From Bacillota bacterium (GTDB lineage: Bacteria; Bacillota; JAAYKD01): 64,000 nt of DNA. Made by a program: the position numbers and the translations under genes. Each line of letters starts with the position of its first letter. Positions within the stretch are counted from its first letter, which is position 1. Under the pieces are notes generated by a model, which had not been told where the DNA came from, made no database searches, and was given only the letters and a program-made list of their open reading frames with translations. Location: contig OY762825.2 of NCBI GenBank assembly GCA_963666425.2, forward strand, positions 2,304,001 through 2,368,000, written 5' to 3'. Below, piece after piece: positions 1-64,000 of the stretch.

Positions 1-2
1 AG

Positions 3-1292
3 GCGCTCGATGAAGCCAAACGCTGCCTGAACTGCAAAAACAAACCTTGCGTCAATGGCTGCCCGGTCAGCATCAATATTCCCGCTTTCATCAAAGAAGT
101 GGAAGCAGGTCATTTTGCAGCTGCCTACGATGTGATCAATCAAGCCAGTTCCTTGCCGGCGGTTTGCGGCCGGGTCTGTCCGCAGGAAAGTCAATGCGAA
201 AAATATTGCGTCAGAGGGATCAAAGGCGAACCGGTAGGGATCGGCCGTCTGGAGCGCTTTGTCGCCGACTGCTATCAGGCCGAAGCCAGTGGAAAAATTG
301 AAAAGCCAGTGGCCAACGGGCACAAAGTTGCTGTGATCGGTTCCGGACCTTCCGGTCTTACCTGCGCCGGTGACTTGGCTAAAATCGGCTATGCTGTCAC
401 CATCTTTGAAGCGCTGCATGTGGCCGGAGGTGTGCTGGTTTACGGAATTCCGGAATTCCGTCTGCCCAAGGCGATTGTGCAAAAGGAAATTGATGGCTTG
501 AAAGCATTGGGTGTAAAAGTCGAGACAAACGTGGTGATTGGCAAAACCATAACGGTTGACGAATTGCTGGATGCCTATGGCTTTGAAGCCGTCTTTATCG
601 GATCCGGTGCCGGTTTACCGAATTTCATGAATATTCCGGGTGAGAACCTCAAAGGAGTCTATTCTGCCAATGAATTTCTGACTCGCATCAACCTGATGAA
701 GGCTTATCAGCCCAACAGCAGCACCCCGATCCAAAAAGGCAAAAACGTCATCGTGGTCGGCGGCGGTAATGTTGCCATGGATTCTGCCCGCTGCGCCAAA
801 CGGCTGGGTGCCAATGTCACCATTGTTTATCGCAGAACAGAAAATGAATTGCCGGCCCGGCGTGAGGAAGTGGAACACGCCATCGAGGAAGGAATCCAAT
901 TTAAATTTCTGCATAGCCCGCTGGAGATTTACAGCGATGAAAACGGCTTTGTCAATGGCGCTCTTTGCCAGGAGATGGTGCTGAGTGAACCGGATGCCTC
1001 CGGCCGAGCGAGACCGATTCCGCTGCAGGGCAGTGAATTTAGAATGGACTGCGATACCGTGATCATGGCCATTGGCACCTCTCCCAATCCATTGATTAAG
1101 TCCACTACGGAAGGTTTGCAGACCAATAAATACGGCTGCATTGTGGCCGACCAAAGCGGATTAACCTCTCGACCGGGTGTTTTTGCCGGCGGGGATGCGG
1201 TGACCGGCGCAGCGACGGTCATCTTAGCGATGGGTGCCGGCAAAATTGCGGCAGAAGCGATGCATCAATTTATCCAAGGTAAAAATCAGTAA
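3..1292 (+). CDS. NADPH-dependent glutamate synthase small-subunit family / NfnB-SudA-like oxidoreductase (5' end outside window)
   Basis: CLNCKNKPC..CP Fe-S motif, CGRVCPQE, GSGPSG and GGGNVAMD dinucleotide motifs, GVFAGGD; frame open to the window edge. Confidence 0.9.
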   Translation, partial: ALDEAKRCLNCKNKPCVNGCPVSINIPAFIKEVEAGHFAAAYDVINQASSLPAVCGRVCPQESQCEKYCVRGIKGEPVGIGRLERFVADCYQAEASGKIEKPVANGHKVAVIGSGPSGLTCAGDLAKIGYAVTIFEALHVAGGVLVYGIPEFRLPKAIVQKEIDGLKALGVKVETNVVIGKTITVDELLDAYGFEAVFIGSGAGLPNFMNIPGENLKGVYSANEFLTRINLMKAYQPNSSTPIQKGKNVIVVGGGNVAMDSARCAKRLGANVTIVYRRTENELPARREEVEHAIEEGIQFKFLHSPLEIYSDENGFVNGALCQEMVLSEPDASGRARPIPLQGSEFRMDCDTVIMAIGTSPNPLIKSTTEGLQTNKYGCIVADQSGLTSRPGVFAGGDAVTGAATVILAMGAGKIAAEAMHQFIQGKNQ

Positions 1293-1410
1293 CCGATATC
1301 ATTGCAAAACGCAGCCGAGCCTTTGTTTAATAAGCACGGAACTGTCTCGTTCGGGAGTCAGGGCCGTGCTTTTCCGCAGAAAAAATCGAAAAGCGGCGTA
1401 CTGTGATTTT

Positions 1411-1440
1411 ATTGACAGGCAGAACAGTCAATGATACTAT
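1411..1440 (+). promoter_or_regulatory. Sigma-A-like promoter with overlapping inverted repeat
   Basis: TTGACA (1412-1417), 17 bp, TACTAT (1435-1440) with upstream TG; ATTGAC-N10-GTCAAT palindrome overlaps it. Confidence 0.55.
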
Positions 1441-1574
1441 AGTAAGAATAAGAAACGTGTGTCAAATGAAGGTCAACACTCGAAAAAAGTGATGACTGCA
1501 TGAGATTTACGGTGAATTTCTAAGCAATAAAGCCAAACGAATCAGCACTGCATCCAAGCAGTGGGGAGACAACA

Positions 1575-3089
1575 ATGACAAAGAGTGTTCTGGAGTATTT
1601 AGAGCGTTCGGCAGCACGGTTTCCGGATAAAACGGCATTTGAAGATGAAACATCTTCTTGCACCTACGGGGAACTATGGCAGCGTGCGCAAAGAATCGGC
1701 AGCGTTTTGGCGAATAAAATTCCTGCCGGCTCTCCGATTCCTGTTTTCATGGAAAAAAGCGTGACAGCGGTAACCCTGTTCATGGGTATTCTGTCAGCCG
1801 GTTGTTTTTATGTCATGTTGGATGTGAAACAGCCGGTCACCCGCTTGAATCAGATTGTCAAAACGCTGGAAGCGTCTGTCATCATTACTGACCGGACCAA
1901 TCAAAACGCCTTGGCCTGTTTGGATTTTACGGGAGAAATCCTTGCTTTCGAAGATCTGATGCCGGAGCAGCCGGATGAAATGCTCTTGGCGGCGCGAAGA
2001 GAACAGGCACTGGACATCGATCCGCTCTACGGCATTTTTACTTCCGGATCCACCGGTGTGCCCAAGTGTGTGGTGATCAGCCATCGTTCCGTCATCGATT
2101 TTATGGATTATTTTCCCGATCTGTTTCAGATCTCAGAGCAAGATGTCATTGGCAATCAAGCGCCGTTTGATTTTGATGTGTCGGTCAAGGATATTTACAC
2201 CACGCTCAAAACCGGAGCCACTATGGTGATCATTCCGCGCCGCATGTTTTCCATGCCGATGCAGCTGCTCGATTACCTGGCGGACAGAAAAGTGACGACG
2301 CTGATTTGGGCTGTGTCTGCTTTGTGTATCCTGACCACCCTGAATGCCTTTGAGTATAAGATTCCTCGTGATATCAAGAAAATTTTGTTCAGCGGCGAGG
2401 TGATGCCGATCAAGCATCTGAATAAATGGCGAGTGGTCTACCCCAAAGCACTGTTTGTCAATCTCTATGGTCCCACCGAGATCACCTGCAACTGCACCTA
2501 TTACATCGTCGACCGAGAATTTCAGCCGGGGGAAGTTCTGCCCATGGGCAAAGCGTTTCCCAATGAAAAGGTCATGCTTTTGGACGAAAACAACCGCCTG
2601 ATCACAGCGCCAAAACAAGAGGGTGAGCTCTGCGTTTCCGGAACCGCTCTGGCTTTGGGTTATTACAACAATCGGGAGCAAACCGAAAATGCTTTTGTGC
2701 AAAATCCGTTGAATCCACATTTTCTGGAACTGATTTACCGCACGGGCGATCTGGCTTATTATAATGAGCGCGGTGAATTCTGTTTTGCTTCAAGAAAGGA
2801 TTTTCAGATCAAACACATGGGGCAGCGGATTGAGTTGGGTGAAATCGAGACTTGTCTGGATCGAATCCCGGAAATCAAACGAGCCTGCTGCATCTTTGAC
2901 GCAGAGACAAATAAGATTGTCGCTTTCTATGAAGGCGATATTACCAAAGGTTTGATCATTCGGCAGCTGAAAATTGATTTACCCGTTTATATGCTGCCCA
3001 ATACCCTTCTGCGCGTGGAAGCCATGCCAATCAGTAAGAACGGAAAAATCGACCGGGTGGCTTTGAAAAATCTTCTGAAAAGGAGCTAA
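1575..3089 (+). CDS. Stand-alone amino acid adenylation enzyme (DltA-like carrier protein ligase)
   Basis: FTSGSTGVPK, FDFDVS, NLYGPTE, YRTGDL and NGKIDR adenylation motifs. Confidence 0.9.
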   Translation: MTKSVLEYLERSAARFPDKTAFEDETSSCTYGELWQRAQRIGSVLANKIPAGSPIPVFMEKSVTAVTLFMGILSAGCFYVMLDVKQPVTRLNQIVKTLEASVIITDRTNQNALACLDFTGEILAFEDLMPEQPDEMLLAARREQALDIDPLYGIFTSGSTGVPKCVVISHRSVIDFMDYFPDLFQISEQDVIGNQAPFDFDVSVKDIYTTLKTGATMVIIPRRMFSMPMQLLDYLADRKVTTLIWAVSALCILTTLNAFEYKIPRDIKKILFSGEVMPIKHLNKWRVVYPKALFVNLYGPTEITCNCTYYIVDREFQPGEVLPMGKAFPNEKVMLLDENNRLITAPKQEGELCVSGTALALGYYNNREQTENAFVQNPLNPHFLELIYRTGDLAYYNERGEFCFASRKDFQIKHMGQRIELGEIETCLDRIPEIKRACCIFDAETNKIVAFYEGDITKGLIIRQLKIDLPVYMLPNTLLRVEAMPISKNGKIDRVALKNLLKRS

Positions 3090-3091
3090 AA

Positions 3092-4267
3092 ATGGAACGC
3101 AGCGTGTTAGCGCGGATTGCGCAGGAATTTCCGACACCGGCTTATGTTTTTGAATTGGATGAATTAACGGCAAGACTGACCATGATCCGTGAACAATTAG
3201 GCGATGCGGCCGGGCTTTGCTTTGCAATGAAAGCCAATCCTTTTTTAGTCGATCATCTGAACGGCTTAGTGGACCGCTTTGAAGTTTGTTCTCCGGGTGA
3301 ATTTGCCATCTGCGAGCGAAACCAGATCCCGGCGGCGCGGATCGTCTTATCCGGTGTGAATAAAGAGCGGACGGAAATGGAACGCGTACTTCGCTGTTAT
3401 GACACAGCGGTGACTTTCACGGCCGAATCAGAGCAACAGCTGCAAATGTTGGCCAGCTGTGCCGAGGAACAGCAGAAAACAATCAAAATCATCCTGCGTT
3501 TGACCAGCGGCAATCAATTCGGGATGGATGAGGCAACCATCTGCCGGATTTTATCCCGCTGGCAGGAGTATCCCAACCTGCAGCTGATGGGTTTGCAGTA
3601 TTATTCCGGTACGCAGAAAAAAAAGATCTCGCTGATCGCCAAAGAACTGCACTATTTGGATGAATTTTGTATCCAACTGCAGAATTCATACCAAATTACC
3701 TTTCCGAACCTGGAATACGGCCCAGGTCTTTATACCCCTTATTTTGCCCAGGATGAAGCCGTGGATGACAGTGAGCTGCTGGCGGCTCTCGGCGATTTAC
3801 TGCGCAACATGCGTTTTGGCGGCAAGATCATGCTGGAGATGGGACGTTACCTGACGGCGCTCTGTGGTTACTATCTCACGTCCGTCGTTGATTGTAAGCG
3901 GAATCAGGATCAGAATTATTGCATCATCGATGGCGGCATCAATCACATTAATTATTATGGGCAAACAATGGCCATGAAAATGCCGCCGATCCTGCATCTG
4001 GCACAGCAGGACCGCGGACAGATAGAGAACTGGCATGTCTGCGGTTCCTTATGCACTGCCGGCGATGTCATTGTCAAGCAACTCCCCTTACGGCAGCTCA
4101 TGGTGGGGGATGTCTTGGTTTTTGGCAAATTAGGCGCATATTCGATCACGGAAGGCATCTACCTTTTCTTGAGCAGAGATCTTCCCGGCGTTTTGTTTTA
4201 TAATCAGGCCGAGGGGATTCGGCTGGTTCGCTCGAGTCTTGCTACTCACCCATTCAATTCGATTTAA
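3092..4267 (+). CDS. PLP-dependent group IV (diaminopimelate decarboxylase-fold) decarboxylase
   Basis: FAMKAN PLP lysine, EMGRYL, GSLCTAGD, GAYS motifs. Confidence 0.85.
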   Translation: MERSVLARIAQEFPTPAYVFELDELTARLTMIREQLGDAAGLCFAMKANPFLVDHLNGLVDRFEVCSPGEFAICERNQIPAARIVLSGVNKERTEMERVLRCYDTAVTFTAESEQQLQMLASCAEEQQKTIKIILRLTSGNQFGMDEATICRILSRWQEYPNLQLMGLQYYSGTQKKKISLIAKELHYLDEFCIQLQNSYQITFPNLEYGPGLYTPYFAQDEAVDDSELLAALGDLLRNMRFGGKIMLEMGRYLTALCGYYLTSVVDCKRNQDQNYCIIDGGINHINYYGQTMAMKMPPILHLAQQDRGQIENWHVCGSLCTAGDVIVKQLPLRQLMVGDVLVFGKLGAYSITEGIYLFLSRDLPGVLFYNQAEGIRLVRSSLATHPFNSI

Positions 4268-4282
4268 GAGAGGAGAACCAAT

Positions 4283-4525
4283 ATGGAAAACTCAGAAGGA
4301 ATTAAAAAGATCATTGCGATTCTGGAGGACATCAATCCGGATGTGGATTATACAACTTGTACTAAGCTAATTGACAGTCAGATTCTCGATTCTTTCGCTA
4401 TTCTTTCGATTGTCGCCGAACTGCAGGAAGAATTTGATGTCTATGTGACGCCGATGGATATAAAACCGGCGAATTTCAACTCAGCCCAAGCTCTATGGGC
4501 TATGGTAGAGCGTCTGAGGGCGTAG
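4283..4525 (+). CDS. Acyl/aminoacyl carrier protein (DltC-like)
   Basis: 80 aa acidic protein with LDSF phosphopantetheine serine motif; GAGGAG RBS. Confidence 0.85.
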   Translation: MENSEGIKKIIAILEDINPDVDYTTCTKLIDSQILDSFAILSIVAELQEEFDVYVTPMDIKPANFNSAQALWAMVERLRA

Positions 4526-4558
4526 TGTCTTGAGTAACGCTTCTAGATCTGGAGGCAA

Positions 4559-6103
4559 ATGATGTCGTTAGTTTCTTTGAAATTTGCACTCTTTCTGTTG
4601 GTTGCGGTCATTGGTTATTACCGTATACCAAAAAAATGGCAATGGATATGGCTGTTGGCCTTCAGTTACGTTTATTATGCGTCTGCCGGTCTGAAGATCG
4701 TACCTTTTTTGCTTTTTTCTACCGGCGTATCCTATCTGGCAGGCCGAATGCTGGACCAAATCAAAAACAGCCAAACCGAAAAAACTCTGAAACAGAAAAG
4801 GAAACGCTTTGTCTTATTGCTGACGCTGCTCCTGGATTTCGGCATGCTTGTGGTCATTAAATATACGAATTTCGCTTTAATCAACATGAATCGTCTGCTG
4901 GATCTGCACCTTTCCCTGCAGACTTTTCTGTTGCCGCTGGGTATCTCGTTTTATACCTTCCAATCGGCAGGTTATATCATCGATGTCTATTGGGAGAAAT
5001 ACGAAGCCGAAAGGAATCCCTTTCGGTTTGCTTTGTTTGTTTCCTTTTTCCCGCAGATTCTGCAGGGCCCCATCGGCCGTTTCGACCGGCTGGCGCGTCA
5101 GCTCTATGAAGAGCATGAGTTTAATTGGCCGCGCATGGAACGCTCCCTGCAGTTGATTCTCTGGGGATTCTTTAAAAAAATGGTGATCGCCGATAATGCA
5201 GCCCGCGTGGTTGGTGAGGTTTTCTGGGGCAACAATTATCAAAAATATACCGGCACCACGATTTTGGTGGCAGTCTTGGGCTATTCCATTCAGCTCTACG
5301 GAGATTTTTCGGGCGGTATGGATGTCGTCAAAGGGGCTGCCAATCTGTTTGGCATTGAGTTGGACGAGAATTTTAAACGGCCTTTTTTTGCAGTTTCCAT
5401 TGCGGATTTTTGGCATCGCTGGCATATTACGCTGGGCACCTGGATGAAGGATTATGTCTTTTATCCCTTATCGCTATCCAAAACGATGAATCGCTTTGGC
5501 AAATCTGCCCGAAAACTTCTGGGCAAAAACATGGGGCGCGCTTTGCCGATTTGCGTGGTGAATATCATTGTATTTTTCATCGTTGGTGCTTGGCACGGCG
5601 CGAATTGGAAATATATCGCTTATGGTTTGTATAACGGACTGATCATCGGCTTCAGCGGCTTGATGATGCCGACCGCCAGGAAATGGAAAATCGCTTGTCA
5701 TATCAATGATAAATCAACAGCCTGGCGCATCTTTCAGATTTTCCGAACTTTTATCCTAGTCAATATCAGCTGGTATTTTGACCGGGCCGATAATCTGACG
5801 CATGCCTTCGCGCTGATGCAGAAAACGGTGACCGATTTTCACTTTTCTGATTTCTTGGACGGCACGCTGATGTTGAAAGGGGTAAGCCAGATAGGGCTGC
5901 ACCTTTACAACATCGTCTTGCTTGGTTGTGTCGTGCTATTTATTGTCAGTTATTATCAGGAAAAAGGTGTTCGGATCGGCGAAGTGCTGCGCGCCAAACC
6001 GGTTGCTTTGCGCTTTGTCGTCTATCTGCTGCTTCTTTATGCTTTGCCGGCATTCGGAACACTGTCGTCATCCGGAGGAGGCTTTATCTATGCGCAATTC
6101 TAA
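4559..6103 (+). CDS. MBOAT family acyltransferase (AlgI/DltB-like)
   Basis: PLGISFYTFQ, GPI, FWHRWHITL, catalytic WHG, C-terminal FIYAQF motif. Confidence 0.92.
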   Translation: MMSLVSLKFALFLLVAVIGYYRIPKKWQWIWLLAFSYVYYASAGLKIVPFLLFSTGVSYLAGRMLDQIKNSQTEKTLKQKRKRFVLLLTLLLDFGMLVVIKYTNFALINMNRLLDLHLSLQTFLLPLGISFYTFQSAGYIIDVYWEKYEAERNPFRFALFVSFFPQILQGPIGRFDRLARQLYEEHEFNWPRMERSLQLILWGFFKKMVIADNAARVVGEVFWGNNYQKYTGTTILVAVLGYSIQLYGDFSGGMDVVKGAANLFGIELDENFKRPFFAVSIADFWHRWHITLGTWMKDYVFYPLSLSKTMNRFGKSARKLLGKNMGRALPICVVNIIVFFIVGAWHGANWKYIAYGLYNGLIIGFSGLMMPTARKWKIACHINDKSTAWRIFQIFRTFILVNISWYFDRADNLTHAFALMQKTVTDFHFSDFLDGTLMLKGVSQIGLHLYNIVLLGCVVLFIVSYYQEKGVRIGEVLRAKPVALRFVVYLLLLYALPAFGTLSSSGGGFIYAQF

Positions 6104-7052
6104 AAGGGTCATCCTCTTTGCGGCATTTTTCACGGTCTGTCTGCTGCTTAACGTCATTTTGAATTATATTTTGATTCCGAATAATATCATGAGAATCAAG
6201 CTGCATAACCTGGAAACAACGACCTATGATGACTTATTCCTTGGTACGTCGCATGGCTTTTCGGCTGTGGATCCTCTGGTTGTAGACAGCATTACAGGGC
6301 GGAAAAGTACCAATCTCTGTATCTGGGGAGAGTATCCCAGAGATTCTTATTACCTTCTGAAAGAGGCATGCAGAGAGCACAAACCGGAACGCGTAGTTTA
6401 TGAGCTGGATCCCACTTATTGGATCAATAAGGATATTGATACCTATTATTATACGCAATTGTTTAATTATATGCCTTGGTCTCAGGTCAAGGCAGAGTAC
6501 TTCTTGGCGAAAATTACCTCGGCGGATTTTAGAGCTGTTTTATTCCCCTGGTTTAATTATCAATTGCAGTGGCAGCCGAATCTGGCCAATCTGGAATTAA
6601 AACAAACGGACAATTATAAAAACTACGGCCTTGATACATTTGATCTTTCCTATCAAACTTTGAAAGAAGAAGGATTCTTATTTTTCAAAGATACCAAGCG
6701 GACAAAGTCTCAATATGTCTCTCTTTGGGATGAAAAGAAAATGCTGGTGAATTCGTATCGGTATTTTGATAAAATGGTGACCTTCTGCCGGGAAAACGAC
6801 ATTGAACTGGTGGTTTTTACCACGCCCGTGCCACAGGAGACATTGGAGCTTTATCCGGAAAACTACCAAAAAGCATTCCAGTATTTTTCGAAAATGCTGC
6901 AAGGCTACGGTCTTACCTATTATAATTTCAATTACATCCAATTGGATGGTTTTGATAAGAGTCTTGTCGGTTATTCCGATTATGATGGACACATGTATGG
7001 TGATACTGCCGGTTCCTTCAGCAAATCCCTGGGAGACTATCTGAAAAAATAA
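6090..7052 (+). CDS. Membrane-anchored SGNH-type transferase (DltD/AlgJ/PatB-like)
   Basis: ATG at 6090 with GGAGGAGG RBS overlapping the MBOAT end; N-terminal TM helix, GTSHG serine motif, C-terminal DYDGH (DxxH). Confidence 0.7.
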   Translation: MRNSKRVILFAAFFTVCLLLNVILNYILIPNNIMRIKLHNLETTTYDDLFLGTSHGFSAVDPLVVDSITGRKSTNLCIWGEYPRDSYYLLKEACREHKPERVVYELDPTYWINKDIDTYYYTQLFNYMPWSQVKAEYFLAKITSADFRAVLFPWFNYQLQWQPNLANLELKQTDNYKNYGLDTFDLSYQTLKEEGFLFFKDTKRTKSQYVSLWDEKKMLVNSYRYFDKMVTFCRENDIELVVFTTPVPQETLELYPENYQKAFQYFSKMLQGYGLTYYNFNYIQLDGFDKSLVGYSDYDGHMYGDTAGSFSKSLGDYLKK

Positions 7053-7080
7053 AGTCGGGCGAATCAATAAAAAGGTATAA

Positions 7081-7117
7081 AAAAAAGCAGGCACTGTCAG
7101 GTGCCTGTTTTTTTTTA
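7081..7117. terminator. Bidirectional intrinsic terminator
   Basis: A-tract, GCAGGCAC/GTGCCTGT stem, T-tract, between convergent genes. Confidence 0.75.
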
Positions 7118-7183
7118 TCGGAACTGTTTGCCTGCTTTCAGCCTTGTTTGGCTGCAAAATCCATTTGAGGCGGCAAGGAATCA

Positions 7184-7330
7184 TTAAATGACTCTTTTGC
7201 CCTGCACTAAACGGATGATCACCAAAACCACGGCGATGACTAAGAGAATGTGCAAAAGGCCTCCGCCCGTAGTAGTAACCAATCCAAGTAACCATAAAAC
7301 AATCAGGACGACTGCAATCGTGTATAACAT
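7184..7330 (-). CDS. Small membrane protein, lmo0937-like family (48 aa, below the ORF-track cut-off)
   Basis: Manual translation MLYTIAVVLIVLWLLGLVTTTGGGLLHILLVIAVVLVIIRLVQGKRVI; GAAGGAG RBS. Confidence 0.8.
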   Translation of the reverse strand: MLYTIAVVLIVLWLLGLVTTTGGGLLHILLVIAVVLVIIRLVQGKRVI

Positions 7331-7384
7331 AATGCACTCCTTCTTCTTATGAGAATCATTTCTTTGCTTTTTCGATTCGATTTA

Positions 7385-7801
7385 CTAATCGGATAAGGTC
7401 TTCTTGACAGGGTAATCGACTGATTGATCCGCAGGATCAATCGGCGTGTATTCGACCCATTCCGGACGGACCCTTCTGGGCCTAACCAGTCCCAGGAGAA
7501 TCAGGCCAATGACACCGGTAACCAGCATCGCGATGAGGGTAGCGGGTTCCAAAAGCGGCAAGGCATCGATGGTGGTCAGGCTTACCGGAAAGATCCCATC
7601 AAAGATACCAACAATGTATTGCGTGACAGTGTAAATTCCTTTGACAAAAACATTGGTCGGATCCGCTCCCAGTAATTTGAAAAACAAGCGAAACGCCAGG
7701 GTGCATTCGAGCAAAGCTGTTAAGGCTCCGAACAGACGATATAAGAAAACATTTCCATCCACCGTTGTTTGCAGATCAGTTGAGTTAGTCTTTCTTTCCA
7801 T
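7385..7801 (-). CDS. YggT-like membrane protein
   Basis: Hydrophobic helices, LLGADPTNVFV..IY..T...V..F.GIFP pattern; ATG at 7801 with GGAAGG RBS. Confidence 0.6.
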   Translation of the reverse strand: MERKTNSTDLQTTVDGNVFLYRLFGALTALLECTLAFRLFFKLLGADPTNVFVKGIYTVTQYIVGIFDGIFPVSLTTIDALPLLEPATLIAMLVTGVIGLILLGLVRPRRVRPEWVEYTPIDPADQSVDYPVKKTLSD

Positions 7802-8109
7802 TTTTAATTCCTTCCTTTTTTTTAACACTTGTTATTACAATTCCGCAGAAGACGGACCGTTTTTGGCGATTTTCCAACAATAACAGGTAGAAGAGGAAGT
7901 GACATGTCTTTTCCATATCCGTATCATAACATAGTTATGATTAAATGTCAACATAATATAATAATTATTATTAATATAATAATACGAATTATCGGATGAA
8001 TAAAATAGCGCCTAATTTTACGTCTGTTCCGCATGACTTTTTAGCGGCAATTTAGGCGGGGAAATTTCCAGAGCAAGAAGAAAACATCAAAAAAAAAATC
8101 AGTAAATAG

Positions 8110-8162
8110 ATTGACAAAGTTCAATATGATGGTTATACTCAATATATAGATAAAGTTCAATA
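8110..8162 (+). promoter_or_regulatory. Promoter of the ars operon with two candidate ArsR operator boxes
   Basis: TTGACA (8111-8116), 17 bp, TATACT (8134-8139); ATTGA-CAAAGT-TCAAT over the -35 and ATAGA-TAAAGT-TCAAT downstream. Confidence 0.7.
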
Positions 8163-8186
8163 AGTATAGATCGGGGGACTGTTAAG

Positions 8187-8513
8187 ATGAAATATTCCTA
8201 TGCAGAATTTGTGCCGGTGTTTAAGGCACTGGCTGACGAAACCAGGTTGAAAATATTGGAAATGCTGTCGTGCGGAGAAATGTGCGCCTGTGCAATTTTG
8301 GAGAGCTTTCGCATCAGCCAGCCAACGCTTTCTTATCATATGAAAATATTGATGGAGTGCGGTTTGGTGGATGGCCAGAAGGACGGCATTTGGATGCGCT
8401 ATACCTTAAATCAAACGCGTTTTCAGGAATTGCGGGAATTCTGTCATTTATTCTGTGGGGATCATGAGGACTGTATTTGTCATCACCCCAAGGCAGACGA
8501 GTGCTGCAAATAA
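8187..8513 (+). CDS. arsR: ArsR/SmtB family metalloregulator
   Basis: FKALADETRL, CGEMCAC metal site, SQPTLSYHM HTH, Cys-rich C-terminal tail. Confidence 0.9.
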   Translation: MKYSYAEFVPVFKALADETRLKILEMLSCGEMCACAILESFRISQPTLSYHMKILMECGLVDGQKDGIWMRYTLNQTRFQELREFCHLFCGDHEDCICHHPKADECCK

Positions 8514-8530
8514 CAAGGGAGGAGATTGGA

Positions 8531-9319
8531 ATGAAAGACAAAGAAGTAGTGCGGGAATCAATCAGAAAAAGATACGGCAGCATTGCGAAGAATAAACCTG
8601 CGGCTGGCTGCTGCAGCAGCGGCTGCGACTGCAATGGTGCCCCGATGGGTAGGACAGAGGCGTCCTTGCGCTTAGGTTATTCCGAAGAAGATTTGAAGAG
8701 TGTGCCGCTGGATGCCAATCTCGGGCTGGGCTGCGGCAATCCGCTGGCCATCGCCGCATTGAAATCAGGCGAAACGGTGCTCGACTTAGGCAGCGGCGGC
8801 GGTTTCGATTGCTTTTTAGCACGCCGACGGGTTGGCGAGCAAGGTTTCGTCATCGGCGTCGATATGACGCCTGCGATGATCAAACTGGCGCGCAAGAATC
8901 TGCAAAAGAGCGGGTATACCAATGTTGAATTTCGCTTAGGGGAAATTGAGCATTTGCCGGTGGCTGACGCGACGGTCGATCTGATTATTTCCAATTGTGT
9001 GATCAATTTATCCGTAGAAAAAGAACAAGTGTTCAAAGAAGCCTATCGGGTCTTAAAAAAAGGCGGCAGATTATCCATTTCCGATTCGGTTGCTACGGCA
9101 GAATTACCGCAAGAAGCGAAACAGAGTTTAGCCAAAATTATTGGCTGCATTGCCGGTGCTGAGTATATTGAAACCTTGAAAAGCATGATGCAAAGGGCGG
9201 GCTTTACAGACCTGGTATTCACGCCAAGAGACAACAGCAAAGAAATCATCGCTACTTGGATCCCGGGCAGCAAAATCGAAGATTATGTTGCTTCCTATCT
9301 GATTGAAGCAGTCAAATAG
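8531..9319 (+). CDS. arsM: Arsenite S-adenosylmethionine methyltransferase
   Basis: N-terminal CCxxxCxC, GLGCGNP, LDLGSGGGFD, ISNCVINL, GCIAGA; follows arsR. Confidence 0.93.
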   Translation: MKDKEVVRESIRKRYGSIAKNKPAAGCCSSGCDCNGAPMGRTEASLRLGYSEEDLKSVPLDANLGLGCGNPLAIAALKSGETVLDLGSGGGFDCFLARRRVGEQGFVIGVDMTPAMIKLARKNLQKSGYTNVEFRLGEIEHLPVADATVDLIISNCVINLSVEKEQVFKEAYRVLKKGGRLSISDSVATAELPQEAKQSLAKIIGCIAGAEYIETLKSMMQRAGFTDLVFTPRDNSKEIIATWIPGSKIEDYVASYLIEAVK

Positions 9320-9355
9320 GATTTTCGGCGAAATATCGACAGAGGGAGAAAGGGG

Positions 9356-9643
9356 ATGCAAGCGATGGAAAAAGAATATGCCTTGCTGTTTAAAGCGTTG
9401 GCTGATCAAACCAGACTAGAGATTGTTGACCTGATTTCCTGTGGCGAGTTATGTGCCTGTGAAATTCTGAAGTCGTTTTCCTTCAGCCAATCCACCCTAT
9501 CCTACCATATGAAGCTTTTGACAGACAGTGGTTTGGTCAACGTGCGGCGCGACGGCAAAAAGATGATGTATTGCATCGACCCGGAAAAAGCGCTTGTTCT
9601 GATCGATTTTTGGGAAAATTTTGAAATTAAAGCAGAAAATTAG
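9356..9643 (+). CDS. arsR: Second ArsR/SmtB family regulator
   Basis: FKALADQTRL, CGELCAC, SQSTLSYHM. Confidence 0.88.
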   Translation: MQAMEKEYALLFKALADQTRLEIVDLISCGELCACEILKSFSFSQSTLSYHMKLLTDSGLVNVRRDGKKMMYCIDPEKALVLIDFWENFEIKAEN

Positions 9644-9658
9644 TAACGGAGGATCATT

Positions 9659-10036
9659 ATGGAAAAAGAACGCTATGGTTTTATTATGTGCGTCTGCACA
9701 GGCAAGTGTCCCGGTTTTCGTGCTATGGATATCTGGGATTTTATCAATCAGGTACGGGTGGAATTGCCGGTTGAATATGCTTTTATTCATCCGCAGCTTT
9801 GCGAAGAGGATGGCGATCGCTTTTTAGCCGATTTTCTGCAAGCCAAGCGTAAGGTTGTGATTGCGGCCTGCGCACCCAATATGCAAAAGAAAATGTTCAA
9901 ACAAGCCTTCCTGCAAGCCGGGATGAATATGGAGACGGATTGTGTGATGCTGGATATCCGCGATATGACGAACGACAAAGCTTTTCAAAAGGTGAAAGAT
10001 GCCTTGAGCCAGCTTGGATTTGAGGAGGATCTGTAA
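9659..10036 (+). CDS. Small heterodisulfide reductase subunit A-like (N-terminal domain) Cys protein
   Basis: CVCTGKC, HPQLC, VVIAACAP, DIRD motifs resembling the HdrA N-terminal domain. Confidence 0.65.
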   Translation: MEKERYGFIMCVCTGKCPGFRAMDIWDFINQVRVELPVEYAFIHPQLCEEDGDRFLADFLQAKRKVVIAACAPNMQKKMFKQAFLQAGMNMETDCVMLDIRDMTNDKAFQKVKDALSQLGFEEDL

Positions 10037-10037
10037 A

Positions 10038-10331
10038 ATGAGCGAAAGCACATTTATGGGTGTGGAACGCAGTAAAATTGATTGGGCGCCGCGGATTGAC
10101 CCAACCAAATGCAATGACTGTATGGAATGTGATAAATTCTGTCCGCATCAGGTGTTTGCCGTGCGGGAAAATGCCAGCCCGAAACTGGTCGTGCAAAATC
10201 CTGAGAACTGTGTTGTTTTTTGCCGGGCTTGTTCCAAGACCTGTGGACCGGACGCGATCTCTTTTCCCGATAAAAAAGCGACGACAGCCGCCATCAAAGA
10301 ACTGCGCCAGGAGGATGAGAATCATGGCTAA
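10038..10331 (+). CDS. 2[4Fe-4S] dicluster ferredoxin
   Basis: CNDCMECDKFCP and CVVFCRACSKTCG motifs; GAGGAGG RBS. Confidence 0.88.
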   Translation: MSESTFMGVERSKIDWAPRIDPTKCNDCMECDKFCPHQVFAVRENASPKLVVQNPENCVVFCRACSKTCGPDAISFPDKKATTAAIKELRQEDENHG

Positions 10332-11187
10332 ATCGTTTGCGGTGCTGCCATGCAATGGCTTGGATAAATCTGCCGGGTCACTTGCGAGAGAAGTGGCTCT
10401 GCGGCTTTGTGAAACGGGAGAAAACGAACTGATTTGTCCTGTGTTTTATCGGGTCGCTGAGGCAAAGTACAACAAGCTAACAGAAGAAAAACCACTTTTG
10501 GTGATTGACGGCTGTGCAGTGCGCTGTGCCAGTAAATTGGCGGCGGAAAAAGGTTTAAAAATCAGTGAGAAGATCAGCATCAGTGAAGAAGCAAAAGTCA
10601 ATGGTCTGGAATTACCCGATCATCTGCGCTTAACGGCGGCAGAAATTGAATTTGCCCATCAGCTTGCAGAAAAAATCGGCAGGCAAGCAAGCGGCGCGCA
10701 GCCGGTAGCTGCTGAAGAGGCATTGCAATTCCCTGCTGAGCTGCATTTTCAGACTTATACCAAAGACAAGTTTATCTTTAAAATACCCGATAATGAGGGA
10801 TTCTATTTCAATGAGAATGATGTTTGGGTCTATGTGATTGGTGACAAAGCAAGACTCGGTGTGACTGACTTTGTGCAGCACAGTCTGGCTGATATCATTT
10901 ACTTTACCCCGCCTGTGCTTGGCAGCCATGTGGAGCAATTTGAGGAAGCCGGCAACATCGAATCCGGTAAAGCCGTTTTTGAAATCGTCAGTCCGGTCAG
11001 CGGTGTGGTTACAGCGGTCAACGAGGCGCTGCTGGACGCACCCGAACTGATCAATCAAAGCCCCTACGAAAAAGGCTGGATTCTGGAAATGAACTTAACG
11101 GCATTTTCCGAAGATCAAGACCTGCTGCACCAATTTGCAGGTTACTTTCCGGTATTGAAAAGAAAGGTGGATGAGTTTCATGTCTAA
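10324..11187 (+). CDS. DGC (putative zinc-binding) domain fused to glycine-cleavage H-like lipoyl carrier domain
   Basis: N-terminal PCNG..ICP..VIDGCAVRCA; C-terminal RLGVTDFVQHSLADI, IESGKAV (lipoyl-Lys position), SPVSG, INQSPYEKGW. Confidence 0.8.
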   Translation: MAKSFAVLPCNGLDKSAGSLAREVALRLCETGENELICPVFYRVAEAKYNKLTEEKPLLVIDGCAVRCASKLAAEKGLKISEKISISEEAKVNGLELPDHLRLTAAEIEFAHQLAEKIGRQASGAQPVAAEEALQFPAELHFQTYTKDKFIFKIPDNEGFYFNENDVWVYVIGDKARLGVTDFVQHSLADIIYFTPPVLGSHVEQFEEAGNIESGKAVFEIVSPVSGVVTAVNEALLDAPELINQSPYEKGWILEMNLTAFSEDQDLLHQFAGYFPVLKRKVDEFHV

Positions 11188-11581
11188 AGTAATTGTGGTA
11201 CCCTGCAGCGGGATCGGTAAGGTTTACGGCTTAATGGCAAGAGAAGCTGCCTTGGCTGTCACCGGGCATTTGGCAAAAGCCGACGCCGAAACGGTTTGTT
11301 TGGCGCATATTGTGACCGGAGACGAGGAAGTAAGGGCGAAAGTTTGCGGAAAAAACTGTATTTCAATTGATGGCTGCGCTGCCCTTTGCTCTTTTCATAG
11401 TCTGGAAGCTGCTGGCGGTATCGTGCAAGGCAAATTTCGTTCCGTGGATGAGATGCGAAATCATCGGGGCGCGAATCCCGGCACCGGCAGTGATCTGACG
11501 GAAGAGGGTTGGCAGATTACCGATGAATTGGCAGCCAAAATAGCGGCGCGAGTGGAAGCGATCCAGAAGGAGGCAGAGTAA
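11180..11581 (+). CDS. DGC domain (putative zinc-binding) protein
   Basis: PCSG, TVCL, SIDGCAALC motifs. Confidence 0.78.
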   Translation: MSKVIVVPCSGIGKVYGLMAREAALAVTGHLAKADAETVCLAHIVTGDEEVRAKVCGKNCISIDGCAALCSFHSLEAAGGIVQGKFRSVDEMRNHRGANPGTGSDLTEEGWQITDELAAKIAARVEAIQKEAE

Positions 11582-11983
11582 ATGGCGGATAAAGTTGGAG
11601 TTCTTGCCTGCAGCGGAGAAGAATACTTAGGTGGCACTTTAGCCAGGTTAGCGGTTCGTCAAGTGATGAGCAAACTGCGTCCGGGCCGGGTATCGACGCT
11701 TTGTCTGCCTTTGTATATCGCCGGCGGTGAGGAAGAACGTGAATTTGCCAAGAAGTATCCTTGTATTGCAGTAGATGCCTGCAGCAAATCGTGTGCAGAA
11801 CGCGCTACCGTCAAATACAGCGGTGCGGTGAAAGATGTCCTGTTGGTCTCCGATGTGATCGGAACGGAGGCGGCTCTCAGCAAAACTGTTTCCGCTCGGG
11901 ATTTAAAACCGGAACATTATGCGATGATGGAGAAAATCGCCGCCGCAATTGCTTTGAAAGTCGATGCGATTTTAGCAGAATAA
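11582..11983 (+). CDS. DGC domain (putative zinc-binding) protein
   Basis: ACSG, TLCL, AVDACSKSCA motifs; starts directly after the previous stop. Confidence 0.78.
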   Translation: MADKVGVLACSGEEYLGGTLARLAVRQVMSKLRPGRVSTLCLPLYIAGGEEEREFAKKYPCIAVDACSKSCAERATVKYSGAVKDVLLVSDVIGTEAALSKTVSARDLKPEHYAMMEKIAAAIALKVDAILAE

Positions 11984-11988
11984 AGAAA

Positions 11989-12037
11989 AAAAGAAGTCTT
12001 GGCAGCATTACAGCTTGGTTGCCAAGGCTTCTTTTGC
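11989..12037. terminator. Bidirectional intrinsic terminator
   Basis: AAAAGAAGTCTTGGCAGC...GTTGCCAAGGCTTCTTTT hairpin between convergent genes. Confidence 0.7.
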
Positions 12038-12055
12038 ATATTTGGTTTGATTTGC

Positions 12056-12769
12056 TTAGAATCGAAGCAAGTTGAGATACCATTGGATCAGATTGAGCAA
12101 CTGCGGCCGAAATAAAAGCCAAATCGCTGCTGCCAGACAAATATAAGGTCCTAAAGGACGGCTGTCGCCGATGTGCAGGCGCTTCAGCAGCATCAGAATC
12201 CCAAAAGTCAAACCGGCGAGCAGAAGCGTGGTGAGTAAGATAAACCCGACATCCGGCCAGCCGCAAAAAATAGCCAAAGCAGCCAGCAATTTGACATCCC
12301 CAAACCCAAGAGCTTCCTGATGACGCATAACAGACCAAAGACAGCCAACCAACCAGGGCAGGAGGGCTGCGATGGCGAGCCCGATGCCGGCGGCCCAGAG
12401 GGCAGCGGAGGTGTTGACGATCATCAGACGCAGGATACCTAACACCGCCAGACCGGTGCAGAATTGATCGGGAATGATACTAAAGCGGGCATCGGACAAA
12501 GCAATCATCCAAAGCAGCAGCAAGGCCAGCGTATTCAAAATCGGAAAAGTGATGCCCAAATAGACTTTTGCGATCAGTGCAGCCAGGGTAGCAAGCAGAA
12601 TGCAACTCAGCGGCAGCCAGGGCAGCCTTGGCCAGCGGATGGCTTTTTGCAGAGCCGCATGCGGTTCTTCACCGGTCTCCGCAAACCAGGCGGCCGGCAG
12701 CAGATTCATCAGATGGTAAGCCGCAAAGCCGCAGCCACCGCCCAAAACAGCAAAAATGAACTCCTTCAT
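12056..12769 (-). CDS. Prepilin peptidase (A24 family)
   Basis: Multi-TM; SDARFSIIPD and GFGDVKLL catalytic aspartate motifs, PLGPYI. Confidence 0.85.
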   Translation of the reverse strand: MKEFIFAVLGGGCGFAAYHLMNLLPAAWFAETGEEPHAALQKAIRWPRLPWLPLSCILLATLAALIAKVYLGITFPILNTLALLLLWMIALSDARFSIIPDQFCTGLAVLGILRLMIVNTSAALWAAGIGLAIAALLPWLVGCLWSVMRHQEALGFGDVKLLAALAIFCGWPDVGFILLTTLLLAGLTFGILMLLKRLHIGDSRPLGPYICLAAAIWLLFRPQLLNLIQWYLNLLRF

Positions 12770-12983
12770 GATTTAATCACCATTTCCTCTTGATCTCTTT
12801 TTTTTAGTATAGCAAAATTTTGTGGCAATGGCAAATTTTTTTGAGTGAGAATGCAATTACGCCGGAAATCTCGGCTGCATTGATAAATTCACGACGGAGA
12901 GTGCAGGTCTTTTCAGCCGCACAGGGAATTAAGGAAGTAAACAAGTTGACATGTTGCTGATGAGGAAAGGTGTGTATAGGAAG

Positions 12984-13214
12984 ATGTCAAGAAATCAATG
13001 GTTTATTTTGACTGTGGTATTTGTTTTCGTGCTTGTGGTTATCAGCAGCCCGGCTGCTGTGGTTGTGGCTGCAGTGAGTGCGGCGGAGAGTGTGGATGGC
13101 GGCAGCGGCGGCTTCCAGGCGATCGTGCAACGCTATTCTGCTTTTGCTCCCTTATTGGTCGGAATTGTGCTGATTGCGCTGCGGCGGAAATTTTTCCCCG
13201 GTAAACACGATTAG
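12984..13214 (+). CDS. Small hypothetical membrane protein
   Basis: Two hydrophobic segments and a basic C-terminus; purine-rich RBS. Confidence 0.5.
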   Translation: MSRNQWFILTVVFVFVLVVISSPAAVVVAAVSAAESVDGGSGGFQAIVQRYSAFAPLLVGIVLIALRRKFFPGKHD

Positions 13215-13398
13215 CAGGTAAAATAGACAGAACGCAGCTTGATTCCAGAATACTAGAGGCAATCTACCGGCAGTAGCCTGCAAGAATGACTTGAAGTTTT
13301 GTTTGTTTTATGATAAAATAAAGGCAATACAAATAAAAACGATAGAGTCATTCAGAACAGGAATGAAATCACAGCGATGCAACGAAGGAGCTGGTGGG

Positions 13399-14292
13399 AT
13401 GCCGGTCATTGTACGTGCCAGAGGAAAGATTAATTTTACGTTAGATGTCTTGGGAAGCAGAAGCGATGGTTATCATGAAGTATCGATGGTAATGCAAAGT
13501 ATTTCTCTGTACGATGTTCTCACCTTTCAAGCAGGCGATAAGCTGGAATTGATCTGGGATCCACGGGGATCGCGTCCTCCTGCTTTGGCGTTGGATGAAA
13601 GCAACGATATCCTGCGGGCCGCCCGTTACTTGAAAGAAGTGAGCGGATGTCCGCGGGGCGCTTCGATTTGGTTGGATAAGCGTTTACCGATTGCTTCCGG
13701 CCTGGGCAGCGGATCTGCGGATGGCGCCGCTACTTTAGTTGGTTTGAATCGATTATGGCAGACGGGTTACAGTCAAACGGATTTAATGAAAATGGCAGCG
13801 GACCTTGGTTCGGATATGCCATTTTGTATCATGGGTGGAACAGCGGTCGCCAGTGGCCGCGGCGAGCTTGTAGAACAGCTTCCCTTTGCGGGGACATGGC
13901 ATCTGGCCTTATTTAAACCGCCGCAAAGCATCTCGACGAAATTGGTTTACACCTCATTACAGCAGGATCATTTGCCGGCGCCGGTGACGGAATTATTGGT
14001 CCGCAGCTTACAGGTGGGTGATCAGCGTTCTCTACCGGATTACCTGAGCAATCATTTGGAGAGTGTCACTTTTTCCATGCTGCCGGAATTGCAGCAATTG
14101 AAGGAACGTTTGATGTTTGCCGGAGCTGAAAAAGCTTTGATGAGCGGCAGCGGACCGACCGTTTTTGCCATCACCAAAGACGCTGAATTGGCAGCAAAAT
14201 TAGTGGACGAGTTGACGCCGCCGGGTTGGTGGAGCGGAGTAGCCGAAACTGCCGAGCTGGGCGCCGAAATAGAGGAAGAACCGGAAGAATAG
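13399..14292 (+). CDS. ispE: 4-diphosphocytidyl-2-C-methyl-D-erythritol kinase
   Basis: GKINFTLDV..DGYHE, PIASGLGSGSAD, GSDMPF, MSGSGPTVF. Confidence 0.93.
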   Translation: MPVIVRARGKINFTLDVLGSRSDGYHEVSMVMQSISLYDVLTFQAGDKLELIWDPRGSRPPALALDESNDILRAARYLKEVSGCPRGASIWLDKRLPIASGLGSGSADGAATLVGLNRLWQTGYSQTDLMKMAADLGSDMPFCIMGGTAVASGRGELVEQLPFAGTWHLALFKPPQSISTKLVYTSLQQDHLPAPVTELLVRSLQVGDQRSLPDYLSNHLESVTFSMLPELQQLKERLMFAGAEKALMSGSGPTVFAITKDAELAAKLVDELTPPGWWSGVAETAELGAEIEEEPEE

Positions 14293-14439
14293 CGAAAAAG
14301 AGCATCGAGAGATGCTCTTTCTTTTTGTTCGGTTGGCAGTTCAGATCAAAACCATCCCAGTGCAGTCACTGGGATCTGCCGCAGTCCAATCGATGGGGCT
14401 AGCAAAATCAAATGAATCGAAGCGGAAAGAAGGTTCCTT

Positions 14440-15615
14440 ATGAAAGAAGAATTATTCCAGCAAATAGATCGGTCCGCCGATCAACTGATTGCGATGGCGA
14501 ATACCATTTTTGATCATCCCGAACTCGGTAATCAAGAAATCCTGGCCAGCACCCTCTTGTGCGATATGCTGCAGCAAAACGGTTTTACGGTTGAGAAAGG
14601 GGTAGGCGGTTTGCCGACCGCGTTTCGGGCCGTTTACCAAAACAAAGAAAACGGTCCCTCAATTGGGTTGCTGTGCGAATATGATGCGCTGGAAGGGTTG
14701 GGTCATGCCTGCGGCCATCATTTGCAGGGTCCCGCCATTCTGGGCTGCGCTGCAGCCATTAAGGAAAAATTAACAGAAATGCCTTACAAATTGGTTGTTT
14801 ACGGCACGCCTGCTGAAGAGACGACCAGCGGGAAAGTGACGATGCTGGCCAATGGTTGTTTTACAGATATTGATGTAGCTTTGATGCTGCATGCCAATCC
14901 CGGCACCACGGTTGACATCCGCTCTATGGCGCTGACGACGTTTACGGTAACGTTTCGTGGTGTCACAGCGCATGCCGCCGTCAAACCGGAAGCGGGCAGA
15001 AGCGCTTTGGATGCACTGCTGCTGGCTTTCCAGGGTATCGAATTTATGCGGGAACATGTGGCGGATGATGTGAGAATGCACTACACCGTAGTGGATGCCG
15101 GCGGGGCAGCCAACAGTGTACCGGCCAAAGCCGTTGGTCATTTTTATCTGCGCAGTTATCACCGCAGTCAATTGGATGATGTCATCCGACGTTTTGAGAA
15201 TGTGATGAAAGGTGCGGCCCTGATGACGGACACTACGGTCGAGATTCAAGCAGAAAAAGCCATTGACAGCAAGATTCCGGTCTATGCTTTGAACGACCTG
15301 ATCATGGCCAACGCCAGGCTGCTGCAGGCGCCGGATCTGTGTCCGCCGCGGGAGAAAACCGGTTCTACCGATTTTGGCAACGTCATGTACCGGGTTCCTG
15401 GCAGCTGCCTGCGCATGGGTTTTGTCAAACAAGGGACAGCTTCGCATTCGCAAGCCTATCTGGATGCGGGCAAAGGCGAAGCAGCTGTTACCGCTGTCCT
15501 GACAGGTGCAAAAATCCTGTCTGCTACGGCGTATGATTTGATTTGCGATGAAGAACTGATCAGCCGGGTCAAGACAGAATTTGCGGCAAATCAACGCGCA
15601 GAGGGAGGTTTTTAG
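14440..15615 (+). CDS. M20 family amidohydrolase
   Basis: HPELG, EYDAL, HACGHH, TPAEE, GSTDFGNV. Confidence 0.9.
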   Translation: MKEELFQQIDRSADQLIAMANTIFDHPELGNQEILASTLLCDMLQQNGFTVEKGVGGLPTAFRAVYQNKENGPSIGLLCEYDALEGLGHACGHHLQGPAILGCAAAIKEKLTEMPYKLVVYGTPAEETTSGKVTMLANGCFTDIDVALMLHANPGTTVDIRSMALTTFTVTFRGVTAHAAVKPEAGRSALDALLLAFQGIEFMREHVADDVRMHYTVVDAGGAANSVPAKAVGHFYLRSYHRSQLDDVIRRFENVMKGAALMTDTTVEIQAEKAIDSKIPVYALNDLIMANARLLQAPDLCPPREKTGSTDFGNVMYRVPGSCLRMGFVKQGTASHSQAYLDAGKGEAAVTAVLTGAKILSATAYDLICDEELISRVKTEFAANQRAEGGF

Positions 15616-15658
15616 CAACGGGATTGAGAAATCTTCTCTGCCGAAAGGCTTTCTTTCC

Positions 15659-15706
15659 TTGACTTTACGGACATTTCAGTTATAATCTAAGTTGAATGTT
15701 CGTAAT
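15659..15706 (+). promoter_or_regulatory. purR promoter with inverted PurBox-like pair
   Basis: TTGACT...TATAAT (15681-15686); TTTACGGACATTT and AATGTTCGTAAT (reverse complement ATTACGAACATT) resemble Bacillota PurBoxes. Confidence 0.6.
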
Positions 15707-15762
15707 CTAAACTATTCCATTGCTGCTGTCATCAACGGAGGATGGAAAGAAAGAGGGAGTCT

Positions 15763-16602
15763 ATGGAGCGGATTCGCAGGAACGATCGTATCGTTGCCAT
15801 CACCAAATATCTTATCGATCATCCCAGTCAATTGATCCCCCTCACGCAATTTACACAAACCTTGAATTCTGCCAAGTCCAGCATCAGCGAAGATCTGGCT
15901 ATTATCAAAGAAGCGTTCACCCAGTTGAATATGGGACGCATTGAAACGCAGACAGGAGCGACCGGCGGCGTGATTTATACGCCGGTGTTTACCTTTCAGG
16001 AGTCAATCAGTTTAGCAAAAACCCTCTGTACGATGATTAATGCGCCGGAACGCATCCTGCCCGGCGGGTTTCTATATTTGACTGATCTGATTGGCGATCC
16101 GGCTTTGATGCAGCAGATCGGCTTGTTTTTTGCGCAGCATTTTCGTCATTTGAAACCGGATCTGATTGCTACGGTCGAGACCAAAGGCATTCCCATTGGC
16201 TTGATGACCGCCCGGCAGTTGAATGTGCCGTTGGCGATCGTGCGCAGTGACAGCCGGATCAGCGAAGGCACCAGCATTGGCATCAGTTATATTTCCAACA
16301 GTCAGAAGCGGCTGGCTACCATGTCTCTGCCGCGGCGGGCTGTTAAACCGGGCGCAAAAGTTTTATTTCTGGATGATTTTCTGCGCGGCGGCGGTACTGC
16401 CAAAGGTATCCTGGACTTAATGCTGGAGTTTCAGGCGGAGTGCGTGGGCATGGGCTTCCTGGTCAGCGCAGGCGACAGTCAAAAATCAGTGCATGAATTC
16501 ACTTCGCTCTTAATTCTGGAAAATGTAGATTCCGAGCGCAAACAATTAGTGATTCGGCCCGGTGAATGGGCCGAAAAACAGCCAAACGATTTGTTTAATT
16601 GA
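15763..16602 (+). CDS. purR: Pur operon repressor
   Basis: RRNDRIV, SAKSSISED, GATGG, RILPGG, PRT motif LDDFLRGGGT. Confidence 0.93.
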   Translation: MERIRRNDRIVAITKYLIDHPSQLIPLTQFTQTLNSAKSSISEDLAIIKEAFTQLNMGRIETQTGATGGVIYTPVFTFQESISLAKTLCTMINAPERILPGGFLYLTDLIGDPALMQQIGLFFAQHFRHLKPDLIATVETKGIPIGLMTARQLNVPLAIVRSDSRISEGTSIGISYISNSQKRLATMSLPRRAVKPGAKVLFLDDFLRGGGTAKGILDLMLEFQAECVGMGFLVSAGDSQKSVHEFTSLLILENVDSERKQLVIRPGEWAEKQPNDLFN

Positions 16603-16786
16603 AAACTACCAAGAACTCTTGAAACAAAAAGTTGCTTTTTCTGTCAGAGTACGATATAATTTTCCAGTCATGGGTGCATTTGCATTCAGTGCTTTGGTAA
16701 TTTGAATTCACACGCTAGAATGCCGGACGGCAAGTCTGCGCTTGCCAAAGACATTAAAAAAAAACTCGTGAAAACGAAAGGGGTTT

Positions 16787-17434
16787 ATGATCATGGAAAG
16801 ACCGATTTTACAAGCGGAAATCAGAAAAGAACTCGGCAAGAATCATATTAAAGCCGTACGCAAAGCAGGCAAGATTCCTGCTATCGTTTATGGTGCAGAA
16901 GTTGCCAATGGTTCCATGGATGTCTCTTTGGACAACGCGGAATTCGATAGAGCAATCGCCAAGTATTCTGCCAATGGTTTATTTGATCTGGAAATCAACG
17001 GAGAAAAAAAGACGGTCTACGTCGCGGAAATTCAAAAACATCCCGTTCGCCGTACCTATACCCATGTTGATCTGCATCAGATTGAGATGAATGTAGTGCA
17101 GAGCTTTAAGATGCCGATTTCCTTTATCGGCAGCCCGGTTGGTGTTAAAAACGGCGGCATCTTTGAAATTCAAATCCATCAAATCGAAATTTCCTGCCTG
17201 CCTGCCGCCTTGCCGGATCGCATCGAAGTTGACATCACGAATCTCGGTATCAACGAAGTGGTTTATGCCAAAGACATCGTCCTGCCGGCCGATGTAACGC
17301 TGGACAACGACGAGATGATGGTGCTCGCGATTGTAAGTTCAATGGCCGAAGAAGCAGCTGCCGTCGAAACCGAAGCGACTGCCGAGCCGGAAATGATCAA
17401 GGAAAAGAAGACAGAAGAGAAGAAGCCTGAATAG
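16787..17434 (+). CDS. rplY: 50S ribosomal protein L25/general stress protein Ctc
   Basis: RKAGKIPAIVYG, QKHPV..HVD, GVKNGG, acidic tail; upstream of pth. Confidence 0.92.
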   Translation: MIMERPILQAEIRKELGKNHIKAVRKAGKIPAIVYGAEVANGSMDVSLDNAEFDRAIAKYSANGLFDLEINGEKKTVYVAEIQKHPVRRTYTHVDLHQIEMNVVQSFKMPISFIGSPVGVKNGGIFEIQIHQIEISCLPAALPDRIEVDITNLGINEVVYAKDIVLPADVTLDNDEMMVLAIVSSMAEEAAAVETEATAEPEMIKEKKTEEKKPE

Positions 17435-17472
17435 TGATCGGTTCGAAATAAGACGCAAAGGAACAATATGGT

Positions 17473-18051
17473 ATGGATCTGCTGGTTGGATTAGGAAATC
17501 CCGGCATTCAGTACACGCCTACCCGCCATAACTTTGGCTTTAAAGCTATTGAGCGGGTGGCTGGTGCGTACAAAATCACATTAAACGGTCATAAGAATAG
17601 TTCGATTTATGGAGAAGGGCTGATCGCCGGGAGAAAAGTGATTTTAGTCAAACCCCTCACCTTCATGAATGACAGCGGCCGTGCGGTTGGAGCCTGGCAG
17701 CGTTTTTATCAGCTGCCCCTGGAGAATATCTTAGTCATCTACGATGATATCGATCTGCCTTGCGGACGAATCCGCATCCGGCCGCAGGGGAGTGCCGGCG
17801 GACACAATGGCATCAAGTCTCTGATCGAGCATCTGCACGGCGATGACTTTCCCCGCATTCGTCTGGGCATCGGTCCTCAAACAACGGGAGTCGATTCAGC
17901 GGATTATGTTTTAAGCAGCTTTAAGCCAACAGAATGGGATACGGTGAACAGTGTTTTGGCTGTCATGCCCGACATTGTCGAGGTTTGGCTGAGCAAAGGA
18001 ACAGAAGCTGCCATGGCGCAGTTCAACGGTTTCAATGGCAAACAAAACTGA
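17473..18051 (+). CDS. pth: Peptidyl-tRNA hydrolase
   Basis: VGLGNPG..TRHN, KPLTFMN.SG, GGHNG. Confidence 0.96.
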   Translation: MDLLVGLGNPGIQYTPTRHNFGFKAIERVAGAYKITLNGHKNSSIYGEGLIAGRKVILVKPLTFMNDSGRAVGAWQRFYQLPLENILVIYDDIDLPCGRIRIRPQGSAGGHNGIKSLIEHLHGDDFPRIRLGIGPQTTGVDSADYVLSSFKPTEWDTVNSVLAVMPDIVEVWLSKGTEAAMAQFNGFNGKQN

Positions 18052-18090
18052 TAAAACAAGAAGCGGAATTTCCTCAAAGGAGGGCTTTTA

Positions 18091-21000
18091 TTGCTGAAGG
18101 CGTTTACCCCGCTCTATCAAACTGAACAAATGACGCAACTGACCCGGGCTGTGCATGCGCAGCGTGGGCCTGTTTGTCTGTACGGATTATCGGATACCGC
18201 TCAGAAATCGCTGCATGTGGCCTTATTGGCGGCGGAGGAATTGCCTTTTCTCTTAGTCAGTTATGGTCATAACCAGGCGCAAAACCTTTTTGATGACATC
18301 AGCGGTTTGCTGCCGGACAAACGCATCGGTTTCTTTCCGGCCAATGAGAGCTTCTTTTATGATTCTGCCGCAGCCAGCCGCGATCTCAGTAATCAGCGCC
18401 TGCAGGTGCTTTTGGACTTGCTGAATCATAAGCTGGACGGTGTGGTGACCAATATCGAAGCGCTGATGCTGCCGCTGCTGCCGCCCGAGATCATGGCTTC
18501 CCGTCAGCTGAATATCCACACGGGCGATCGGCTGGACTTGAAGGGCCTGATGGAATCGTTGGTTGCGCAGGGTTATGAACGGGTGGTTACCGTTGATACT
18601 CCCGGCAGCTTTGCCCGCCGCGGCGGTATCATTGATATCTACGCTGCGATTGACGCCCTACCGGTGCGCATCGAGCTTTTTGATGATGAAATCGATTCGA
18701 TCCGCTTATTTGATCCGGTCAATCAGCGCTCCTATGAACCGATTCAGGAATATACTCTTTCGCCCGGCGCCGAATTCATCCTGACGCCCGCAGCGAAACT
18801 GCATGGCCGCAAAGCCATCGCGGCTGATTTGGCCGACAGCCTCGAACGTTTGCGCAAAAGCGAAGCACCGGAGCGGGCAGCCGAACTGCAGCAGCGGGTG
18901 GAAGAATTGCTGCAGCGGCTGGATGCCAATGAAATCGACGAGCGCTGGGGCCCGTATTTGCCTTATTTTTATGCGCAGACCGTTTATCTGACGGATTATT
19001 TTTCAGAAAAACCGCTCGTGTTTTTGGATGAACCTTCCCGTCTGCAGGAAATAGCAGATCATCGCCTGGAAGAAATCCAGGAATATTGTCTGCAGAGCTT
19101 TGCCCGCGGTGAAATGCTGCACGGCAGATTGAAGCATCTGATCAGTTTTAATGATTTGCTGCCGGAGCTCAGTTCCGACCGCAGCATCAGCATGACGATG
19201 GTGCTGCGCCGTCCGGTCTGGCTGAAACCGGTGGATGTGATCAACAATCAGATGAAATCCTTACCGATGCTGCGCGGTGTGCTGCCCAATTTGATCTCCG
19301 AATTAACCCGCTGGCGAAAATTCGACTATCATATCTTAATCCTGGCGGAAGATGAAGCAAGGGCAAAGCAGATTCAGGAGCTGCTGCGGGAGTATGAATT
19401 GGAAAGCAGCTTGTCCACGGCAGAAATGCCCCCGCAAGCGGGTCAAATTCTCGTTCAAAAGGGTTTTATCAGCGAAGGCATAGAGATGTCTTCCATTCGC
19501 TTTACCGTCCTGCCGGACAGCGTATTTTTTACGAAAATCAAAAAGCGGCGCGGCAAAGCATCTGCCGAAGGACGGAAACTGCGCACCTACCATGAACTGA
19601 ACATCGGTGATCTGGTGGTCCATGTCAATCATGGCATCGGCCGTTATCTGGGCGTGCATTCTCTGATTCTGGAAGGCTTACAGAAGGATTATCTTTATAT
19701 CCAATACGCCGGTGAAGATAAACTGTACGTGCCGGTGGATCAAATCGGTTTCGTTCAGAAATATATCGGCAACAGCGAGAACAAGACGCAGCATCTCAAT
19801 ACTCTGAACAGTTCGGAATGGAGCCGCACCACTTCCAAGGTAAAAAAAGCAGTGGAGGATATGGCTGCGGATCTGCTGCGGCTTTATGCGCGGCGGCAAT
19901 CCGGCTTGGGTTATGCTTTTTCTCAGGATACTGTCTGGCAGCAGGAAATGGAAGATGATTTTCTCTATGAGGAAACCGAGGATCAGCTGCGCTGTATCGA
20001 AGAAATTAAACAGGATATGGAACAACCCCGACCGATGGAGCGTCTGCTTTGTGGCGATGTGGGTTTCGGCAAGACGGAAGTCGCCATCCGTGCCGCCTTC
20101 AAAGCAGTGGCCGATGGCAAACAGGTTGCTATCCTGGTTCCGACGACGGTCTTAGCTCAACAGCATTTTAATACTTTTCGGGAACGGCTGGCGAATTTTC
20201 CGATTAATGTTGCTTTGATGAGCCGCTTCCGCAACAACCGCGAAAATGAAGAGACCATCCGCAGATTGAAAAACCGACAAGTCGATATCGTGATCGGAAC
20301 GCATCGGATTCTTTCCAAAGATATCGAATTTGCTGATTTGGGTTTGCTGATTATCGATGAAGAACAGCGTTTTGGCGTGGCGGATAAAGAGAAACTGAAA
20401 GCGCTGAAAACGAATGTGGATGTGCTGATGCTTTCGGCCACACCCATACCCCGCACCCTGCATATGTCTTTAATTGGGATCCGGGATATGAGTACGATTG
20501 AGACACCGCCGGAAAACCGTTTTCCGGTGCAGACTTATGTGATGGAATGGAATCCCGAGCTGGTGCGGGAAGCCATCGAGCGGGAATTGGAACGCGAGGG
20601 TCAGGTTTTTGTGGTGCATAACCGCATTGCCGCGCTGCCGGTCCTGCAGGATATGCTGGAGCAATTGCTGCCGCACGCCCGCATGGTGATCGCGCATGGG
20701 CAGATGGCGGAGGGAAAACTGGCCGAAACCATGTCTGATTTTCTCGACGGCGAATATGATGTTTTAATCTCCACCACAATTATTGAAGCGGGTCTCGATA
20801 TGCCGAATGTCAATACCTTGATTGTCTGTGATGCGGACCGCTATGGACTCTCTCAGCTGCATCAGCTGAGAGGACGCATCGGGCGTTCAAACCGGGTTGG
20901 TTATGCCTATTTTATGTACACACGCGATAAACAATTGTCGGAAGTTTCCGAAAAACGTCTGGTAGCCTTAAAAGAATTCTGTCAATTGGGTGAGGGTTAT

Positions 21001-21606
21001 AAAATCGCACTGCGCGATCTTGAACTGCGCGGTGTGGGGAATTTACTGGGAGCGGAACAGCATGGTCATGTGGCTTCGGTGGGATTTGAATACTATTCCC
21101 AATTGCTGAAAGAAGCCGTGGAGGAATTAAAGGGCAGCGTGACGAAGAAGAAGACCGAAGCATTATTGGAATTGCCTGTGGATGCCTATATTCCGTCCGC
21201 TTATATTGCCGATACGGGACATAAGGTTGATTTCTACCGCCGCATTCAGGCGGCAGACGAAGCGGAATTAGCGGAATTGGTGGATGAATTGATTGATCGC
21301 TTTGGTGATATGCCGCTGCAGCTGCGCAATTTGCTTCAAATTGCCAAACTGCGGGTTAGAGCCTCCGCCTGTGGGGTCAGTCAAATCAGCTATAAACCGG
21401 ATGACGTGATTGCGATCAAAACGGAAAATGTCAGCTATTCACTCAATGATGCCGCTTTACTGGTGATCGGAATGAATGGACGGTTGCGGTATCAACCCGG
21501 AAAACCAACACCGTTCCTTTTAGATGCCAGTAATTTGAGCACATCCGGAATGTTACAGCAAATTGAAATTTTCCTGCAGGGCTTCCAACGTATTGCTAAA
21601 AATTAA
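18091..21606 (+). CDS. mfd: Transcription-repair coupling factor
   Basis: RRGGIIDI UvrB-like part, HVNHGIGRY, CGDVGFGKTE, DEEQRFG, SATPIPRT, QLRGRIGR. Confidence 0.97.
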   Translation: MLKAFTPLYQTEQMTQLTRAVHAQRGPVCLYGLSDTAQKSLHVALLAAEELPFLLVSYGHNQAQNLFDDISGLLPDKRIGFFPANESFFYDSAAASRDLSNQRLQVLLDLLNHKLDGVVTNIEALMLPLLPPEIMASRQLNIHTGDRLDLKGLMESLVAQGYERVVTVDTPGSFARRGGIIDIYAAIDALPVRIELFDDEIDSIRLFDPVNQRSYEPIQEYTLSPGAEFILTPAAKLHGRKAIAADLADSLERLRKSEAPERAAELQQRVEELLQRLDANEIDERWGPYLPYFYAQTVYLTDYFSEKPLVFLDEPSRLQEIADHRLEEIQEYCLQSFARGEMLHGRLKHLISFNDLLPELSSDRSISMTMVLRRPVWLKPVDVINNQMKSLPMLRGVLPNLISELTRWRKFDYHILILAEDEARAKQIQELLREYELESSLSTAEMPPQAGQILVQKGFISEGIEMSSIRFTVLPDSVFFTKIKKRRGKASAEGRKLRTYHELNIGDLVVHVNHGIGRYLGVHSLILEGLQKDYLYIQYAGEDKLYVPVDQIGFVQKYIGNSENKTQHLNTLNSSEWSRTTSKVKKAVEDMAADLLRLYARRQSGLGYAFSQDTVWQQEMEDDFLYEETEDQLRCIEEIKQDMEQPRPMERLLCGDVGFGKTEVAIRAAFKAVADGKQVAILVPTTVLAQQHFNTFRERLANFPINVALMSRFRNNRENEETIRRLKNRQVDIVIGTHRILSKDIEFADLGLLIIDEEQRFGVADKEKLKALKTNVDVLMLSATPIPRTLHMSLIGIRDMSTIETPPENRFPVQTYVMEWNPELVREAIERELEREGQVFVVHNRIAALPVLQDMLEQLLPHARMVIAHGQMAEGKLAETMSDFLDGEYDVLISTTIIEAGLDMPNVNTLIVCDADRYGLSQLHQLRGRIGRSNRVGYAYFMYTRDKQLSEVSEKRLVALKEFCQLGEGYKIALRDLELRGVGNLLGAEQHGHVASVGFEYYSQLLKEAVEELKGSVTKKKTEALLELPVDAYIPSAYIADTGHKVDFYRRIQAADEAELAELVDELIDRFGDMPLQLRNLLQIAKLRVRASACGVSQISYKPDDVIAIKTENVSYSLNDAALLVIGMNGRLRYQPGKPTPFLLDASNLSTSGMLQQIEIFLQGFQRIAKN

Positions 21607-21679
21607 GCAGACTTTTATAATGACTTGTGGTATTATGCTAAAGTACAGTGAAAACGAAGATGAATGGGAGTTGTAGAAA

Positions 21680-22768
21680 TTGAGCAATCAAGCAAAAGGC
21701 AATCTCGCAAAACCGTTGGCCTCTTGGGTGAAGTGGCTGATTCTGGTCCTGATGATTAGTATTTTAGGTGGAGCAATCTGGTTTGCTCTGGATCAGAAAA
21801 ATAACCTGGTGGTCGTCAACGGTGAAAAAATTACTGTTGCAGATGCCAAAGCACTCTTGGGTCAGTACTACTTATATGACACTACGGTAAAGGTAGATAA
21901 TGTCTATTATCAGGAAAATATCGCCCCTTATGCGGCTTTGGACAAATTACTGGTACAGGAAGCGACCGCACGCGGTTTAAAAGTGACCGACGAGGAGGTC
22001 AGCACATCCGCCGCCGATACGATAAAATCCTTGGAACAGTATTTCCTCTACCAGGCAGCTACGGACGCCAAATTGGAAATGGACAGCGTCACGCTTTATG
22101 GTACTGATGCGACGGCAGCGGCAGCGGAAGCGGCGCGTTTGGCTGAATTGCTCGGTAAAACAGGCGCTCAGATTTTAGATGAGAAATTGACTGCCGGCGG
22201 CATTACCCGCAATTACTTTACCGCCAGCGCCCGCACGAATTTACTGACTACTCAGTTATATGCAGCGATTAAAGCGGAACTTGTCTATACCGATGAAGAG
22301 ATCGCGGCATTCTATCAAAAACATTTACTGGATAAATATACTAAAAAAGACTCCAGTCACATCTTAGTGGCCGATGAAGCGACTGCGAATCTGATTTATG
22401 ATAAATTAGCCGCCGGTGAGAATTTTGTAACCTTATCCGATACCTACAGTACCGATACTACAGCGAAAGCCAATGGCGGCAAGATCGGCTATTACGGTCA
22501 AACCGGTTTGGTTGCAGAATATACCAAGGCATTGTTTGCCCTAACCGAAGTCGGTGAAATCAGTAAGCCGGTCAAAACAGAATTCGGCTGGCACATCATT
22601 CGTTTGGATGGTAATCAGGTGACACCGATGTCAGAAGCCATCGCTACCATCAAGACGGATATGGTTAACAGCAAGACAAATGCAGTCTTGCGCGCTGTTG
22701 TTGAGAAAGCCAGCATCCGTCCGACCAGCGCTAAAAATGCGATGCTCGGCATGTTGGAAGATAAGTAA
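21680..22768 (+). CDS. PrsA/SurA-like parvulin peptidylprolyl isomerase
   Basis: N-terminal TM, SHILV, GGKIG, PVKTEFGWHII; position after mfd. Confidence 0.85.
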   Translation: MSNQAKGNLAKPLASWVKWLILVLMISILGGAIWFALDQKNNLVVVNGEKITVADAKALLGQYYLYDTTVKVDNVYYQENIAPYAALDKLLVQEATARGLKVTDEEVSTSAADTIKSLEQYFLYQAATDAKLEMDSVTLYGTDATAAAAEAARLAELLGKTGAQILDEKLTAGGITRNYFTASARTNLLTTQLYAAIKAELVYTDEEIAAFYQKHLLDKYTKKDSSHILVADEATANLIYDKLAAGENFVTLSDTYSTDTTAKANGGKIGYYGQTGLVAEYTKALFALTEVGEISKPVKTEFGWHIIRLDGNQVTPMSEAIATIKTDMVNSKTNAVLRAVVEKASIRPTSAKNAMLGMLEDK

Positions 22769-22782
22769 TTCACTGACCGATC

Positions 22783-22820
22783 AAAAGACCGCTCGGGGTA
22801 CAAGCCGGGCGGTTTTTTTC
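22783..22820 (+). terminator. Intrinsic terminator
   Basis: GACCGCTCGG...CCGGGCGGTT stem followed by a T-tract. Confidence 0.65.
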
Positions 22821-22951
22821 ATGGTATTTTTCCGCTTTGTTAGGTCAAAAAGAAGGTCACCTGATGCCAAACAGCGAAAATACTACAATTATGAGCCAGC
22901 TTCCAAGCAGGATCAAACTGAAATTGAAAAGACAGACAGGTGGATAACACG

Positions 22952-24575
22952 ATGAAATCGAATCAAAAACCTTCCTTTTTATTGAATACGATGATTCTTA
23001 CCCTTGCCGGTGGTTTTGCCAGGGTCTTGGGGGCGGTTTATCGGATTTTCCTGACCCGCATCATCGTCCAAGACAAGCGGTGATGTGGGAATAGGGCTCT
23101 ACCAGATGGCCTATAACCTGGCACTTGTTTTCATGACGGTGGGGATGACGGGGCTGCCTTTGGCAATTTCTAAAATCGTCGCCGAGAAAACCGTCGAACA
23201 AGATGAAAAAGGGACCCGCAAAGTACTATGGCTCTCCATGCTGGTTTCCGGTGCTTTGGGTTTATTGATCGCCGCTTTGTTGGGCTTGGGGGCGCCTTAT
23301 TGGATTGAATTTAATTTAAAAGAGCCGCGCGCTTTATTACCGCTGCAATGTATTGCTCCGGCTGTTTTCTTTGTTTTCTTAATGGCACCGTTCCGCGGTT
23401 ATTTTCAGGGTAAACAGAATATGATCCCCCGTGCGATGTCTGACACCGTGGAACAACTGGTGCGGGTGGTCATGATTCTCGTGCTCGCCTTATTACTGAT
23501 TGGGCGCGGTCTGGAAACCGCCGCCGCCGGTGCAGCCATGGGGGTATCCTTAGGTGCAGCCGCCGGCTTCCTCTACCTTTTATTGATGTATCTGCGCACA
23601 AACCGCCAGAAAGATCGGAGCGGGTCGGTCAGCGCCGCTGCGTTGCCGGAAGAAAAAGCCGTCACCGTATTACAGCGTTTGCTGAAATTGGCCATCCCGG
23701 TGACCTTAGGCTCTTTGATTTGGCCATTGATGCAATTTATGGATACGCTCTTGATTACCGGGCGCTTGCAGTCTTCCGGCTTCAGTGTGGAAGAAGCGAC
23801 GACGCTTTTCGGACGTTATTCTGGGCAAGCCGGGCCGTTGATCAATATGCCCAGTATTCTGACCGTAGCGGTAGCCGCTTCTCTGATTCCCTCCATCACC
23901 GAAGCGATGGTGCGCAAAGACGGCGTCACCATGCGCAGCCGCGCCAATCTCGCTTTAAAAATGAGTGTTCTCATCGCTTTGCCGGCCGCCCTGGGATTGA
24001 ATCTGCTCAGTGGTCCGGTGGCGCAGCTGCTTTACGGTTCTGCCAATGCCGGTAATATCATTGCGGTTTATTCCTGGGTGATTCTTTTCTTGCTGCTCTA
24101 TCAAACATCGGCCAGTATCCTGCAGGGAATTGACCGCATCAGTTTGCCGGTATACAGCATGCTGGTTGGCGTCGCTGTGAAATCTGTTTTGACTTTTTTA
24201 CTCTGCGGCATTCCCTCCATTAATATTTATGGAGCGGCGATTGCCACCGGGGTTGGTTTTGCCATTGCCGTGGTCATGAATCTGCTGGCGGTCTATCGAT
24301 ATACCGAAATGAGACCGGACTGGCGCGGTTTGGTGATTGCGCCGGTAATCAGTTCCGCTTTGATGGGCTTGACGGTTTATTTTGGTTATCCGCTGCTGCA
24401 CCGTATCACTGGCAGCATTCTGATCTCCACCGGCTGCAGTGTGATGCTGGGTGTGCTGTTTTATGCGGTGGTTCTTCTGCTCAGCGGCGGCTTGAACCGG
24501 GAAGAACTCAGCAGTATTCCTAAATTAGGACCAGCCGTTTTAAAGATTTTAAACCGGTTTTCCAAACAGAAATAA
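22952..24575 (+). pseudogene. SpoVB/YabM-type MOP flippase, frameshifted near the 5' end
   Basis: 43-codon N-terminal part (ILTLAGGFARVLGAVYRIFL) stops at 23081-23083; the rest (GDVGIGLYQMAY..GLPLAISK) continues in the +1 frame. Confidence 0.75.
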
Positions 24576-24626
24576 CTAAAAAAAGTTGCTGCCGCAGTGA
24601 TGATGAGAAAGGGTTTGAGAGCACAT

Positions 24627-25406
24627 ATGAGCAAAGGCGATTTACAGCCATTGCTGCAGATCATGCAGCGTTTGCGCGGTGAAAATGGCTGTCCTTGGGA
24701 TAGAGAGCAGACGCACGATAGTTTACGCCCTTATGCCATTGAAGAAGCATACGAGGTTGCGGAAGCAGTGCAGAAGGGGAATACGCTAGCCTTGGTGGAT
24801 GAATTGGGCGATCTCTTGCTGCAGGTTGTTTATCACGCCGCCATTGGGGAAGAGGAAGCTGCTTTTACGATGGATGATATCATCCAAGCGATCTGTGAGA
24901 AAATGCAGCGGCGTCATCCGCATGTGTTCGGTAATCTGCAGGTAAAAAACAGTGCAGAGGTAATGCAGAACTGGGAAGCCATCAAGGTAGTGGAGCGAAA
25001 GTCTCAACTGCGCCACTCAGCATTGGATGGGATTCCTCCAGCCATGCCGGCTTTAATGGCAGCTGCCAAACTGCAGAGCAAGGCGGCAAAAACCGGTTTC
25101 GATTGGACAGATATCCGCGATGTTTGGCAGAAAATCGAGGAAGAAAGCGCAGAAGTAAAACAAGCAGCCGCGCAAGACAGTCAGGCAGCCATCCAAGAGG
25201 AAGTCGGTGATTTTCTCTTTGCTGCCGTAAAAATGGCGCGCTTTCTCGAGGTGGAGCCGGAAACGGCTTTACTGCAGGCGAATCTGAAATTCAGCCGGCG
25301 ATTTCAAGCCATGGAACAGTTGGCAAAAAAACAAGGCAAGGTATTCAGTTCACTCACATTAACAGAGCAGGAAGAATTGTGGCAGCAGATCAAAACTGCA
25401 GAATAG
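24627..25406 (+). CDS. mazG: Nucleoside triphosphate pyrophosphohydrolase
   Basis: GCPWDREQTH, EEAYE, ELGDLLLQV, RRHPHVF, EEVGD. Confidence 0.94.
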   Translation: MSKGDLQPLLQIMQRLRGENGCPWDREQTHDSLRPYAIEEAYEVAEAVQKGNTLALVDELGDLLLQVVYHAAIGEEEAAFTMDDIIQAICEKMQRRHPHVFGNLQVKNSAEVMQNWEAIKVVERKSQLRHSALDGIPPAMPALMAAAKLQSKAAKTGFDWTDIRDVWQKIEEESAEVKQAAAQDSQAAIQEEVGDFLFAAVKMARFLEVEPETALLQANLKFSRRFQAMEQLAKKQGKVFSSLTLTEQEELWQQIKTAE

Positions 25407-25415
25407 GGGGAAGCA

Positions 25416-25688
25416 ATGCGGCTCGATAAATTCCTAAAAGTTTCCCGTTTGATCAAACGGCGGACCTTAGCCAAAGAAGTTGCGGAGAGCCAGCGGATTG
25501 AACTCAATGGCAGAACGGTAAAACCGGCGGCGGAGGTGAAAGTGGGAGATGTCATCACCCTGCATTTCGGCTCCCGCACCTTAACCGTGGAAGTTCTCAG
25601 CATTACGGCAGCACCGAAAAAAGAAGAAGCAGCCGAAATGTATAAGGTTTTATCAGAAACACGGCAAGAAGTTACATTTGACTGGTAA
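25416..25688 (+). CDS. S4-domain RNA-binding protein (YabO/RqcP family)
   Basis: MRLDKFLKVSRLIKRRTLAKE. Confidence 0.92.
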   Translation: MRLDKFLKVSRLIKRRTLAKEVAESQRIELNGRTVKPAAEVKVGDVITLHFGSRTLTVEVLSITAAPKKEEAAEMYKVLSETRQEVTFDW

Positions 25689-25790
25689 CAGGAAAATAAT
25701 TTTACGTATCTATATTTGAATTTTTGCTTGCACAATGAAGAATAGCATGCTAAACTGAAACTTAATGATATTTGAGAAGGAGGAGTCTGT

Positions 25791-26162
25791 ATGAAAGATC
25801 AAAAGAATCTGGAGACAGCCGCGCCAAGCGCTAGACCATCACACAGATTCTTTACCATCACCGGTAAAAAAACAGAGCAAAAGGCACCGCGCTTTCAAAA
25901 GCTCGGTGAAAAGTTGCTGCTGGTGATTGCTTCGATTACATTGGGTTATTTCCTGATCCAGGGCATTGCTACCGAAAAAAGCGTCAAGCAGGTGGAAGCA
26001 CAATACCGGATGATTCAGGAACAAAAAGCAGCATTGCTGCAGGAGCAAACGGAACTGAAAGAAGAATTGGCTTATTTGCAAACAGACGATTATGTTGCCG
26101 AAGCGGCTCGCTCCAAACTCGGCATGCTGAGAGCGGGAGAAATCATGTTTATCATCGAATAA
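25791..26162 (+). CDS. Septum formation initiator (DivIC/FtsB family)
   Basis: TM plus coiled coil, YVAEAARSKLGM..GE. Confidence 0.82.
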   Translation: MKDQKNLETAAPSARPSHRFFTITGKKTEQKAPRFQKLGEKLLLVIASITLGYFLIQGIATEKSVKQVEAQYRMIQEQKAALLQEQTELKEELAYLQTDDYVAEAARSKLGMLRAGEIMFIIE

Positions 26163-26291
26163 AAAAGTAGCTAAAATTGAAAGCAATCACCGTGCTCTGT
26201 GTGAGAGAGCGGTGATTGCTTTTTAGCATTTATAAGCAGACAAGCGTTTTTGTGGCATTGACAAGAACAAAAACGCGAGACAATTTCATTG

Positions 26292-27086
26292 TTATACTAA
26301 AAGTGCACGATCATTGGCAAATTCCCTGCCGCTGGCGCGCGAGAAAGCCAGCAGCAGATCTTCAACAGTCAGTGCCTGCTTCTCGCGACCGTTAACATCC
26401 AAAATAATCTCTCCGTTGTTCATCATGATCAGGCGATTGCCGTTGGCGATGGCATCCTTCATATTATGCGTCACCATCAGAACGGAAAGCTGCTCCTCCC
26501 GGATGAAATGATTGCTGATGGCCATGACTTTGGCTGCGGTTTTGGGATCGAGCGCTGCCGTGTGCTCATCCAGCAGCAGTAATTTTGGCTTTTTCAGCAC
26601 AGCCATTAACAGCGTCAGGGCTTGTCTTTGTCCACCGGAGAGCAGACCGGTTTTGCTGGTCAGCCGATCCTCCAGACCCAAATCTAGTTCTTTGAGCAGT
26701 TGTTTAAAATGCTCCCTTTCCTGACGGGTAATCGCCCGGCTTAAGCCGCGCCGCTCGCCGCGCCGATTGGCCAGTGCCAAATTTTCTTCGATCCAGAGCT
26801 CCGAAGCAGTACCCATCATGGGGTCCTGAAAAACTCTGCCCAGGAACGCGGCGCGTTTGGCTTCGGAAAGCTGAGTAAAATCGATTCCATCCATTTCCAG
26901 GCTGCCCTGATCGATCAGAAAGGTGCCGGCAATGGCGTTGAGCAGCGTCGATTTGCCGGCGCCATTGCTGCCGATCACACTGACAAACTCGCCGTCCTGC
27001 AGGGTGAGAGAAAGATGCTGCAGGGCGGTCTTTTCATTGACCGTAGCCGCATGAAAGGTCTTGCTGATGTTACGGATTTTTAACAT
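26292..27086 (-). CDS. ABC transporter ATP-binding protein
   Basis: GSNGAGKST, LSGGQRQ, LLLDEHTAALDP. Confidence 0.93.
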   Translation of the reverse strand: MLKIRNISKTFHAATVNEKTALQHLSLTLQDGEFVSVIGSNGAGKSTLLNAIAGTFLIDQGSLEMDGIDFTQLSEAKRAAFLGRVFQDPMMGTASELWIEENLALANRRGERRGLSRAITRQEREHFKQLLKELDLGLEDRLTSKTGLLSGGQRQALTLLMAVLKKPKLLLLDEHTAALDPKTAAKVMAISNHFIREEQLSVLMVTHNMKDAIANGNRLIMMNNGEIILDVNGREKQALTVEDLLLAFSRASGREFANDRALLV

Positions 27087-27991
27087 GCGGGTTTACCTCC
27101 TTTACTTGGATGCAGCATTAGATACTTGTCTTTTAAAAAAGGCACAGACAGAAAACAAGCGACGATGATAGCAGAGAACAACTTCAGATCCGTGGTGGAG
27201 AGGCCGGCAAAAATCACGATGGCCAGCACGATATAGTAAGCGATGCCGCCGCAGACTGTTGCGCTAAACCCGAGCGCCAAGTTTTCGCGTTTGCCCAGAA
27301 TTGCTTTGCCGATCACAACGGCGGCTAGGCCGATCACAATGGCGCCGCGGCCCATATTGATATCGGAACAGCCCTGGTACTGCGCCAGCAAGCCGCCGGC
27401 GAAGCCAACCAAACCATTGGAAAGAGCAAGCCCGATCACCTTGGCGGTGTTTGTATTAATGCCCTGCGCCCGTGCCATCGCTTCATTGTTGCCGGTGGCG
27501 CGGATGGCGTAACCAAGTTCTGTGCCAAAAAACCAAAAAAGCAAACCGATTACAGCAAGAGCTGCTATTGTCCCGACCAGAATAGCATGCCCCACTTCGG
27601 CGCTGGTCAAAATCAGCGTGAATTGGGTTCGGCTGATGGTCACATTCGATTTACCCATGATGCGCATATTAATCGAATAGAGCGCCAATTGGCTTAAAAT
27701 TCCGGACAGGATGGCGGGAATCCCCAACGCTGTATGTAAAAGACCGGTGACAAAGCCCGCCAGCAGACCGGCCAGCAGAGCAAACAGCAGCGCCAAATAG
27801 GGGTTGACTCCTGCCGCGATACAGACGGCGCAAACCGCACCGCCTGTACAAAGACTGCCGTCCACCGTCAAATCGGCGTAATTCAAGATTTTGTAACTAA
27901 CCGCTACCCCGAGCGCCAGAATTCCCCAGATCAATCCTTGTGCGATCGCACCGGGTAAAGAATTTATCAATGATAGAAGCTGCATGATCAT
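27080..27991 (-). CDS. ABC transporter permease
   Basis: DLTVDGS, LYSINMRIMG, RATGNN, GAIVIGLA. Confidence 0.9.
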   Translation of the reverse strand: MIMQLLSLINSLPGAIAQGLIWGILALGVAVSYKILNYADLTVDGSLCTGGAVCAVCIAAGVNPYLALLFALLAGLLAGFVTGLLHTALGIPAILSGILSQLALYSINMRIMGKSNVTISRTQFTLILTSAEVGHAILVGTIAALAVIGLLFWFFGTELGYAIRATGNNEAMARAQGINTNTAKVIGLALSNGLVGFAGGLLAQYQGCSDINMGRGAIVIGLAAVVIGKAILGKRENLALGFSATVCGGIAYYIVLAIVIFAGLSTTDLKLFSAIIVACFLSVPFLKDKYLMLHPSKGGKPAC

Positions 27992-28016
27992 TACCTTACC
28001 TTATCCGCGGAGCTTT

Positions 28017-28997
28017 TTACTTTAAAGTCTCCGGTATTTTAATCCCCAGTTCAGCTGCGTTGGCTTCGTTGATAAACAAAGTCAGGTTACTGGCATCAAA
28101 GGTAAAGATCGGGGTGCTGGCGGGTTTGGCGCCGTTGACTAAAATATCATAGGCAATCTTGCCTGCCTGACAGCCGAGGTCATAGTAACTGATAGAATAG
28201 GTAGCGAGAAAACCGTTTTCGCACATGCTTTGCTCCGCACAGATCACCGGTTTACCGGCCGCGGTGGTAATGTTGGACATGGTCGTCACATTGGAAGCAA
28301 TCAGATTGTCGCTGGGTTCATAAAAAGCATCGACTTCGCCGCAGGCTTTGGTTACTACCGTTTGAATCTCGTTGGAGTCAGCTACGGTATAGATCTTCAC
28401 GGCATAGCCTGCCGCTTCCAGAGCCGTTTTGGCTTCATCAGCTTGGATTCTGGAGTTCTCTTCTGCAGAACAAATAACGATTCCGACGGTTTTCACAGCC
28501 GGACAGAGCTTCTGCAGTAATTCGACTTGGACAGAGACCGGATTATTGTCGGAAGCACCGGTGACATTGGCACCGGGTTTGGCGTTGGAAGCTGCCAAAC
28601 CGGAATTAACGTAATCGGTCACCGAAGTGCCGACAATGGGAATCTTAGAAGTTGCTTCCCGGGCGGCTTTGACTGCATTGGTGGCGTTTGCCATGATCAG
28701 GTCGACTTTATCGCTGACGAATTTATTGACAATGGTGGTGCAATTGGTTTGTTCACCTTGAGCATTTTGCAGATTGAAGCTGACTTTATCACCGAGTTTT
28801 TCAGTTAGAGTGGCTTGAAAGCCTTCTGTGGCTGCATCCAAAGCGGGATGCTCTGCCAATTGAATGATGCCAATCCGATAGGTTTTTGCCGCGGAAGCAG
28901 CGGGTAAATTTCCGCTATTGCAGCCGCTCAGAAAAAGAGCAGTCACTGTGAGTAATACAAAAGTAATTTTCATGATAACCGAAGAATGTTGTTTCAT
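28017..28997 (-). CDS. ABC transporter substrate-binding lipoprotein (putative aromatic amino acid, TrpX-like)
   Basis: LSGC lipobox, IQLAEHPALD, NAQGE, NVTGASD. Confidence 0.85.
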   Translation of the reverse strand: MKQHSSVIMKITFVLLTVTALFLSGCNSGNLPAASAAKTYRIGIIQLAEHPALDAATEGFQATLTEKLGDKVSFNLQNAQGEQTNCTTIVNKFVSDKVDLIMANATNAVKAAREATSKIPIVGTSVTDYVNSGLAASNAKPGANVTGASDNNPVSVQVELLQKLCPAVKTVGIVICSAEENSRIQADEAKTALEAAGYAVKIYTVADSNEIQTVVTKACGEVDAFYEPSDNLIASNVTTMSNITTAAGKPVICAEQSMCENGFLATYSISYYDLGCQAGKIAYDILVNGAKPASTPIFTFDASNLTLFINEANAAELGIKIPETLK

Positions 28998-29065
28998 GCT
29001 TTCGTCTCCTTAAGTGATTTATATTGATGCCAGAATGGCCACTTCCGGCAAAAATAACGAGGGAA

Positions 29066-29100
29066 ATAAAAAACAGCCCCGTCGAAACCGACGAGGCTGC
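29066..29100 (-). terminator. Leader (attenuator) terminator upstream of the ABC operon
   Basis: Minus strand GCAGCCTCGTCG-GTTT-CGACGGGGCTGT followed by TTTTTATTT, about 70 nt before the SBP start. Confidence 0.75.
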
Positions 29101-29122
29101 ATTTGTTTATATTACTATAAAC

Positions 29123-29260
29123 CTAGTTTGCAGGTACTCTTCGCCGATTCCAAGGCAGGCTGCTAAAATAATAAAAATAGGTATAGGAAAACAGACTTGC
29201 AGAAGAATTGCAAGCCTTGGCAGCAACGGCAACTAAATAATCAGTCGGTAATGCGTGCAT
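29123..29260 (-). CDS. Putative Tyr/Phe-rich attenuator leader peptide (45 aa)
   Basis: Manual translation MHALPTDYLVAVAAKACNSSASLFSYTYFYYFSSLPWNRRRVPAN; AAAGGGA RBS; stop 22 nt before the terminator stem. Confidence 0.65.
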   Translation of the reverse strand: MHALPTDYLVAVAAKACNSSASLFSYTYFYYFSSLPWNRRRVPAN

Positions 29261-29625
29261 GGTGTTTCCCTTTCCGTTCCGGTGACAGGTGATTTTTTGT
29301 CAGTATAAGGCTTTGGGCAAGCGATGTCAAGAGAAAATTAAGACCTGCACCTGTCGGATTTGCAGAAGATCAAGAGAGAATGCCTAAAAACATGTTTGCC
29401 GATGCGCTAAAAACGCCGCCAAAGTGTAAGGCAGAGAAGGGGAGCGGTGCAACGGGAGCTGGCAGGCGGGCTGAAAAGAATGTTTCAAATTTGAGGAAAA
29501 CGATAGATTATTTCTTTACAAAGCAGTCGGGTTTTGTTATGATTTATCTGACAAAGCATGATTTGCCAAACGAAATGGTCTCGGGTAAGCAGAACGAGAA
29601 ACAAACAGGAGAGGGAAAGGGGCGT

Positions 29626-30969
29626 ATGCAGATGAATGTGCAGGAAATGAAAAAAGCAGCCTGTGCCGTAATCGACCGGCATGCAGAAGAATTGATCGCT
29701 CTCAATGACTCAATCTATCGGGAACCGGAGCTGGGTTACAAAGAATTCAAGACGGCGGCGAAAATGAAGGAGCAGTTGGATCGGCTGGGTTTGAAGTACG
29801 AGGATGGAGTCGCGATCACCGGCATTATTACACCGCTCAGCGGCCGCAGCCACGGGATCAATGTTGCTGTGATGGGGGAACTGGACGCTGTGCTGGTGCC
29901 GGGCCATAAATATGCCGACCCATTGACCGGTGCAGCGCATTGCTGCGGTCACTGTGCCCAGGCGGCTTCGGTGATTGGCGTGGCAGCGGCTCTGGTGGAA
30001 TCCGGCGTGATGCAGTATCTCGACGGCGATGTGACGCTAATGCATGTGCCGAGTGAAGAATTTGTCGAATTGGAATACCGCGAAAACCTGATTCAGCAAG
30101 GGAAAATTAAGCTGTTGGGCGGCAAACAGGAGTTTATTCGGTTGGGTAAGTTCGATGCGGTGGATATTGTGCTGACGCAGCATACGCTGGGAACGGAAGT
30201 GGATGCTGCCCCCGAAGGCCAGAAAGAAACGAAGCAGATTCAGATCAAAGCCAACTGCGGTGGTGCCATCGGCAAAGGTTTTGTTGGTAAAATGATTCAC
30301 TATACCGGAAAAGCCTCTCACGCGGCGCTGCCCAGTGAAGGCATCAACGCCCTGACCGCTGCCCGGCTCGGTTTTGCCGGTATGGATGCCCTGCGGGAAA
30401 CGTTCCGCGATGAGGATGGCATCCGGGTGCATCCCATCATCACCAAAGGAGGCAATCTCGTCAATGTCATCCCGGCCGATGTGCGGATTGAAACCTATGT
30501 GCGCGGGCAGAACATGCCGGCTATTCTCGATGCTTCCGAAAAAGTCGACCGCGCCTTTAAGGCCGGCGGTTATGTTATCGGCGCCAAATGTGAGATCACC
30601 CAGATCCCCGGTTATATGTGCCCCTATGAATCGCAGGAATTGAAAGATTTGGGCTTTGAAAATCTGAAAGAGATTTTCGGCGCTGACCACTGTGAGCGCG
30701 ACGGCATCGGCGCTTCCACTGACACCTATGATGTGGCGAATCTGCTGCCCACCCTGGCTTTCCATACCGGCGGAGCCAAAGGCACCTTCCACGGCGTGGA
30801 TTTTGACATCGTCCGGCTGGATTATGCCGTATTGGACGCTGCCAAGGTGATGGTTTGCACCTTGATTGATTTGCTGGCGAATGGGGCAGAAAAAGCGCAG
30901 TTTGTCAAAGAACGCTTCCAACCTGCCTTAAGCAAAGAACAGTATTTGCATGACTGGTGCAGACTATAG
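29626..30969 (+). CDS. M20 family amidohydrolase
   Basis: EPELGYKEFKT, GELDA, AHCCGH, PSEE, ASTD. Confidence 0.88.
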   Translation: MQMNVQEMKKAACAVIDRHAEELIALNDSIYREPELGYKEFKTAAKMKEQLDRLGLKYEDGVAITGIITPLSGRSHGINVAVMGELDAVLVPGHKYADPLTGAAHCCGHCAQAASVIGVAAALVESGVMQYLDGDVTLMHVPSEEFVELEYRENLIQQGKIKLLGGKQEFIRLGKFDAVDIVLTQHTLGTEVDAAPEGQKETKQIQIKANCGGAIGKGFVGKMIHYTGKASHAALPSEGINALTAARLGFAGMDALRETFRDEDGIRVHPIITKGGNLVNVIPADVRIETYVRGQNMPAILDASEKVDRAFKAGGYVIGAKCEITQIPGYMCPYESQELKDLGFENLKEIFGADHCERDGIGASTDTYDVANLLPTLAFHTGGAKGTFHGVDFDIVRLDYAVLDAAKVMVCTLIDLLANGAEKAQFVKERFQPALSKEQYLHDWCRL

Positions 30970-30978
30970 AGTGAATTA

Positions 30979-31036
30979 AAAACACGGTCGTCCCGGAGAA
31001 CGCAATTGCGCAGCTCTCCGGGACGACCGTGTTTGA
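30979..31036. terminator. Long hairpin between convergent genes
   Basis: AAACACGGTCGTCCCGGAGA...TCTCCGGGACGACCGTGTTT. Confidence 0.65.
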
Positions 31037-31049
31037 TTGCAGACCGGTT

Positions 31050-31742
31050 TTAACGCTCAGCGCGATATTGCGCCGGTGAAAGCCCGGTGGTCTTGCTGAA
31101 AGCCCGGGTGAACGCCGCATGGCTATGGTAACCCACCTGCAGCGCAATTTCCATCATCGTATAATCGGTGGAGGCGATCAGTTCCTTTGCCTTCTCGATC
31201 CTCACTCGTTTTAGGTAATTCGCCGGCGTGCAGCCGGTCTGTCGCTTGAACCATTCATTGAAGTAAGAGATATTATAATTTTCCATTTTTGCCAGCTCCG
31301 TCACGGCGATGGCTTCTTCGAAGTGTTCCTGAATATAGCGGATGGAGTTGGTGCGGTGGTTTTCAATCAGTTTGTCATAAAGGTAGTAGAAAAGATAGCG
31401 AACCGAGTTATCATTTTTCCCGCCGGAAATTTCTTCTTTGATCAACTCAATCAGCGGGATCAGCGGACCTTTGATGGGAAAAACAATCTGATTGGATAAG
31501 ATCTGCATATCTTCTTTCTTGATCATATCGTTGGGGATATTGATGGTCAGCAATTGATTCTTGCACAGGCAGCGATGCACGGTATCGGGTGGAATGAAAC
31601 CAAGCTCATTGGGCAGAATGGTATAATCGGCATCCTTGCAATGCAGATCCAGGACGCCGGCCAGGGGCAGAAAAATCTGCGCATAGGCATGGGTGTGCTG
31701 CTCGGCCGAGTCATTGAGAATATAACAGTCCAATTTATTCAT
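31050..31742 (-). CDS. AraC family transcriptional regulator (cupin + HTH)
   Basis: HTHAYAQ cupin, YFNEWFKRQTG, EIALQVGY..FTRAF. Confidence 0.88.
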   Translation of the reverse strand: MNKLDCYILNDSAEQHTHAYAQIFLPLAGVLDLHCKDADYTILPNELGFIPPDTVHRCLCKNQLLTINIPNDMIKKEDMQILSNQIVFPIKGPLIPLIELIKEEISGGKNDNSVRYLFYYLYDKLIENHRTNSIRYIQEHFEEAIAVTELAKMENYNISYFNEWFKRQTGCTPANYLKRVRIEKAKELIASTDYTMMEIALQVGYHSHAAFTRAFSKTTGLSPAQYRAER

Positions 31743-31877
31743 GCTGCCGCCGCCCTTCCTCGTTTGCTGCGGATTTATTTCTCGTTTTGCCGTGGTTTTT
31801 CCTCTGTTTAGAAAAAAAGCGGCGCCGGTACATAAAAAAACCGCCGAAGCGGATTGCTTGGTGGTTTTAATTGACAA

Positions 31878-31953
31878 TGGTGGCGGAAGTCGGAATCGAA
31901 CCAACGACACAGCGGGTATGAACCGCTTGCTCTGCCAGCTGAGCTACTCCGCC
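31878..31953 (-). tRNA. tRNA-Met (CAT), elongator type
   Basis: GGCGGAGTAGCTCAGCTGG..TTCATAC loop..GTTCGATTC..CCA, 76 nt. Confidence 0.92.
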
Positions 31954-31960
31954 AAAAGAA

Positions 31961-32037
<77 letters not shown>

Positions 32038-32195
32038 ATATCCTGTCGACTAATCAACTGACTTCGGTAGTATACATGAAAATAAGTTCTTTGTCAAGAG
32101 GGAACAGAAAATAAAGCGAAACCCTGAAATAAAACACGTAATTTTCTCTTTACAAGTGTTTCAAATTATGTTAGTATACATCGTGTTCCAGTTAT

Positions 32196-32271
32196 GGGTC
32201 ATTAGCTCAGCTGGTAGAGCAGCTGACTCTTAATCAGCCTGTCCGGGGTTCGAATCCCTGATGGCCCACCA
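32196..32271 (+). tRNA. tRNA-Lys (CTT)
   Basis: GGGTCATTAGCTCAG..CTCTTAA loop..GTTCGAATCC..CCA, 76 nt. Confidence 0.94.
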
Positions 32272-32284
32272 TAGCATTTAGTAT

Positions 32285-32312
32285 ACGAACTCCTTCACCG
32301 GAGTTCGTTTTG
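32285..32312 (+). terminator. tRNA-Lys terminator
   Basis: ACGAACTCC-TTCACC-GGAGTTCGT followed by TTT. Confidence 0.7.
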
Positions 32313-32313
32313 C

Positions 32314-32375
32314 TGTACCAAGGGGACGGGGGTATTGGCACAAAGTTGTGCCAATACCCCCGTCCCCTTGGTACA
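32314..32375. repeat. Palindromic REP/REPIN-like element, copy 1
   Basis: TGTACCAAGGGGACGGGGGTATTGGCACAA-AG-TTGTGCCAATACCCCCGTCCCCTTGGTACA; perfect 30-bp arms. Confidence 0.95.
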
Positions 32376-32496
32376 TGCAGATGGCAGCATCTCCGGCATC
32401 GGCAGCAAAAAGCAAACAACCTTGCAGCGTCTTCTGGTAGATTGCCGAGCGGAAAAGATTGATCAGGTGATCAGCACCTCCCTTTTTACACGATGA
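32374..32496 (+). pseudogene. Fragment of a serine recombinase catalytic domain
   Basis: Manual translation HADGSISGIGSKKQTTLQRLLVDCRAEKIDQVISTS resembles the resolvase-domain pattern YADEGISG..KR..FQR...DC..GKID.I.TKS. Confidence 0.6.
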
Positions 32497-32799
32497 CGAA
32501 GAAAAGGCCCCCTTTTACACACTATAATAGATCATTAGATAATTATAATAAAAATTAGTTAAAAAATATGATAATTATTATAATAATTATCATATAAAAT
32601 GTGAAAACTGTGTTAAGATGAAATAGAGAGTCTAGAAAAATATCAGTAATTAGTAGAATGATGATCTTAGCGAAGGTAATGAACGCAATGATTTTTTCGT
32701 TTAAGAGTATTTCCTTGGACAGTAAAGAAGTTTAGATAAGTACATCTATAATTGAAAACTTTTTTGATAATAGTATAACTCTGATTGATTGGAGATAAG

Positions 32800-34401
32800 A
32801 TGATGAAAAAAAATAATGGAAACGAAAACCGAGCCAGAGAATTAGTGACAAAAGAAATTCAAGAAGAAAAAGTAAATAAGGAGTGGGAATATAATCGCAA
32901 CTTGCTGGAAACAAACATTGACTCTCTCGTTACGATAGGATCGGATGGTATCATAACTGATGTCAATTCTGCAACCGAAAAGGTTACAGGACTTTCCAGA
33001 GAAAAGATTATCGGCACGGACTTTTCAAAATACTTTACCGATCCTGATAAGGCTCGTATCGGATATAAACAAGTTTTTGATGTTGGTAAGGTCGTCGATT
33101 ATGAACTGTATCTCAAACATATTAGTGGAGCAGTCATTCCTGTTTTATATAATGCCTCCGTCTATAAAGACGATGCAGGTGAAATAATGGGAGTGCTTGC
33201 TGTTGCAAGGGATATTTCCACCATAAAAAAACATGAAGAAGAGCTTATTAATTTTGAAAATAATCTTGAATTAAGCGTTCAACAAAAAACAGCAGAGCTA
33301 ATCGTCGCAAATAAAGAACTTATTTTTCAAAATGACGAAAAGGATAAAAGAGCAGCAGAGCTAGTCCTAGCAAATAAAGAACTCATCTTTCAAATCGGAG
33401 AGAAAGCAGACAGAGCGGCCGAACTAGTGATTGCCGATAAAGAACTGGCTTTTCAAATTGGTGAGAAAGCAGACCGCGCAGCAGAGTTGATTATTGCAAA
33501 TCGAGAGCTTATTCATCAAAATGAAGAAAAAGATAAACGAGCAGCAGAGTTAATCATAGCAAATAAAGAACTTATTTTTCAAAACGCAGAGAAGGAGAAG
33601 CGAGCAAGGGAGCTAGACTTTGCCAATAAAGAGCTTTTCATTGAACGGAAAAAAATAGAAGAACTCAACAACCAATTGGAAACTCGCGTCGCGGAGAGAA
33701 CGGCTCAACTTGAATCTGTGAATAAAGAGTTAGAGGAGCTTTCTTATTCCATATCTCATGATCTGAAAGCGCCTTTAAGATATATCACAGGATACATTTC
33801 GTTATTAATGAAAAAACACATGAACCTGCTTCCTGAAGAAGGTCGTCGTTATCTTGACAACATTTCTTCTTCCGCTATCAACATGGGAGAATTGATTGAT
33901 GGATTGCTTCGATTTTCAAGAACCGGAAGAATAGAAATGAACCAAAAGCTGCTCGATATGAATGAAGTAGTGGATGCCTTGATTCAATCCAATAAAGAAC
34001 AGGATCAACAACACAGAATAGAATTCCATATTAGCCACTTGCCGCCTGCTTTCGGTGACCTTGAAATGATCAATTCAATCTGGAATAACCTGATTGAAAA
34101 CGCAATCAAATTTTCCAGGAAAAAGGAGCTTGCGAAAATATCCATTGGCGCAGAGACAAACGAGACTGAAGTTATTTACTATATCAAGGATAATGGGGTA
34201 GGTTTCGATATGAACTACGCAGCAAGATTATTTACAGCTTTTCAACGTTTGCACGGTCGTGAGGATTTCGAGGGTACCGGGATAGGCCTTGCTACAGTCA
34301 AAAAAATGATAACAAGACACGGCGGGAGAATTTGGGCTGAAGGTAAAGTCGGAGAAGGTGCAGCCTTCTACTTCACTTTAATCAAAACAGAGGGGGAATA
34401 A
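32800..34401 (+). CDS. PAS-domain sensor histidine kinase with 21-aa tandem repeat linker
   Basis: PAS domain, SHDLKAPLR H-box, NLIENAIKF, DNGVGF, GTGIGL; ELxxANKELxFQNxEKxKRAA repeats. Confidence 0.93.
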   Translation: MMKKNNGNENRARELVTKEIQEEKVNKEWEYNRNLLETNIDSLVTIGSDGIITDVNSATEKVTGLSREKIIGTDFSKYFTDPDKARIGYKQVFDVGKVVDYELYLKHISGAVIPVLYNASVYKDDAGEIMGVLAVARDISTIKKHEEELINFENNLELSVQQKTAELIVANKELIFQNDEKDKRAAELVLANKELIFQIGEKADRAAELVIADKELAFQIGEKADRAAELIIANRELIHQNEEKDKRAAELIIANKELIFQNAEKEKRARELDFANKELFIERKKIEELNNQLETRVAERTAQLESVNKELEELSYSISHDLKAPLRYITGYISLLMKKHMNLLPEEGRRYLDNISSSAINMGELIDGLLRFSRTGRIEMNQKLLDMNEVVDALIQSNKEQDQQHRIEFHISHLPPAFGDLEMINSIWNNLIENAIKFSRKKELAKISIGAETNETEVIYYIKDNGVGFDMNYAARLFTAFQRLHGREDFEGTGIGLATVKKMITRHGGRIWAEGKVGEGAAFYFTLIKTEGE

Positions 34402-34405
34402 AAGA

Positions 34406-34840
34406 ATGGTAATGAAAGCTATTCTCTATGTCGAGGACAACCCGTTGGATATTGATCTGACTTTGGAAGCATTCAAAGAGAATAAAATTGCAAATCCAAT
34501 CGTTGTGGTGCATGATGGTATAGAAGCATTGGAGTATTTAAGGCGTGAAGGCCCGTTTCAAGATAGAAAAACAAAAAACCCCAGTATGATTCTTTTGGAT
34601 TTGAAAATGCCAAGAATGAATGGGTTGGAATTCCTGGCAATTGTAAAAAAAGATAAGAAATTCAAAAGAATTCCTATTATTATGCTTACTTCCTCACGGG
34701 AGGAAACGGATTTAATAAAAGGGTATGACCTAGGGATCAATGCCTATATTGTCAAACCGGTTAATTTTGATTCTTTAATAGATATAGTAAAACAGATGGT
34801 AGACTTTTGGTTGATTATCAACGAATTACCCACAGAATGA
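34406..34840 (+). CDS. Single-domain response regulator (Rcp1/CheY-like)
   Basis: VEDNP, LLDLKMPRMNG, LTSS, YIVKP. Confidence 0.93.
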   Translation: MVMKAILYVEDNPLDIDLTLEAFKENKIANPIVVVHDGIEALEYLRREGPFQDRKTKNPSMILLDLKMPRMNGLEFLAIVKKDKKFKRIPIIMLTSSREETDLIKGYDLGINAYIVKPVNFDSLIDIVKQMVDFWLIINELPTE

Positions 34841-34850
34841 AAGGGAACTT

Positions 34851-35669
34851 ATGACTATTGTAAATGAAAAAGGATATCCATTACGCATCCTGTCTCTGGA
34901 AGACTCTCCTATGGATGCTGAACTGATTAAAGAGTATTTAATTGAAAATTTCGGATCCGAAATCGAATTCAAAGTGGTCGCAAATGAAGCGGATTTTATT
35001 TCAGCGATATCTCTAGATAAATATGACCTGATTTTAGCGGACTTCATTTTACCCGGATTTAACGGCTTCGCGGCATTGGCGCATACAAAATCGATCTGCC
35101 CATCCACGCCGTTTTTATGTGTATCCGGATTCATAGGAGAAGAAGCTGCCGTGGAACTTTTGAAGCAAGGCGCGACGGATTATATTTTGAAGGGCGGGTT
35201 GGGGCGTCTGAAATATTCTATGGAAAGAGCGCTCAAGGAATCAAAAGAAAATGAAGAAAAAGAAAAGCGAGCCGCAGAGTTAATCATAGCTAATAAAGAA
35301 CTTGTTTTCCAGAACGATGAAAAAGATAAAAGAGCAGCCGAGTTAGTCATAGCTAATAAAGAACTCGTTTTTCAAAACAAAGAGAAAGAGAAGCGTGCAT
35401 CTGAATTAATTGTTGCGAATAAAGAGCTTGCCTTTCAAAATAAAGAAAAGGATAAAAGAGCAGCCGAACTAGCCATTGCCGATAAAGAGCTTGTTTTTCA
35501 GACCGGAGAGAAGGCAGACAGAGCAACAGAGCTAATCCTTATCATTAAAGAGCTTGCTCTTAAAAATGAAGAGATTTCGCGCATTAAATACAACAATTTT
35601 TTAACGGAAATTCATAATGGAAATTACTTGGCAAATGAGAAAAAGCGACTTGAAGCCCCAAGAAAATAA
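34851..35669 (+). CDS. Receiver-domain protein with 21-aa repeats, probably truncated before an output domain
   Basis: LEDSPMD, LADFILPGFNG, GATDYILK; repeats; ends 15 bp before palindrome copy 2. Confidence 0.8.
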   Translation: MTIVNEKGYPLRILSLEDSPMDAELIKEYLIENFGSEIEFKVVANEADFISAISLDKYDLILADFILPGFNGFAALAHTKSICPSTPFLCVSGFIGEEAAVELLKQGATDYILKGGLGRLKYSMERALKESKENEEKEKRAAELIIANKELVFQNDEKDKRAAELVIANKELVFQNKEKEKRASELIVANKELAFQNKEKDKRAAELAIADKELVFQTGEKADRATELILIIKELALKNEEISRIKYNNFLTEIHNGNYLANEKKRLEAPRK

Positions 35670-35684
35670 CCTAAGTGCTTGGAG

Positions 35685-35738
35685 CCAAGGGGACGGGGGT
35701 GTTGGCACAACGTTGTGCCAACACCCCCGTCCCCTTGG
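35685..35738. repeat. Palindromic element, copy 2
   Basis: CCAAGGGGACGGGGGTGTTGGCACAAC-GTTGTGCCAACACCCCCGTCCCCTTGG; perfect 54-bp palindrome followed by TACAC. Confidence 0.95.
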
Positions 35739-35893
35739 TACACTTATTTAATGGATGATAGGCTGGTGGCGGTGCTTTCTTGTGTGGAAATATAAAAAGG
35801 GCTATCTCATCATGAATCCGAATTTGATGAGGTAGTCCCTAATTCTGAAGTTATACTTTGGTGATTTGCCTATTATGCTTGACGGAGGCGGTT

Positions 35894-36714
35894 TTAGTAA
35901 CCTTTTACCTCTAGGACAACTTCCTTTTCTGTATTTTCTTCTTTAATTAGAACGGGAAGTGGTTTTGGTTGGCTTCTGATCATTTTATCTACTTTCTTCT
36001 TAGCTTCAAGTGCTTTCTCACCATCAAAGACTTCTCTTTTTATAATCTCATCGACAAGGATTTGTTTTATTTCATCGTTTGATATTTTCGCTTCTGAAGA
36101 TAGCTTCTTGAGTTGTTTTCTTAGCGTGTCAAGAACCATCTCAGAAAGAAGTAATTGGCCGATGGTAAAGCGATTTACTAGTTGCTTTTGAATATGATAG
36201 TCGTCTAGTGACGCTTTACTTGATTTAGCCATACTTTCTTTTGTTAAGTAATATAATAATTCGAGATCACTTTGCCTTTTAGTATTAATTTTGGTAAAAT
36301 CAAATTCGTATACTAATTCTAGGTTAATTGGCCTGCTGAAAGTAATTTTGTAAACTCTCCACTCTACACCATTGGTAAGGATAATCCAATCTATGCCGGA
36401 ATTCGAACCATAATCTGCTGCTTGTTTAGTGTGCTGCTCCTTGAGTATCATTCCAGCTGCTTTCACTTCGATGATAAGTCGGATATCTCCATCCAGTTTG
36501 ATTGCTAAATCGCAGAAGGTATGTTTGATTGATAGCTCGGAAGTAATTTCGTCAAACTTGTCATAGCCAAAAATCTGACGGTCAATACATCGTTTATTAT
36601 AACAACTGTATCGCTTTCATTGATATCTCGATCTCTGGCTTTTGTCAAAATAGGTTGAAATTTCTTAACCCCTGTTGTCAATCGATCTTTTACTTTTACC
36701 GGTATGTTAATCAC
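35894..36714 (-). pseudogene. HsdR N-terminal-like (PD-(D/E)xK) restriction nuclease domain protein, frameshifted
   Basis: GTG start with AAGGAGG RBS; INESDTV, then after a frameshift near 36578 IFGYDK..CDLAIK..IIEVKA, QAADY, WIILTNG.EW. Confidence 0.7.
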
Positions 36715-36841
36715 TTGATCCCTCCTTGTCAAAATAGAAATCGAATTGTAGTTATAAAATCCATTCTATGACAAATGATTAATATCCTTCAAAAATAGTT
36801 TTATTCTGTTTCTAAATGTTGAGATTTTTCAGAGATAAAAA

Positions 36842-36900
36842 TACCAAGGGGACGGGGGTGTTGGCTCAAACGCTGTGCCAACACCCCCGTCCCCCTGGTA
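36842..36900. repeat. Palindromic element, copy 3 (slightly degenerate)
   Basis: TACCAAGGGGACGGGGGTGTTGGC-TCAAACGCTGT-GCCAACACCCCCGTCCCCCTGGTA. Confidence 0.92.
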
Positions 36901-36902
36901 CA

Positions 36903-37508
36903 CTAGAAGCAAATATACAGCACGATAAGACACAGCAAAAAAGCAAGTACTGCGGAGAACGCTCCTAAAAGCAGCTCTGTTAACGTATGACGTTTCAGCG
37001 TCAGTGAAGACCACAGGATGGCTCCAAAAAGCAACAGACAAGGAATGATGGTCTTGTTGCCGATAAAGTATACCGTCAGCAGCAACAGACCCGTTACGCT
37101 GCAGGCGTGACCGCTTGCTCTTACCCCCACCACCCGATTAAAAAGGGTCAGTATCAATACCGAAGCAAGATAAACCAGAAAGATAAAGAGCAGTTTTTTA
37201 CTCACTCCGGCGATGATACCAGAGAGCACGGCACCGGTATAGCCAACAAAACTGAGTATGAATGCCAAGTTCCGCTGCCCGTTTTTCCCCTTGGCTTTGC
37301 AGCGGGGAGAAAAGTGGGAAAACGGATATGCCAGCAGGGGTATGACTGTGAGAAAAAAAACAGACAGCAACAGCTCACTCAAACCGGTAAAAATGCCCTT
37401 GTTATGAAAGAACAAAAACAGTAGCAGTGCCAGAATCATCAGCGGCGGCACCGTGATGACGCGGATTGCCTGGGCTGCTTTTTCTCGCCTAGTCATTGCG
37501 GGCGTCAC
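36903..37508 (-). CDS. Multi-pass membrane protein (PAP2-like C-terminus)
   Basis: Several TM helices, ASGHAC and LKRHT motifs; overlaps the degV-family stop. Confidence 0.65.
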   Translation of the reverse strand: MTPAMTRREKAAQAIRVITVPPLMILALLLFLFFHNKGIFTGLSELLLSVFFLTVIPLLAYPFSHFSPRCKAKGKNGQRNLAFILSFVGYTGAVLSGIIAGVSKKLLFIFLVYLASVLILTLFNRVVGVRASGHACSVTGLLLLTVYFIGNKTIIPCLLLFGAILWSSLTLKRHTLTELLLGAFSAVLAFLLCLIVLYICF

Positions 37509-38376
37509 CCCAGAAGAATAGTGCTACCGTACCTGGTCCGGTGTGGCTGCCAATCGTCGTGCCAACGGGGTTGATTTCCACTGAGCCGTTCAGGTTTTTG
37601 AAGCGTTTTTCCACAAGGTCGGCGACAGTACGAGCGTCTTCATAGCAGCCGGCATTTGAAATATAACACTTACCGGCGTATGACAGCCCTCCCTGCGCGT
37701 GTTCCGCCATGCGATCCACGATCTCCTTGATCACACGTTTTTTGCTGCGCACTTTTTTTCGGGGTATCAGTTTGCCGTTACAATCCATATTAAGCAAAGG
37801 GCAGATGTCAAGCAAGCTGCCAACGAAGCCGGCTGCTTTTGAAATACGGCCACCCTTTATGTAATATTCCAACGTGGTGGAAAAGAACCAATGGTGCATC
37901 TCCAATTTATGTTCTTCTATCCAAGCATACAGGCTATCCAGATCCATCCCGGCAGCTCTTTTTTCAGCCAGTGTATCCATAATCAGCCCGTATCCGGAAG
38001 AGGCTCCCAGCGAATCCACGATGTAAACTTTACGCTGTGGAAAGCGCTCCTGCAAAATGCCCTTGGCAATGTGCGCCGAGTTGATCACGCCCGTCAATCC
38101 CGACGAGAGACAGACGTGCAGAATATCACGTCCTTCTTCGAGAAAAGGGGTGAAATAGGCAACAAACTCGTCCACATTTACCTGGGATGTTACCGTTACA
38201 ACACCTCTTGCCATAGCCCTGTAAAAATCGTCAAAAGAAATCGAGTTTCCCAAATCATCCAAATACTGCTTCCCATCCAAAGAAAAGTGAAAGCAAACAT
38301 AATGAATATCCTTTTTGGCAAAATGCTCGGCACTCAAATCTGTGGTTGAACAGCAACTTAAGATATAGTTTTGCAT
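37489..38376 (-). CDS. DegV family fatty-acid binding protein
   Basis: TSQVN, LSSGLTG, DSLGASSG, GGRIS, IGSHTGPG. Confidence 0.92.
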   Translation of the reverse strand: MQNYILSCCSTTDLSAEHFAKKDIHYVCFHFSLDGKQYLDDLGNSISFDDFYRAMARGVVTVTSQVNVDEFVAYFTPFLEEGRDILHVCLSSGLTGVINSAHIAKGILQERFPQRKVYIVDSLGASSGYGLIMDTLAEKRAAGMDLDSLYAWIEEHKLEMHHWFFSTTLEYYIKGGRISKAAGFVGSLLDICPLLNMDCNGKLIPRKKVRSKKRVIKEIVDRMAEHAQGGLSYAGKCYISNAGCYEDARTVADLVEKRFKNLNGSVEINPVGTTIGSHTGPGTVALFFWGDARND

Positions 38377-38516
38377 AAATGACCTCCAAATATAACTTAC
38401 AATTTGACAGCTAACTTAACACATGGTAAAATTATAGCACTTATAAAAAAGCGATACAATTTACACAAATGGATATTTGTTAGATACCTATACAGAAACG
38501 GCGGAGTGTATAATCA

Positions 38517-39110
38517 ATGGCAGAAGATAAGCGAATCCGAAAAACAAAACAATACATCAAGCAGGCTTTAATCAAACTACTCACCGAAAAATCTTTTGAA
38601 CAGATCACGGTTACCGAGCTGTGCAAAATATCAGACATCAGCCGTATTACTTTTTATGCCCACTATAATGACAAATTCACGCTGGTTGACGAAATGTTCA
38701 CTGAAATGCTGGAAAGCGCTACCAGAGATTACCGCAACAGTCAAAAGGAAAACAACCCCGCGAATGATACCATACAAACCTTCTGCAATCTGCTGGATTG
38801 TATTCTAAATCTCTATAACGAGCATATGTCGTTGCTAACCTACACCACAATTGATAAAAACCCCTATTTATATTACATGTTTTACAGTTACATTGTCCGG
38901 AGTATTGAACTGGTAATGACTCACAGAGACAAAGTCATAAAGCCGAAATATGCCATCAAGCAGGTCAGTGGTTTTATCTGCAACAGCCTCTGGGCATTCA
39001 TCAGCGAGGCGAAAACAGAAGGAAGCAATATCGCTGTGGTGCGAAAAGACGCGAAGGAAGTATTAATTGGCATCTTGGAGGCCAATATCGTAACGGAAAA
39101 GCGGGCTTAA
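38517..39110 (+). CDS. TetR/AcrR family regulator
   Basis: DKRIRKTK, ITVTELC..ISRITFYAHY; divergent from the DegV gene. Confidence 0.9.
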   Translation: MAEDKRIRKTKQYIKQALIKLLTEKSFEQITVTELCKISDISRITFYAHYNDKFTLVDEMFTEMLESATRDYRNSQKENNPANDTIQTFCNLLDCILNLYNEHMSLLTYTTIDKNPYLYYMFYSYIVRSIELVMTHRDKVIKPKYAIKQVSGFICNSLWAFISEAKTEGSNIAVVRKDAKEVLIGILEANIVTEKRA

Positions 39111-39342
39111 GAACCATTAAAAGAGCAATGGAAGCGTCCCCTTGCGATACGATTGATATTTTCTCGCTGTTCAACTTAGGTTTTTTTGACTTGTATTGAC
39201 AAAAACCTCAAAAAAAACAGCTGCAACCGGCTTGAGAAATACTTAATTTCTGCTCCGAAGTTCTTCCGGCATGCGGGTGAATTGTGAAGGGACATCCGGA
39301 ATTGGCTGGTTCGGTAAGATCAAAACATTGGAGGTGTAGACG

Positions 39343-40872
39343 ATGACAGAAAAAAACCGCACTTATATTGCAATTGACTTGAAGTCATTCTTCGCTTCCG
39401 TGGAGTGCATCGAGCGCGGGCTTGACCCCATGACGACGAACCTTGTGGTTGCAGATGCCAGCCGCACGGAAAAGACCATCTGCCTTGCGGTTTCTCCATC
39501 ACTGAAAGCACACGGTATTTCGGGACGCGCCCGTTTGTTTGAAGTCGTGCAGAAGATGAAAGAAGTGAATGCCAAGCGTCAGTCGAAAGCACCCGGCCGC
39601 AAATTCAGCGGTGAGTCTTACAACACCGCCGTGCTGAAGACATCACCGGAACTTGCGATTTCTTATATCATTGCACCGCCCCAAATGGCACACTACATAG
39701 AGTGCAGCACCCGGATTCACCAAATCTATCTGAAATACGTCGCACCCGAGGATATCCATGTTTATTCAATCGACGAGGTATTCATCGACGCTACGAATTA
39801 TCTGAACACCTATCAGCTCACACCGCATGAAATGACGATGATGCTGATTCAGGATGTGCTTAAAACCACAGGCGTTACGGCAACAGCCGGAATCGGAACG
39901 AATCTCTATCTTGCTAAAATCGCCATGGATATTCATGCCAAGCACATCGCACCCGATAAGGACGGCGTCCGCATCGCAGAACTGGACGAAATGAGTTACC
40001 GGCAGTTTTTTTGGACACATCAGCCACTCACGGATTTTTGGCGCGTCGGTAAAGGCTACGCCACCAAACTGGAAGCAAACGGAATCTACACAATGGGGGA
40101 TGTGGCGCGCTGTTCCTTGGGAAAGCCGCAGGAGCATCACAATGAGGACTTGCTTTATAAGCTCTTCGGCATCAATGCAGAATTACTCATCGACCACGCT
40201 TGGGGTTGGGAGCCTTGCACGATAGCTGAAATTAAAGCGTACTCGCCAAGCACGAGCAGCATCAGCTCAGGGCAGGTGCTGCAAAGCCCATATTCTTTTG
40301 ACAAAGCAAAACTGATTGTGCGTGAGATGACCGACCTTCTCGTCCTGGATTTGGTTGATAAAAAGCTTGTGACCGACCAGCTTGTGCTGAGCATTGGTTA
40401 CGACATCGAGAACCTGACAAACCCGCAGATCAGCCGTGCCTACCATGGCGAGATAACCACCGATCATTATGGGCGCAAGATACCAAAACATGCCCACGGC
40501 ACAGCGAAAATCGGTCGGCAAACCTCATCAACCATGCTCATTACGAATGCCGTTATGGAACTGTTTGACCGCATCATCGATCAAAATTTGCTTGTCAGGC
40601 GGATTAACGTCGCGGCTTGCCGTCTCGCAAGGGAAGACAGCGCCAAGCAGCCGGACACTTTTGAGCAGCTCGACATGTTTACCGATTACGAAGCAATCAA
40701 AAAGAAAAATGCCGAAGAAGAGACAGCGCTGGCACGTGAAAAGCGAATTCAGGAAGCGGTGCTGACGATAAAGAAAAAGTACGGCAAGAACGCCGTACTA
40801 AAAGGTATGAATCTTGAAGAAGGAGCCACCACCCTCGCCCGTAATAAGCAGATTGGAGGACACAAGGCATGA
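39343..40872 (+). CDS. Y-family DNA polymerase (UmuC/ImpB-like)
   Basis: IDLKSFFASVEC, YSIDEVFID, GIGTNLYLAK, C-terminal KYGKNA..QIGGHKA. Confidence 0.92.
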   Translation: MTEKNRTYIAIDLKSFFASVECIERGLDPMTTNLVVADASRTEKTICLAVSPSLKAHGISGRARLFEVVQKMKEVNAKRQSKAPGRKFSGESYNTAVLKTSPELAISYIIAPPQMAHYIECSTRIHQIYLKYVAPEDIHVYSIDEVFIDATNYLNTYQLTPHEMTMMLIQDVLKTTGVTATAGIGTNLYLAKIAMDIHAKHIAPDKDGVRIAELDEMSYRQFFWTHQPLTDFWRVGKGYATKLEANGIYTMGDVARCSLGKPQEHHNEDLLYKLFGINAELLIDHAWGWEPCTIAEIKAYSPSTSSISSGQVLQSPYSFDKAKLIVREMTDLLVLDLVDKKLVTDQLVLSIGYDIENLTNPQISRAYHGEITTDHYGRKIPKHAHGTAKIGRQTSSTMLITNAVMELFDRIIDQNLLVRRINVAACRLAREDSAKQPDTFEQLDMFTDYEAIKKKNAEEETALAREKRIQEAVLTIKKKYGKNAVLKGMNLEEGATTLARNKQIGGHKA

Positions 40873-41309
40873 CGAATCCATATCTTGATATCATCAACCT
40901 GCCGCATCACCGGTCCGCCACTCACCCGCAGATGTCCCCACATGATCGTGCGGCGCAGTTCTCACCTTTTGCGGCCTTGACCGGCTACGGGGACGCTGTT
41001 ACCGAAACCGCTCGCCTGACGGATGCGAAGATCGATCTCGACGAGTACGACAAAGCCGCACTCAATGAGCAGCTCAACCTGATACAGGATACTCTCGATG
41101 AGCAACCGGAAGTCTCCATCACCTATTTTTTACCCGACAAGAAAAAATCCGGTGGCGCGTATATTACCATGCGTATCAGCGGTAGCGTGAAGAAGATTGA
41201 TGCGTATGAACATATCGTCGTAATGTTGGATGCCAAAAGAATACCCTCGTTATGGTTTGGCGATAATAATTGTGAAGAAGATTACGTATCAGTCTTTCCG
41301 AATTCTTAA
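40869..41309 (+). CDS. YolD-like accessory protein, C-terminus replaced by a VOC fragment
   Basis: YLDIINLPHH.S..HPQMS..DRAAQFSPFAALTGY; coupled to the polymerase (ATGA overlap). Confidence 0.78.
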   Translation: MTNPYLDIINLPHHRSATHPQMSPHDRAAQFSPFAALTGYGDAVTETARLTDAKIDLDEYDKAALNEQLNLIQDTLDEQPEVSITYFLPDKKKSGGAYITMRISGSVKKIDAYEHIVVMLDAKRIPSLWFGDNNCEEDYVSVFPNS

Positions 41310-41580
41310 AGAACATCGTAAAATCCAAGCGAAAGCCTGAATGAGCATTTCAAGGGGATGTCCGGTAAAATCATTGCCGCTGAATTTATCCTGAACGGAC
41401 AAAAGTATCTTGCCCTGGATGGCGGACCCTATTTCCATTTCAATGAGGCGATCTCGATGACGATAGAATGTGATGATCAAAAAGAAATCGATTATTTTTG
41501 GGATAAGCTATCACATGTTCAAGAGGCAGAACAATGTGGTTGGGTGAAAGATAAATTTGGGCTTTCATGGCAGATGCTAA
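41240..41580 (+). pseudogene. Degraded VOC/PhnB (3-demethylubiquinone-9 methyltransferase-like) gene
   Basis: PSLWF..N.EE..YVSVFPNS, then ALDGGPYFHFNEAISM, QKEIDYFWDKL, QCGWVKDKFGLSWQ in a broken frame. Confidence 0.7.
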
Positions 41581-41614
41581 AGCGAACGAAGGACGAAATA
41601 TTGGCTAGCAATAG

Positions 41615-41676
41615 TGTACCAAGGGGACGGGGGTGTTGGCACAACTTTGTGCCAACACCCCCGTCCCCTTGGTACA
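41615..41676. repeat. Palindromic element, copy 4
   Basis: TGTACCAAGGGGACGGGGGTGTTGGCACAA-CT-TTGTGCCAACACCCCCGTCCCCTTGGTACA; perfect 30-bp arms. Confidence 0.95.
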
Positions 41677-41768
41677 GGAAAAAAGGTTTTTGGGGTTGCG
41701 CGTCAAATTAAAAGGCTGCTCATATCACGGAATTTTTCAATTTTTGATTTCAATTAGGAGGTAGCGCC

Positions 41769-43181
41769 ATGTTTGGCTTACAGACTAAGACGATTGGACA
41801 GGCGGAGAAATCGCAGGTTTCACAGTTGATCACGCTGCTTTTACTGGCGGCTGCTATCATTACTCCCTTGATTATCGTGCCTTACGGTGCCGATTATTTC
41901 TACCAACCCAAAGCAATTTTTCTCTATTTCCTGGCTGTGATCATGCTTTCGGTGGATCTCTATTGTCAGAGAAAGCTCTCGGTGCCAAAGGATGCCATCA
42001 ATATCCTGCTGTTTGTCTACTTGGCGTTGGTGCTTTTGGCTACCTGTTTCTCAACGGATCTGCGTATCTCCATTTTAGGTCGCGTCCGCCGCTGCGACGG
42101 GATTTTTACGATTTACACCTATGCGGTTTTCTTTCTGTTTGCCCGTCATCATTATCACTATCAACCGAAACATCTGGACTGGTTCATTGCATCAGCGACA
42201 CTGCTGTCCGTCTACGGTATTTTTCAGCATTTCGGGCTAGATCCCATCCCGCGCGATTCGCAGCGGATCGGCTGGGGTTTGCGTCCGTTTGTAACCTTCG
42301 GCAATCCGGATTTTTTTGGTGCCTACCTCAGCCTGGTTTTCCCCATAAGCTGGTTTGCCTATCTTGCAACCAAGAAACTGCGTTATTTAGGAGCAGCAGC
42401 ACTGCTTTTCCTTTGCTTCCTCTATGTTTCCACCCGCAGCGCTTGGGTAGGGCTTGCGTTCGGCACACTGTTCCTGCTCTGGTTTGTCTATAGCCTCAAG
42501 CTCAGTAAAAAAGCTTTGCTGCTCAGTCTGTTGGTTTTTGTGCTGCTCTTTGCCGGGGTTAATTACAAAGACGGCGGCAGCATGGTAAACCGCCTGCAGT
42601 CGATTGCGACGGATGCGGCCAAAGTCATCACACAAACAGAAGATTATGAAAAAGCCGGCGCCGGCCGCATTTATATTTGGACCCGTGTCTGGGAATTGAT
42701 CAAAGCACGTCCGTGGCTTGGTTATGGTCCGGAAACTTTGGGTGAGGTTTTTTTGCAAGTCTACCGGGATGACATGCTGGAACATTATCATAAGCTCTAT
42801 CTCTTTGACAAAGCGCATAACGAATATCTGCATATTGCAGTGACTACGGGAATTCCGGCCGCCCTCAGTTATCTTGGTTTTTTGTTCCTCTGTTGCTGGC
42901 AGGTTTGGTTGAAACTTTGGCGTTCGTTTTTGAGCCGTGAGAAACAGAAAAAGCAGGAAGAGGGTTCTTTGCAGACCCTTCCAATTCTCAGAGGAGATTT
43001 GATGACAGCCGGTTTGCTGATCGCAGTCGTTTCTTACTGCGTGCAGGCAGCAATGAACATCAGTGTGGTATCGGTAGGATATTTGTTTTGGATCTTGCTC
43101 GGTATCATGATGAGCGGAAACCTGAATTCTGCCAAAACCATCAGTCCAGAGAGCATGCAAACAGCTGAAATGGGAAAATAA
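41769..43181 (+). CDS. O-antigen ligase (Wzy_C) family membrane protein
   Basis: TFGNPD, STRSAW, GRIYIW, PWLGYGP, AHNEYL. Confidence 0.88.
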   Translation: MFGLQTKTIGQAEKSQVSQLITLLLLAAAIITPLIIVPYGADYFYQPKAIFLYFLAVIMLSVDLYCQRKLSVPKDAINILLFVYLALVLLATCFSTDLRISILGRVRRCDGIFTIYTYAVFFLFARHHYHYQPKHLDWFIASATLLSVYGIFQHFGLDPIPRDSQRIGWGLRPFVTFGNPDFFGAYLSLVFPISWFAYLATKKLRYLGAAALLFLCFLYVSTRSAWVGLAFGTLFLLWFVYSLKLSKKALLLSLLVFVLLFAGVNYKDGGSMVNRLQSIATDAAKVITQTEDYEKAGAGRIYIWTRVWELIKARPWLGYGPETLGEVFLQVYRDDMLEHYHKLYLFDKAHNEYLHIAVTTGIPAALSYLGFLFLCCWQVWLKLWRSFLSREKQKKQEEGSLQTLPILRGDLMTAGLLIAVVSYCVQAAMNISVVSVGYLFWILLGIMMSGNLNSAKTISPESMQTAEMGK

Positions 43182-43551
43182 GAATTGCACGTATCCTGAA
43201 TTAAATATATGTAAAACGTAATTAATTGCAAAGTCTGTAATAAATAGTATAAAGATATAATTGCACAGAGCCTAATTCATCAGTTTGATAATGTAATGCG
43301 TAATTATGTATAAATATAAGATAAAATAAACAGTAAGTAGACTTATTAGACAATAATATGTATTTATAGATTTAAAGAGGTAAAATTGTTGAATTTTAGA
43401 AAAAAAGGAAAGAAGCATAGCGATGGCGAATATATTCTCTATTGAAGAAGGAATTTTTCACACAGATATAGAATTTTAAAAAAAACTGACTTTAACTAAC
43501 GCTCTCATGCAGAAAAAGGCCGTTCATAGAGGCAACGGGGAAGAAAGGGGG

Positions 43552-44613
43552 ATGGGGAGGATGCGTCGTTCCGGGCAGAAAGGGTTTACTTTAATTGAAA
43601 TGGTTGTCGTGATGACGCTCATGGCAATCGTATCCGGATTCGGCTTGCCTGCGGCAACGGCCTACATGGAGCAATCTCAATCGATGCAGATGCAAAATTA
43701 CGCCAAGACGCTCTATTATGCCACCCAATCCGCCCTCACCTATTATAAAAGCGGCGGTCATGCAGATGATCTGAAGCAGCAGATCATCCTGGCCGGAACG
43801 CCGATTGACAGTTACATTTACAATTACCTCGGCAAAACCGATCCGGATTTGTCGGCTAACCAATATTATGCACTGCTTTTGGAAAAAGGAGAAGCAGATC
43901 CTCTTTCCGCCGATGCGAGCTTAATCAAGCAGCTCTGTTCCCCCTATCTCTATGATGCCGCAGTTTTAACGGAAGCGGTTTGCTTGGAGATCGATCTAGA
44001 CAACTACACTGTCTTTGCGGTTTTTTATACAGCCAATCCAAAATTATTATCCTATACGGCAGCTGCTCAGCAGATTTCTCTTTTAGATCGCAGTGAGACT
44101 GCTTTAAGAACAAATCTGTTAGGGATGTATGTGGGGGAGGCGGTTGTCAAATCCTACGCTCTGCAGGAACCGGCTGTCATTGATACAGCGGCAAATCCGG
44201 CGAATTTGTTCGACGGAACCACCGAGGATTATGGTGAATATTGGGCGGTTGAACGCGAAAAAGATGAAATCAGTGTCGATAATCCCATCCCAATCACCAT
44301 GGCTTTCTCGTCTTCTCATATCCGCAGAATCGAAATATCCTGGTACGGCGCCGAGAAAACGTATGACTATAATCTTAGATATCTCAAGAGCAACGGCAGA
44401 TGGGGGCTGGTGAATCAAAGCGGCATCCGGCACGCTTCTGGTTTTGATTACTACGAATTCAGTGATACAACAGAGCAGCTGCGTTTAGAAATCATCGGTC
44501 ATGATCAACTGGATACCGTGTATGGCATTTGGGAGATTAAATTATACAAGCAAATCTTATCGGATAAAGATGTCCTGATCGAAGGAGCGGCCATTGAGGT
44601 GACCATTTCGTAG
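43552..44613 (+). CDS. Type IV minor pilin with C-terminal discoidin/F5-8-like domain (start uncertain)
   Basis: KGFTLIEMVVV prepilin motif; ANLFDG...YW, IWEIKLY. Confidence 0.75.
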   Translation: MGRMRRSGQKGFTLIEMVVVMTLMAIVSGFGLPAATAYMEQSQSMQMQNYAKTLYYATQSALTYYKSGGHADDLKQQIILAGTPIDSYIYNYLGKTDPDLSANQYYALLLEKGEADPLSADASLIKQLCSPYLYDAAVLTEAVCLEIDLDNYTVFAVFYTANPKLLSYTAAAQQISLLDRSETALRTNLLGMYVGEAVVKSYALQEPAVIDTAANPANLFDGTTEDYGEYWAVEREKDEISVDNPIPITMAFSSSHIRRIEISWYGAEKTYDYNLRYLKSNGRWGLVNQSGIRHASGFDYYEFSDTTEQLRLEIIGHDQLDTVYGIWEIKLYKQILSDKDVLIEGAAIEVTIS

Positions 44614-44678
44614 AATTGCTTGCAATATTGTTCCCTGTGAGGGCAGTTACAGGAATTTAGGATTAAGGGTGTGGGAGA

Positions 44679-45485
44679 ATGAAAATCATCAGTCAGCAAT
44701 ATCAAAACAATTTTCGCCCCGCTCATGCCCGCCGCGGTTCTGCCATGGTCATTATCATCTGCGCCGCTGCATTGTTTTCCGCCATGTCGCTCTCCCTCTT
44801 GTTTTCTTCCGCTACCTTGGCTGCCACGGCCAATCGAAAGATCCTGCGGATGCGAACTTACGAACAGGCTTTGAGTTTCTCCGCTGCCTTTACCAACCAA
44901 CTATCCTCGGAGGATTACGATTCGGAGCTCTGTCAGAGCATCGATAATTTCTTAACGGGTTCCTATCAGGATTATCATTTCGACGACAGTGTCAGCCAAC
45001 AGGAAGCAGCCACCTATACCTTTGCCATGAGCAGCGCTTTACCGGAAGGCTACGGCGAGATCGAATTGATCCTGAGAAAACAGCAGCAAACGATTCATAT
45101 TTTTCTTTCGGATGATAGCTTTGTCGTCAATAACTATTTGCCCAACGGCTTGGGACAGCTCAAAGGGGATCTCTTTTATTATGAAAAGACGCTGAAGGAT
45201 ATCGATTATCTGGCCTGGGTCAGCGTCCGCTGTACGCTGAACGGCGATGATGGCTCTGCCAGCACGGTGGACAGCAAGTTCAAACGCACCGTTAATTATG
45301 TGCCGACTTATTCCTTAGTGCGCGGCGGCATTGCAACGGTAATCTACCACAACGATAATTTCGATTGGTATCTGACCGCCGATTGTTCCGGAAGCATGCT
45401 CAGCCTGCAGGCGAATGATGTGATCGAAGGGGTCTGCACAGAAGAAGGCCGACTCTATTATTATCAGATCACAGGGGTGGACTAA
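44679..45485 (+). CDS. PilX-like minor pilin
   Basis: RRGSAMVIII cleavage site lacking Glu5; position in the cluster. Confidence 0.6.
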   Translation: MKIISQQYQNNFRPAHARRGSAMVIIICAAALFSAMSLSLLFSSATLAATANRKILRMRTYEQALSFSAAFTNQLSSEDYDSELCQSIDNFLTGSYQDYHFDDSVSQQEAATYTFAMSSALPEGYGEIELILRKQQQTIHIFLSDDSFVVNNYLPNGLGQLKGDLFYYEKTLKDIDYLAWVSVRCTLNGDDGSASTVDSKFKRTVNYVPTYSLVRGGIATVIYHNDNFDWYLTADCSGSMLSLQANDVIEGVCTEEGRLYYYQITGVD

Positions 45486-45486
45486 G

Positions 45487-45810
45487 ATGAGCAAAAAAGG
45501 CACCACGCTGGCGGAAGTGATTATTTGTTTCACACTGCTGGTTCTCCTAATTGCCATGCTCAATGGGGCGATTCAGTTTTCCCATAAAATGATCGTAAAA
45601 GCGGATGAAATCCGCGAAACGGCAGCCGAAATCGCCGTGCAGCTGATCGAGCATACCTACACCAACAACCCCCTGGCCACGGCGCAGCCGGCGAGTGTCA
45701 CGCTTTCCGATGGCAGCTTGACCATGCAGCTCGACCTGACGCTGCAGAACCAAGAAATCGCTGTTGTGGGTGGAACGGTTTATCATTTTCTGGTTTATGC
45801 CGCACCCTAG
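45487..45810 (+). CDS. Minor pilin
   Basis: KKGTTLAEVII prepilin motif. Confidence 0.75.
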   Translation: MSKKGTTLAEVIICFTLLVLLIAMLNGAIQFSHKMIVKADEIRETAAEIAVQLIEHTYTNNPLATAQPASVTLSDGSLTMQLDLTLQNQEIAVVGGTVYHFLVYAAP

Positions 45811-45839
45811 CTTGAGTGCAACCGTAAAGGAGGTGCGTC

Positions 45840-46487
45840 TTGCTGCATCGCATCAAAACAGGCAGGCGTAAGGGGATTACCTTGGTGGAAATGGTTGTGA
45901 CCTCAGTCTTGCTGCTGATGTTTCTCACCTCCATCACTGCTCTGATCGGTCCTTATATCAATAGTTTCTATCGTGTTCAGGATCTGAACAACTGTCAATT
46001 GATGGCGGAGACCATCCTGGAAAGTGTGCGCGATCAGCTCCGGGAAGCGACCAAAATCAATCTGATTTTGAACAGCCAATATAAAGGTCATCTCATTCTT
46101 TATACCGATACCGAAGGCATCTACCGTTTGTTGGAAACCAGCGGAGGCACAAAGAGTGTTTATGATATGAATGGTATCCAAGTTGGATCCGATACTGAAC
46201 TGCAGCCGGGTGAACTCTGGATTTGCTATTACCGGGACCTACCGGATTTAGCAAATGATCCCGGCGCAGAGGATCGGACCCGCGGCATCGAACAAGTCTA
46301 TGGGGATAAGTTTTATGCCGGCAGTCAAATCGCACTGACTTATCAGCCGGTCACCTTCAGCGATGGAGAGAAAACCAGAATTTCTTATGTGACGGTGACA
46401 ATTGAAGTGTGGCGCAGCGAGCGTTTGATTTTTAGCGACAAGGGGGTGATTGATTTGCAGTACAAGCCGATAAGTATCACCGGCTAA
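45840..46487 (+). CDS. Minor pilin
   Basis: RKGITLVEMVV prepilin motif; AGGAGG RBS before TTG. Confidence 0.78.
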   Translation: MLHRIKTGRRKGITLVEMVVTSVLLLMFLTSITALIGPYINSFYRVQDLNNCQLMAETILESVRDQLREATKINLILNSQYKGHLILYTDTEGIYRLLETSGGTKSVYDMNGIQVGSDTELQPGELWICYYRDLPDLANDPGAEDRTRGIEQVYGDKFYAGSQIALTYQPVTFSDGEKTRISYVTVTIEVWRSERLIFSDKGVIDLQYKPISITG

Positions 46488-46570
46488 AGCACTGCGTAGA
46501 ACTTATCCGGCCACCGTACTGTATCATTATGAATGAAAAAATCACAAAATCAGAAAGGAACTTAATTAAA

Positions 46571-46978
46571 ATGAAGAAGAAAATGAAAAGCAAAAAAGGC
46601 TTTACCCTCGTCGAAATCGTGGTTGTTCTCGTTATCCTGGCGATCTTAGCCGCCATTGCCATCCCCGCTTACACCGGTTATATTGACAAAGCCAATGAAA
46701 GAGCCATTGCCGCCGAGGCTCGTAGCGTCTTAATGGCTGCACAGACATTGGGTTCAGAGGCATACGGACTGAATGCAGTTACTACTTCACAGATTACCAT
46801 TGCTAAAATTGCAGAATTGTCTGAAGCCGATGGTACTATTAAAGTATCATTTAATTCAAAAGGTTTAGTAACAGCATTGAGTTATGCGTCCGGTACTAAA
46901 GTTGCTTCTTATAATGGAGCAACTTGGTCGATTCCAGGCGCCGAATTAGCAGAAGCTCTCACGATTGCTACCCCATAG
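46571..46978 (+). CDS. Probable major type IV pilin
   Basis: KKGFTLVEIVVVLVILAILAAIAIP; followed by strong hairpins. Confidence 0.88.
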   Translation: MKKKMKSKKGFTLVEIVVVLVILAILAAIAIPAYTGYIDKANERAIAAEARSVLMAAQTLGSEAYGLNAVTTSQITIAKIAELSEADGTIKVSFNSKGLVTALSYASGTKVASYNGATWSIPGAELAEALTIATP

Positions 46979-47016
46979 TAACCTGAAAACAATAACGCAT
47001 CCAATAGGAACGTTTC

Positions 47017-47166
47017 GCATCCGTCCGGTGGGAATTCTCTCTCACCGGATGGTTGGCGTTATGGCCAACTCCTGTCCCTTAAGGCTGCTCACGTCCAGCT
47101 TGTTTTAAAAAAACAAGATTCTCCGCAGGACACAAAATTTGTTTTATGTTTTGCGGAGAATCTTGC
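47017..47166 (+). terminator. Two hairpins after the major pilin (terminator or mRNA stabiliser)
   Basis: TCCGGTG...CACCGGA and CAAGATTCTCCGCA...TGCGGAGAATCTTG inverted repeats. Confidence 0.5.
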
Positions 47167-47198
47167 TCAGCGCTCATGGTGGAAGGGAAGAAAGTGCT

Positions 47199-48401
47199 AT
47201 GCCAAAATATCAGTATACTGCCTACGATGAAAGCGGGAAAACCCTGCGGGGCCAGGCAGACGCACTGGATGAAAAAGAGCTGTATCGCAAACTGAAAGAA
47301 GACAGTATTTTCATTGTGACGGCCAAAGTTGTGGTGCAGCGCGGCAATCTGCGCCGCTTAAAACCCAAGATCGTGGTGTCTTATTGCCGCGAAATGGGAA
47401 CGCTGCTCAATGCCGGTATTTCTCTGGTGCGCGCTTTGCATATCCTGGCGCAGGAAGAAGAAATCGATCCCTACTCCCGTCTGGTTTTTGAAAATGTGCA
47501 GAACCAAATCCGCCGCGGTGTGGCGCTTTCGGAAGCCATGCGCGCCCAGGGCAGCGCTTTCCCGGAACTCCTGATTCAGATGATTAATGCGGCGGAAAAT
47601 AGCGGCACCATCGACAAGACCATCGCCCGCATGGCGGAGTTTTACGAGAAAGATTACCGCATGAACCAAAAAATCGGCGGCGCTATGACCTATCCGGCTG
47701 TTTTAGCGGTGCTGACCGTGGCCGCTGTGATGGTGATCGTGACCTTTGTGCTGCCGCAGTTCGAATCGATGTTTGCCATGGTCGGTGAACTGCCAACGCC
47801 AACCAAGATCATCTTGGCCATCAGCGATTTTATGAGTAATTACTGGTATTTGGCTTTAGCCGCGGTAGTGTTGTTGGTTTTTGCGGTTAAGCTGATTTTA
47901 CGGGTTCCGCTGGTACAGCTGCGCCTGGATAAGCTGAAAGTGCACGTCAAGGGTTTTAAGAAGATGCTTTGCACCATCTATACCGCCCGTTTTGCCAGGA
48001 CGTTGAGTTCGCTTTATTCCAGCGGTATGCCGATTTTAATGTGCCTGGAGGTTGGCCGCAGCACGGTTGGCAATACTTACATTGCCTCCCAGTTTGATGC
48101 GGTGATCGCCTCGGTCCGGCAGGGCGGCACGCTGGCGCAGGCGGTGGCTATGGTTGATGGCTTTGAAAAGAAATTAGCTTCCACAATTTTTGTGGGAGAA
48201 GAGACCGGTAATCTGGATACAATGCTGAATGTGGTCTCCGACAGCATGGATTACGAGAGCGAGATTGCGGTTGCTAAAATGACCACCATGATTGAGCCGA
48301 TTATGATTATCTTTATGGCGGCAATTATCGGCTTCATCATGATTTCCGTCATGATGCCGATTTTCTCCATGTATTCCGGCATTGAGGGTGGAGCGACTTA
48401 A
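47199..48401 (+). CDS. pilC: Type IV pilus platform protein (GspF family)
   Basis: LLNAGISL, AENSG, AMTYP, GEETG, IEPIMI. Confidence 0.92.
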   Translation: MPKYQYTAYDESGKTLRGQADALDEKELYRKLKEDSIFIVTAKVVVQRGNLRRLKPKIVVSYCREMGTLLNAGISLVRALHILAQEEEIDPYSRLVFENVQNQIRRGVALSEAMRAQGSAFPELLIQMINAAENSGTIDKTIARMAEFYEKDYRMNQKIGGAMTYPAVLAVLTVAAVMVIVTFVLPQFESMFAMVGELPTPTKIILAISDFMSNYWYLALAAVVLLVFAVKLILRVPLVQLRLDKLKVHVKGFKKMLCTIYTARFARTLSSLYSSGMPILMCLEVGRSTVGNTYIASQFDAVIASVRQGGTLAQAVAMVDGFEKKLASTIFVGEETGNLDTMLNVVSDSMDYESEIAVAKMTTMIEPIMIIFMAAIIGFIMISVMMPIFSMYSGIEGGAT

Positions 48402-48424
48402 AAAGCAAGCGGTGAGGTGAAAAG

Positions 48425-49321
48425 ATGAGCACGTTACTGTTTTTTGCCAATACGGAGGTATTGGCCATGGAAGGTCGGTTTTTTCGTGATCGGATCACAG
48501 TGAACAAGATCTGCCGCACAGAATTACCGGAGGGTACTTTGATCAACGGCGTCATCCTCAACGAAGCGGAGGTGGCGGTCGCGCTCAAGCAGTTTTTCAA
48601 GAGCAATCGTCTGGGCAGAAAGCGTGTTCAGCTGGTGATCGACAGCACCCAGTTTCAAATCAAGAATATAACCTTGCCACAGATAAAAGAGAAATTGCTG
48701 CTCGCTCTGGTGCAAAATGAATTTACCGGTCTGGATCGTTACCAGGAACCCATGTTTGATTATATGTATTTACAGGCCAACGAGAAGAATCCAAAAATGA
48801 TCGATCTGCTGGCTTGTGTCTGTGAACGCAGCTATATAAAAAGTTATGTCGAATTGTTTGAATCGATTGAAATACAACTGGCTGGTATCAACACGGCCTT
48901 AGGGAGTTTATTGAAACTAATTGAGCTGCTGCCGTTGTTTCGGGAGCGTACCTGCGTGCTGATGGTATTCAGCGGTGAGAATTTGTTCAGTATCTTAATT
49001 CAAAATGGCGCTTATAAGTATTCCAGCCGGATTCGTTTGTTTGCGGAGCGGGGAACGGCGGAATTTGCCACAGCTATTACCCGAGCGCTGTCTTCCATTC
49101 AGCAGTTTCAGATTTCCAATGAGAGCGGCTTCAGTATAACCGATACCTATTTCTGCGGCTGCAGCCAGGCGGATGTGGATGTCTGTCAGGACGGGCTGCA
49201 TGCGCTGCAGTTAACCGCACAATTGCTGCCGGAGAGCGAAGCGGTTGCTTTTCCGGTGGAGGAACCCGGCTGGCAGTTGAGTGATTATGTTTATTTAGTG
49301 GGGGATTTCATCAGGAGGTGA
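48425..49321 (+). CDS. PilM-like pilus alignment protein
   Basis: LPEGTLINGVI, YFCG actin-fold-like motifs; position after pilC. Confidence 0.65.
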   Translation: MSTLLFFANTEVLAMEGRFFRDRITVNKICRTELPEGTLINGVILNEAEVAVALKQFFKSNRLGRKRVQLVIDSTQFQIKNITLPQIKEKLLLALVQNEFTGLDRYQEPMFDYMYLQANEKNPKMIDLLACVCERSYIKSYVELFESIEIQLAGINTALGSLLKLIELLPLFRERTCVLMVFSGENLFSILIQNGAYKYSSRIRLFAERGTAEFATAITRALSSIQQFQISNESGFSITDTYFCGCSQADVDVCQDGLHALQLTAQLLPESEAVAFPVEEPGWQLSDYVYLVGDFIRR

Positions 49322-49326
49322 GCGCC

Positions 49327-49920
49327 ATGGCCTCTTATCGGCAGAAAGAGATCAATTTATACCGGCGATATCAGCAAAACGTCAAACGCAGCTATAGTAA
49401 ATGGCTGATCTATGCCGTTTCGGTGGCGGTCATCCTGATTATTTGTTTTGCCTGGGATGGCTGGCTGGATTGGCGCTGTGCTGAGTTGAGTAAGGAAATT
49501 ACCGAAACTCAAACCTATTTGGCCGACCCGGCGAATCTTCAGGCAAAAGAGACCAGCCAGACCGTCCACAGTCAGCTGGCTGCGGTCAATACAGAAATAA
49601 AAAAATTATCCAAAGCCTTTGCGGCGCTGGAATCATATCCCCATATGAACTCCATGCTGCTCAGTGAAATCGAAGCCTGCGGCGGCGAGACAATTACAAT
49701 TAGCATCACAGGATATCAAGCCTTGTCCGGTAAGTTGGAGTACATTGCGGTTTCCAGTCAGGTGATCGATATCCCTGCTTATATCAAAAGCCTGGAACAA
49801 TCAAATCTTTTTAAAGGCGTCAGTTATACCGGTTACGATTACAACAAAGACAAATATTTTTATCGCATCAATGTCAGCTTTTTCTTGAGCGAAACAGCGG
49901 GTAAGGCGGTGGTGCAATGA
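49327..49920 (+). CDS. PilN-like protein
   Basis: EINLY motif, TM and coiled coil, YIKSLEQSNLF. Confidence 0.65.
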   Translation: MASYRQKEINLYRRYQQNVKRSYSKWLIYAVSVAVILIICFAWDGWLDWRCAELSKEITETQTYLADPANLQAKETSQTVHSQLAAVNTEIKKLSKAFAALESYPHMNSMLLSEIEACGGETITISITGYQALSGKLEYIAVSSQVIDIPAYIKSLEQSNLFKGVSYTGYDYNKDKYFYRINVSFFLSETAGKAVVQ

Positions 49921-50528
49921 AAATCACCACGCAAATTACAGCGCGCGATCGCTTGCTGTTGGCGCTGCTTTTAATCATCGTGATCCTGGCCGGTTCGGTC
50001 AATTATCTGATTCTGCCGGCGCTGAACCGTAAAGCGGACCTTGAAATTGAATTAGACGATTTGAGAACGCAAAAAAAAGAAATGGCATATATCATTGCTT
50101 CCGGCGAAGCGGCAGCGGCAGAATTGACGCTTGCCCAGCAGCAATTGGCGGCGGCAATCGAGCGTCTACCGGTTGCTCTCAGCAATAAAGAACTGGATAC
50201 GCTGATCACAGGGTTAGAGCTCCGCTGTAATCTCTTACCAACCGCTTTGACCATTCAGGATGCGAAAGAGACGGTTGTTTTACCCTATAATCGAGCAGCC
50301 GAAGCAGCCAAGCAGACCGGTGGTTCTCTGCTGACCTCCATGCTTACTCTGAAATGCAGCGGCAGTCAGACGGATTTTCTGCGTTTTATGGATCTCCTCT
50401 CGGCAGAATACAACTACATTCGGCTGACCAAATTCGCAGTCACAGCTGCCATCGAGGATGTCGGCGCAATCGGTGCAACTGAAATGGATATTTCCTGTTC
50501 CTTTGAAATTTATATGTATCAGAAGTAA
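49917..50528 (+). CDS. PilO-like protein
   Basis: TARDRLLL, TM and coiled coil, GSQTDFLRFMD. Confidence 0.65.
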   Translation: MKITTQITARDRLLLALLLIIVILAGSVNYLILPALNRKADLEIELDDLRTQKKEMAYIIASGEAAAAELTLAQQQLAAAIERLPVALSNKELDTLITGLELRCNLLPTALTIQDAKETVVLPYNRAAEAAKQTGGSLLTSMLTLKCSGSQTDFLRFMDLLSAEYNYIRLTKFAVTAAIEDVGAIGATEMDISCSFEIYMYQK

Positions 50529-50537
50529 AGCTGGGGG

Positions 50538-52226
50538 ATGAATGTGAAAAATCTACCAATCGGGGAACTCTTAAGAGAGATGGGTTATATCACGGATGAA
50601 CAGATTCAATCGGCCTTAGCTTATCAAAAAGAGCATGATCATTTCAGAATGGGTGCCGCCCTGATTGAGTTGGGCTTTATCTCTGAAAAACAAATGCTGA
50701 TTGCTTTGGCACAGCGCCTGAATTTGCAGACCGTGAAAGTGGATCATTATCCGGTTGACCCGGAAGCGGTCAAACTGATCCCGCGCCAATTGGCGGAAAA
50801 ATACGGTATTCTGGCGGTGAAGACGAACGGGACGCTGCTGACGGTCATTACAAACGATCCTCTGAATTTCTACGCTCTAGAGGATATCCGGCAGTTGACC
50901 GAGCAGATGCTGGAAATTTTATTAACTGAACAAGCGCCGCTGCAGAAAGCCATCGCTTATTATTATACCGAGATTACAGCGCAGCAGGCCGCGCTCAATG
51001 CCAATCTGGAACCGGCCAAAGAAATCAACCGCGAATTCACCGGAGCCGCCATCATCAATGATGAAAACAGTGATGCGCCGGTCATCCGCCTGATCGATAG
51101 TCTGATCCAAAAAGCCTACAGCATTCAAGCCAGCGACGTGCATCTGGAACCGTTCGAAGCCAATACCATGGTGCGGATGCGGATTGACGGCGTGATTGTA
51201 GAATATCTGACCTTGCAGAATTCTCTGCATCCGTCTTTGATTGCCAGGATCAAGATCATGTCCAATATGGATATTACCGAAAAGCGCATCCCGCAGGACG
51301 GACATTTTCGCACCCGGGTCAGCGGTGAGGATCTTAACGTGCGTGTCTCCATTATTCCGACGGTTTTTGGTGAGAAAGCGGTCATGCGTTTGCTGGCCAA
51401 TAATACACGCATCGATTATTCCGGCCAATTTGGTATGAATGAGGATGCTTACAATCGTTTTCTACCCATGCTGGACTACCCGCACGGGATTATCTATATC
51501 ACCGGACCAACCGGTTCCGGCAAATCAACAACCCTTTATATGGTGTTGGAGCGATTAGCTAAACGCAAAGTCAATATCACGACCATTGAAGATCCGGTCG
51601 AGAAAAACATCCGCGGCGTCAATCAAACCCAAGTCAATCCGGTGGCGGGTCTGACTTTTGAAAGTGGTCTGCGCTCTTTGCTGCGGCAGGATCCGGACAT
51701 CATTATGGTGGGAGAAACCCGGGATGCCGAAACGGCTTCCATCTCTGTGCGCGCCGCCATCACGGGTCATATCGTGCTTTCCACTTTGCATACCAACAAT
51801 GCCACCGCCTCGATCGTGCGTTTACAGGATATGGGGATTGAAAATTACCTGATCGCCAATTCGCTGGTCGGCATTGTCGCGCAGCGCTTGCTGCGTAAGA
51901 ACTGCCCCAATTGTCTGCAGGAAATGGAAGTGACACCGGCCGAACGCAAGTGGCTGCCGGCTGACATCCTAACGGTCAAACGCAGCACCGGCTGTGTGCA
52001 ATGCAACCAAACGGGTTATCTTGGCCGGATTGCTGTGCATGAGGTTGTGACCATTGATAAAGACCTGCGCAGTATGATCGCTCGCAGCGCCAGCATGGAA
52101 GAGATCGATCATTACGCCATCAAAGTGCAGGGAATGCAGACGCTGCAGGATCAAGCTTTGGAATTGGTGCGCAAAGGTCAGATTTGTATGGAAGAAATGA
52201 TCAAATTGATGTTCTATGCGGCGTAA
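50538..52226 (+). CDS. pilB: Type IV pilus assembly ATPase (GspE family)
   Basis: IGELL N-domain, ASDVHLEP, PQDG, GPTGSGKST, LRQDPDIIMVGE, tetracysteine motif. Confidence 0.95.
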   Translation: MNVKNLPIGELLREMGYITDEQIQSALAYQKEHDHFRMGAALIELGFISEKQMLIALAQRLNLQTVKVDHYPVDPEAVKLIPRQLAEKYGILAVKTNGTLLTVITNDPLNFYALEDIRQLTEQMLEILLTEQAPLQKAIAYYYTEITAQQAALNANLEPAKEINREFTGAAIINDENSDAPVIRLIDSLIQKAYSIQASDVHLEPFEANTMVRMRIDGVIVEYLTLQNSLHPSLIARIKIMSNMDITEKRIPQDGHFRTRVSGEDLNVRVSIIPTVFGEKAVMRLLANNTRIDYSGQFGMNEDAYNRFLPMLDYPHGIIYITGPTGSGKSTTLYMVLERLAKRKVNITTIEDPVEKNIRGVNQTQVNPVAGLTFESGLRSLLRQDPDIIMVGETRDAETASISVRAAITGHIVLSTLHTNNATASIVRLQDMGIENYLIANSLVGIVAQRLLRKNCPNCLQEMEVTPAERKWLPADILTVKRSTGCVQCNQTGYLGRIAVHEVVTIDKDLRSMIARSASMEEIDHYAIKVQGMQTLQDQALELVRKGQICMEEMIKLMFYAA

Positions 52227-52307
52227 ACTTTCACTGAACAAAGAAAGCCGCTTTGCTGCCTGAAGAAAAAGCCTGCAGCGTTGCAACCGGAAAGGGAGAA
52301 TTACTTT

Positions 52308-53363
52308 ATGGCGATCAATATGGCAAGCATTGTGGAAATTGCCCGTGAGATGCATTGCTCCGATATTCATCTGTCGGTGGGCTTACCGCCGACTTTTCGT
52401 ATCGCCGGCAGTCTGCAGCAGGCGCCGTTCGCCTTGACGGATCAGGAGACGGAAGAGCTGATCAAGACCATGATGACGGAAGATCAGCAAAAGCAATTGG
52501 AGTTGGGATTCGATCAGGATTTCGCTTTTACTACGGCGCAGCATTCCCGGCAGCGCGTCAATATCTACCGGCAGCAGGGAAGACTAGCCACTGCCATCCG
52601 GCTGCTGAATCATCGCATTCCGATCCTGGAAGAACTGGGCTTGCCGCCAATTTTACAAACCTTGGCCGACGAACCGCGTGGTCTGATCTTAGTAACCGGG
52701 CCAACCGGCAGCGGCAAATCCACTACGCTGGCGGCAATGATTGAAAACATCAATCGCAAGCGTGCGGAACATATCCTGACGGTAGAGGATCCCATCGAGT
52801 ATATCTATGAGCAAAAGATGGCGATCATTCACCAGCGCGAAGTAGGTCACGATGTGCAGTCGTTTGCGGCTGCTCTGCGCTCCGCCCTGCGTGAGGATCC
52901 CGATGTGATCCTGGTGGGCGAGATGCGCGATTTTGAAACGATTTCTGCGGCCGTTACAGCAGCGGAAACAGGTCATTTGGTCTTAAGTACGCTGCATACC
53001 AGCGGCGCTGCGCAAACCATCGATCGGATCATCGACGCCTGCCCGGCCTCGACACAGGGTCAAATCCGCATCCAACTTTCCACCATCCTGCGTGGTGTTG
53101 TGACACAGCAGCTGATCCCTTTGGCGGACGGCAGCGGCAGAACCGTGGCGACCGAGATTTTAATCGGCACCGATGCGGTTGGCAACATGATCCGCGAGAA
53201 TAAATGCCACCAGTTGGATTCGCAAATGCAGGCGGGAGCAGCTACCGGTATGCATACACTCAACGGAGATCTGGTTCGCTTGCTGACAGCCAAAAAGATT
53301 ACCAAAGAAAATGCCTTGAAATTCTCATCCAGTAAACGGGATTTACAGCAATATCTCAACTAA
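52308..53363 (+). CDS. pilT: Type IV pilus retraction ATPase
   Basis: SDIHLSVG, GPTGSGKST, LREDPDVILVGEMRD, AVGNMIRE (AIRNLIRE-like). Confidence 0.95.
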   Translation: MAINMASIVEIAREMHCSDIHLSVGLPPTFRIAGSLQQAPFALTDQETEELIKTMMTEDQQKQLELGFDQDFAFTTAQHSRQRVNIYRQQGRLATAIRLLNHRIPILEELGLPPILQTLADEPRGLILVTGPTGSGKSTTLAAMIENINRKRAEHILTVEDPIEYIYEQKMAIIHQREVGHDVQSFAAALRSALREDPDVILVGEMRDFETISAAVTAAETGHLVLSTLHTSGAAQTIDRIIDACPASTQGQIRIQLSTILRGVVTQQLIPLADGSGRTVATEILIGTDAVGNMIRENKCHQLDSQMQAGAATGMHTLNGDLVRLLTAKKITKENALKFSSSKRDLQQYLN

Positions 53364-53404
53364 CAGGCAACAAAATTCTGGCTGCAGCGCTCAGAGGGGA
53401 CAAA

Positions 53405-55054
53405 ATGAAGAAAAAATTGATCGGTTTGTTTTTGGTCGTTTTAGTCGTTTTTGTGGCTATACGGATCACGATTGTCGCTCGGGCCTCCGGGGGAGATCAT
53501 GCCGCCAGCGATAGCGAAGTTTTTACAACTACTTTTTCCGGGGGCGGCACGCAGAGCAACCCTTGGTTGATTGCCACGGCCGACCAGCTGAAACAATTGG
53601 CCAATCAGGTGAACAGCGGCAATCGTTATCAAGATAAATATCTTACTTTGGAAAACGATATTGTCTTGGATCAAACTTCCAGCTGGGTGATGATCGGCTA
53701 CTCCGCAGAGAACAGTTTTCAGGGAACTCTGGATGGCGGCGGACATCGGATCAGTGGTCTGTTGCTCTCGAATCCGGGTGCAGGCGAATTCCAGGGGCTC
53801 TTTGGTTACAATACCGGCACCATTCGCTCTCTGCGCGTGGAAGCTGCGATCATTAGCCTTACCCTGCCCACTGCCGGCAAGCAGACCTATTACGCAGGCA
53901 TCATCGCCGGCTGCAACGGCGGCACGATTGTAGATTGCTACAGTACGGGCAACATCACGATGACCGGCAAGAATCTCTATGCCGGCGGTATTGCCGGGCA
54001 GAATCTGGCTGCGATTCAATCCTGTTTTTTCAAGGGTTCGCTGAGCGCTGAAACGACAAACGGAACCAGCAACGGCGGTGGGATAACCGGCAGTCATACG
54101 GGAACGATCCGTAATTGTTACAATACCGGCAGCATCAGTGCATCTTCTTATGCCGGTGGGATTACGGGAATCTCGTTTGGCGGTGTTATCAAAACCAGTT
54201 ATAACAGCGGAACGATTTTTTCCGCTGCAAATTCAGGCGGCATCAGCGGCGCCAACCTCTTGAAAGCCGTTACCGAAAACTGCTATTATCTGGAATCCTG
54301 CGGTGGTACGCGTTCGGGCACCGCCTTGACAGCAGCTGCAATGGCGAAACAGTCTTCTTATCTCGGTTTTGATTTTTCAAAGGTTTGGACACTCACTGCG
54401 GCGGCATTACCGGAGTATCCTTATTTGGCTGTATTTGCTGCCAATGTAGTGTCAGAGTCACTGCCGCTCAGCACGGTCAGCCAAACCGCAGACCGGCAGC
54501 AAATGATCAGCAAATTGAACGATTTAGACCCTTCCGCTGGGTATTATGAAGCGGTGGTCTATTGCCTGCAAAACGGTTATATCAATGGCATGAGTGAAAC
54601 AGAATTCGCGCCTGAATTGGCGGCAACAAGAGTCATGTTGGTTGAGATGCTGGCAAATTTAGCTTGCATTGATCGTTTACAATATGACGAGGCCTCTGGC
54701 TTCAGCGACGTTGTCACCGGAAAATGGTACTCGGCAGCGATTCAATGGGCAGCGGAAACCGGGATCGTCAGCGGGATGAATCACGAGACATTTGCTTACA
54801 GTGCCAGTTTGACCCGTCAGCAAGCAGCCGTGATGCTTTACCAGTTCGCACAACTGCAAGGTCTGCAGAGCGGCTTCACTCAAGATGCGCGTCTGGCATT
54901 TACGGACGGTGCCACAACGGCAGACTGGGCAGCAGATGCTATGGACTGGGCTGTCAGCAGAGGAATCCTTTCGGGAACGAATCATCTGCTGGAGCCACAA
55001 AAAACGGCCAGCCGGGCCGATATCGCACAGTATGTTTACCGCTACTTGCATTAA
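53405..55054 (+). CDS. Secreted GLUG-repeat protein with C-terminal SLH domains
   Basis: Signal peptide, GGGTQSNPWLI, repeated GGIAG/NCYNTG, SLH motifs (TRQQAAVMLY, SRADIA). Confidence 0.85.
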   Translation: MKKKLIGLFLVVLVVFVAIRITIVARASGGDHAASDSEVFTTTFSGGGTQSNPWLIATADQLKQLANQVNSGNRYQDKYLTLENDIVLDQTSSWVMIGYSAENSFQGTLDGGGHRISGLLLSNPGAGEFQGLFGYNTGTIRSLRVEAAIISLTLPTAGKQTYYAGIIAGCNGGTIVDCYSTGNITMTGKNLYAGGIAGQNLAAIQSCFFKGSLSAETTNGTSNGGGITGSHTGTIRNCYNTGSISASSYAGGITGISFGGVIKTSYNSGTIFSAANSGGISGANLLKAVTENCYYLESCGGTRSGTALTAAAMAKQSSYLGFDFSKVWTLTAAALPEYPYLAVFAANVVSESLPLSTVSQTADRQQMISKLNDLDPSAGYYEAVVYCLQNGYINGMSETEFAPELAATRVMLVEMLANLACIDRLQYDEASGFSDVVTGKWYSAAIQWAAETGIVSGMNHETFAYSASLTRQQAAVMLYQFAQLQGLQSGFTQDARLAFTDGATTADWAADAMDWAVSRGILSGTNHLLEPQKTASRADIAQYVYRYLH

Positions 55055-55520
55055 AAAGTAAGTGGATTTTACATGTTAGCATAAATAGGAAAACCGACAG
55101 TAACGCTTGCCGCTGCTGTCGGTTTTCCTATTTGTTTTTCAAATCAGCTGATTTTCTTCAGCGAAACGGTTGTTTTTTAGGCCTGATGCAATATGTAGTA
55201 TCATGGATATTTATGATGTTATGATAGTTTGCATCATGCTAAATAAGACAATTTTGAATTAAGAAATCGTTTGAAACTAACAATAATCATTAGAATGCGG
55301 CACTCTTACATTTCTCTTTATTCTGCTAAAATCTGGCGTGCCTGGAGAACTTGACTTCGTGTTCATACGTGTTATACTTTCAGAGAATTTAATCGGTAGG
55401 GTTCTAATTTTCGGGCGCTTGTGCTAATTCGAGGACCGTGACGAGAAGCTTAGCGCAAAAAAATCAATTTTATACTTGCCGCTTTTTTGTGCAAGTTGAA
55501 AGGAAGAGGGGGAAACTCGT

Positions 55521-55673
55521 ATGTCTTTATCAGCAGGTTTATTGGATTCTTTGTTTTGTATGACCGTAGTATTCGGTGTGCTGATCGTCTTGGCCGTGTT
55601 GATTCATTTATCCTCAAAGCTGATTATTGCTTTAACCGAAAAAGATACCAAGACGGATACGCCGACGGATTAA
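55521..55673 (+). CDS. OadG-like small subunit of a Na+-translocating decarboxylase (50 aa, not in ORF track)
   Basis: Manual translation MSLSAGLLDSLFCMTVVFGVLIVLAVLIHLSSKLII...; GAGGGGG RBS; directly upstream of the beta subunit. Confidence 0.75.
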   Translation: MSLSAGLLDSLFCMTVVFGVLIVLAVLIHLSSKLIIALTEKDTKTDTPTD

Positions 55674-55724
55674 CCGCTTGCCGCGCTTTGAACCGCCAAA
55701 CTTTGTTAAGGAAGGAAGAAAAAT

Positions 55725-56861
55725 ATGTTTCTTGAATCATTAATAAAAATCCTCCAGGAATCCGGCTTTGCAGCCCTGACCTGGCGCTCTATGCTGATGA
55801 TTGTGATTGCCTGTGTGCTGATTTATCTGGCGATCGGGAAAAAATTCGAACCGCTGCTGCTGCTTCCCATTGCTTTTGGTATGTTGCTGGCCAATCTGCC
55901 TTTAACCGGAATTATGAATGCGCCGTCAGCCACCTCCCCGATCGGCGGTTTGCTTTATTACTTATATCAAGGGGTGGAACTAGATATTTACCCTTCTTTG
56001 ATCTTCCTGGGCATCGGCGCCATGACGGATTTTGGTCCTCTGATTGCCAGTCCCAGCAGTTTATTGATGGGTGCCGGTGCTCAATTAGGCGTGGTGGTGG
56101 CTTTCTTGATTGCTACTGTGCTTGGCTTTAATCCTGGCGAAGCGGCTTCAATTGGTATTATCGGCGGTGCTGACGGTCCGACAGCCATCTATTTGACCTC
56201 AAGACTGGCGCCGCATCTGTTGGCTCCGATTGCCATTGCGGCTTATTCTTATATGGCCTTGATCCCTTTAATTCAACCGCCGATTATGCGGCTTTTGACG
56301 ACAAAAAAAGAGCGCGAAATTAAAATGGAACAGATGCGCAAAGTTTCCAAAATCGAAAAAGTCTGCTTCCCAATCATCGTAACGATTTTCTGCACTCTTT
56401 TACTTCCTTCCGTTGCTCCTCTGATCGGGATGTTGATGATGGGTAACCTCTTCCGGGAATCCGGTGTGACGGAACGTCTCTCCAATACCGCTCAAAATGA
56501 TTTGTGCAACATCGTCACCATTTTCTTAGGCACGACGGTTGGCGCAACTTCGGTCGGAGAGCGCTTCTTGCAACCGGAGACTTTAAAAATCATCGCTTTG
56601 GGCCTGGTTGCTTTCATGGTCAGCACCGTGGGTGGTTTGTTGATTGGTAAGTTGATGTGTGTGGTCAGCGGCGGCAAAGTCAATCCGTTGATCGGTTCCG
56701 CCGGCGTTTCCGCCGTACCAATGGCTGCCCGGGTTTCTCATATTGAAGGCCAAAAAGCCAATCGCTCCAACTGGTTACTCATGCATGCCATGGGACCGAA
56801 TGTAGCCGGTGTAATCGGAACAGCTGTGGCTGCCGGTGTTTATCTGACGCTCTTCCAATAA
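55725..56861 (+). CDS. Na+-translocating decarboxylase beta subunit (OadB/GcdB/MmdB)
   Basis: FEPLLLLPI, GAMTDFGP, IIGGADGPT, GVSAVPMAAR, HAMGPNVAG. Confidence 0.95.
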   Translation: MFLESLIKILQESGFAALTWRSMLMIVIACVLIYLAIGKKFEPLLLLPIAFGMLLANLPLTGIMNAPSATSPIGGLLYYLYQGVELDIYPSLIFLGIGAMTDFGPLIASPSSLLMGAGAQLGVVVAFLIATVLGFNPGEAASIGIIGGADGPTAIYLTSRLAPHLLAPIAIAAYSYMALIPLIQPPIMRLLTTKKEREIKMEQMRKVSKIEKVCFPIIVTIFCTLLLPSVAPLIGMLMMGNLFRESGVTERLSNTAQNDLCNIVTIFLGTTVGATSVGERFLQPETLKIIALGLVAFMVSTVGGLLIGKLMCVVSGGKVNPLIGSAGVSAVPMAARVSHIEGQKANRSNWLLMHAMGPNVAGVIGTAVAAGVYLTLFQ

Positions 56862-56910
56862 AGAGACCAGTTTTGATTCGTTCCTAAAATGAAATAGCTA
56901 CAAGCTTAAA

Positions 56911-56952
56911 GAAAACGGAACCGTTCCCCTTAGGAGAAGCGGTTCCGTTTTT
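56911..56952. terminator. Bidirectional terminator
   Basis: AAAACGGAACCG...CGGTTCCGTTTT between convergent genes. Confidence 0.7.
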
Positions 56953-56993
56953 GTCTGTTCATATCAGTATGAGAGGATGCTGTCTTACCGGTT

Positions 56994-58994
56994 TTATTCG
57001 GGATCCTTTCTGTCTGCCTTGGGAGGTTCGGCAATCGGATCGGCTGCATTAACGGGAATTTCCGTTTCGGCAACAGAGGGTGCCGGCTCCGCAGTCGGGT
57101 TTTCAGAGGTTGCAGGCACAGCCGCCGGTATAACAATTGCTTCAGTTGGCTCGGCTTTTTTGCCTTCCAATTTTTCCAGGAACTCTTTCCCGGTGATGGT
57201 TTCTTTCTCCAATAAGTATTCGGTCAGTTCATCCAGCATGCTGCGGTTCTGCAGCAGAATTTCTTTTGCTTTGGCATGACAATTGCGGATGATCTGTAAA
57301 ACTTCCTGATCCACAATCGTCGCGGTATCATTGGCGCAGACGAGAGAAGCATCACCGCTCAAATAGGCATTGTTGATGGTCTCCAACATCATCATATCGA
57401 AGTTATCACTCATGCCAAGACGAGTGACCATGGCGCGAGCCAGGCGGGTTGCCTGCTCAATATCATTAGCAGCCCCGGAAGTGATTTCGTTAAAGCAAAT
57501 TTCCTCGGCAGCCCGGCCGGCGGTTAAGACCGTGATGCGGGCTAAGGTATCGCTGCGGGATAAGAGCACATGTTCTTCTTCGGCAAGCTGCATGGTGTAA
57601 CCAAGTGCACCGGAGGTGCGGGGAACGATGGTGATCTTGTGTACCAACTGTTCTTTGTCAGCAAATGCGGCAACCAAGGCATGCCCGATTTCGTGGCTGG
57701 CAATCACGCGCCGTTCTTTCGGGGAAATCACGGCTGTCTTGCGTTGTTCGCCGGCTAAGGTCGTTTCGACTGCTTCATCCAGATCTTGTTGATTGACCAG
57801 CAGGCGATTGTTGCGCACGGTGCGCAGCGCCGCTTCGTTGATGATATTAGCCAGATCCGCACCCGAGGCACCGGGAGTGGAGCGGGCAATCGAACCAAGA
57901 TCGATATTTGTTTCGGCCTTGACACTCTTGATGTGGACTTTTAAAATAGCTTCGCGGCCTTTCAGATCGGGCAGCTCGACGGGAATGCGGCGATCAAAAC
58001 GGCCTGGCCGCAAGAGGGCGCGGTCGAGGACTTCCGGGCGGTTAGTAGCCGCCAGGATGATCACGCCTTTGGAAGAATCAAAGCCGTCCATTTCAGAAAG
58101 CAATTGATTGAGTGTCTGCTCGCGTTCATCATTGCCGCCCATGCCACCTGCATCGCGGCGTTTGCCGATCGTATCGATTTCATCGATAAAAACGATACAG
58201 GGGGCTTTTTCCTGCGCTTGTTTGAATAAGTCACGCACCCGGGCAGCGCCCATACCGACAAACATTTCTACGAATTCACTGCCGGTAATAGAGAAGAAGG
58301 GAACACCGGCTTCTCCGGCGACTGCTTTGGCCAGTAAGGTTTTACCGGTTCCCGGCGGGCCGACCAATAAGACCCCTTTGGGGATTTTCGCGCCGACATT
58401 GCTGTATTTTGCGGGGTTATGCAGGAAATCCACGACCTCCAGCAAAGAATCTTTGGCTTCTTCCTGGCCGGCTACATCGGCGAAAGTTTTACCGGTCTGC
58501 GCTTCCACATAGACCTTGGCATTGCTTTTACCAAACGACATCGCGCCGCCACCCATCCTTTTGGCCATTTGCTTGGAGAGCAATTGACCCAGGACAACAA
58601 AAATTCCGATCGGCAGAATCCAAGTAATGATAAACTCTAGGAAAGGAGAGAGCTGTTCCGGAATCTTACTATAGAAGTTGATCCCGTCAATGGCAGAAAG
58701 CCGATCAACTAAATTGGGATCGTTGATATATCCGGTTTCATATTGCGGCTTAGTACCATTGGTATCTGCTTTCCCGATGATATAAATCCGCGTATCTTCT
58801 AAGACAACGGTTTCAATTTTATCTTCTTTCAGCATGTCCAGAAAAGTACTGTATTCGATGGTTTCTACTTTCACTTCCATCATCCAGGGGATGATGAGTG
58901 TATTAAAGATAAAAATCGCCGCCAGCACAATCGCATAATAAAACATCAGTGAATTTTTAGGCTTTTGGAGTGGGTTTTTTAAGGGGTTTTTCAT
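56994..58994 (-). CDS. ftsH: ATP-dependent zinc metalloprotease FtsH
   Basis: Two TMs, [33 protein letters not shown]. Confidence 0.96.
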
Positions 58995-59279
58995 ATTCGT
59001 GATCCTTTCATAATATTAAGGGACAAAAAGATTCTAGTTATAATAGTTCGTGCTTTTCGCCTGTCAGACCTGCCTGCAATTTAAGTATTTTGTATGATGA
59101 ATCTTTGACAAATCTGTAAAAAAGAGAAATCTGCAGCCGGTTTTTTAAAAATGCAGGGATCCGGTCAGGCAAAGCCGAATTTAGATAGATAAAGTAGGTG
59201 CAGGAACGAAAGGTTTGCCTGTCAATGAGCCTGGTGCATATTTTCCAGAGATGAAAGAATAAAAAATGGAGTGTTAACA

Positions 59280-61010
59280 ATGAAGAACGAAAGAAATAAG
59301 AATCGGAACAGTACACCAAAGCCTGCACCGACATACAGAAAACCAGCCTCCACCGACAAACGAAGCGGTGTAAGTTATGGTGACAAGTATCAAAGTGCAA
59401 ATTCCGCTGTGAAACGCAGCGAAGATAGTTTTGAGAAAAGGCCATTTGGTGCAAAGCAAGCGGATCCCCGTACTGAAGGTGGCTATGTAAAGAAGAGTTA
59501 TGGCGATCACCAAGCTGCTGCTCCGCGCAGCGAAGATGGTTACGCCAAGAAAACTTATGGTGAGAAGCCAGCTACCTCACGCAGTGAGGGGGCTTATGCC
59601 AAGAAACCCTATGGTGATCGACCGACTGCTCCGCGCAGCGAAGGTGGTTACGCCAAGAAGCCTTACGGTGAAAAGCCAACGGCCCCGCGCAGCGAAGGCG
59701 GTTACGCCAAGAAGACTTATGGCGATCGTCCGGCTGCCCCGCGCAGCGAAGGCGGTTACGCCAAGAAGCCTTACGGTGAAAAGCCAACGGCTCCGCGCAG
59801 TGAAGATGGTTACGCCAAGAAACCATATGGCGAAAGGCCAACAACCCTACACAGCGAAGACGATTACGCCAAGAAACCTTACGGAGAAAGGCCAACTACC
59901 TTACGCAGCGAAGACGATTACGTCAAGAAACCTTACGGTGAAAGGCCAACTGCTCCGCGCAGCGGAGACGGTTACGCCAAGAAGCCATACGGCAAAAGGT
60001 CAACTGCTCCGCGCAGCGAAGGCGCATACATCAAGAAACCTTATGGCGAAAAACCAACTGCTCCGCGCAGCGAAAATGACGAGTTGGATCACAAGGAAAC
60101 GGCTCGCCCTGAGCGGGTACGCAAACTCTACCCTGTGCGCGTGCAGCCAAAGAAACTCATCCGGCAAGCCCAGCCCGCGCTGCAACCGGAAATGCCGCTC
60201 AGCACAGACTGGCAGGACGTAGCAGGCTGGTATAATTCCTTGGTTGGTCAGCAGGGCAGTGAGTATCACCAAAGAGTCATCCTGCCCGGAGTCGAACGGA
60301 TGCTGAAAGAAACCGGCAGTAGTTTTGAAGAAACGAAAATACTGGATTTGGCTTGCGGACAGGGTGTTTTATGCCGCCGTTTGGCCGGCGCCGGCGCCAG
60401 AGTAACCGGTGTTGATTTAGCGGCAGATATGTTGGAATTGGCTAAAACCTACCAACGGGAAGGCGTCAAGCAAGTCACTTATTTGCAGGGCGATGCCACT
60501 AACTTAATCGATGAAAACGGTCATCTGCGTTTGGGACTGCAGCCCGGCAGCTTTGATGCCGTGACCAGTGTGCTTTCCATTCAGAATATGAGCCCCTTGA
60601 GCGGTGTATGGCAGGCAGCCTATCAACTGCTCAAACCGGGCGGTGCTTTAATTGTGGTGATGATGCATCCCTGTTTCCGGATCCCGCAGCGCAGCGACTG
60701 GCAGTGGCAGCAGAAAGATCAGCGTCAGGTCCGCACGCTCTGGAGTTATCTCAGCAGTGAAGAAATGCGGATCAGCGCTCATCCGGGTAAAGAAGCCGCC
60801 GGAGAAGAAAGCGCCAGTACGATTCATTTCCATCGTCCGCTGCAGGCTTATATCAATACTTTAGGTAATGCCGGTTTGTTGGTGGAGCACTGTGAAGAAT
60901 GGGTCAGCCATAAAAAGGAACAGGAAAGCGCTAAAAAAACGGCTTTGGACCTTGCTCGCAGCGAATTCCCCATGTTTTTGGCATTAAAATGCCGTAAAAT
61001 CGGGGTATAA
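59280..61010 (+). CDS. Class I SAM-dependent methyltransferase with long repetitive N-terminal extension
   Basis: ILDLACGQG, HPCFRIP, FHRPL; N-terminal 18-aa tandem repeats. Confidence 0.85.
   Translation: MKNERNKNRNSTPKPAPTYRKPASTDKRSGVSYGDKYQSANSAVKRSEDSFEKRPFGAKQADPRTEGGYVKKSYGDHQAAAPRSEDGYAKKTYGEKPATSRSEGAYAKKPYGDRPTAPRSEGGYAKKPYGEKPTAPRSEGGYAKKTYGDRPAAPRSEGGYAKKPYGEKPTAPRSEDGYAKKPYGERPTTLHSEDDYAKKPYGERPTTLRSEDDYVKKPYGERPTAPRSGDGYAKKPYGKRSTAPRSEGAYIKKPYGEKPTAPRSENDELDHKETARPERVRKLYPVRVQPKKLIRQAQPALQPEMPLSTDWQDVAGWYNSLVGQQGSEYHQRVILPGVERMLKETGSSFEETKILDLACGQGVLCRRLAGAGARVTGVDLAADMLELAKTYQREGVKQVTYLQGDATNLIDENGHLRLGLQPGSFDAVTSVLSIQNMSPLSGVWQAAYQLLKPGGALIVVMMHPCFRIPQRSDWQWQQKDQRQVRTLWSYLSSEEMRISAHPGKEAAGEESASTIHFHRPLQAYINTLGNAGLLVEHCEEWVSHKKEQESAKKTALDLARSEFPMFLALKCRKIGV
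59416..60075 (+). repeat. Intragenic 54-bp (18-aa) tandem repeat, about 12 units
   Basis: Consensus RSEGGYAKKPYGE(K/R)PTAP; frame-preserving, with many synonymous changes. Confidence 0.92.
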
Positions 61011-61015
61011 TCATC

Positions 61016-61501
61016 TTGAGCGGCAACGAGAAACCCATGCAGTCAGTGACAGTCGATCAGGATTTAATCTACCGAGGTTCGTTGGGACGTTGCGTTACTG
61101 CAATCGGAGTCGACTATGTTTCGGTTGCTCGCGTAGCCGCGGCCTTAATGAAATTACAGGAGAAATTCGCAAAAGCCGTCTTGACTGAAGCCGAATGGAA
61201 GACTTGGCAGGACGACGGTTTGCTTTTGTCAGCAGAGCATCTGGCGGGCCGCTGGGCAGCTAAGGAAGCGGTGGCGAAAACCCTAGGCAGCGGCTTTATT
61301 CAAGGCATAACCTGGAAGAATATTGAGATACATCATGACGTAGCCGGTGCGCCGCAGGTGGTTCTCAACGGAGCCGCTGCACAACTGGCAGAGGAAAAAG
61401 GCATTACACAGTGGCTGATCAGCATCAGCCATGATAAGGAAATGGCTGTCGCTTTTGTTGAAGCCCTGGCTGAACCGCAGAACAGCAGCCGGCTTTTCTA
61501 G
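61016..61501 (+). CDS. acpS: Holo-ACP synthase
   Basis: IGVDYV, AGRWAAKEAVAK.LG.G, GAP, ISISHD; upstream of alr. Confidence 0.9.
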   Translation: MSGNEKPMQSVTVDQDLIYRGSLGRCVTAIGVDYVSVARVAAALMKLQEKFAKAVLTEAEWKTWQDDGLLLSAEHLAGRWAAKEAVAKTLGSGFIQGITWKNIEIHHDVAGAPQVVLNGAAAQLAEEKGITQWLISISHDKEMAVAFVEALAEPQNSSRLF

Positions 61502-61524
61502 AACAGCCGAAGGAGGCGGGTTCG

Positions 61525-62646
61525 ATGCGGCCAACTTGGGCAGAAATCGATTTGGTTGCTTTAGCCCATAATGTCATCAGAGTCAGATCGTTGCTGCCAA
61601 AGCATTGCCAATTGATGGCGGTGATCAAGGCGGATGCCTACGGGCACGGGGCGCTGCAGGTCGCGTATGGCGCCCTGGCAGCCGGAGCCGATCTGTTCGG
61701 CGTAGCTACCGTAGAAGAAGCGATCTTGCTGCGGCATGGCGGTATCAAGGCACCGATACTGGTGCTCGGTTACGTCGCGCCGGAAGCGGCTTGGCAGGTG
61801 GCGCGCGATGATATTACGGCCTGCGTTTTTTCGCTCGAATTAGCGAATAAACTGCAGGATGCGGCCTCCGCCGCCGGTAAAATCATTCCGGTTCATCTAA
61901 AAGTGGATACCGGCATGAGACGTATCGGCGTTGAGGACAATGCCGATGGCGTCGCCTTCGCTGTGCAATTGAGTAAATATCCGAATTTACAGCTGCAGGG
62001 TTTGTTCAGTCATTTTGCAGCGGCAGAAGAAGAAGATGCTGCACCTGCTTTGCGGCAGCTGCAGCGCTTTCAAGACTTCGCTGCTGCTCTCACAGCAGCC
62101 GGAGTGATAATCCCGGTTTTGCATATCGCCAATACAGCGGCGATTTTCCGTTTCCCGCAAAGTCATTACGATCTGGTCCGCCTTGGCGTTGGCATGTACG
62201 GCGCTTATCCGTCCAATTTTATCCCGCATCCCTTCCCGCTGGAACCGGTAATGACCTTAAAGAGTCATGTTATTCTGCTGAAAAAAATCGCGGTCGGAAC
62301 GTCGGTCAGCTATAACGGGATTTGGCAGGCAAAGCAAGAGACTTTAATTGGCACCTTGCCCATTGGCTATGCCGACGGATTGGCCAGAAGCTTCAGCAAC
62401 TGTGGTCAGGTCGCCATTCGCGGCCAGCTGGCTCCGATTATCGGGCGGGTTTGCATGGATCAATGTATGATCGATGTCTCTCAAGTAACCGGGGTACGGG
62501 TGGGAGATGAAGCCGTCATTTTTGGCCAAGCCGATCCGGACCGCAATGCCTTGCCGGTGGCGGAAGAGGTTGGCGCCATTCCTCATGAGCTGATGGCTTG
62601 TGTCAGCAAAAGAGTACCGCGTTTTTATCGGGAGTATCTTCCTTAG
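61525..62646 (+). CDS. alr: Alanine racemase
   Basis: AVIKADAYGHG, HLKVDTGM.R.G, GYADG, GRVCMDQ. Confidence 0.96.
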   Translation: MRPTWAEIDLVALAHNVIRVRSLLPKHCQLMAVIKADAYGHGALQVAYGALAAGADLFGVATVEEAILLRHGGIKAPILVLGYVAPEAAWQVARDDITACVFSLELANKLQDAASAAGKIIPVHLKVDTGMRRIGVEDNADGVAFAVQLSKYPNLQLQGLFSHFAAAEEEDAAPALRQLQRFQDFAAALTAAGVIIPVLHIANTAAIFRFPQSHYDLVRLGVGMYGAYPSNFIPHPFPLEPVMTLKSHVILLKKIAVGTSVSYNGIWQAKQETLIGTLPIGYADGLARSFSNCGQVAIRGQLAPIIGRVCMDQCMIDVSQVTGVRVGDEAVIFGQADPDRNALPVAEEVGAIPHELMACVSKRVPRFYREYLP

Positions 62647-62824
62647 CAGCCAGCAAGCCCGAATCAAAGTGTGGCAAAAAAACCGTTTCTGTAAGAGAAA
62701 ACGGTTTTTTTATTTTGTCAGCCGGCTGAATCGAGCAAAAAGAAGGAATTAATCGCAAGCAGAGCGTATTTTAGAAAAGAAAATGAGGTTGAGAAAATCT
62801 CAAAACACAGAGGAGGACTATTTC

Positions 62825-63532
62825 ATGAAGAAACCACTGATTGGCGTAACAATCAATTTTGATGAAAGTACATTCGTTTACAGCGTCAACCAAACCTATG
62901 TCAAATCGGTATCCAAAGCGGGTGGAATTCCTGTTCTGATCAGTTATACCAATGAAGACGATGTGGATGCGCTGGCGAAAAGACTGGATGGTTTTGTATT
63001 CACCGGTGGCCCCGATATGGATCCTGCTTTCTTTGGCGAAGAACCGGTTCCGGGCATTGGCGGTATCAATCCCACCCGTGATTCTTATGAAATGAAACTG
63101 GCTGCTGCTGTGATGAAAACCGGCAAACCGATCCTGGCAATCTGCCGCGGCTGCCAACTCTTAAACGTTGCTTGCGGCGGAACGCTGATTCAGGATATCT
63201 ACAGCCAATATAAAGCGGATAATTTGATTAAGCATGTGCAGGTAGCGCCAAGATGGCATACCTCTCATTCTGTCAACTTAATGCCCAACACCCAGTTTGC
63301 AGAGATTTTCCCGGGCAAGACAGTGATCAAAGTCAATTCCTACCATCATCAGGCCATCAAAAAATTGGCACCCGGCTGGATTCTCGCCGCCCAGGCGCCT
63401 GATGGCATTATCGAAGCTGCTGAAGCCAGCAATTATCCGTTCCTGTTGGCAACCCAGTGGCATCCGGAATGCTTCTTTGAATTTACAAATTTCGATTTGT
63501 TGTTCAAGAAGTTTGTCAAAGCCTGCAAATAA
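62825..63532 (+). CDS. Gamma-glutamyl-gamma-aminobutyrate hydrolase family (peptidase C26)
   Basis: TGGPD, ICRGCQ, VNSYHHQ, QWHPE. Confidence 0.9.
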   Translation: MKKPLIGVTINFDESTFVYSVNQTYVKSVSKAGGIPVLISYTNEDDVDALAKRLDGFVFTGGPDMDPAFFGEEPVPGIGGINPTRDSYEMKLAAAVMKTGKPILAICRGCQLLNVACGGTLIQDIYSQYKADNLIKHVQVAPRWHTSHSVNLMPNTQFAEIFPGKTVIKVNSYHHQAIKKLAPGWILAAQAPDGIIEAAEASNYPFLLATQWHPECFFEFTNFDLLFKKFVKACK

Positions 63533-64000
63533 TGAGCATAACAAAGCGTCCCCGCGCCCGTGACGTGGGGATTTCTTTCGGGTTTTTACCGACCGGAGCC
63601 AACAACGCCATAACGGATGTGGCGGGTGTGCAGGTGGGACATTGTACGCTGATTGCAGGCGAAGGGGTGCGTAAACCCGGTATCGGCCCGATCCGGACCG
63701 GTGTGACGGCAATCCTGCCGCATACCGGCGATTTATTTGAAGATAAGGTAGCCGGTGTGGTGCATGTGATCAACGGCTTTGGCAAAGCGATGGGGATCGC
63801 TCAGGTGCAGGAGCTGGGGACGATTGAAACACCGATCTTACTGACCAATACACTGAATGTGGGTTTAGCGGCGGATGCGCTGATCAGCTGGATGATCGAG
63901 CATAACCCTTCCATCCTCTCTCTCAATCCATTGGTGGGCGAATGCAATGACAGCAGCCTGAATGATATCCAGGGCCGTCATGTGCACAAGGAGCATGTTT
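63532..64000 (+). CDS. P1/S58 family aminopeptidase (DmpA-like), runs off the window
   Basis: Manual translation: NAITDVAGVQVGH, RTGVTAILP, NGFGK..G..Q..ELG.IETPILLTNT, VGECND. Confidence 0.88.
   Translation, partial: MSITKRPRARDVGISFGFLPTGANNAITDVAGVQVGHCTLIAGEGVRKPGIGPIRTGVTAILPHTGDLFEDKVAGVVHVINGFGKAMGIAQVQELGTIETPILLTNTLNVGLAADALISWMIEHNPSILSLNPLVGECNDSSLNDIQGRHVHKEHV

Follow-up and report, generated by a model that had tools for sequence, protein, structure and literature searches.

A run of five genes in the 64,000-nucleotide window (the whole stretch of DNA analysed here) probably encodes a Dlt-type pathway that includes decarboxylation on the carrier protein and exports a decarboxylated aminoacyl group, either beta-alanyl or gamma-aminobutyryl. 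A decarboxylated aminoacyl unit of this kind had been proposed in a sequence-only reading of the locus. Sequence comparisons and structure predictions now point the same way, through the kinship of the decarboxylase with BtrK, its residue Thr322, natural gene fusions, a ligase pocket unlike that of DltA, a putative shuttle tyrosine in the acyltransferase, and the co-occurrence of the five genes.

A conserved five-gene operon

The five open reading frames lie on the forward strand between positions 1575 and 7052 and form one operon. The first encodes an adenylation enzyme, a stand-alone carrier-protein ligase (1575..3089, 504 amino acids). It is followed by a PLP decarboxylase of group IV (fold type III) that belongs to a BtrK-like subfamily (3092..4267, 391 amino acids), a carrier protein (4283..4525, 80 amino acids), an MBOAT acyltransferase (4559..6103, 514 amino acids) and, in the position of DltD, a fifth protein with a predicted membrane-anchored SGNH fold (6090..7052, 320 amino acids). 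The successive intergenic gaps measure 2, 15, and 33 nucleotides, the MBOAT and fifth genes overlap by 14, and each of the five starts is preceded by a GGAG-type ribosome-binding site. For the fifth gene, a TTG start at 5922 (376-amino acid frame) was rejected and the ATG at 6090 was taken. About 135 nucleotides 5' of the ligase gene there is a candidate sigma-70-like promoter on the same strand (1412..1440, TTGACA-17-TACTAT with TG), a match to the consensus in a region where 16 promoter-type sites were found for 10.8 expected. At the other end, a GC-rich hairpin between an A run and a T run (7088..7107, listed on the minus strand) is likely, from its sequence, to be a two-way intrinsic terminator ending the operon.

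The five genes are conserved together across many gut and environmental Firmicutes. Among 80 loci collected with the decarboxylase profile, and counting as partners those genes found on the same strand within 8 kb, the decarboxylase is accompanied by the ligase in 74, the carrier in 72, the MBOAT in 74, and the fifth-gene family in 70. The complete set is present in 62 of them, and therefore does not reflect a chance arrangement. The open reading frames, their spacing, and this co-occurrence bear out the tightly coupled, dlt-like set described in the sequence-only reading, as well as its expectation that the five genes recur together in other genomes. Sixty-nine of the 73 members of the fifth-gene family stand immediately 3' of the MBOAT. 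There are also two natural ligase-decarboxylase fusions (943 and 906 amino acids) that keep the same pocket motifs, and one locus (L044) has the decarboxylase and carrier in a single open reading frame of 466 amino acids, whose PP-binding domain scores 23.4 bits, above the cut-off. By the counts given above and by its fusions with each, the decarboxylase has its own ligase and a free-standing carrier as partners. In three loci (L058, L074, and L083) the carrier-ligase-decarboxylase trio occurs without MBOAT inside glycan-type operons, so the trio is not bound to the MBOAT export route. Immediately 5' of the set, 25-26 of the 80 loci have genes for an OmpR-type response regulator and a HAMP/HisKA kinase, which would fit a function under envelope-stress control.

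The ligase and its pocket

The ligase matches the Pfam AMP-binding family (223 bits) and TIGR01733 (339 bits, above the cut-off). On the DltA models of NCBIfam it reaches 283-295 bits, under their cut-offs (283.4 bits versus 559.85 for the equivalog TIGR01734), which places it outside DltA proper; even so, it is the best DltA-like match of the whole genome. Its pocket code is DVKILSLCNK, formed by D201, V202, K205, I244, L271, S273, L297, C305, N306, and K491, and 71 of 73 homologues retain the pattern D-V-K-x-x-S-x-C-N-K. At Stachelhaus position 239 the same proportion have Lys and the other two have Arg. Such a conserved basic residue would be compatible with a substrate that still bears a carboxylate when it is loaded.

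In DltA, the D-Ala pocket includes L198 and C269 (B. cereus numbering; described in passages of PMC11253843). A true DltA (from G014; 565 bits, above the cut-off) has the pocket DLLVLCTVAK, with Leu and Cys at these two positions, whereas the ligase has Val202 and Ser273: set against DltA, its pocket lacks the residues for D-Ala. In the comparison with VinN that the sequence-only reading had suggested, the ligase proves to be without the shortened loop characteristic of VinN-type beta-amino-acid enzymes. The beta13-beta14 loop of the ligase, TEITCNCTYY, has the length found in alpha-amino-acid A domains, with no gap relative to LgrA or DltA, while the VinN-type loop is one residue shorter and carries K330/R331 (passages of PMC11253843). 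These two positions are occupied by C305/N306 in the ligase, VinN being placed by its description and the alignments being those with LgrA and DltA. Given the alpha-length loop and C305/N306, the known side-chain route of Asp activation is not reproduced here. Asp235 is retained.

The decarboxylase and its substrate

The second protein matches the Pfam domains Orn_Arg_deC_N (60.9 bits) and Orn_DAP_Arg_deC (53.2 bits), both above the cut-off, and Ala_racemase_N (42.9 bits). Its key residues are K47 (AMKAN), E249/R252 (EMGR), and C321-T322 (LCT). The PLP lysine K47 and the catalytic C321, both expected of a fold type III decarboxylase, recur in at least 97% of the 80 sequences, and so does Thr322, which comes right after the catalytic cysteine. 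The closest solved relative is BtrK (7ru7; E 6e-34, 120.7 bits), entitled "L-glutamyl-[BtrI acyl-carrier protein] decarboxylase", while the best DAP decarboxylase scores 88 bits. The motifs QFGMDE, Y[ST]GTQ, DGGxxH, and LCT are common to the decarboxylase and BtrK, and the genome's own LysA deviates there. By analogy with this top solved relative, we infer that the enzyme would act on a carrier-tethered substrate.

The same pathway and product could also be reached in another order, the decarboxylase turning free Asp into beta-alanine, or free Glu into GABA, and the ligase loading the product afterwards. Group IV decarboxylases, to which the Pfam and NCBIfam matches point, normally use free amino acids, and the order of reactions is not fixed by gene order. 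We nonetheless consider this order unlikely: the basic residue at position 239, present in 73 of 73 homologues, would be needless for beta-alanine or GABA, BtrK is carrier-dependent, and a decarboxylase-carrier fusion is known.

Lysylation, in which loaded meso-DAP would lose a carboxyl on the carrier to give lysyl-S-carrier, or free DAP would be turned into Lys and then loaded, is very unlikely. The decarboxylase does score 171.8 bits on the LysA model TIGR01048, about as much as on any other model (its top NCBIfam match, TIGR03099, gives 173.7 bits), and in the ligase Asp235 and the alpha-type loop length suit an alpha-amino acid. However, the pocket combines Lys at position 239 with bulky Ile, Leu, and Leu, in place of the acidic residues expected for the amine of Lys or DAP. 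That the enzyme is a LysA was rejected, as its score is below the cut-off of 297.9 bits, Thr322 replaces Glu, and a true lysA (475 bits) lies elsewhere in the same genome. The sequence-only reading had named action on free DAP and complementation of lysA among the outcomes that would overturn it, and computationally these features argue against that outcome. The genome's own LysA has C-E where the decarboxylase has C-T. In the Thermotoga DAP decarboxylase (TmDAPDC), Glu315 binds the distal amine, and E315T loses most DAP activity and abolishes the preference for DAP (according to passages of PMC8277567); with Thr322, the decarboxylase naturally has a change of the E315T type.

Other PLP chemistry on an alpha-linked aspartyl or glutamyl thioester, either beta-decarboxylation to alanyl-S-carrier or epimerisation, is more improbable still. 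It would agree with the loop length and Asp235 of the ligase, fold type III includes racemases, and besides the Ala_racemase_N match the protein is publicly annotated as "alanine racemase". Against this, it has the complete decarboxylase architecture, with both the C-terminal sheet domain and the motif cysteine, and its closest solved relative is an alpha-decarboxylase acting on a side-chain-tethered residue. We know of no fold type III enzyme that carries out beta-decarboxylation.

The carrier, the MBOAT, and the putative acyl-shuttle tail

The carrier scores 17.1 bits on Pfam PP-binding and 33.6 bits on the DltC model NF003464 (cut-off 68), both under the cut-off, and its predicted phosphopantetheine serine is present: all 30 aligned homologues have S37 of LDS. 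An NFNSA motif is also invariant.

The MBOAT scores 53.9 bits on the Pfam family, above the cut-off, and ends in GGGFIYAQF. H346 (WHG, of catalytic type) and Y511 are each conserved in at least 97% of its homologues. Two extra C-terminal helices (residues 444-468 and 482-499) carry the tail F509-I-Y511-A-Q-F514, and all 72 MBOAT tails follow the pattern x-[IVLMQ]-Y-x-x-[FY]. In DltX and PatA an FXYXXF tail is a demonstrated acyl-Tyr shuttle (as described in passages of PMC12148441), and the MBOAT with a FIYAQF end and a shuttle-type tyrosine noted in the sequence-only reading is indeed there. Within positions 1-9000 of the window there is no separate DltX-type microprotein ending in FXYXXF, the sole such end being that of the MBOAT. 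The predicted structure has DltB as its best solved match (E 1.5e-11), with low confidence over the last 10 residues. The DltB model TIGR04091 is the only NCBIfam match, at 163 bits versus a cut-off of 375, and although the fold and H346 are present, the protein differs from DltB in having 514 amino acids and a fused tail versus about 390-420 amino acids without a tail. Two carrier-less MBOAT paralogues of the same genome score alike on this model (172 and 156 bits). These belong to two carrier-less MBOAT-SGNH pairs of the PatA/PatB type, with the tails FIYFRF and FLYFRF.

The fifth protein

The fifth protein has no match in Pfam or NCBIfam. It is predicted to have an N-terminal membrane anchor followed by an SGNH-fold domain, and its AF2 model has a pLDDT of 93.5. 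Foldseek places DltD structures on top for this model (E 5.5e-6), and in VIA-align the longest alignment is with DltD (Z 13.3, 239 residues), with plain SGNH hydrolases tied at Z ~13. At the sequence level there is no relation to real DltD (hhalign, 5% probability), so that on the predicted model the protein would be DltD-like by fold only. The SGNH-type protein proposed in the earlier reading is thus recovered as a fold, with DltD and SGNH enzymes as top matches, and not as a sequence family. Its serine motif stands, S54 (GTSHG) being kept in 24 of 27 sequences, and its DxxH motif does not: the actual motif is D297-x-x-x-H301 (SDYDGH), in which D297 and H301 are invariant.

Comparison with known systems

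The operon resembles Dlt in its similar gene order, stand-alone ligase, small carrier, MBOAT, putative FXYXXF tyrosine shuttle, and predicted anchored SGNH-fold protein, and among solved structures DltB and DltD match best. It differs in having a decarboxylase between ligase and carrier, in lacking a DltX gene (the 514-amino acid MBOAT itself carries the shuttle motif, on the two extra helices), and in its pocket, which is not of the D-Ala type; all Dlt models stay under their cut-offs, and by profile the fifth protein shows no kinship with DltD. That it is an ordinary D-alanylation operon, with the decarboxylase as an unrelated passenger or second lysA, is barely credible: in NCBIfam the Dlt models do rank as the sole match of the MBOAT, the top match of the carrier, and the second and third of the ligase, and the structural matches to DltB and DltD agree with this, but all the models fall far under their cut-offs, L198 and C269 of DltA are replaced, and in 74 of 80 loci the decarboxylase stays beside the ligase, with which it forms a single protein in two cases.

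A gene for a group IV PLP decarboxylase likewise accompanies those of a ligase and a free-standing carrier in BtrI/BtrJ/BtrK (butirosin) and VinN/VinL/VinO (vicenistatin), which are antibiotic routes feeding an aminoglycoside or a PKS. BtrJ is an ATP-grasp ligase. The output of the present operon differs, as it is an MBOAT/SGNH export pair, and a second, protecting ligase is missing; nor does the ligase have the shortened loop and K330/R331 of VinN. Passages of PMC11284099 state that VinO decarboxylates only once the thioester is formed.

PatA/PatB-type pairs likewise have an MBOAT whose C-terminus bears a fused hexapeptide on additional helices, and an adjoining SGNH partner, and the tail of NgPatA is FIYANF, compared with FIYAQF here. 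These routes, for the O-acetylation of peptidoglycan or alginate, use acetyl-CoA without a carrier protein (in the passages of PMC12148441 that describe them), whereas the operon encodes a dedicated ligase, carrier, and decarboxylase and is thus not of the carrier-less type. Another ligase paired with a group IV decarboxylase is described by TIGR03098/TIGR03099 (exosortase A-associated acyl-CoA ligase and PLP decarboxylase), two families that to our knowledge are uncharacterised. Both scores are far under the cut-offs of 478 and 592, the ligase scores higher on DltA models, and no exosortase context for a pairing of this type was seen.

A model for the pathway

According to the preferred reading, decarboxylation on the carrier followed by export, the ligase would adenylate Asp or Glu, probably via the side-chain carboxyl, and the acyl thioester would form on Ser37 of the holo-carrier, roles that are assigned to the ligase and carrier from their families and motifs. 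The BtrK-like enzyme would then strip the free alpha-carboxyl, leaving beta-alanyl- or gamma-aminobutyryl-S-carrier. By analogy with DltB/DltX and PatA, His346 of the MBOAT would serve to move the acyl group across the membrane onto the protein's own Tyr511. Finally, Ser54 of the SGNH-fold protein would receive it and form an ester on an extracytoplasmic acceptor. Unprotected gamma-aminobutyryl thioesters and esters tend to lactamise, a tendency that counts to some degree against the GABA version.

The most likely acceptor would be a glycopolymer of the wall or a glycolipid. A classical lipoteichoic acid is doubtful, since the genome has no LtaS-type protein (PF00884). Nor does any protein of this genome pass the NCBIfam cut-offs for DltA or DltB. 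If the model is true, the net result would be a positively charged omega-aminoacyl decoration, chemically unlike D-alanylation, and we found no description of a surface decoration of such a kind in the literature.

A wider proposal can be made, to which we would give not quite even chances. Many Clostridia and Erysipelotrichales and some Actinomycetota would have an envelope polymer or lipid bearing beta-alanyl or gamma-aminobutyryl esters, made from an acidic amino acid decarboxylated on a carrier and exported by the first known carrier-fed MBOAT with its own shuttle tyrosine. The trio of ligase, decarboxylase, and carrier would form a portable module, able to supply other routes to surface glycans as well, and in a third of the loci a two-component system would control the decoration as a charge-modifying defence.

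Organization of the Cassette

The sequence-only reading had seen a tightly coupled set of five dlt-like envelope acylation genes at 1575-7052, and all five ORFs are confirmed there on the plus strand. The first encodes an adenylation enzyme (the ligase, 504 aa, 1575-3089), and is followed by a group IV PLP decarboxylase (391 aa, 3092-4267), a carrier protein of 80 aa (4283-4525) and an MBOAT of 514 aa whose C-terminus reads GGGFIYAQF (4559-6103). The plausible start of the fifth gene, which encodes a 320-aa protein, is ATG 6090, with GGAGGAGG upstream and a 14-nt overlap with the MBOAT stop; a TTG start at 5922 (376-aa frame) was set aside in its favor. Intergenic spacings are 2, 15, and 33 nt. 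At 1412-1440 lies a promoter-like site, and a hairpin with an A run and a T run at its sides occupies 7088-7107. At gathering thresholds, Rfam returned no riboswitch and no leader RNA in window 1-9000.

On the minus strand, 7385-7828 encodes a 147-aa membrane protein without a family match, convergent with the cassette and sharing a likely two-way terminator with it. Just 3' of the cassette (8187-9643), two ArsR-type small regulators surround a SAM-methyltransferase-like ORF of 280 aa whose N-terminus is Cys-rich. Judged from the translations alone, these genes look like an arsenite-methyltransferase set.

Conservation of the Five Genes

Searched with a decarboxylase profile, a one-genome-per-species collection gave at least 456 relatives among the 589 pattern matches listed. 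The best 80 of these were surveyed for same-strand neighbors up to 8 kb away. The 80 loci belong mostly to gut and rumen Lachnospiraceae and relatives, with Oscillospiraceae, Ruminococcaceae, and Erysipelotrichales among the main groups and a few labeled as Actinomycetes, Atopobiaceae, or Desulfovibrio MAGs. Anaerobium acetethylicum, a Lacrimispora species, and [Clostridium] fimetarium are culturable hosts of the cassette. The ligase is present in 74, the carrier in 72, the MBOAT in 74, and the fifth-gene family in 70. All five genes co-occur in 62 of the 80, as the first interpretation of the locus had anticipated, and at least six of the 18 incomplete loci are cut off by the end of a contig next to the part that is missing. 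The commonest order, found in 35 of the best 80 loci, is ligase-decarboxylase-carrier-MBOAT-fifth gene, while variant orders place the MBOAT and the fifth gene upstream. In one locus (L044), decarboxylase and carrier form a single 466-aa ORF, and the database contains two ligase-decarboxylase fusions, of 943 and 906 aa, in which the same pocket motifs are kept.

Of the best 80 loci, 25-26 have a regulatory gene pair immediately upstream in the same orientation, encoding an OmpR-type regulator with a HAMP/HisKA kinase. The window has no such pair. At locus L013, for example, a 237-aa response regulator and a 446-aa sensor kinase (3450-5490, plus strand) directly precede the ligase gene. Three loci (L074:5208-8158, L083:5466-8158, and L058:2438-5539), from two Hungatella MAGs and one Clostridiales MAG, have carrier, ligase, and decarboxylase without the MBOAT or fifth gene, in long same-strand operons resembling glycan biosynthesis. 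Proteins of 940-1110 aa in some 20 clusters (P0221-P0239 and P0241) begin with a decarboxylase of the cassette family, continue with an unassigned stretch of about 350 aa and Rib/Ig-like domains, and end in a transglutaminase-like core; these fusions may be another output module for a decarboxylated amine.

Within the class of the window's genome, three of ten species genomes carry the decarboxylase, and in a sample of the phylum it occurs in 4 of 401 genomes at E <= 1e-60. Once a few near-identical relatives are set aside, the nearest homologues with a name among the matches listed are from Lachnospiraceae, at about 57% identity, which points to possible horizontal acquisition.

The Ligase and its Substrate

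The ligase passes the TIGR01733 model (339 bits, cut-off 317), and on the DltA models it reaches 283-295 bits, far below their cut-offs. Its ten Stachelhaus positions, in GrsA numbering, were assigned by motif and read DVKILSLCNK, versus DLLVLCTVAK in a true DltA (565 bits). The assignment agrees with the DltA residues quoted in PMC11253843, where L198 and C269 are the D-Ala determinants; the ligase has Val and Ser in their places. The pattern D-V-K-x-x-S-x-C-N-K is kept in 71 of 73 ligase homologues, and the two exceptions (pocket IARGCSQASK) are still basic at position 239. These two loci (L070:5239-8134 and L082:148-3074) form a divergent sub-type with the order ligase-carrier-decarboxylase, lacking Asp235 and bearing Arg at position 239.

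A conserved pocket Lys or Arg points to a substrate that keeps its negative charge during loading, and decarboxylation would therefore come afterward. In specificity codes, Lys239 anchors the gamma-carboxylate in Glu-activating domains and Lys278 is used by Asp-activating domains, and this leans toward Glu. Unprotected GABA thioesters tend to lactamise, and this leans toward Asp. Asp and Glu are both kept as candidates.

The sequence-only reading had also proposed comparing the pocket with those of DltA, VinN, and FlvN. The pocket differs from the D-Ala pocket of DltA. The hallmarks of VinN, a shortened beta13-beta14 loop with K330/R331, are absent from the ligase, and a VinN-type enzyme was rejected.

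The Decarboxylase

Both Pfam decarboxylase domains score over their cut-offs. Among NCBIfam models, TIGR03099 (173.7 bits) and lysA (171.8 bits) both stay below theirs, and Pfam, NCBIfam, and the protein atlas name the protein no further than "alanine racemase family / decarboxylase." Its nearest solved relative is BtrK (2j66, 7ru7; E 6e-34, 120.7 bits), versus 88 bits for the top DAP decarboxylase structure. In alignments, the motifs QFGMDE, Y[ST]GTQ, DGGxxH, and LCT are common to the decarboxylase and BtrK, and the genome's own LysA differs at all four. (A Clostridium cellulovorans paper uses "btrK" for an unrelated gene of a transporter cluster.)

The catalytic Cys is followed by Thr322, at least 97% conserved in 80 sequences. 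In the Thermotoga DAP decarboxylase, the equivalent residue, Glu315, is the one to which DAP binds by its distal amine, and ODCs have Asp at this position; the E315T mutant loses most of its activity on DAP and favors a substrate lacking the distal amine (PMC8277567). The presence of Thr322 in place of Glu argues against DAP, ornithine, and lysine as substrates, and it fits a substrate ending in a neutral thioester at its far end. A lysA paralogue is rejected, since the lysA model is below its cut-off, a true lysA (475 bits) lies elsewhere in the genome, and Thr322 replaces the Glu. A complex prediction for PLP, the carrier, and a dimer of the decarboxylase (score 0.18 versus a mark of 0.32) weighs neither way.

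Carrier, MBOAT, and Fifth Protein

The carrier gives only sub-threshold scores on the DltC and PP-binding models, and its S37 (in LDS) and NFNSA motif are invariant in 30 of 30 homologues.

The MBOAT passes the Pfam MBOAT model, but reaches 163 bits on the DltB model versus a cut-off of 375, and it is 29% identical to a true DltB over 251 residues. The top match of its predicted model (pLDDT 86.6) is DltB (E 1.5e-11), and this model has extra helices at 444-468 and 482-499, with a tail of low confidence after them. H289, H346, and Y511 are at least 97% conserved in 72 sequences. The proposal that the FIYAQF end is a tyrosine motif is borne out by the C-terminal hexapeptides, where the Tyr is in register in 72 of 72. 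There is no separate DltX-like ORF in window 1-9000, whereas the canonical dlt operon of a genome from the same phylum (G014) has a 387-aa DltB without the tail, plus a small ORF ending in FAYAEF. This ORF (L091:6198-6410, plus strand) is the only one there with an FxYxxF end, and its place is downstream of dltD, which it overlaps, rather than upstream of dltA.

The fifth protein has no match in Pfam or NCBIfam and no informative name in the protein atlas. Among its 97 homologues, the named ones are "hypothetical," and a few carry DUF1574 or PF27429. Its AF2 model (27-row alignment, pLDDT 93.5) shows an alpha/beta domain preceded by an N-terminal helix. Foldseek ranks DltD first (6pfx, 3bma, 7dxm, 6o93; best E 5.5e-6, TM 0.43-0.51), then SGNH hydrolases. 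VIA-align gives Z 13.2-13.4 against DltD over 238-240 residues, with TesA-type hydrolases tied (Z about 13, about 165 residues aligned) and PatB at 12.2. S54 (in GTSHG) is present in 24 of the 27 aligned members and is Cys in the three most distant, while D297 and H301 are invariant in all 27. The assignment to an SGNH type stands by fold only. Profile comparison shows no sequence relation to real DltD (probability 5%), and the protein is therefore called DltD-like for its fold and its place in the cassette, without being counted in the DltD family. The gene is in two tandem copies at L032:8864-10994 and L043:10192-12287, and is enlarged at L018:3479-5404 (about 640 aa, with a weak ILEI-domain match) and, by size, at L022 (642-aa ORF).

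Elsewhere in the window's genome, neither DltA nor DltB appears above NCBIfam cut-offs. Two more MBOATs there end in FIYFRF and FLYFRF, each with the gene for a roughly 395-aa protein next downstream, without ligase or carrier (C1:1942183-1944876, minus strand, and C1:2172897-2175438, plus strand); they look like acyl-CoA-fed MBOAT pairs. The genome has one TagF-type glycerophosphotransferase and, at a completeness of 98.5%, showed no LtaS-type sulfatase domain.

A Proposed Pathway

A plain Dlt operon is rejected, as the DltA models are below their cut-offs, the D-Ala residues are replaced, and the decarboxylase is kept with the ligase. The earlier proposal that the locus makes a decarboxylated aminoacyl unit is supported computationally by the kinship with BtrK, Thr322, the pocket, the fusions, and the co-occurrence of the genes. 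The ligase would load Asp or Glu onto the carrier, and the PLP decarboxylase would strip the free alpha-carboxyl of the carrier-bound residue. His346 of the MBOAT would then pass the omega-aminoacyl group to the MBOAT's own Tyr511, and the anchored SGNH-fold fifth protein would accept it on Ser54 before esterifying an acceptor outside. These last two steps are proposed by analogy with the demonstrated DltB/DltX/DltD and PatA/PatB chemistry (PMC12148441). In that source, the MBOAT/SGNH pathways other than Dlt have no carrier protein, and the cassette would therefore be a hybrid of two known designs. It would also go against the generalization made there that fused-shuttle MBOATs work without a carrier, using acyl-CoA.

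Literature searches on DltX/MBOAT/decarboxylase and on MBOAT/carrier protein/PLP-dependent decarboxylase found no description of such a cassette, which a survey of MBOAT neighborhoods in Schultz et al. (2023) could already mention. Searches on beta-alanyl teichoic acid/MBOAT and on dlt-like decarboxylase/carrier protein in Lachnospiraceae found nothing relevant among the papers listed.

D-alanylation by Dlt is a main Gram-positive means of tuning surface charge, resisting cationic peptides, and shaping host responses. The cassette would be a second and chemically different aminoacylation beside it, as well as a clean case for on-carrier decarboxylation outside antibiotic biosynthesis.

Follow-up and report, generated by a model that had tools for sequence, protein, structure and literature searches.

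A five-gene cassette for iron-sulfur, lipoyl and DGC proteins, associated with arsenic genes, in an arsR-arsM operon of a Bacillota bacterium

The presence of genes for an HdrA-N-like protein, a ferredoxin, a DGC::GcvH fusion and two further DGC proteins behind arsR and arsM in a Bacillota genome raises the question of what such a set contributes, and whether it belongs with arsM as a rule. Within the window, the 64,000-nucleotide stretch of DNA that was analysed, eight co-directional genes occupy 8187..11983 of the + strand in the order arsR (arsR1), arsM, arsR (arsR2), the HdrA-N-like gene (orf4), the ferredoxin gene (fdx), DGC::GcvH, DGC2 and DGC3. Genes were called as open reading frames (ORFs), with start codons refined by ribosome-binding sites, and the successive intergenic gaps from arsR1 to DGC3 were 17, 36, 15, 1, -8, -17 and 0 nt. 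A single promoter-like site is found at the start of this span and a single strong terminator at its end. The former is a sigma-70-like site, TTGACA-17-TATACT, matching 11/12 consensus positions (8111-8139, with the -35 at 8111 and the -10 ending at 8139), and a promoter scan inside the operon gave no site as good. It is bracketed by a 22-nt direct repeat, a candidate ArsR operator, with copies at 8105-8126 and 8141-8162 that are 86% alike, and the whole stretch (8105..8162, + strand) was more conserved than its upstream flank on comparison with a genome of the same genus. The intrinsic terminator hairpin (11989..12035) has an 18-bp stem between an upstream A run and a downstream U run, and folds at -29.8 kcal/mol (z -5.0; 0/200 shuffles fold as well). 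It is common to the operon and the convergent prepilin-peptidase gene at 12056-12769 (- strand), and probably serves both as a bidirectional terminator. ORFs, family matches and the hairpin fold confirmed an earlier note on this DNA, which had proposed a one-strand operon of eight genes with short gaps and one terminator. As the same-genus genome keeps the identical eight genes in identical order, at 85-94% protein identity, the arrangement is not a product of chance. RNA data for the operon comprise two 151-nt metatranscriptome contigs only, which prove neither transcription nor co-transcription.

The product of arsR1 (8187-8513, +) is an ArsR/SmtB repressor whose C-terminal tail is rich in Cys and His and which carries the motif SCGEMCAC (PF01022, 1.6e-16; NF033788, 91.3 bits, cut-off 55). 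The 262-aa product of arsM (8531-9319, +) was assigned as an As(III) S-adenosylmethionine methyltransferase (NF008823, 338.4 bits against 263), and also matched Methyltransf_31 (1.4e-41). A second ArsR/SmtB repressor gene, arsR2 (9356-9643, +; NF033788, 86 bits against 55; motif SCGELCAC), directly precedes the five remaining genes. The CxC motif was present in 58 of 70 ArsR-like ORFs at related loci; it is also found in the Cd/Pb sensors of the family. Profile searches of the operon's genes found no arsC, acr3, arsD or thioredoxin, as had been claimed, but arsC and acr3 occur some 62-67 kb before the window start, in a second ars cluster (C1:2237071-2242301) that also holds arsR, an ArsE-type thioredoxin-like gene and arsP. 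An arsR-trx-dsbD-trx3 cluster lies elsewhere in the genome (C1:98095-101371).

The first of the five genes, orf4 (9659-10036, +), encodes a free-standing 125-aa protein folded like the N-terminal domain of HdrA. It has no Pfam family, and its NCBIfam matches to the HdrA N-terminus were weak (5.5e-5; NCBIfam HdrA scores of 21 bits against 1400). All seven Foldseek matches of its predicted structure (pLDDT 89.4) at E <= 0.001 were HdrA chains (TM 0.62-0.68), the likeness being to the N-domain of HdrA in Hdr/Mvh and Hdr/Fdh complexes (5odc, 7bkb). By phmmer it was aligned with HdrA of 7bkb (5.6e-4), and four of its five invariant cysteines (Cys11, 13, 17, 48 and 71 in a 26-sequence alignment) fell on HdrA cysteines. 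Unlike HdrA, the protein stands alone without thioredoxin-reductase/FAD or ferredoxin domains, and Cys17 is an extra invariant cysteine that HdrA does not have. The HdrA counterparts of the other four are reported to be ligands of a [4Fe-4S] cluster in that protein. The adjoining fdx (10038-10331, +) encodes a 97-aa 2x[4Fe-4S] ferredoxin of the Fer4 families, in which all eight cysteines of the motifs CxxCxxCxxxCP and CxxxCxxCxxxCG were invariant (24 sequences); its assignment as HgcB was rejected (HgcB model, 37.7 bits, cut-off 99).

The fusion gene (10324-11187, +) encodes 287 aa, arranged as an N-terminal four-cysteine DGC domain (PF08859, 70.8 bits), a helical linker and a C-terminal H-protein-like lipoyl carrier (PF01597, 102.3 bits). 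Cys10, 38, 64 and 68 and the lipoyl Lys216 (motif IESGKAV) were invariant in 49 sequences. The lipoyl part of the model (pLDDT 88.9) matched H protein 1dxm over 131 residues (Z 22.2, rmsd 1.2), and this domain was also aligned with solved H proteins. It therefore has the fold, Pfam family and lipoyl-lysine motif of GcvH, but scores under both NCBIfam GcvH cut-offs (107.3 vs 117 and 91.9 vs 115.85 bits), is joined to a DGC domain, and has neither gcvT nor gcvP nearby. A canonical gcvH, 38% identical to the fusion, is encoded separately within a gcv-lplA-lpd cluster, the only place in the genome where LplA and Lpd occur. Two paralogous four-cysteine DGC proteins complete the operon (hhalign of DGC2 against DGC3, 99.7%): DGC2 (11171-11581, +; 136 aa; PF08859, 42.8 bits), with Cys12, 43, 69 and 73 invariant in 25 sequences, and DGC3 (11582-11983, +; 133 aa; PF08859, 53.0 bits), with Cys10, 41, 67 and 71 invariant in 22 sequences and, here, DAC in place of the DGC motif. 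When homologues were checked for Cys/Sec substitutions, as had been suggested, the sole in-frame TGA lay at a DGC cysteine position, and selenocysteine was not supported there.

Whether these five genes travel together was answered by a survey of 80 related loci, in which genes within 7 kb were counted. The last five genes form a self-contained cassette, all five being present in 72/80 loci, which bears out their earlier treatment as one unit; of the eight incomplete cassettes, six are located at the end of a contig and in two a gene is split. Gene order was constant except in one locus (L030). Cassette loci were found in at least six phyla (Bacillota, Bacteroidota, Acidobacteriota, Actinomycetota, Planctomycetota and Armatimonadota) and in one MAG labelled Cyanobacteria; the protein collection held 1215 homologues of the fusion, and the species genomes at least 560 cassette-related loci. 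The cassette is strongly associated with arsenic genes, in line with the predicted linkage: a dedicated ars gene lay within 7 kb in 42/80 loci, ArsR in 53 (61 by clustering), and one or the other in 64, leaving 38 loci with no dedicated ars gene and 16 with neither in that range. The individual counts were Acr3 19, ArsC 18, ArsM 10, ArsA 9, ArsP 8 and ArsD 7. As ArsM is thus rarer beside the cassette than Acr3 or ArsC, the earlier view of the cassette as a general extension of arsM did not hold; the linkage to arsM is genuine without being general, and the cassette is better seen as an arsR-led arsenic-island module, joined to arsR-arsM here and in the congener. Lipoate dependence, also proposed earlier, was backed by the invariant lipoyl-lysine, by true dihydrolipoyl dehydrogenase (Lpd) in 28/80 loci (directly upstream in loci inspected; a representative passes the equivalog model TIGR01350 with 517 bits against 409), and by lipoate-protein ligase (LplA) in 16/80 (representative, TIGR00545, 436 bits against 280).

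The cassette probably acts in arsenic handling through protein thiols. The best explanation, offered tentatively and given, as a whole, just under an even chance, is that the window contains one ArsR-controlled operon joining unit 1 (arsR1-arsM) to unit 2 (arsR2 and the cassette), that anaerobes of many phyla carry the cassette in their arsenic-resistance islands as a mobile accessory module, and that its products would form a ferredoxin- or NADH-fed lipoyl/cysteine relay keeping dedicated dithiols reduced to bind, pass on or reduce arsenicals. Every functional step of this mechanism is one that we infer, from genes, conserved residues, folds, strict synteny and linkage to ars, Lpd and lipoate ligase genes in other genomes that are themselves computed. 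Unit 1 would carry out arsenite methylation. The lipoate ligase encoded in the glycine-cleavage cluster of this genome would lipoylate Lys216 of the fusion. Reduced cellular ferredoxin would donate electrons to the cassette ferredoxin, which would hand them to the HdrA-N-like protein and its [4Fe-4S] cluster; there, as in Hdr or ferredoxin:thioredoxin reductase, the extra invariant Cys17 may allow one-electron input to drive the two-electron reduction of a disulfide. All three DGC domains would thereby keep their cysteine sites, and the fusion its lipoyl arm, as dithiols, and in loci with Lpd NADH could supply the same reduction. These dithiols would capture As(III)/MAs(III) for transfer to ArsM in this operon and to efflux systems at other loci, and may also re-reduce oxidised ars enzymes; dihydrolipoamide, arsenic's classic target, would become a dedicated handling device. 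The ferredoxin-driven reductant or chaperone of the earlier note is kept in this conditional form. In ferredoxin:thioredoxin reductase, a [4Fe-4S] cluster adjoining a reactive cysteine receives electrons from ferredoxin, and a disulfide is reduced one electron at a time; the comparison is one of working only, with no sequence or fold relationship to the cassette claimed, and the cassette's counterpart of that disulfide would be a pair of DGC cysteines or the lipoyl arm. Counting against the relay, the four DGC cysteines may simply be a structural zinc site, as is implied by their Pfam and NCBI names.

Because true Lpd stands beside the cassette in those 28 loci, the lipoyl group is taken to turn over redox-wise, which would also suit a catalytic reductase in place of a binding and hand-over device. 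Low-potential electrons and the lipoyl arm would then reduce As(V), MAs(V)/DMAs(V) or aromatic arsenicals, or might perform harder anaerobic chemistry, e.g. demethylation. The two iron-sulfur proteins, invariably present, fit such a role, as do the absence of LMW-phosphatase-type ArsC within 7 kb in 62/80 loci and the occurrence of ArsE-type thioredoxin-like proteins in 36/80 and of the ArsF family, labelled by NCBIfam as a nitroreductase subunit for nitrophenyl arsenicals, in 19/80. However, the genome already has ArsC next to acr3, ArsC accompanies the cassette in the other 18 loci, Pfam and NCBIfam searches found no known substrate-reducing active-site domain, and reduction of arsenate and methylarsenate does not need a low-potential donor, so that a catalytic reductase is considered unlikely.

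A dedicated ArsM helper, a narrower form of the earlier note's proposal, would restore the thiols that ArsM oxidises to a disulfide with every round of methylation and would replace thioredoxin in anaerobes; it appears more doubtful again. It would account for arsM sharing one operon with the cassette in this genome and in the congener, abutting the cassette in L083 and following just downstream on the same strand in L039, L049 and L018/G006, and for an operon without a thioredoxin gene. Nevertheless, 70/80 loci have no arsM within 7 kb, Acr3, ArsC and ArsA occur without it, and this genome, with its single arsM, has thioredoxin-like genes elsewhere.

Lipoyl carriers of the GcvH type have a further known partner. 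The sHdr-LbpA system of sulfur oxidation is described as a heterodisulfide-reductase-like complex with lipoate-binding proteins (PMC6067878), and in the available text of the reports Hdr-like proteins are coupled to GcvH-like lipoate-binding proteins under ArsR-type repressors (PMC6067878, 10.1101/2023.12.18.572138, PMC12423496). As far as that text goes, the cassette resembles it in having ArsR-type regulators, a GcvH-like lipoyl carrier that serves neither glycine cleavage nor a 2-oxoacid complex, an association with iron-sulfur proteins related to Hdr and, at many loci, a dedicated lipoate ligase. A sulfane-sulfur or thio-arsenical pathway could thus be envisaged, in which persulfide sulfur would be processed by the lipoyl carrier and the Hdr-like protein, either in forming or cleaving As-S bonds or with no relation to arsenic; rhodanese (13/80), cysteine desulfurase (13/80), Se/S-carrier (4/80) and TauE (4/80) neighbours agree with it. 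In contrast to sHdr-LbpA as described there, the cassette is without HdrB/HdrC (CCG domains), full flavin HdrA, DsrE, TusA or a rhodanese core, having instead three DGC domains, a small ferredoxin and the HdrA N-terminal domain only, and its enriched neighbours are dedicated arsenic genes rather than sulfur-oxidation genes. With arsR2 also scoring 46.8 bits against a cut-off of 155 on the model of the sulfite/persulfide sensor BigR, and having a CxC motif, a sulfur pathway is regarded as improbable.

A general soft-metal or thiol-stress module (Hg, Cd, Sb, Se, Te) of mixed metal islands is least probable, for although ArsR/SmtB sensors as a family respond to many metals, and true hgcA lay within 7 kb in 7/80 loci and a cation-diffusion transporter cluster in 5, the commonest specific neighbours were Acr3, ArsC, ArsM, ArsA, ArsD and ArsP, and no mer or cad gene was found among the 29 that were checked in Pfam of 45 listed neighbour clusters (found in at least three loci).

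A literature search found no description of the five-gene set as a unit, in keeping with the earlier suggestion of an undescribed system. Arsenic operons with thiol accessory proteins (the ArsD-ArsA chaperone pair; ArsE/ArsF/ArsG; the Pseudodesulfovibrio mercurii ND132 operon arsR5-arsP-arsE-DGC) resemble the cassette in ArsR control and in small cysteine-rich proteins beside efflux, reduction or methylation genes, but are presented in the available text without a lipoyl carrier, HdrA-N-like protein or ferredoxin. A DGC protein in an ars operon is already known from P. mercurii, where the lone DGC protein is listed as of unknown function (10.1101/2022.10.17.512643).

The eight genes of the operon lie on the + strand in the order arsR1 (8187-8513), arsM (8531-9319), arsR2 (9356-9643), orf4 (9659-10036), fdx (10038-10331), the DGC::GcvH fusion (10324-11187), DGC2 (11171-11581) and DGC3 (11582-11983), each an open reading frame whose start was refined from its ribosome-binding site, with successive gaps of 17, 36, 15, 1, -8, -17 and 0 nt. 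Of the promoter-like sites, the best (8111-8139, 11/12 match) has a copy of a 22-nt direct repeat on either side, and DGC3 is followed by an 18-bp hairpin and a U run (-29.8 kcal/mol, z -5.0). An internal promoter for arsR2 was not found, as only weak 9/12 matches were seen inside the operon, and no further copy of the 22-nt repeat was present at this gene. The reading frames, short gaps, promoter-like site and hairpin confirmed the single same-strand operon described in the earlier note, whose gene names were likewise borne out by Pfam and NCBIfam. A search of positions 7000-13000 against Rfam gave no match at threshold. Sub-threshold matches to the threonine operon leader at 7037-7141 (both strands; 37.7 and 28.9 bits, gathering score 55), which sit at the 3' end of a + strand ORF (5922-7052) and just past its end, are probably due to chance. 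In the wastewater metatranscriptome run X22, two 151-nt contigs corresponding to 10090-10240 (in fdx) and 10369-10519 (in the fusion) differed from the window by 2 and 1 nucleotides. A near-identical strain is present in that sample, and transcription of both genes there is possible, although contigs show neither expression level nor joint transcription and may derive from carried-over DNA.

Homologues of the fusion numbered 1215 in the protein collection at E <= 0.001, and both domains were present in all of the best 120. Scanning of one genome per species gave at least 560 loci of the five-gene cassette (orf4 to DGC3), of which the 80 most similar to the window's fusion, not a random sample, were fetched. 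By record title these belong to Bacillota, Bacteroidota, Acidobacteriota, Actinomycetota, Planctomycetota and Armatimonadota, together with one MAG labelled Cyanobacteria. The cassette is found in anaerobes from soil, sediment, sludge and wastewater. When the window proteins were compared by BLAST with all ORFs of these loci, the five genes were found together in 72/80, in an order that was constant except in locus L030, where DGC2-DGC3 comes first. Six of the eight incomplete loci lie at contig ends (L010, L053, L055, L068, L071 and L073) and the other two contain a split gene (fdx in L058, DGC2 in L065). Neighbourhood profiling thus upheld the five-gene module as a unit of its own. Its distribution is patchy (3 of 41 relatives; 7 of 301 sampled same-phylum genomes, own genome counted), and the window copy is 64-66% identical to copies from Lachnospiraceae, Clostridium and Lacrimispora, as against 57% to that of another Negativicutes MAG and 58% to that of a same-order genome, a pattern that would fit horizontal spread.

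To name the neighbours, the ORFs of the 80 loci were clustered and cluster representatives were assigned by Pfam and NCBIfam; a locus was then counted for a family if BLAST with a single representative of that family aligned half of the query or more, and all counts are lower bounds. Within 7 kb, ArsR was present in 53/80 loci (61 by clustering), an ArsE-type thioredoxin-like protein in 36/80, dihydrolipoyl dehydrogenase (Lpd) in 28/80, Acr3, an ArsF-family protein and a DsbD/CcdA-type membrane protein in 19/80 each (the last in 34 by clustering), LMW-phosphatase-type ArsC in 18/80, lipoate-protein ligase (LplA) in 16/80, thioredoxin in 15/80, rhodanese and cysteine desulfurase in 13/80 each, ArsM in 10/80, ArsA in 9/80, ArsP in 8/80 and ArsD in 7/80. 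At least one dedicated ars gene was found within this distance in 42/80 loci, and a dedicated ars gene or ArsR in 64/80. By comparison, a random 15-kb stretch would contain a dedicated ars gene in about 2% of cases, a rough estimate rather than a computed control, based on roughly two to four sites with such genes in the window's own 3.2 Mb genome. The Lpd representative scored 517 bits against 409 (TIGR01350), and lpd lies directly upstream of orf4 in inspected loci such as L011 and L087; the LplA representative scored 436 bits against 280 (TIGR00545), with lplA directly downstream of DGC3 in L087. For LplA and Lpd, the cassette in the window's genome has to depend on those encoded in the glycine-cleavage cluster (C1:1118203-1123779).

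The arsM product scored 338.4 bits against a cut-off of 263 for arsenite S-adenosylmethionine methyltransferase (NF008823). In ArsM, the conserved As(III)-binding cysteines comprise an N-terminal pair region and two in the methyltransferase domain. The cysteines of the motifs AAGCCSSGCDC, GLGCGNP, ISNCVINL and IIGCIAG, read from the sequence, may correspond to these catalytic residues. Both regulators contain HTH_5 and matched the ArsR/SmtB model NF033788 (arsR1 91.3 bits, arsR2 86.0 bits, cut-off 55), and both carry a CxC motif in the DNA-binding region (SCGEMCAC in arsR1, SCGELCAC in arsR2) that is also present in 58 of the 70 ArsR-like ORFs of the 80 loci; they are putative metalloregulators of the As(III)-sensing type. 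The arsR2 product scored far under the cut-off of the BigR persulfide/sulfite-sensor model. The two repressors may sense different ligands. The C-terminus of ArsR1 (8454-8510) forms a Cys/His-rich tail with seven cysteines and three histidines in 19 residues, and ArsR2 has no such tail.

No Pfam family was matched by orf4, in NCBIfam it weakly resembled HdrA models over their first ~95 residues, and Protein Atlas returned unnamed or 'HdrA-like' clusters alone. Assignment as a full HdrA was rejected (125 aa, 21 bits against 1400, with the N-terminal domain alone matching). The AlphaFold model (pLDDT 89.4) gave seven Foldseek matches at E <= 0.001, all of them HdrA chains (TM 0.62-0.68), with MvhD far lower in the list. 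Across 26 aligned sequences C11, C13, C17, C48 and C71 are invariant, and in phmmer alignments to the HdrA structures 7bkb and 5odc four of these (C11, C13, C48 and C71) stand opposite cysteines and C17 opposite a non-cysteine. Because of the HdrA chain matches and this cysteine alignment, it was determined that orf4 is a free HdrA N-terminal domain, with one additional conserved cysteine beside the presumed cluster. In Hdr, this domain is an iron-sulfur electron-entry module. Identity among orf4 proteins of different phyla is 62-82%, which is unusually high given the phylogenetic distances. A profile search (HMMER) over 1.84 billion representatives recovered just 133 clusters at E <= 0.001, nearly all of them short free-standing proteins or fragments; this is a tight family that almost never occurs within a larger protein. 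Three longer proteins were not informative as fusions, two looking chimeric and the third resembling a frameshifted join to the ferredoxin, and no homology between orf4 and the DGC domain was detected (hhalign probability 0.4%). The fdx product matches Fer4 families and has eight cysteines, in two four-cysteine cluster motifs, that are invariant in 24 sequences, as expected of a predicted 2x[4Fe-4S] bacterial-type ferredoxin. It was rejected as the mercury-methylation ferredoxin HgcB (37.7 bits against a cut-off of 99, NF040864).

In the fusion protein, a DGC domain (PF08859) precedes a GCV_H domain (PF01597, 102.3 bits against 22.2). An identity as the glycine cleavage H protein equivalog was rejected (91.9 bits against 115.85 for TIGR00527 and 107.3 against 117 for PRK01202), and the protein is 38% identical to the product of its own genome's gcvH. 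The modelled C-terminal domain superposed on a plant H protein with a Z of 22.2. Over 49 sequences C10, C38, C64, C68 and K216 are invariant, and K216 is aligned with the lipoyl-lysine (ESVKA) of solved H proteins; the fusion thus has the conserved hairpin-tip lysine typical of lipoyl carrier proteins, and its lipoylation is predicted. Residues 16 and 19 (10369-10380) are cysteine in 15/17 and 13/17 aligned fusion proteins, respectively (consensus DKCAGC). As both are serine in the window copy and in that of its congener, this extra cysteine pair is dispensable.

The three DGC domains scored 70.8 (fusion), 42.8 (DGC2) and 53.0 bits (DGC3) against the PF08859 cut-off of 27. Each family has four invariant cysteines, including those of DGC...C, a motif that reads DAC in the window's DGC3; DGC2 and DGC3 are paralogues (hhalign 99.7%) with the four at equivalent places. 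No solved structure was related to the domain by sequence search. The best solved match to its model was 3pu6, an uncharacterised protein of Wolinella (Z 8.7, rmsd 3.7, 115 residues), followed by flavodoxin-like folds at Z ~7-8, near the search background, and the predicted fold looks flavodoxin-like alpha/beta, with nothing more specific claimed. Some DGC3 homologues, those of L011, L022, L031 and L039, end in cysteine-rich tails (GCGC, CCCC-type) like those by which metallochaperones bind soft metals; no such tail is present on the window's DGC3. The possibility of cysteine/selenocysteine substitution, raised in the earlier note, was not supported. A read-through scan of the 80 loci found a single in-frame TGA at the DGC-motif cysteine of DGC2 (L065:8085-8087, an Acidobacterium MAG), with no stable SECIS-like hairpin (z +1.2), and in this genome, for which completeness is not given, SelA was unmatched and SelB and SelD did not exceed their cut-offs; an error or an inactivating change, not selenocysteine, probably accounts for this TGA. 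A search for proteins cut short at that codon gave 36 short proteins, and none of the 17 read ended just before the DGC cysteine, the 30-69 aa length window being one that may exclude such forms.

In many genomes a true Lpd and a ligase stand beside the cassette, which suggests that the lipoyl group is both attached and redox-cycled (disulfide/dithiol), and the invariable iron-sulfur protein pair points to entry or exit of single electrons at low potential. In ferredoxin:thioredoxin reductase and in Hdr, a cluster with a conserved cysteine next to it links one-electron carriers to disulfide chemistry. Given C17 beside the presumed orf4 cluster, the Lpd/ligase linkage and the iron-sulfur pair, a ferredoxin-to-dithiol chain was therefore proposed, in which electrons would pass from ferredoxin through fdx and orf4 to the lipoyl and DGC dithiols, with NADH/Lpd as another possible source. 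Once reduced, the dithiols would capture As(III) or MAs(III) for delivery to ArsM or pumps, and might re-reduce ars enzymes as well. Such a ferredoxin- or NADH-fed lipoyl/DGC dithiol relay handling As(III)/MAs(III) is our tentative reading, held at a little short of an even chance. We are more doubtful of a broader statement, that anaerobes of many phyla use in arsenic defence or transformation a dedicated lipoylated protein, kept reduced by an iron-sulfur chain or an Lpd of its own and flanked by three four-cysteine DGC domains, as an As(III)/MAs(III) chaperone or sink, or as an enzyme for anaerobic arsenic chemistry so far without a known enzyme (methylation-cycle re-reduction, demethylation or thio-arsenical turnover). 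That the cassette is a catalytic arsenical reductase or another anaerobic arsenic enzyme is unlikely.

Given the gene order in the window, the module had been regarded as an extension of an arsenic-methylation operon. The eight genes stand in identical order in the same-genus genome G001 (85-94% protein identity), and a second assembly, 'organism B', contains the whole stretch on one contig with 39 differences. Elsewhere, arsM ends one base ahead of orf4 (L083), comes after DGC3 as part of a same-strand arsR-arsM pair (L039 and L049), or closes the order arsR-lpd-cassette-lplA-arsM (genome G006, on the contig of L018). It follows that arsM has joined the cassette repeatedly and independently, but it was absent within 7 kb in 70/80 loci. 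The extension thus holds for these recurrent joins and not for the cassette at large, which is an arsenic-island module combining with methylation, efflux or reduction genes and not an ArsM appendage. A dedicated ArsM reductant, which the joins would suit and the 70 loci would not, is more improbable still than a catalytic enzyme. In G006 the arsM after the cassette and lplA (L087:11155-12807) encodes 550 aa, and its N-terminal stretch weakly matches a 'DF family (seleno)protein' (45 bits against a cut-off of 70). The window's genome also has an arsenic island (C1:2237071-2242301; arsR, LMW-phosphatase-type arsC, acr3, an ArsE-type thioredoxin-like gene and arsP) ~62-67 kb ahead of the window start and an arsR-thioredoxin-DsbD-Trx3 cluster (C1:98095-101371), so the operon is not its sole arsenic locus.

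Among characterised systems, the closest in logic is sHdr-LbpA, in which Hdr-like and lipoate-binding proteins act in a sulfur pathway. The HdrB/HdrC (CCG domains) and sulfur transferases (DsrE, TusA) that define it were unmatched by the operon's eight proteins in Pfam and NCBIfam; the operon was rejected as an sHdr-LbpA system, and a similar sulfane-sulfur or thio-arsenical pathway is very improbable. A general soft-metal module is marginally less probable again. No description of the five-gene cassette was found in a full-text literature search, supplementary gene tables being outside its scope, and its standing as a candidate for an undescribed system was maintained. The nearest mention in the literature found is that of a preprint on Pseudodesulfovibrio mercurii (10.1101/2022.10.17.512643), where a lone PF08859 protein of unknown function ends an arsR-arsP-arsE operon.

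Arsenite and methylarsenite are toxic largely through binding of vicinal dithiols such as dihydrolipoamide. If the broader statement above is correct, this textbook victim of arsenite would have become the working group of a new machine for handling arsenic. To place a private lipoyl protein under the control of an arsenic sensor, as a conserved cassette, would mark a new principle in metalloid resistance. It would also give protein-bound lipoate a third role, beside those in 2-oxoacid/glycine metabolism and in sulfur oxidation by sHdr. The cassette draws on two uncharacterised families, the DGC domain and the free HdrA-N-like protein, and offers a candidate answer to how strict anaerobes obtain reducing power and protect themselves during arsenic methylation. 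The cassette is also a compact, highly conserved marker of arsenic islands for metagenomes, and occurs in habitats where arsenic and mercury methylation matter (arsM in 10/80 loci, hgcA in 7/80). The hgcA cluster lies within 7 kb in L034, L037, L041, L042, L046 and L049 (Bacteroidota) and L067 (Planctomycetaceae); its representative is a true hgcA (L037:6246-7277, 437 bits against 275, NF040863). Genes for mercury methylation and for arsenic methylation occur in the same islands as the cassette, and in L041 hgcA is followed by a small ferredoxin gene and arsM.
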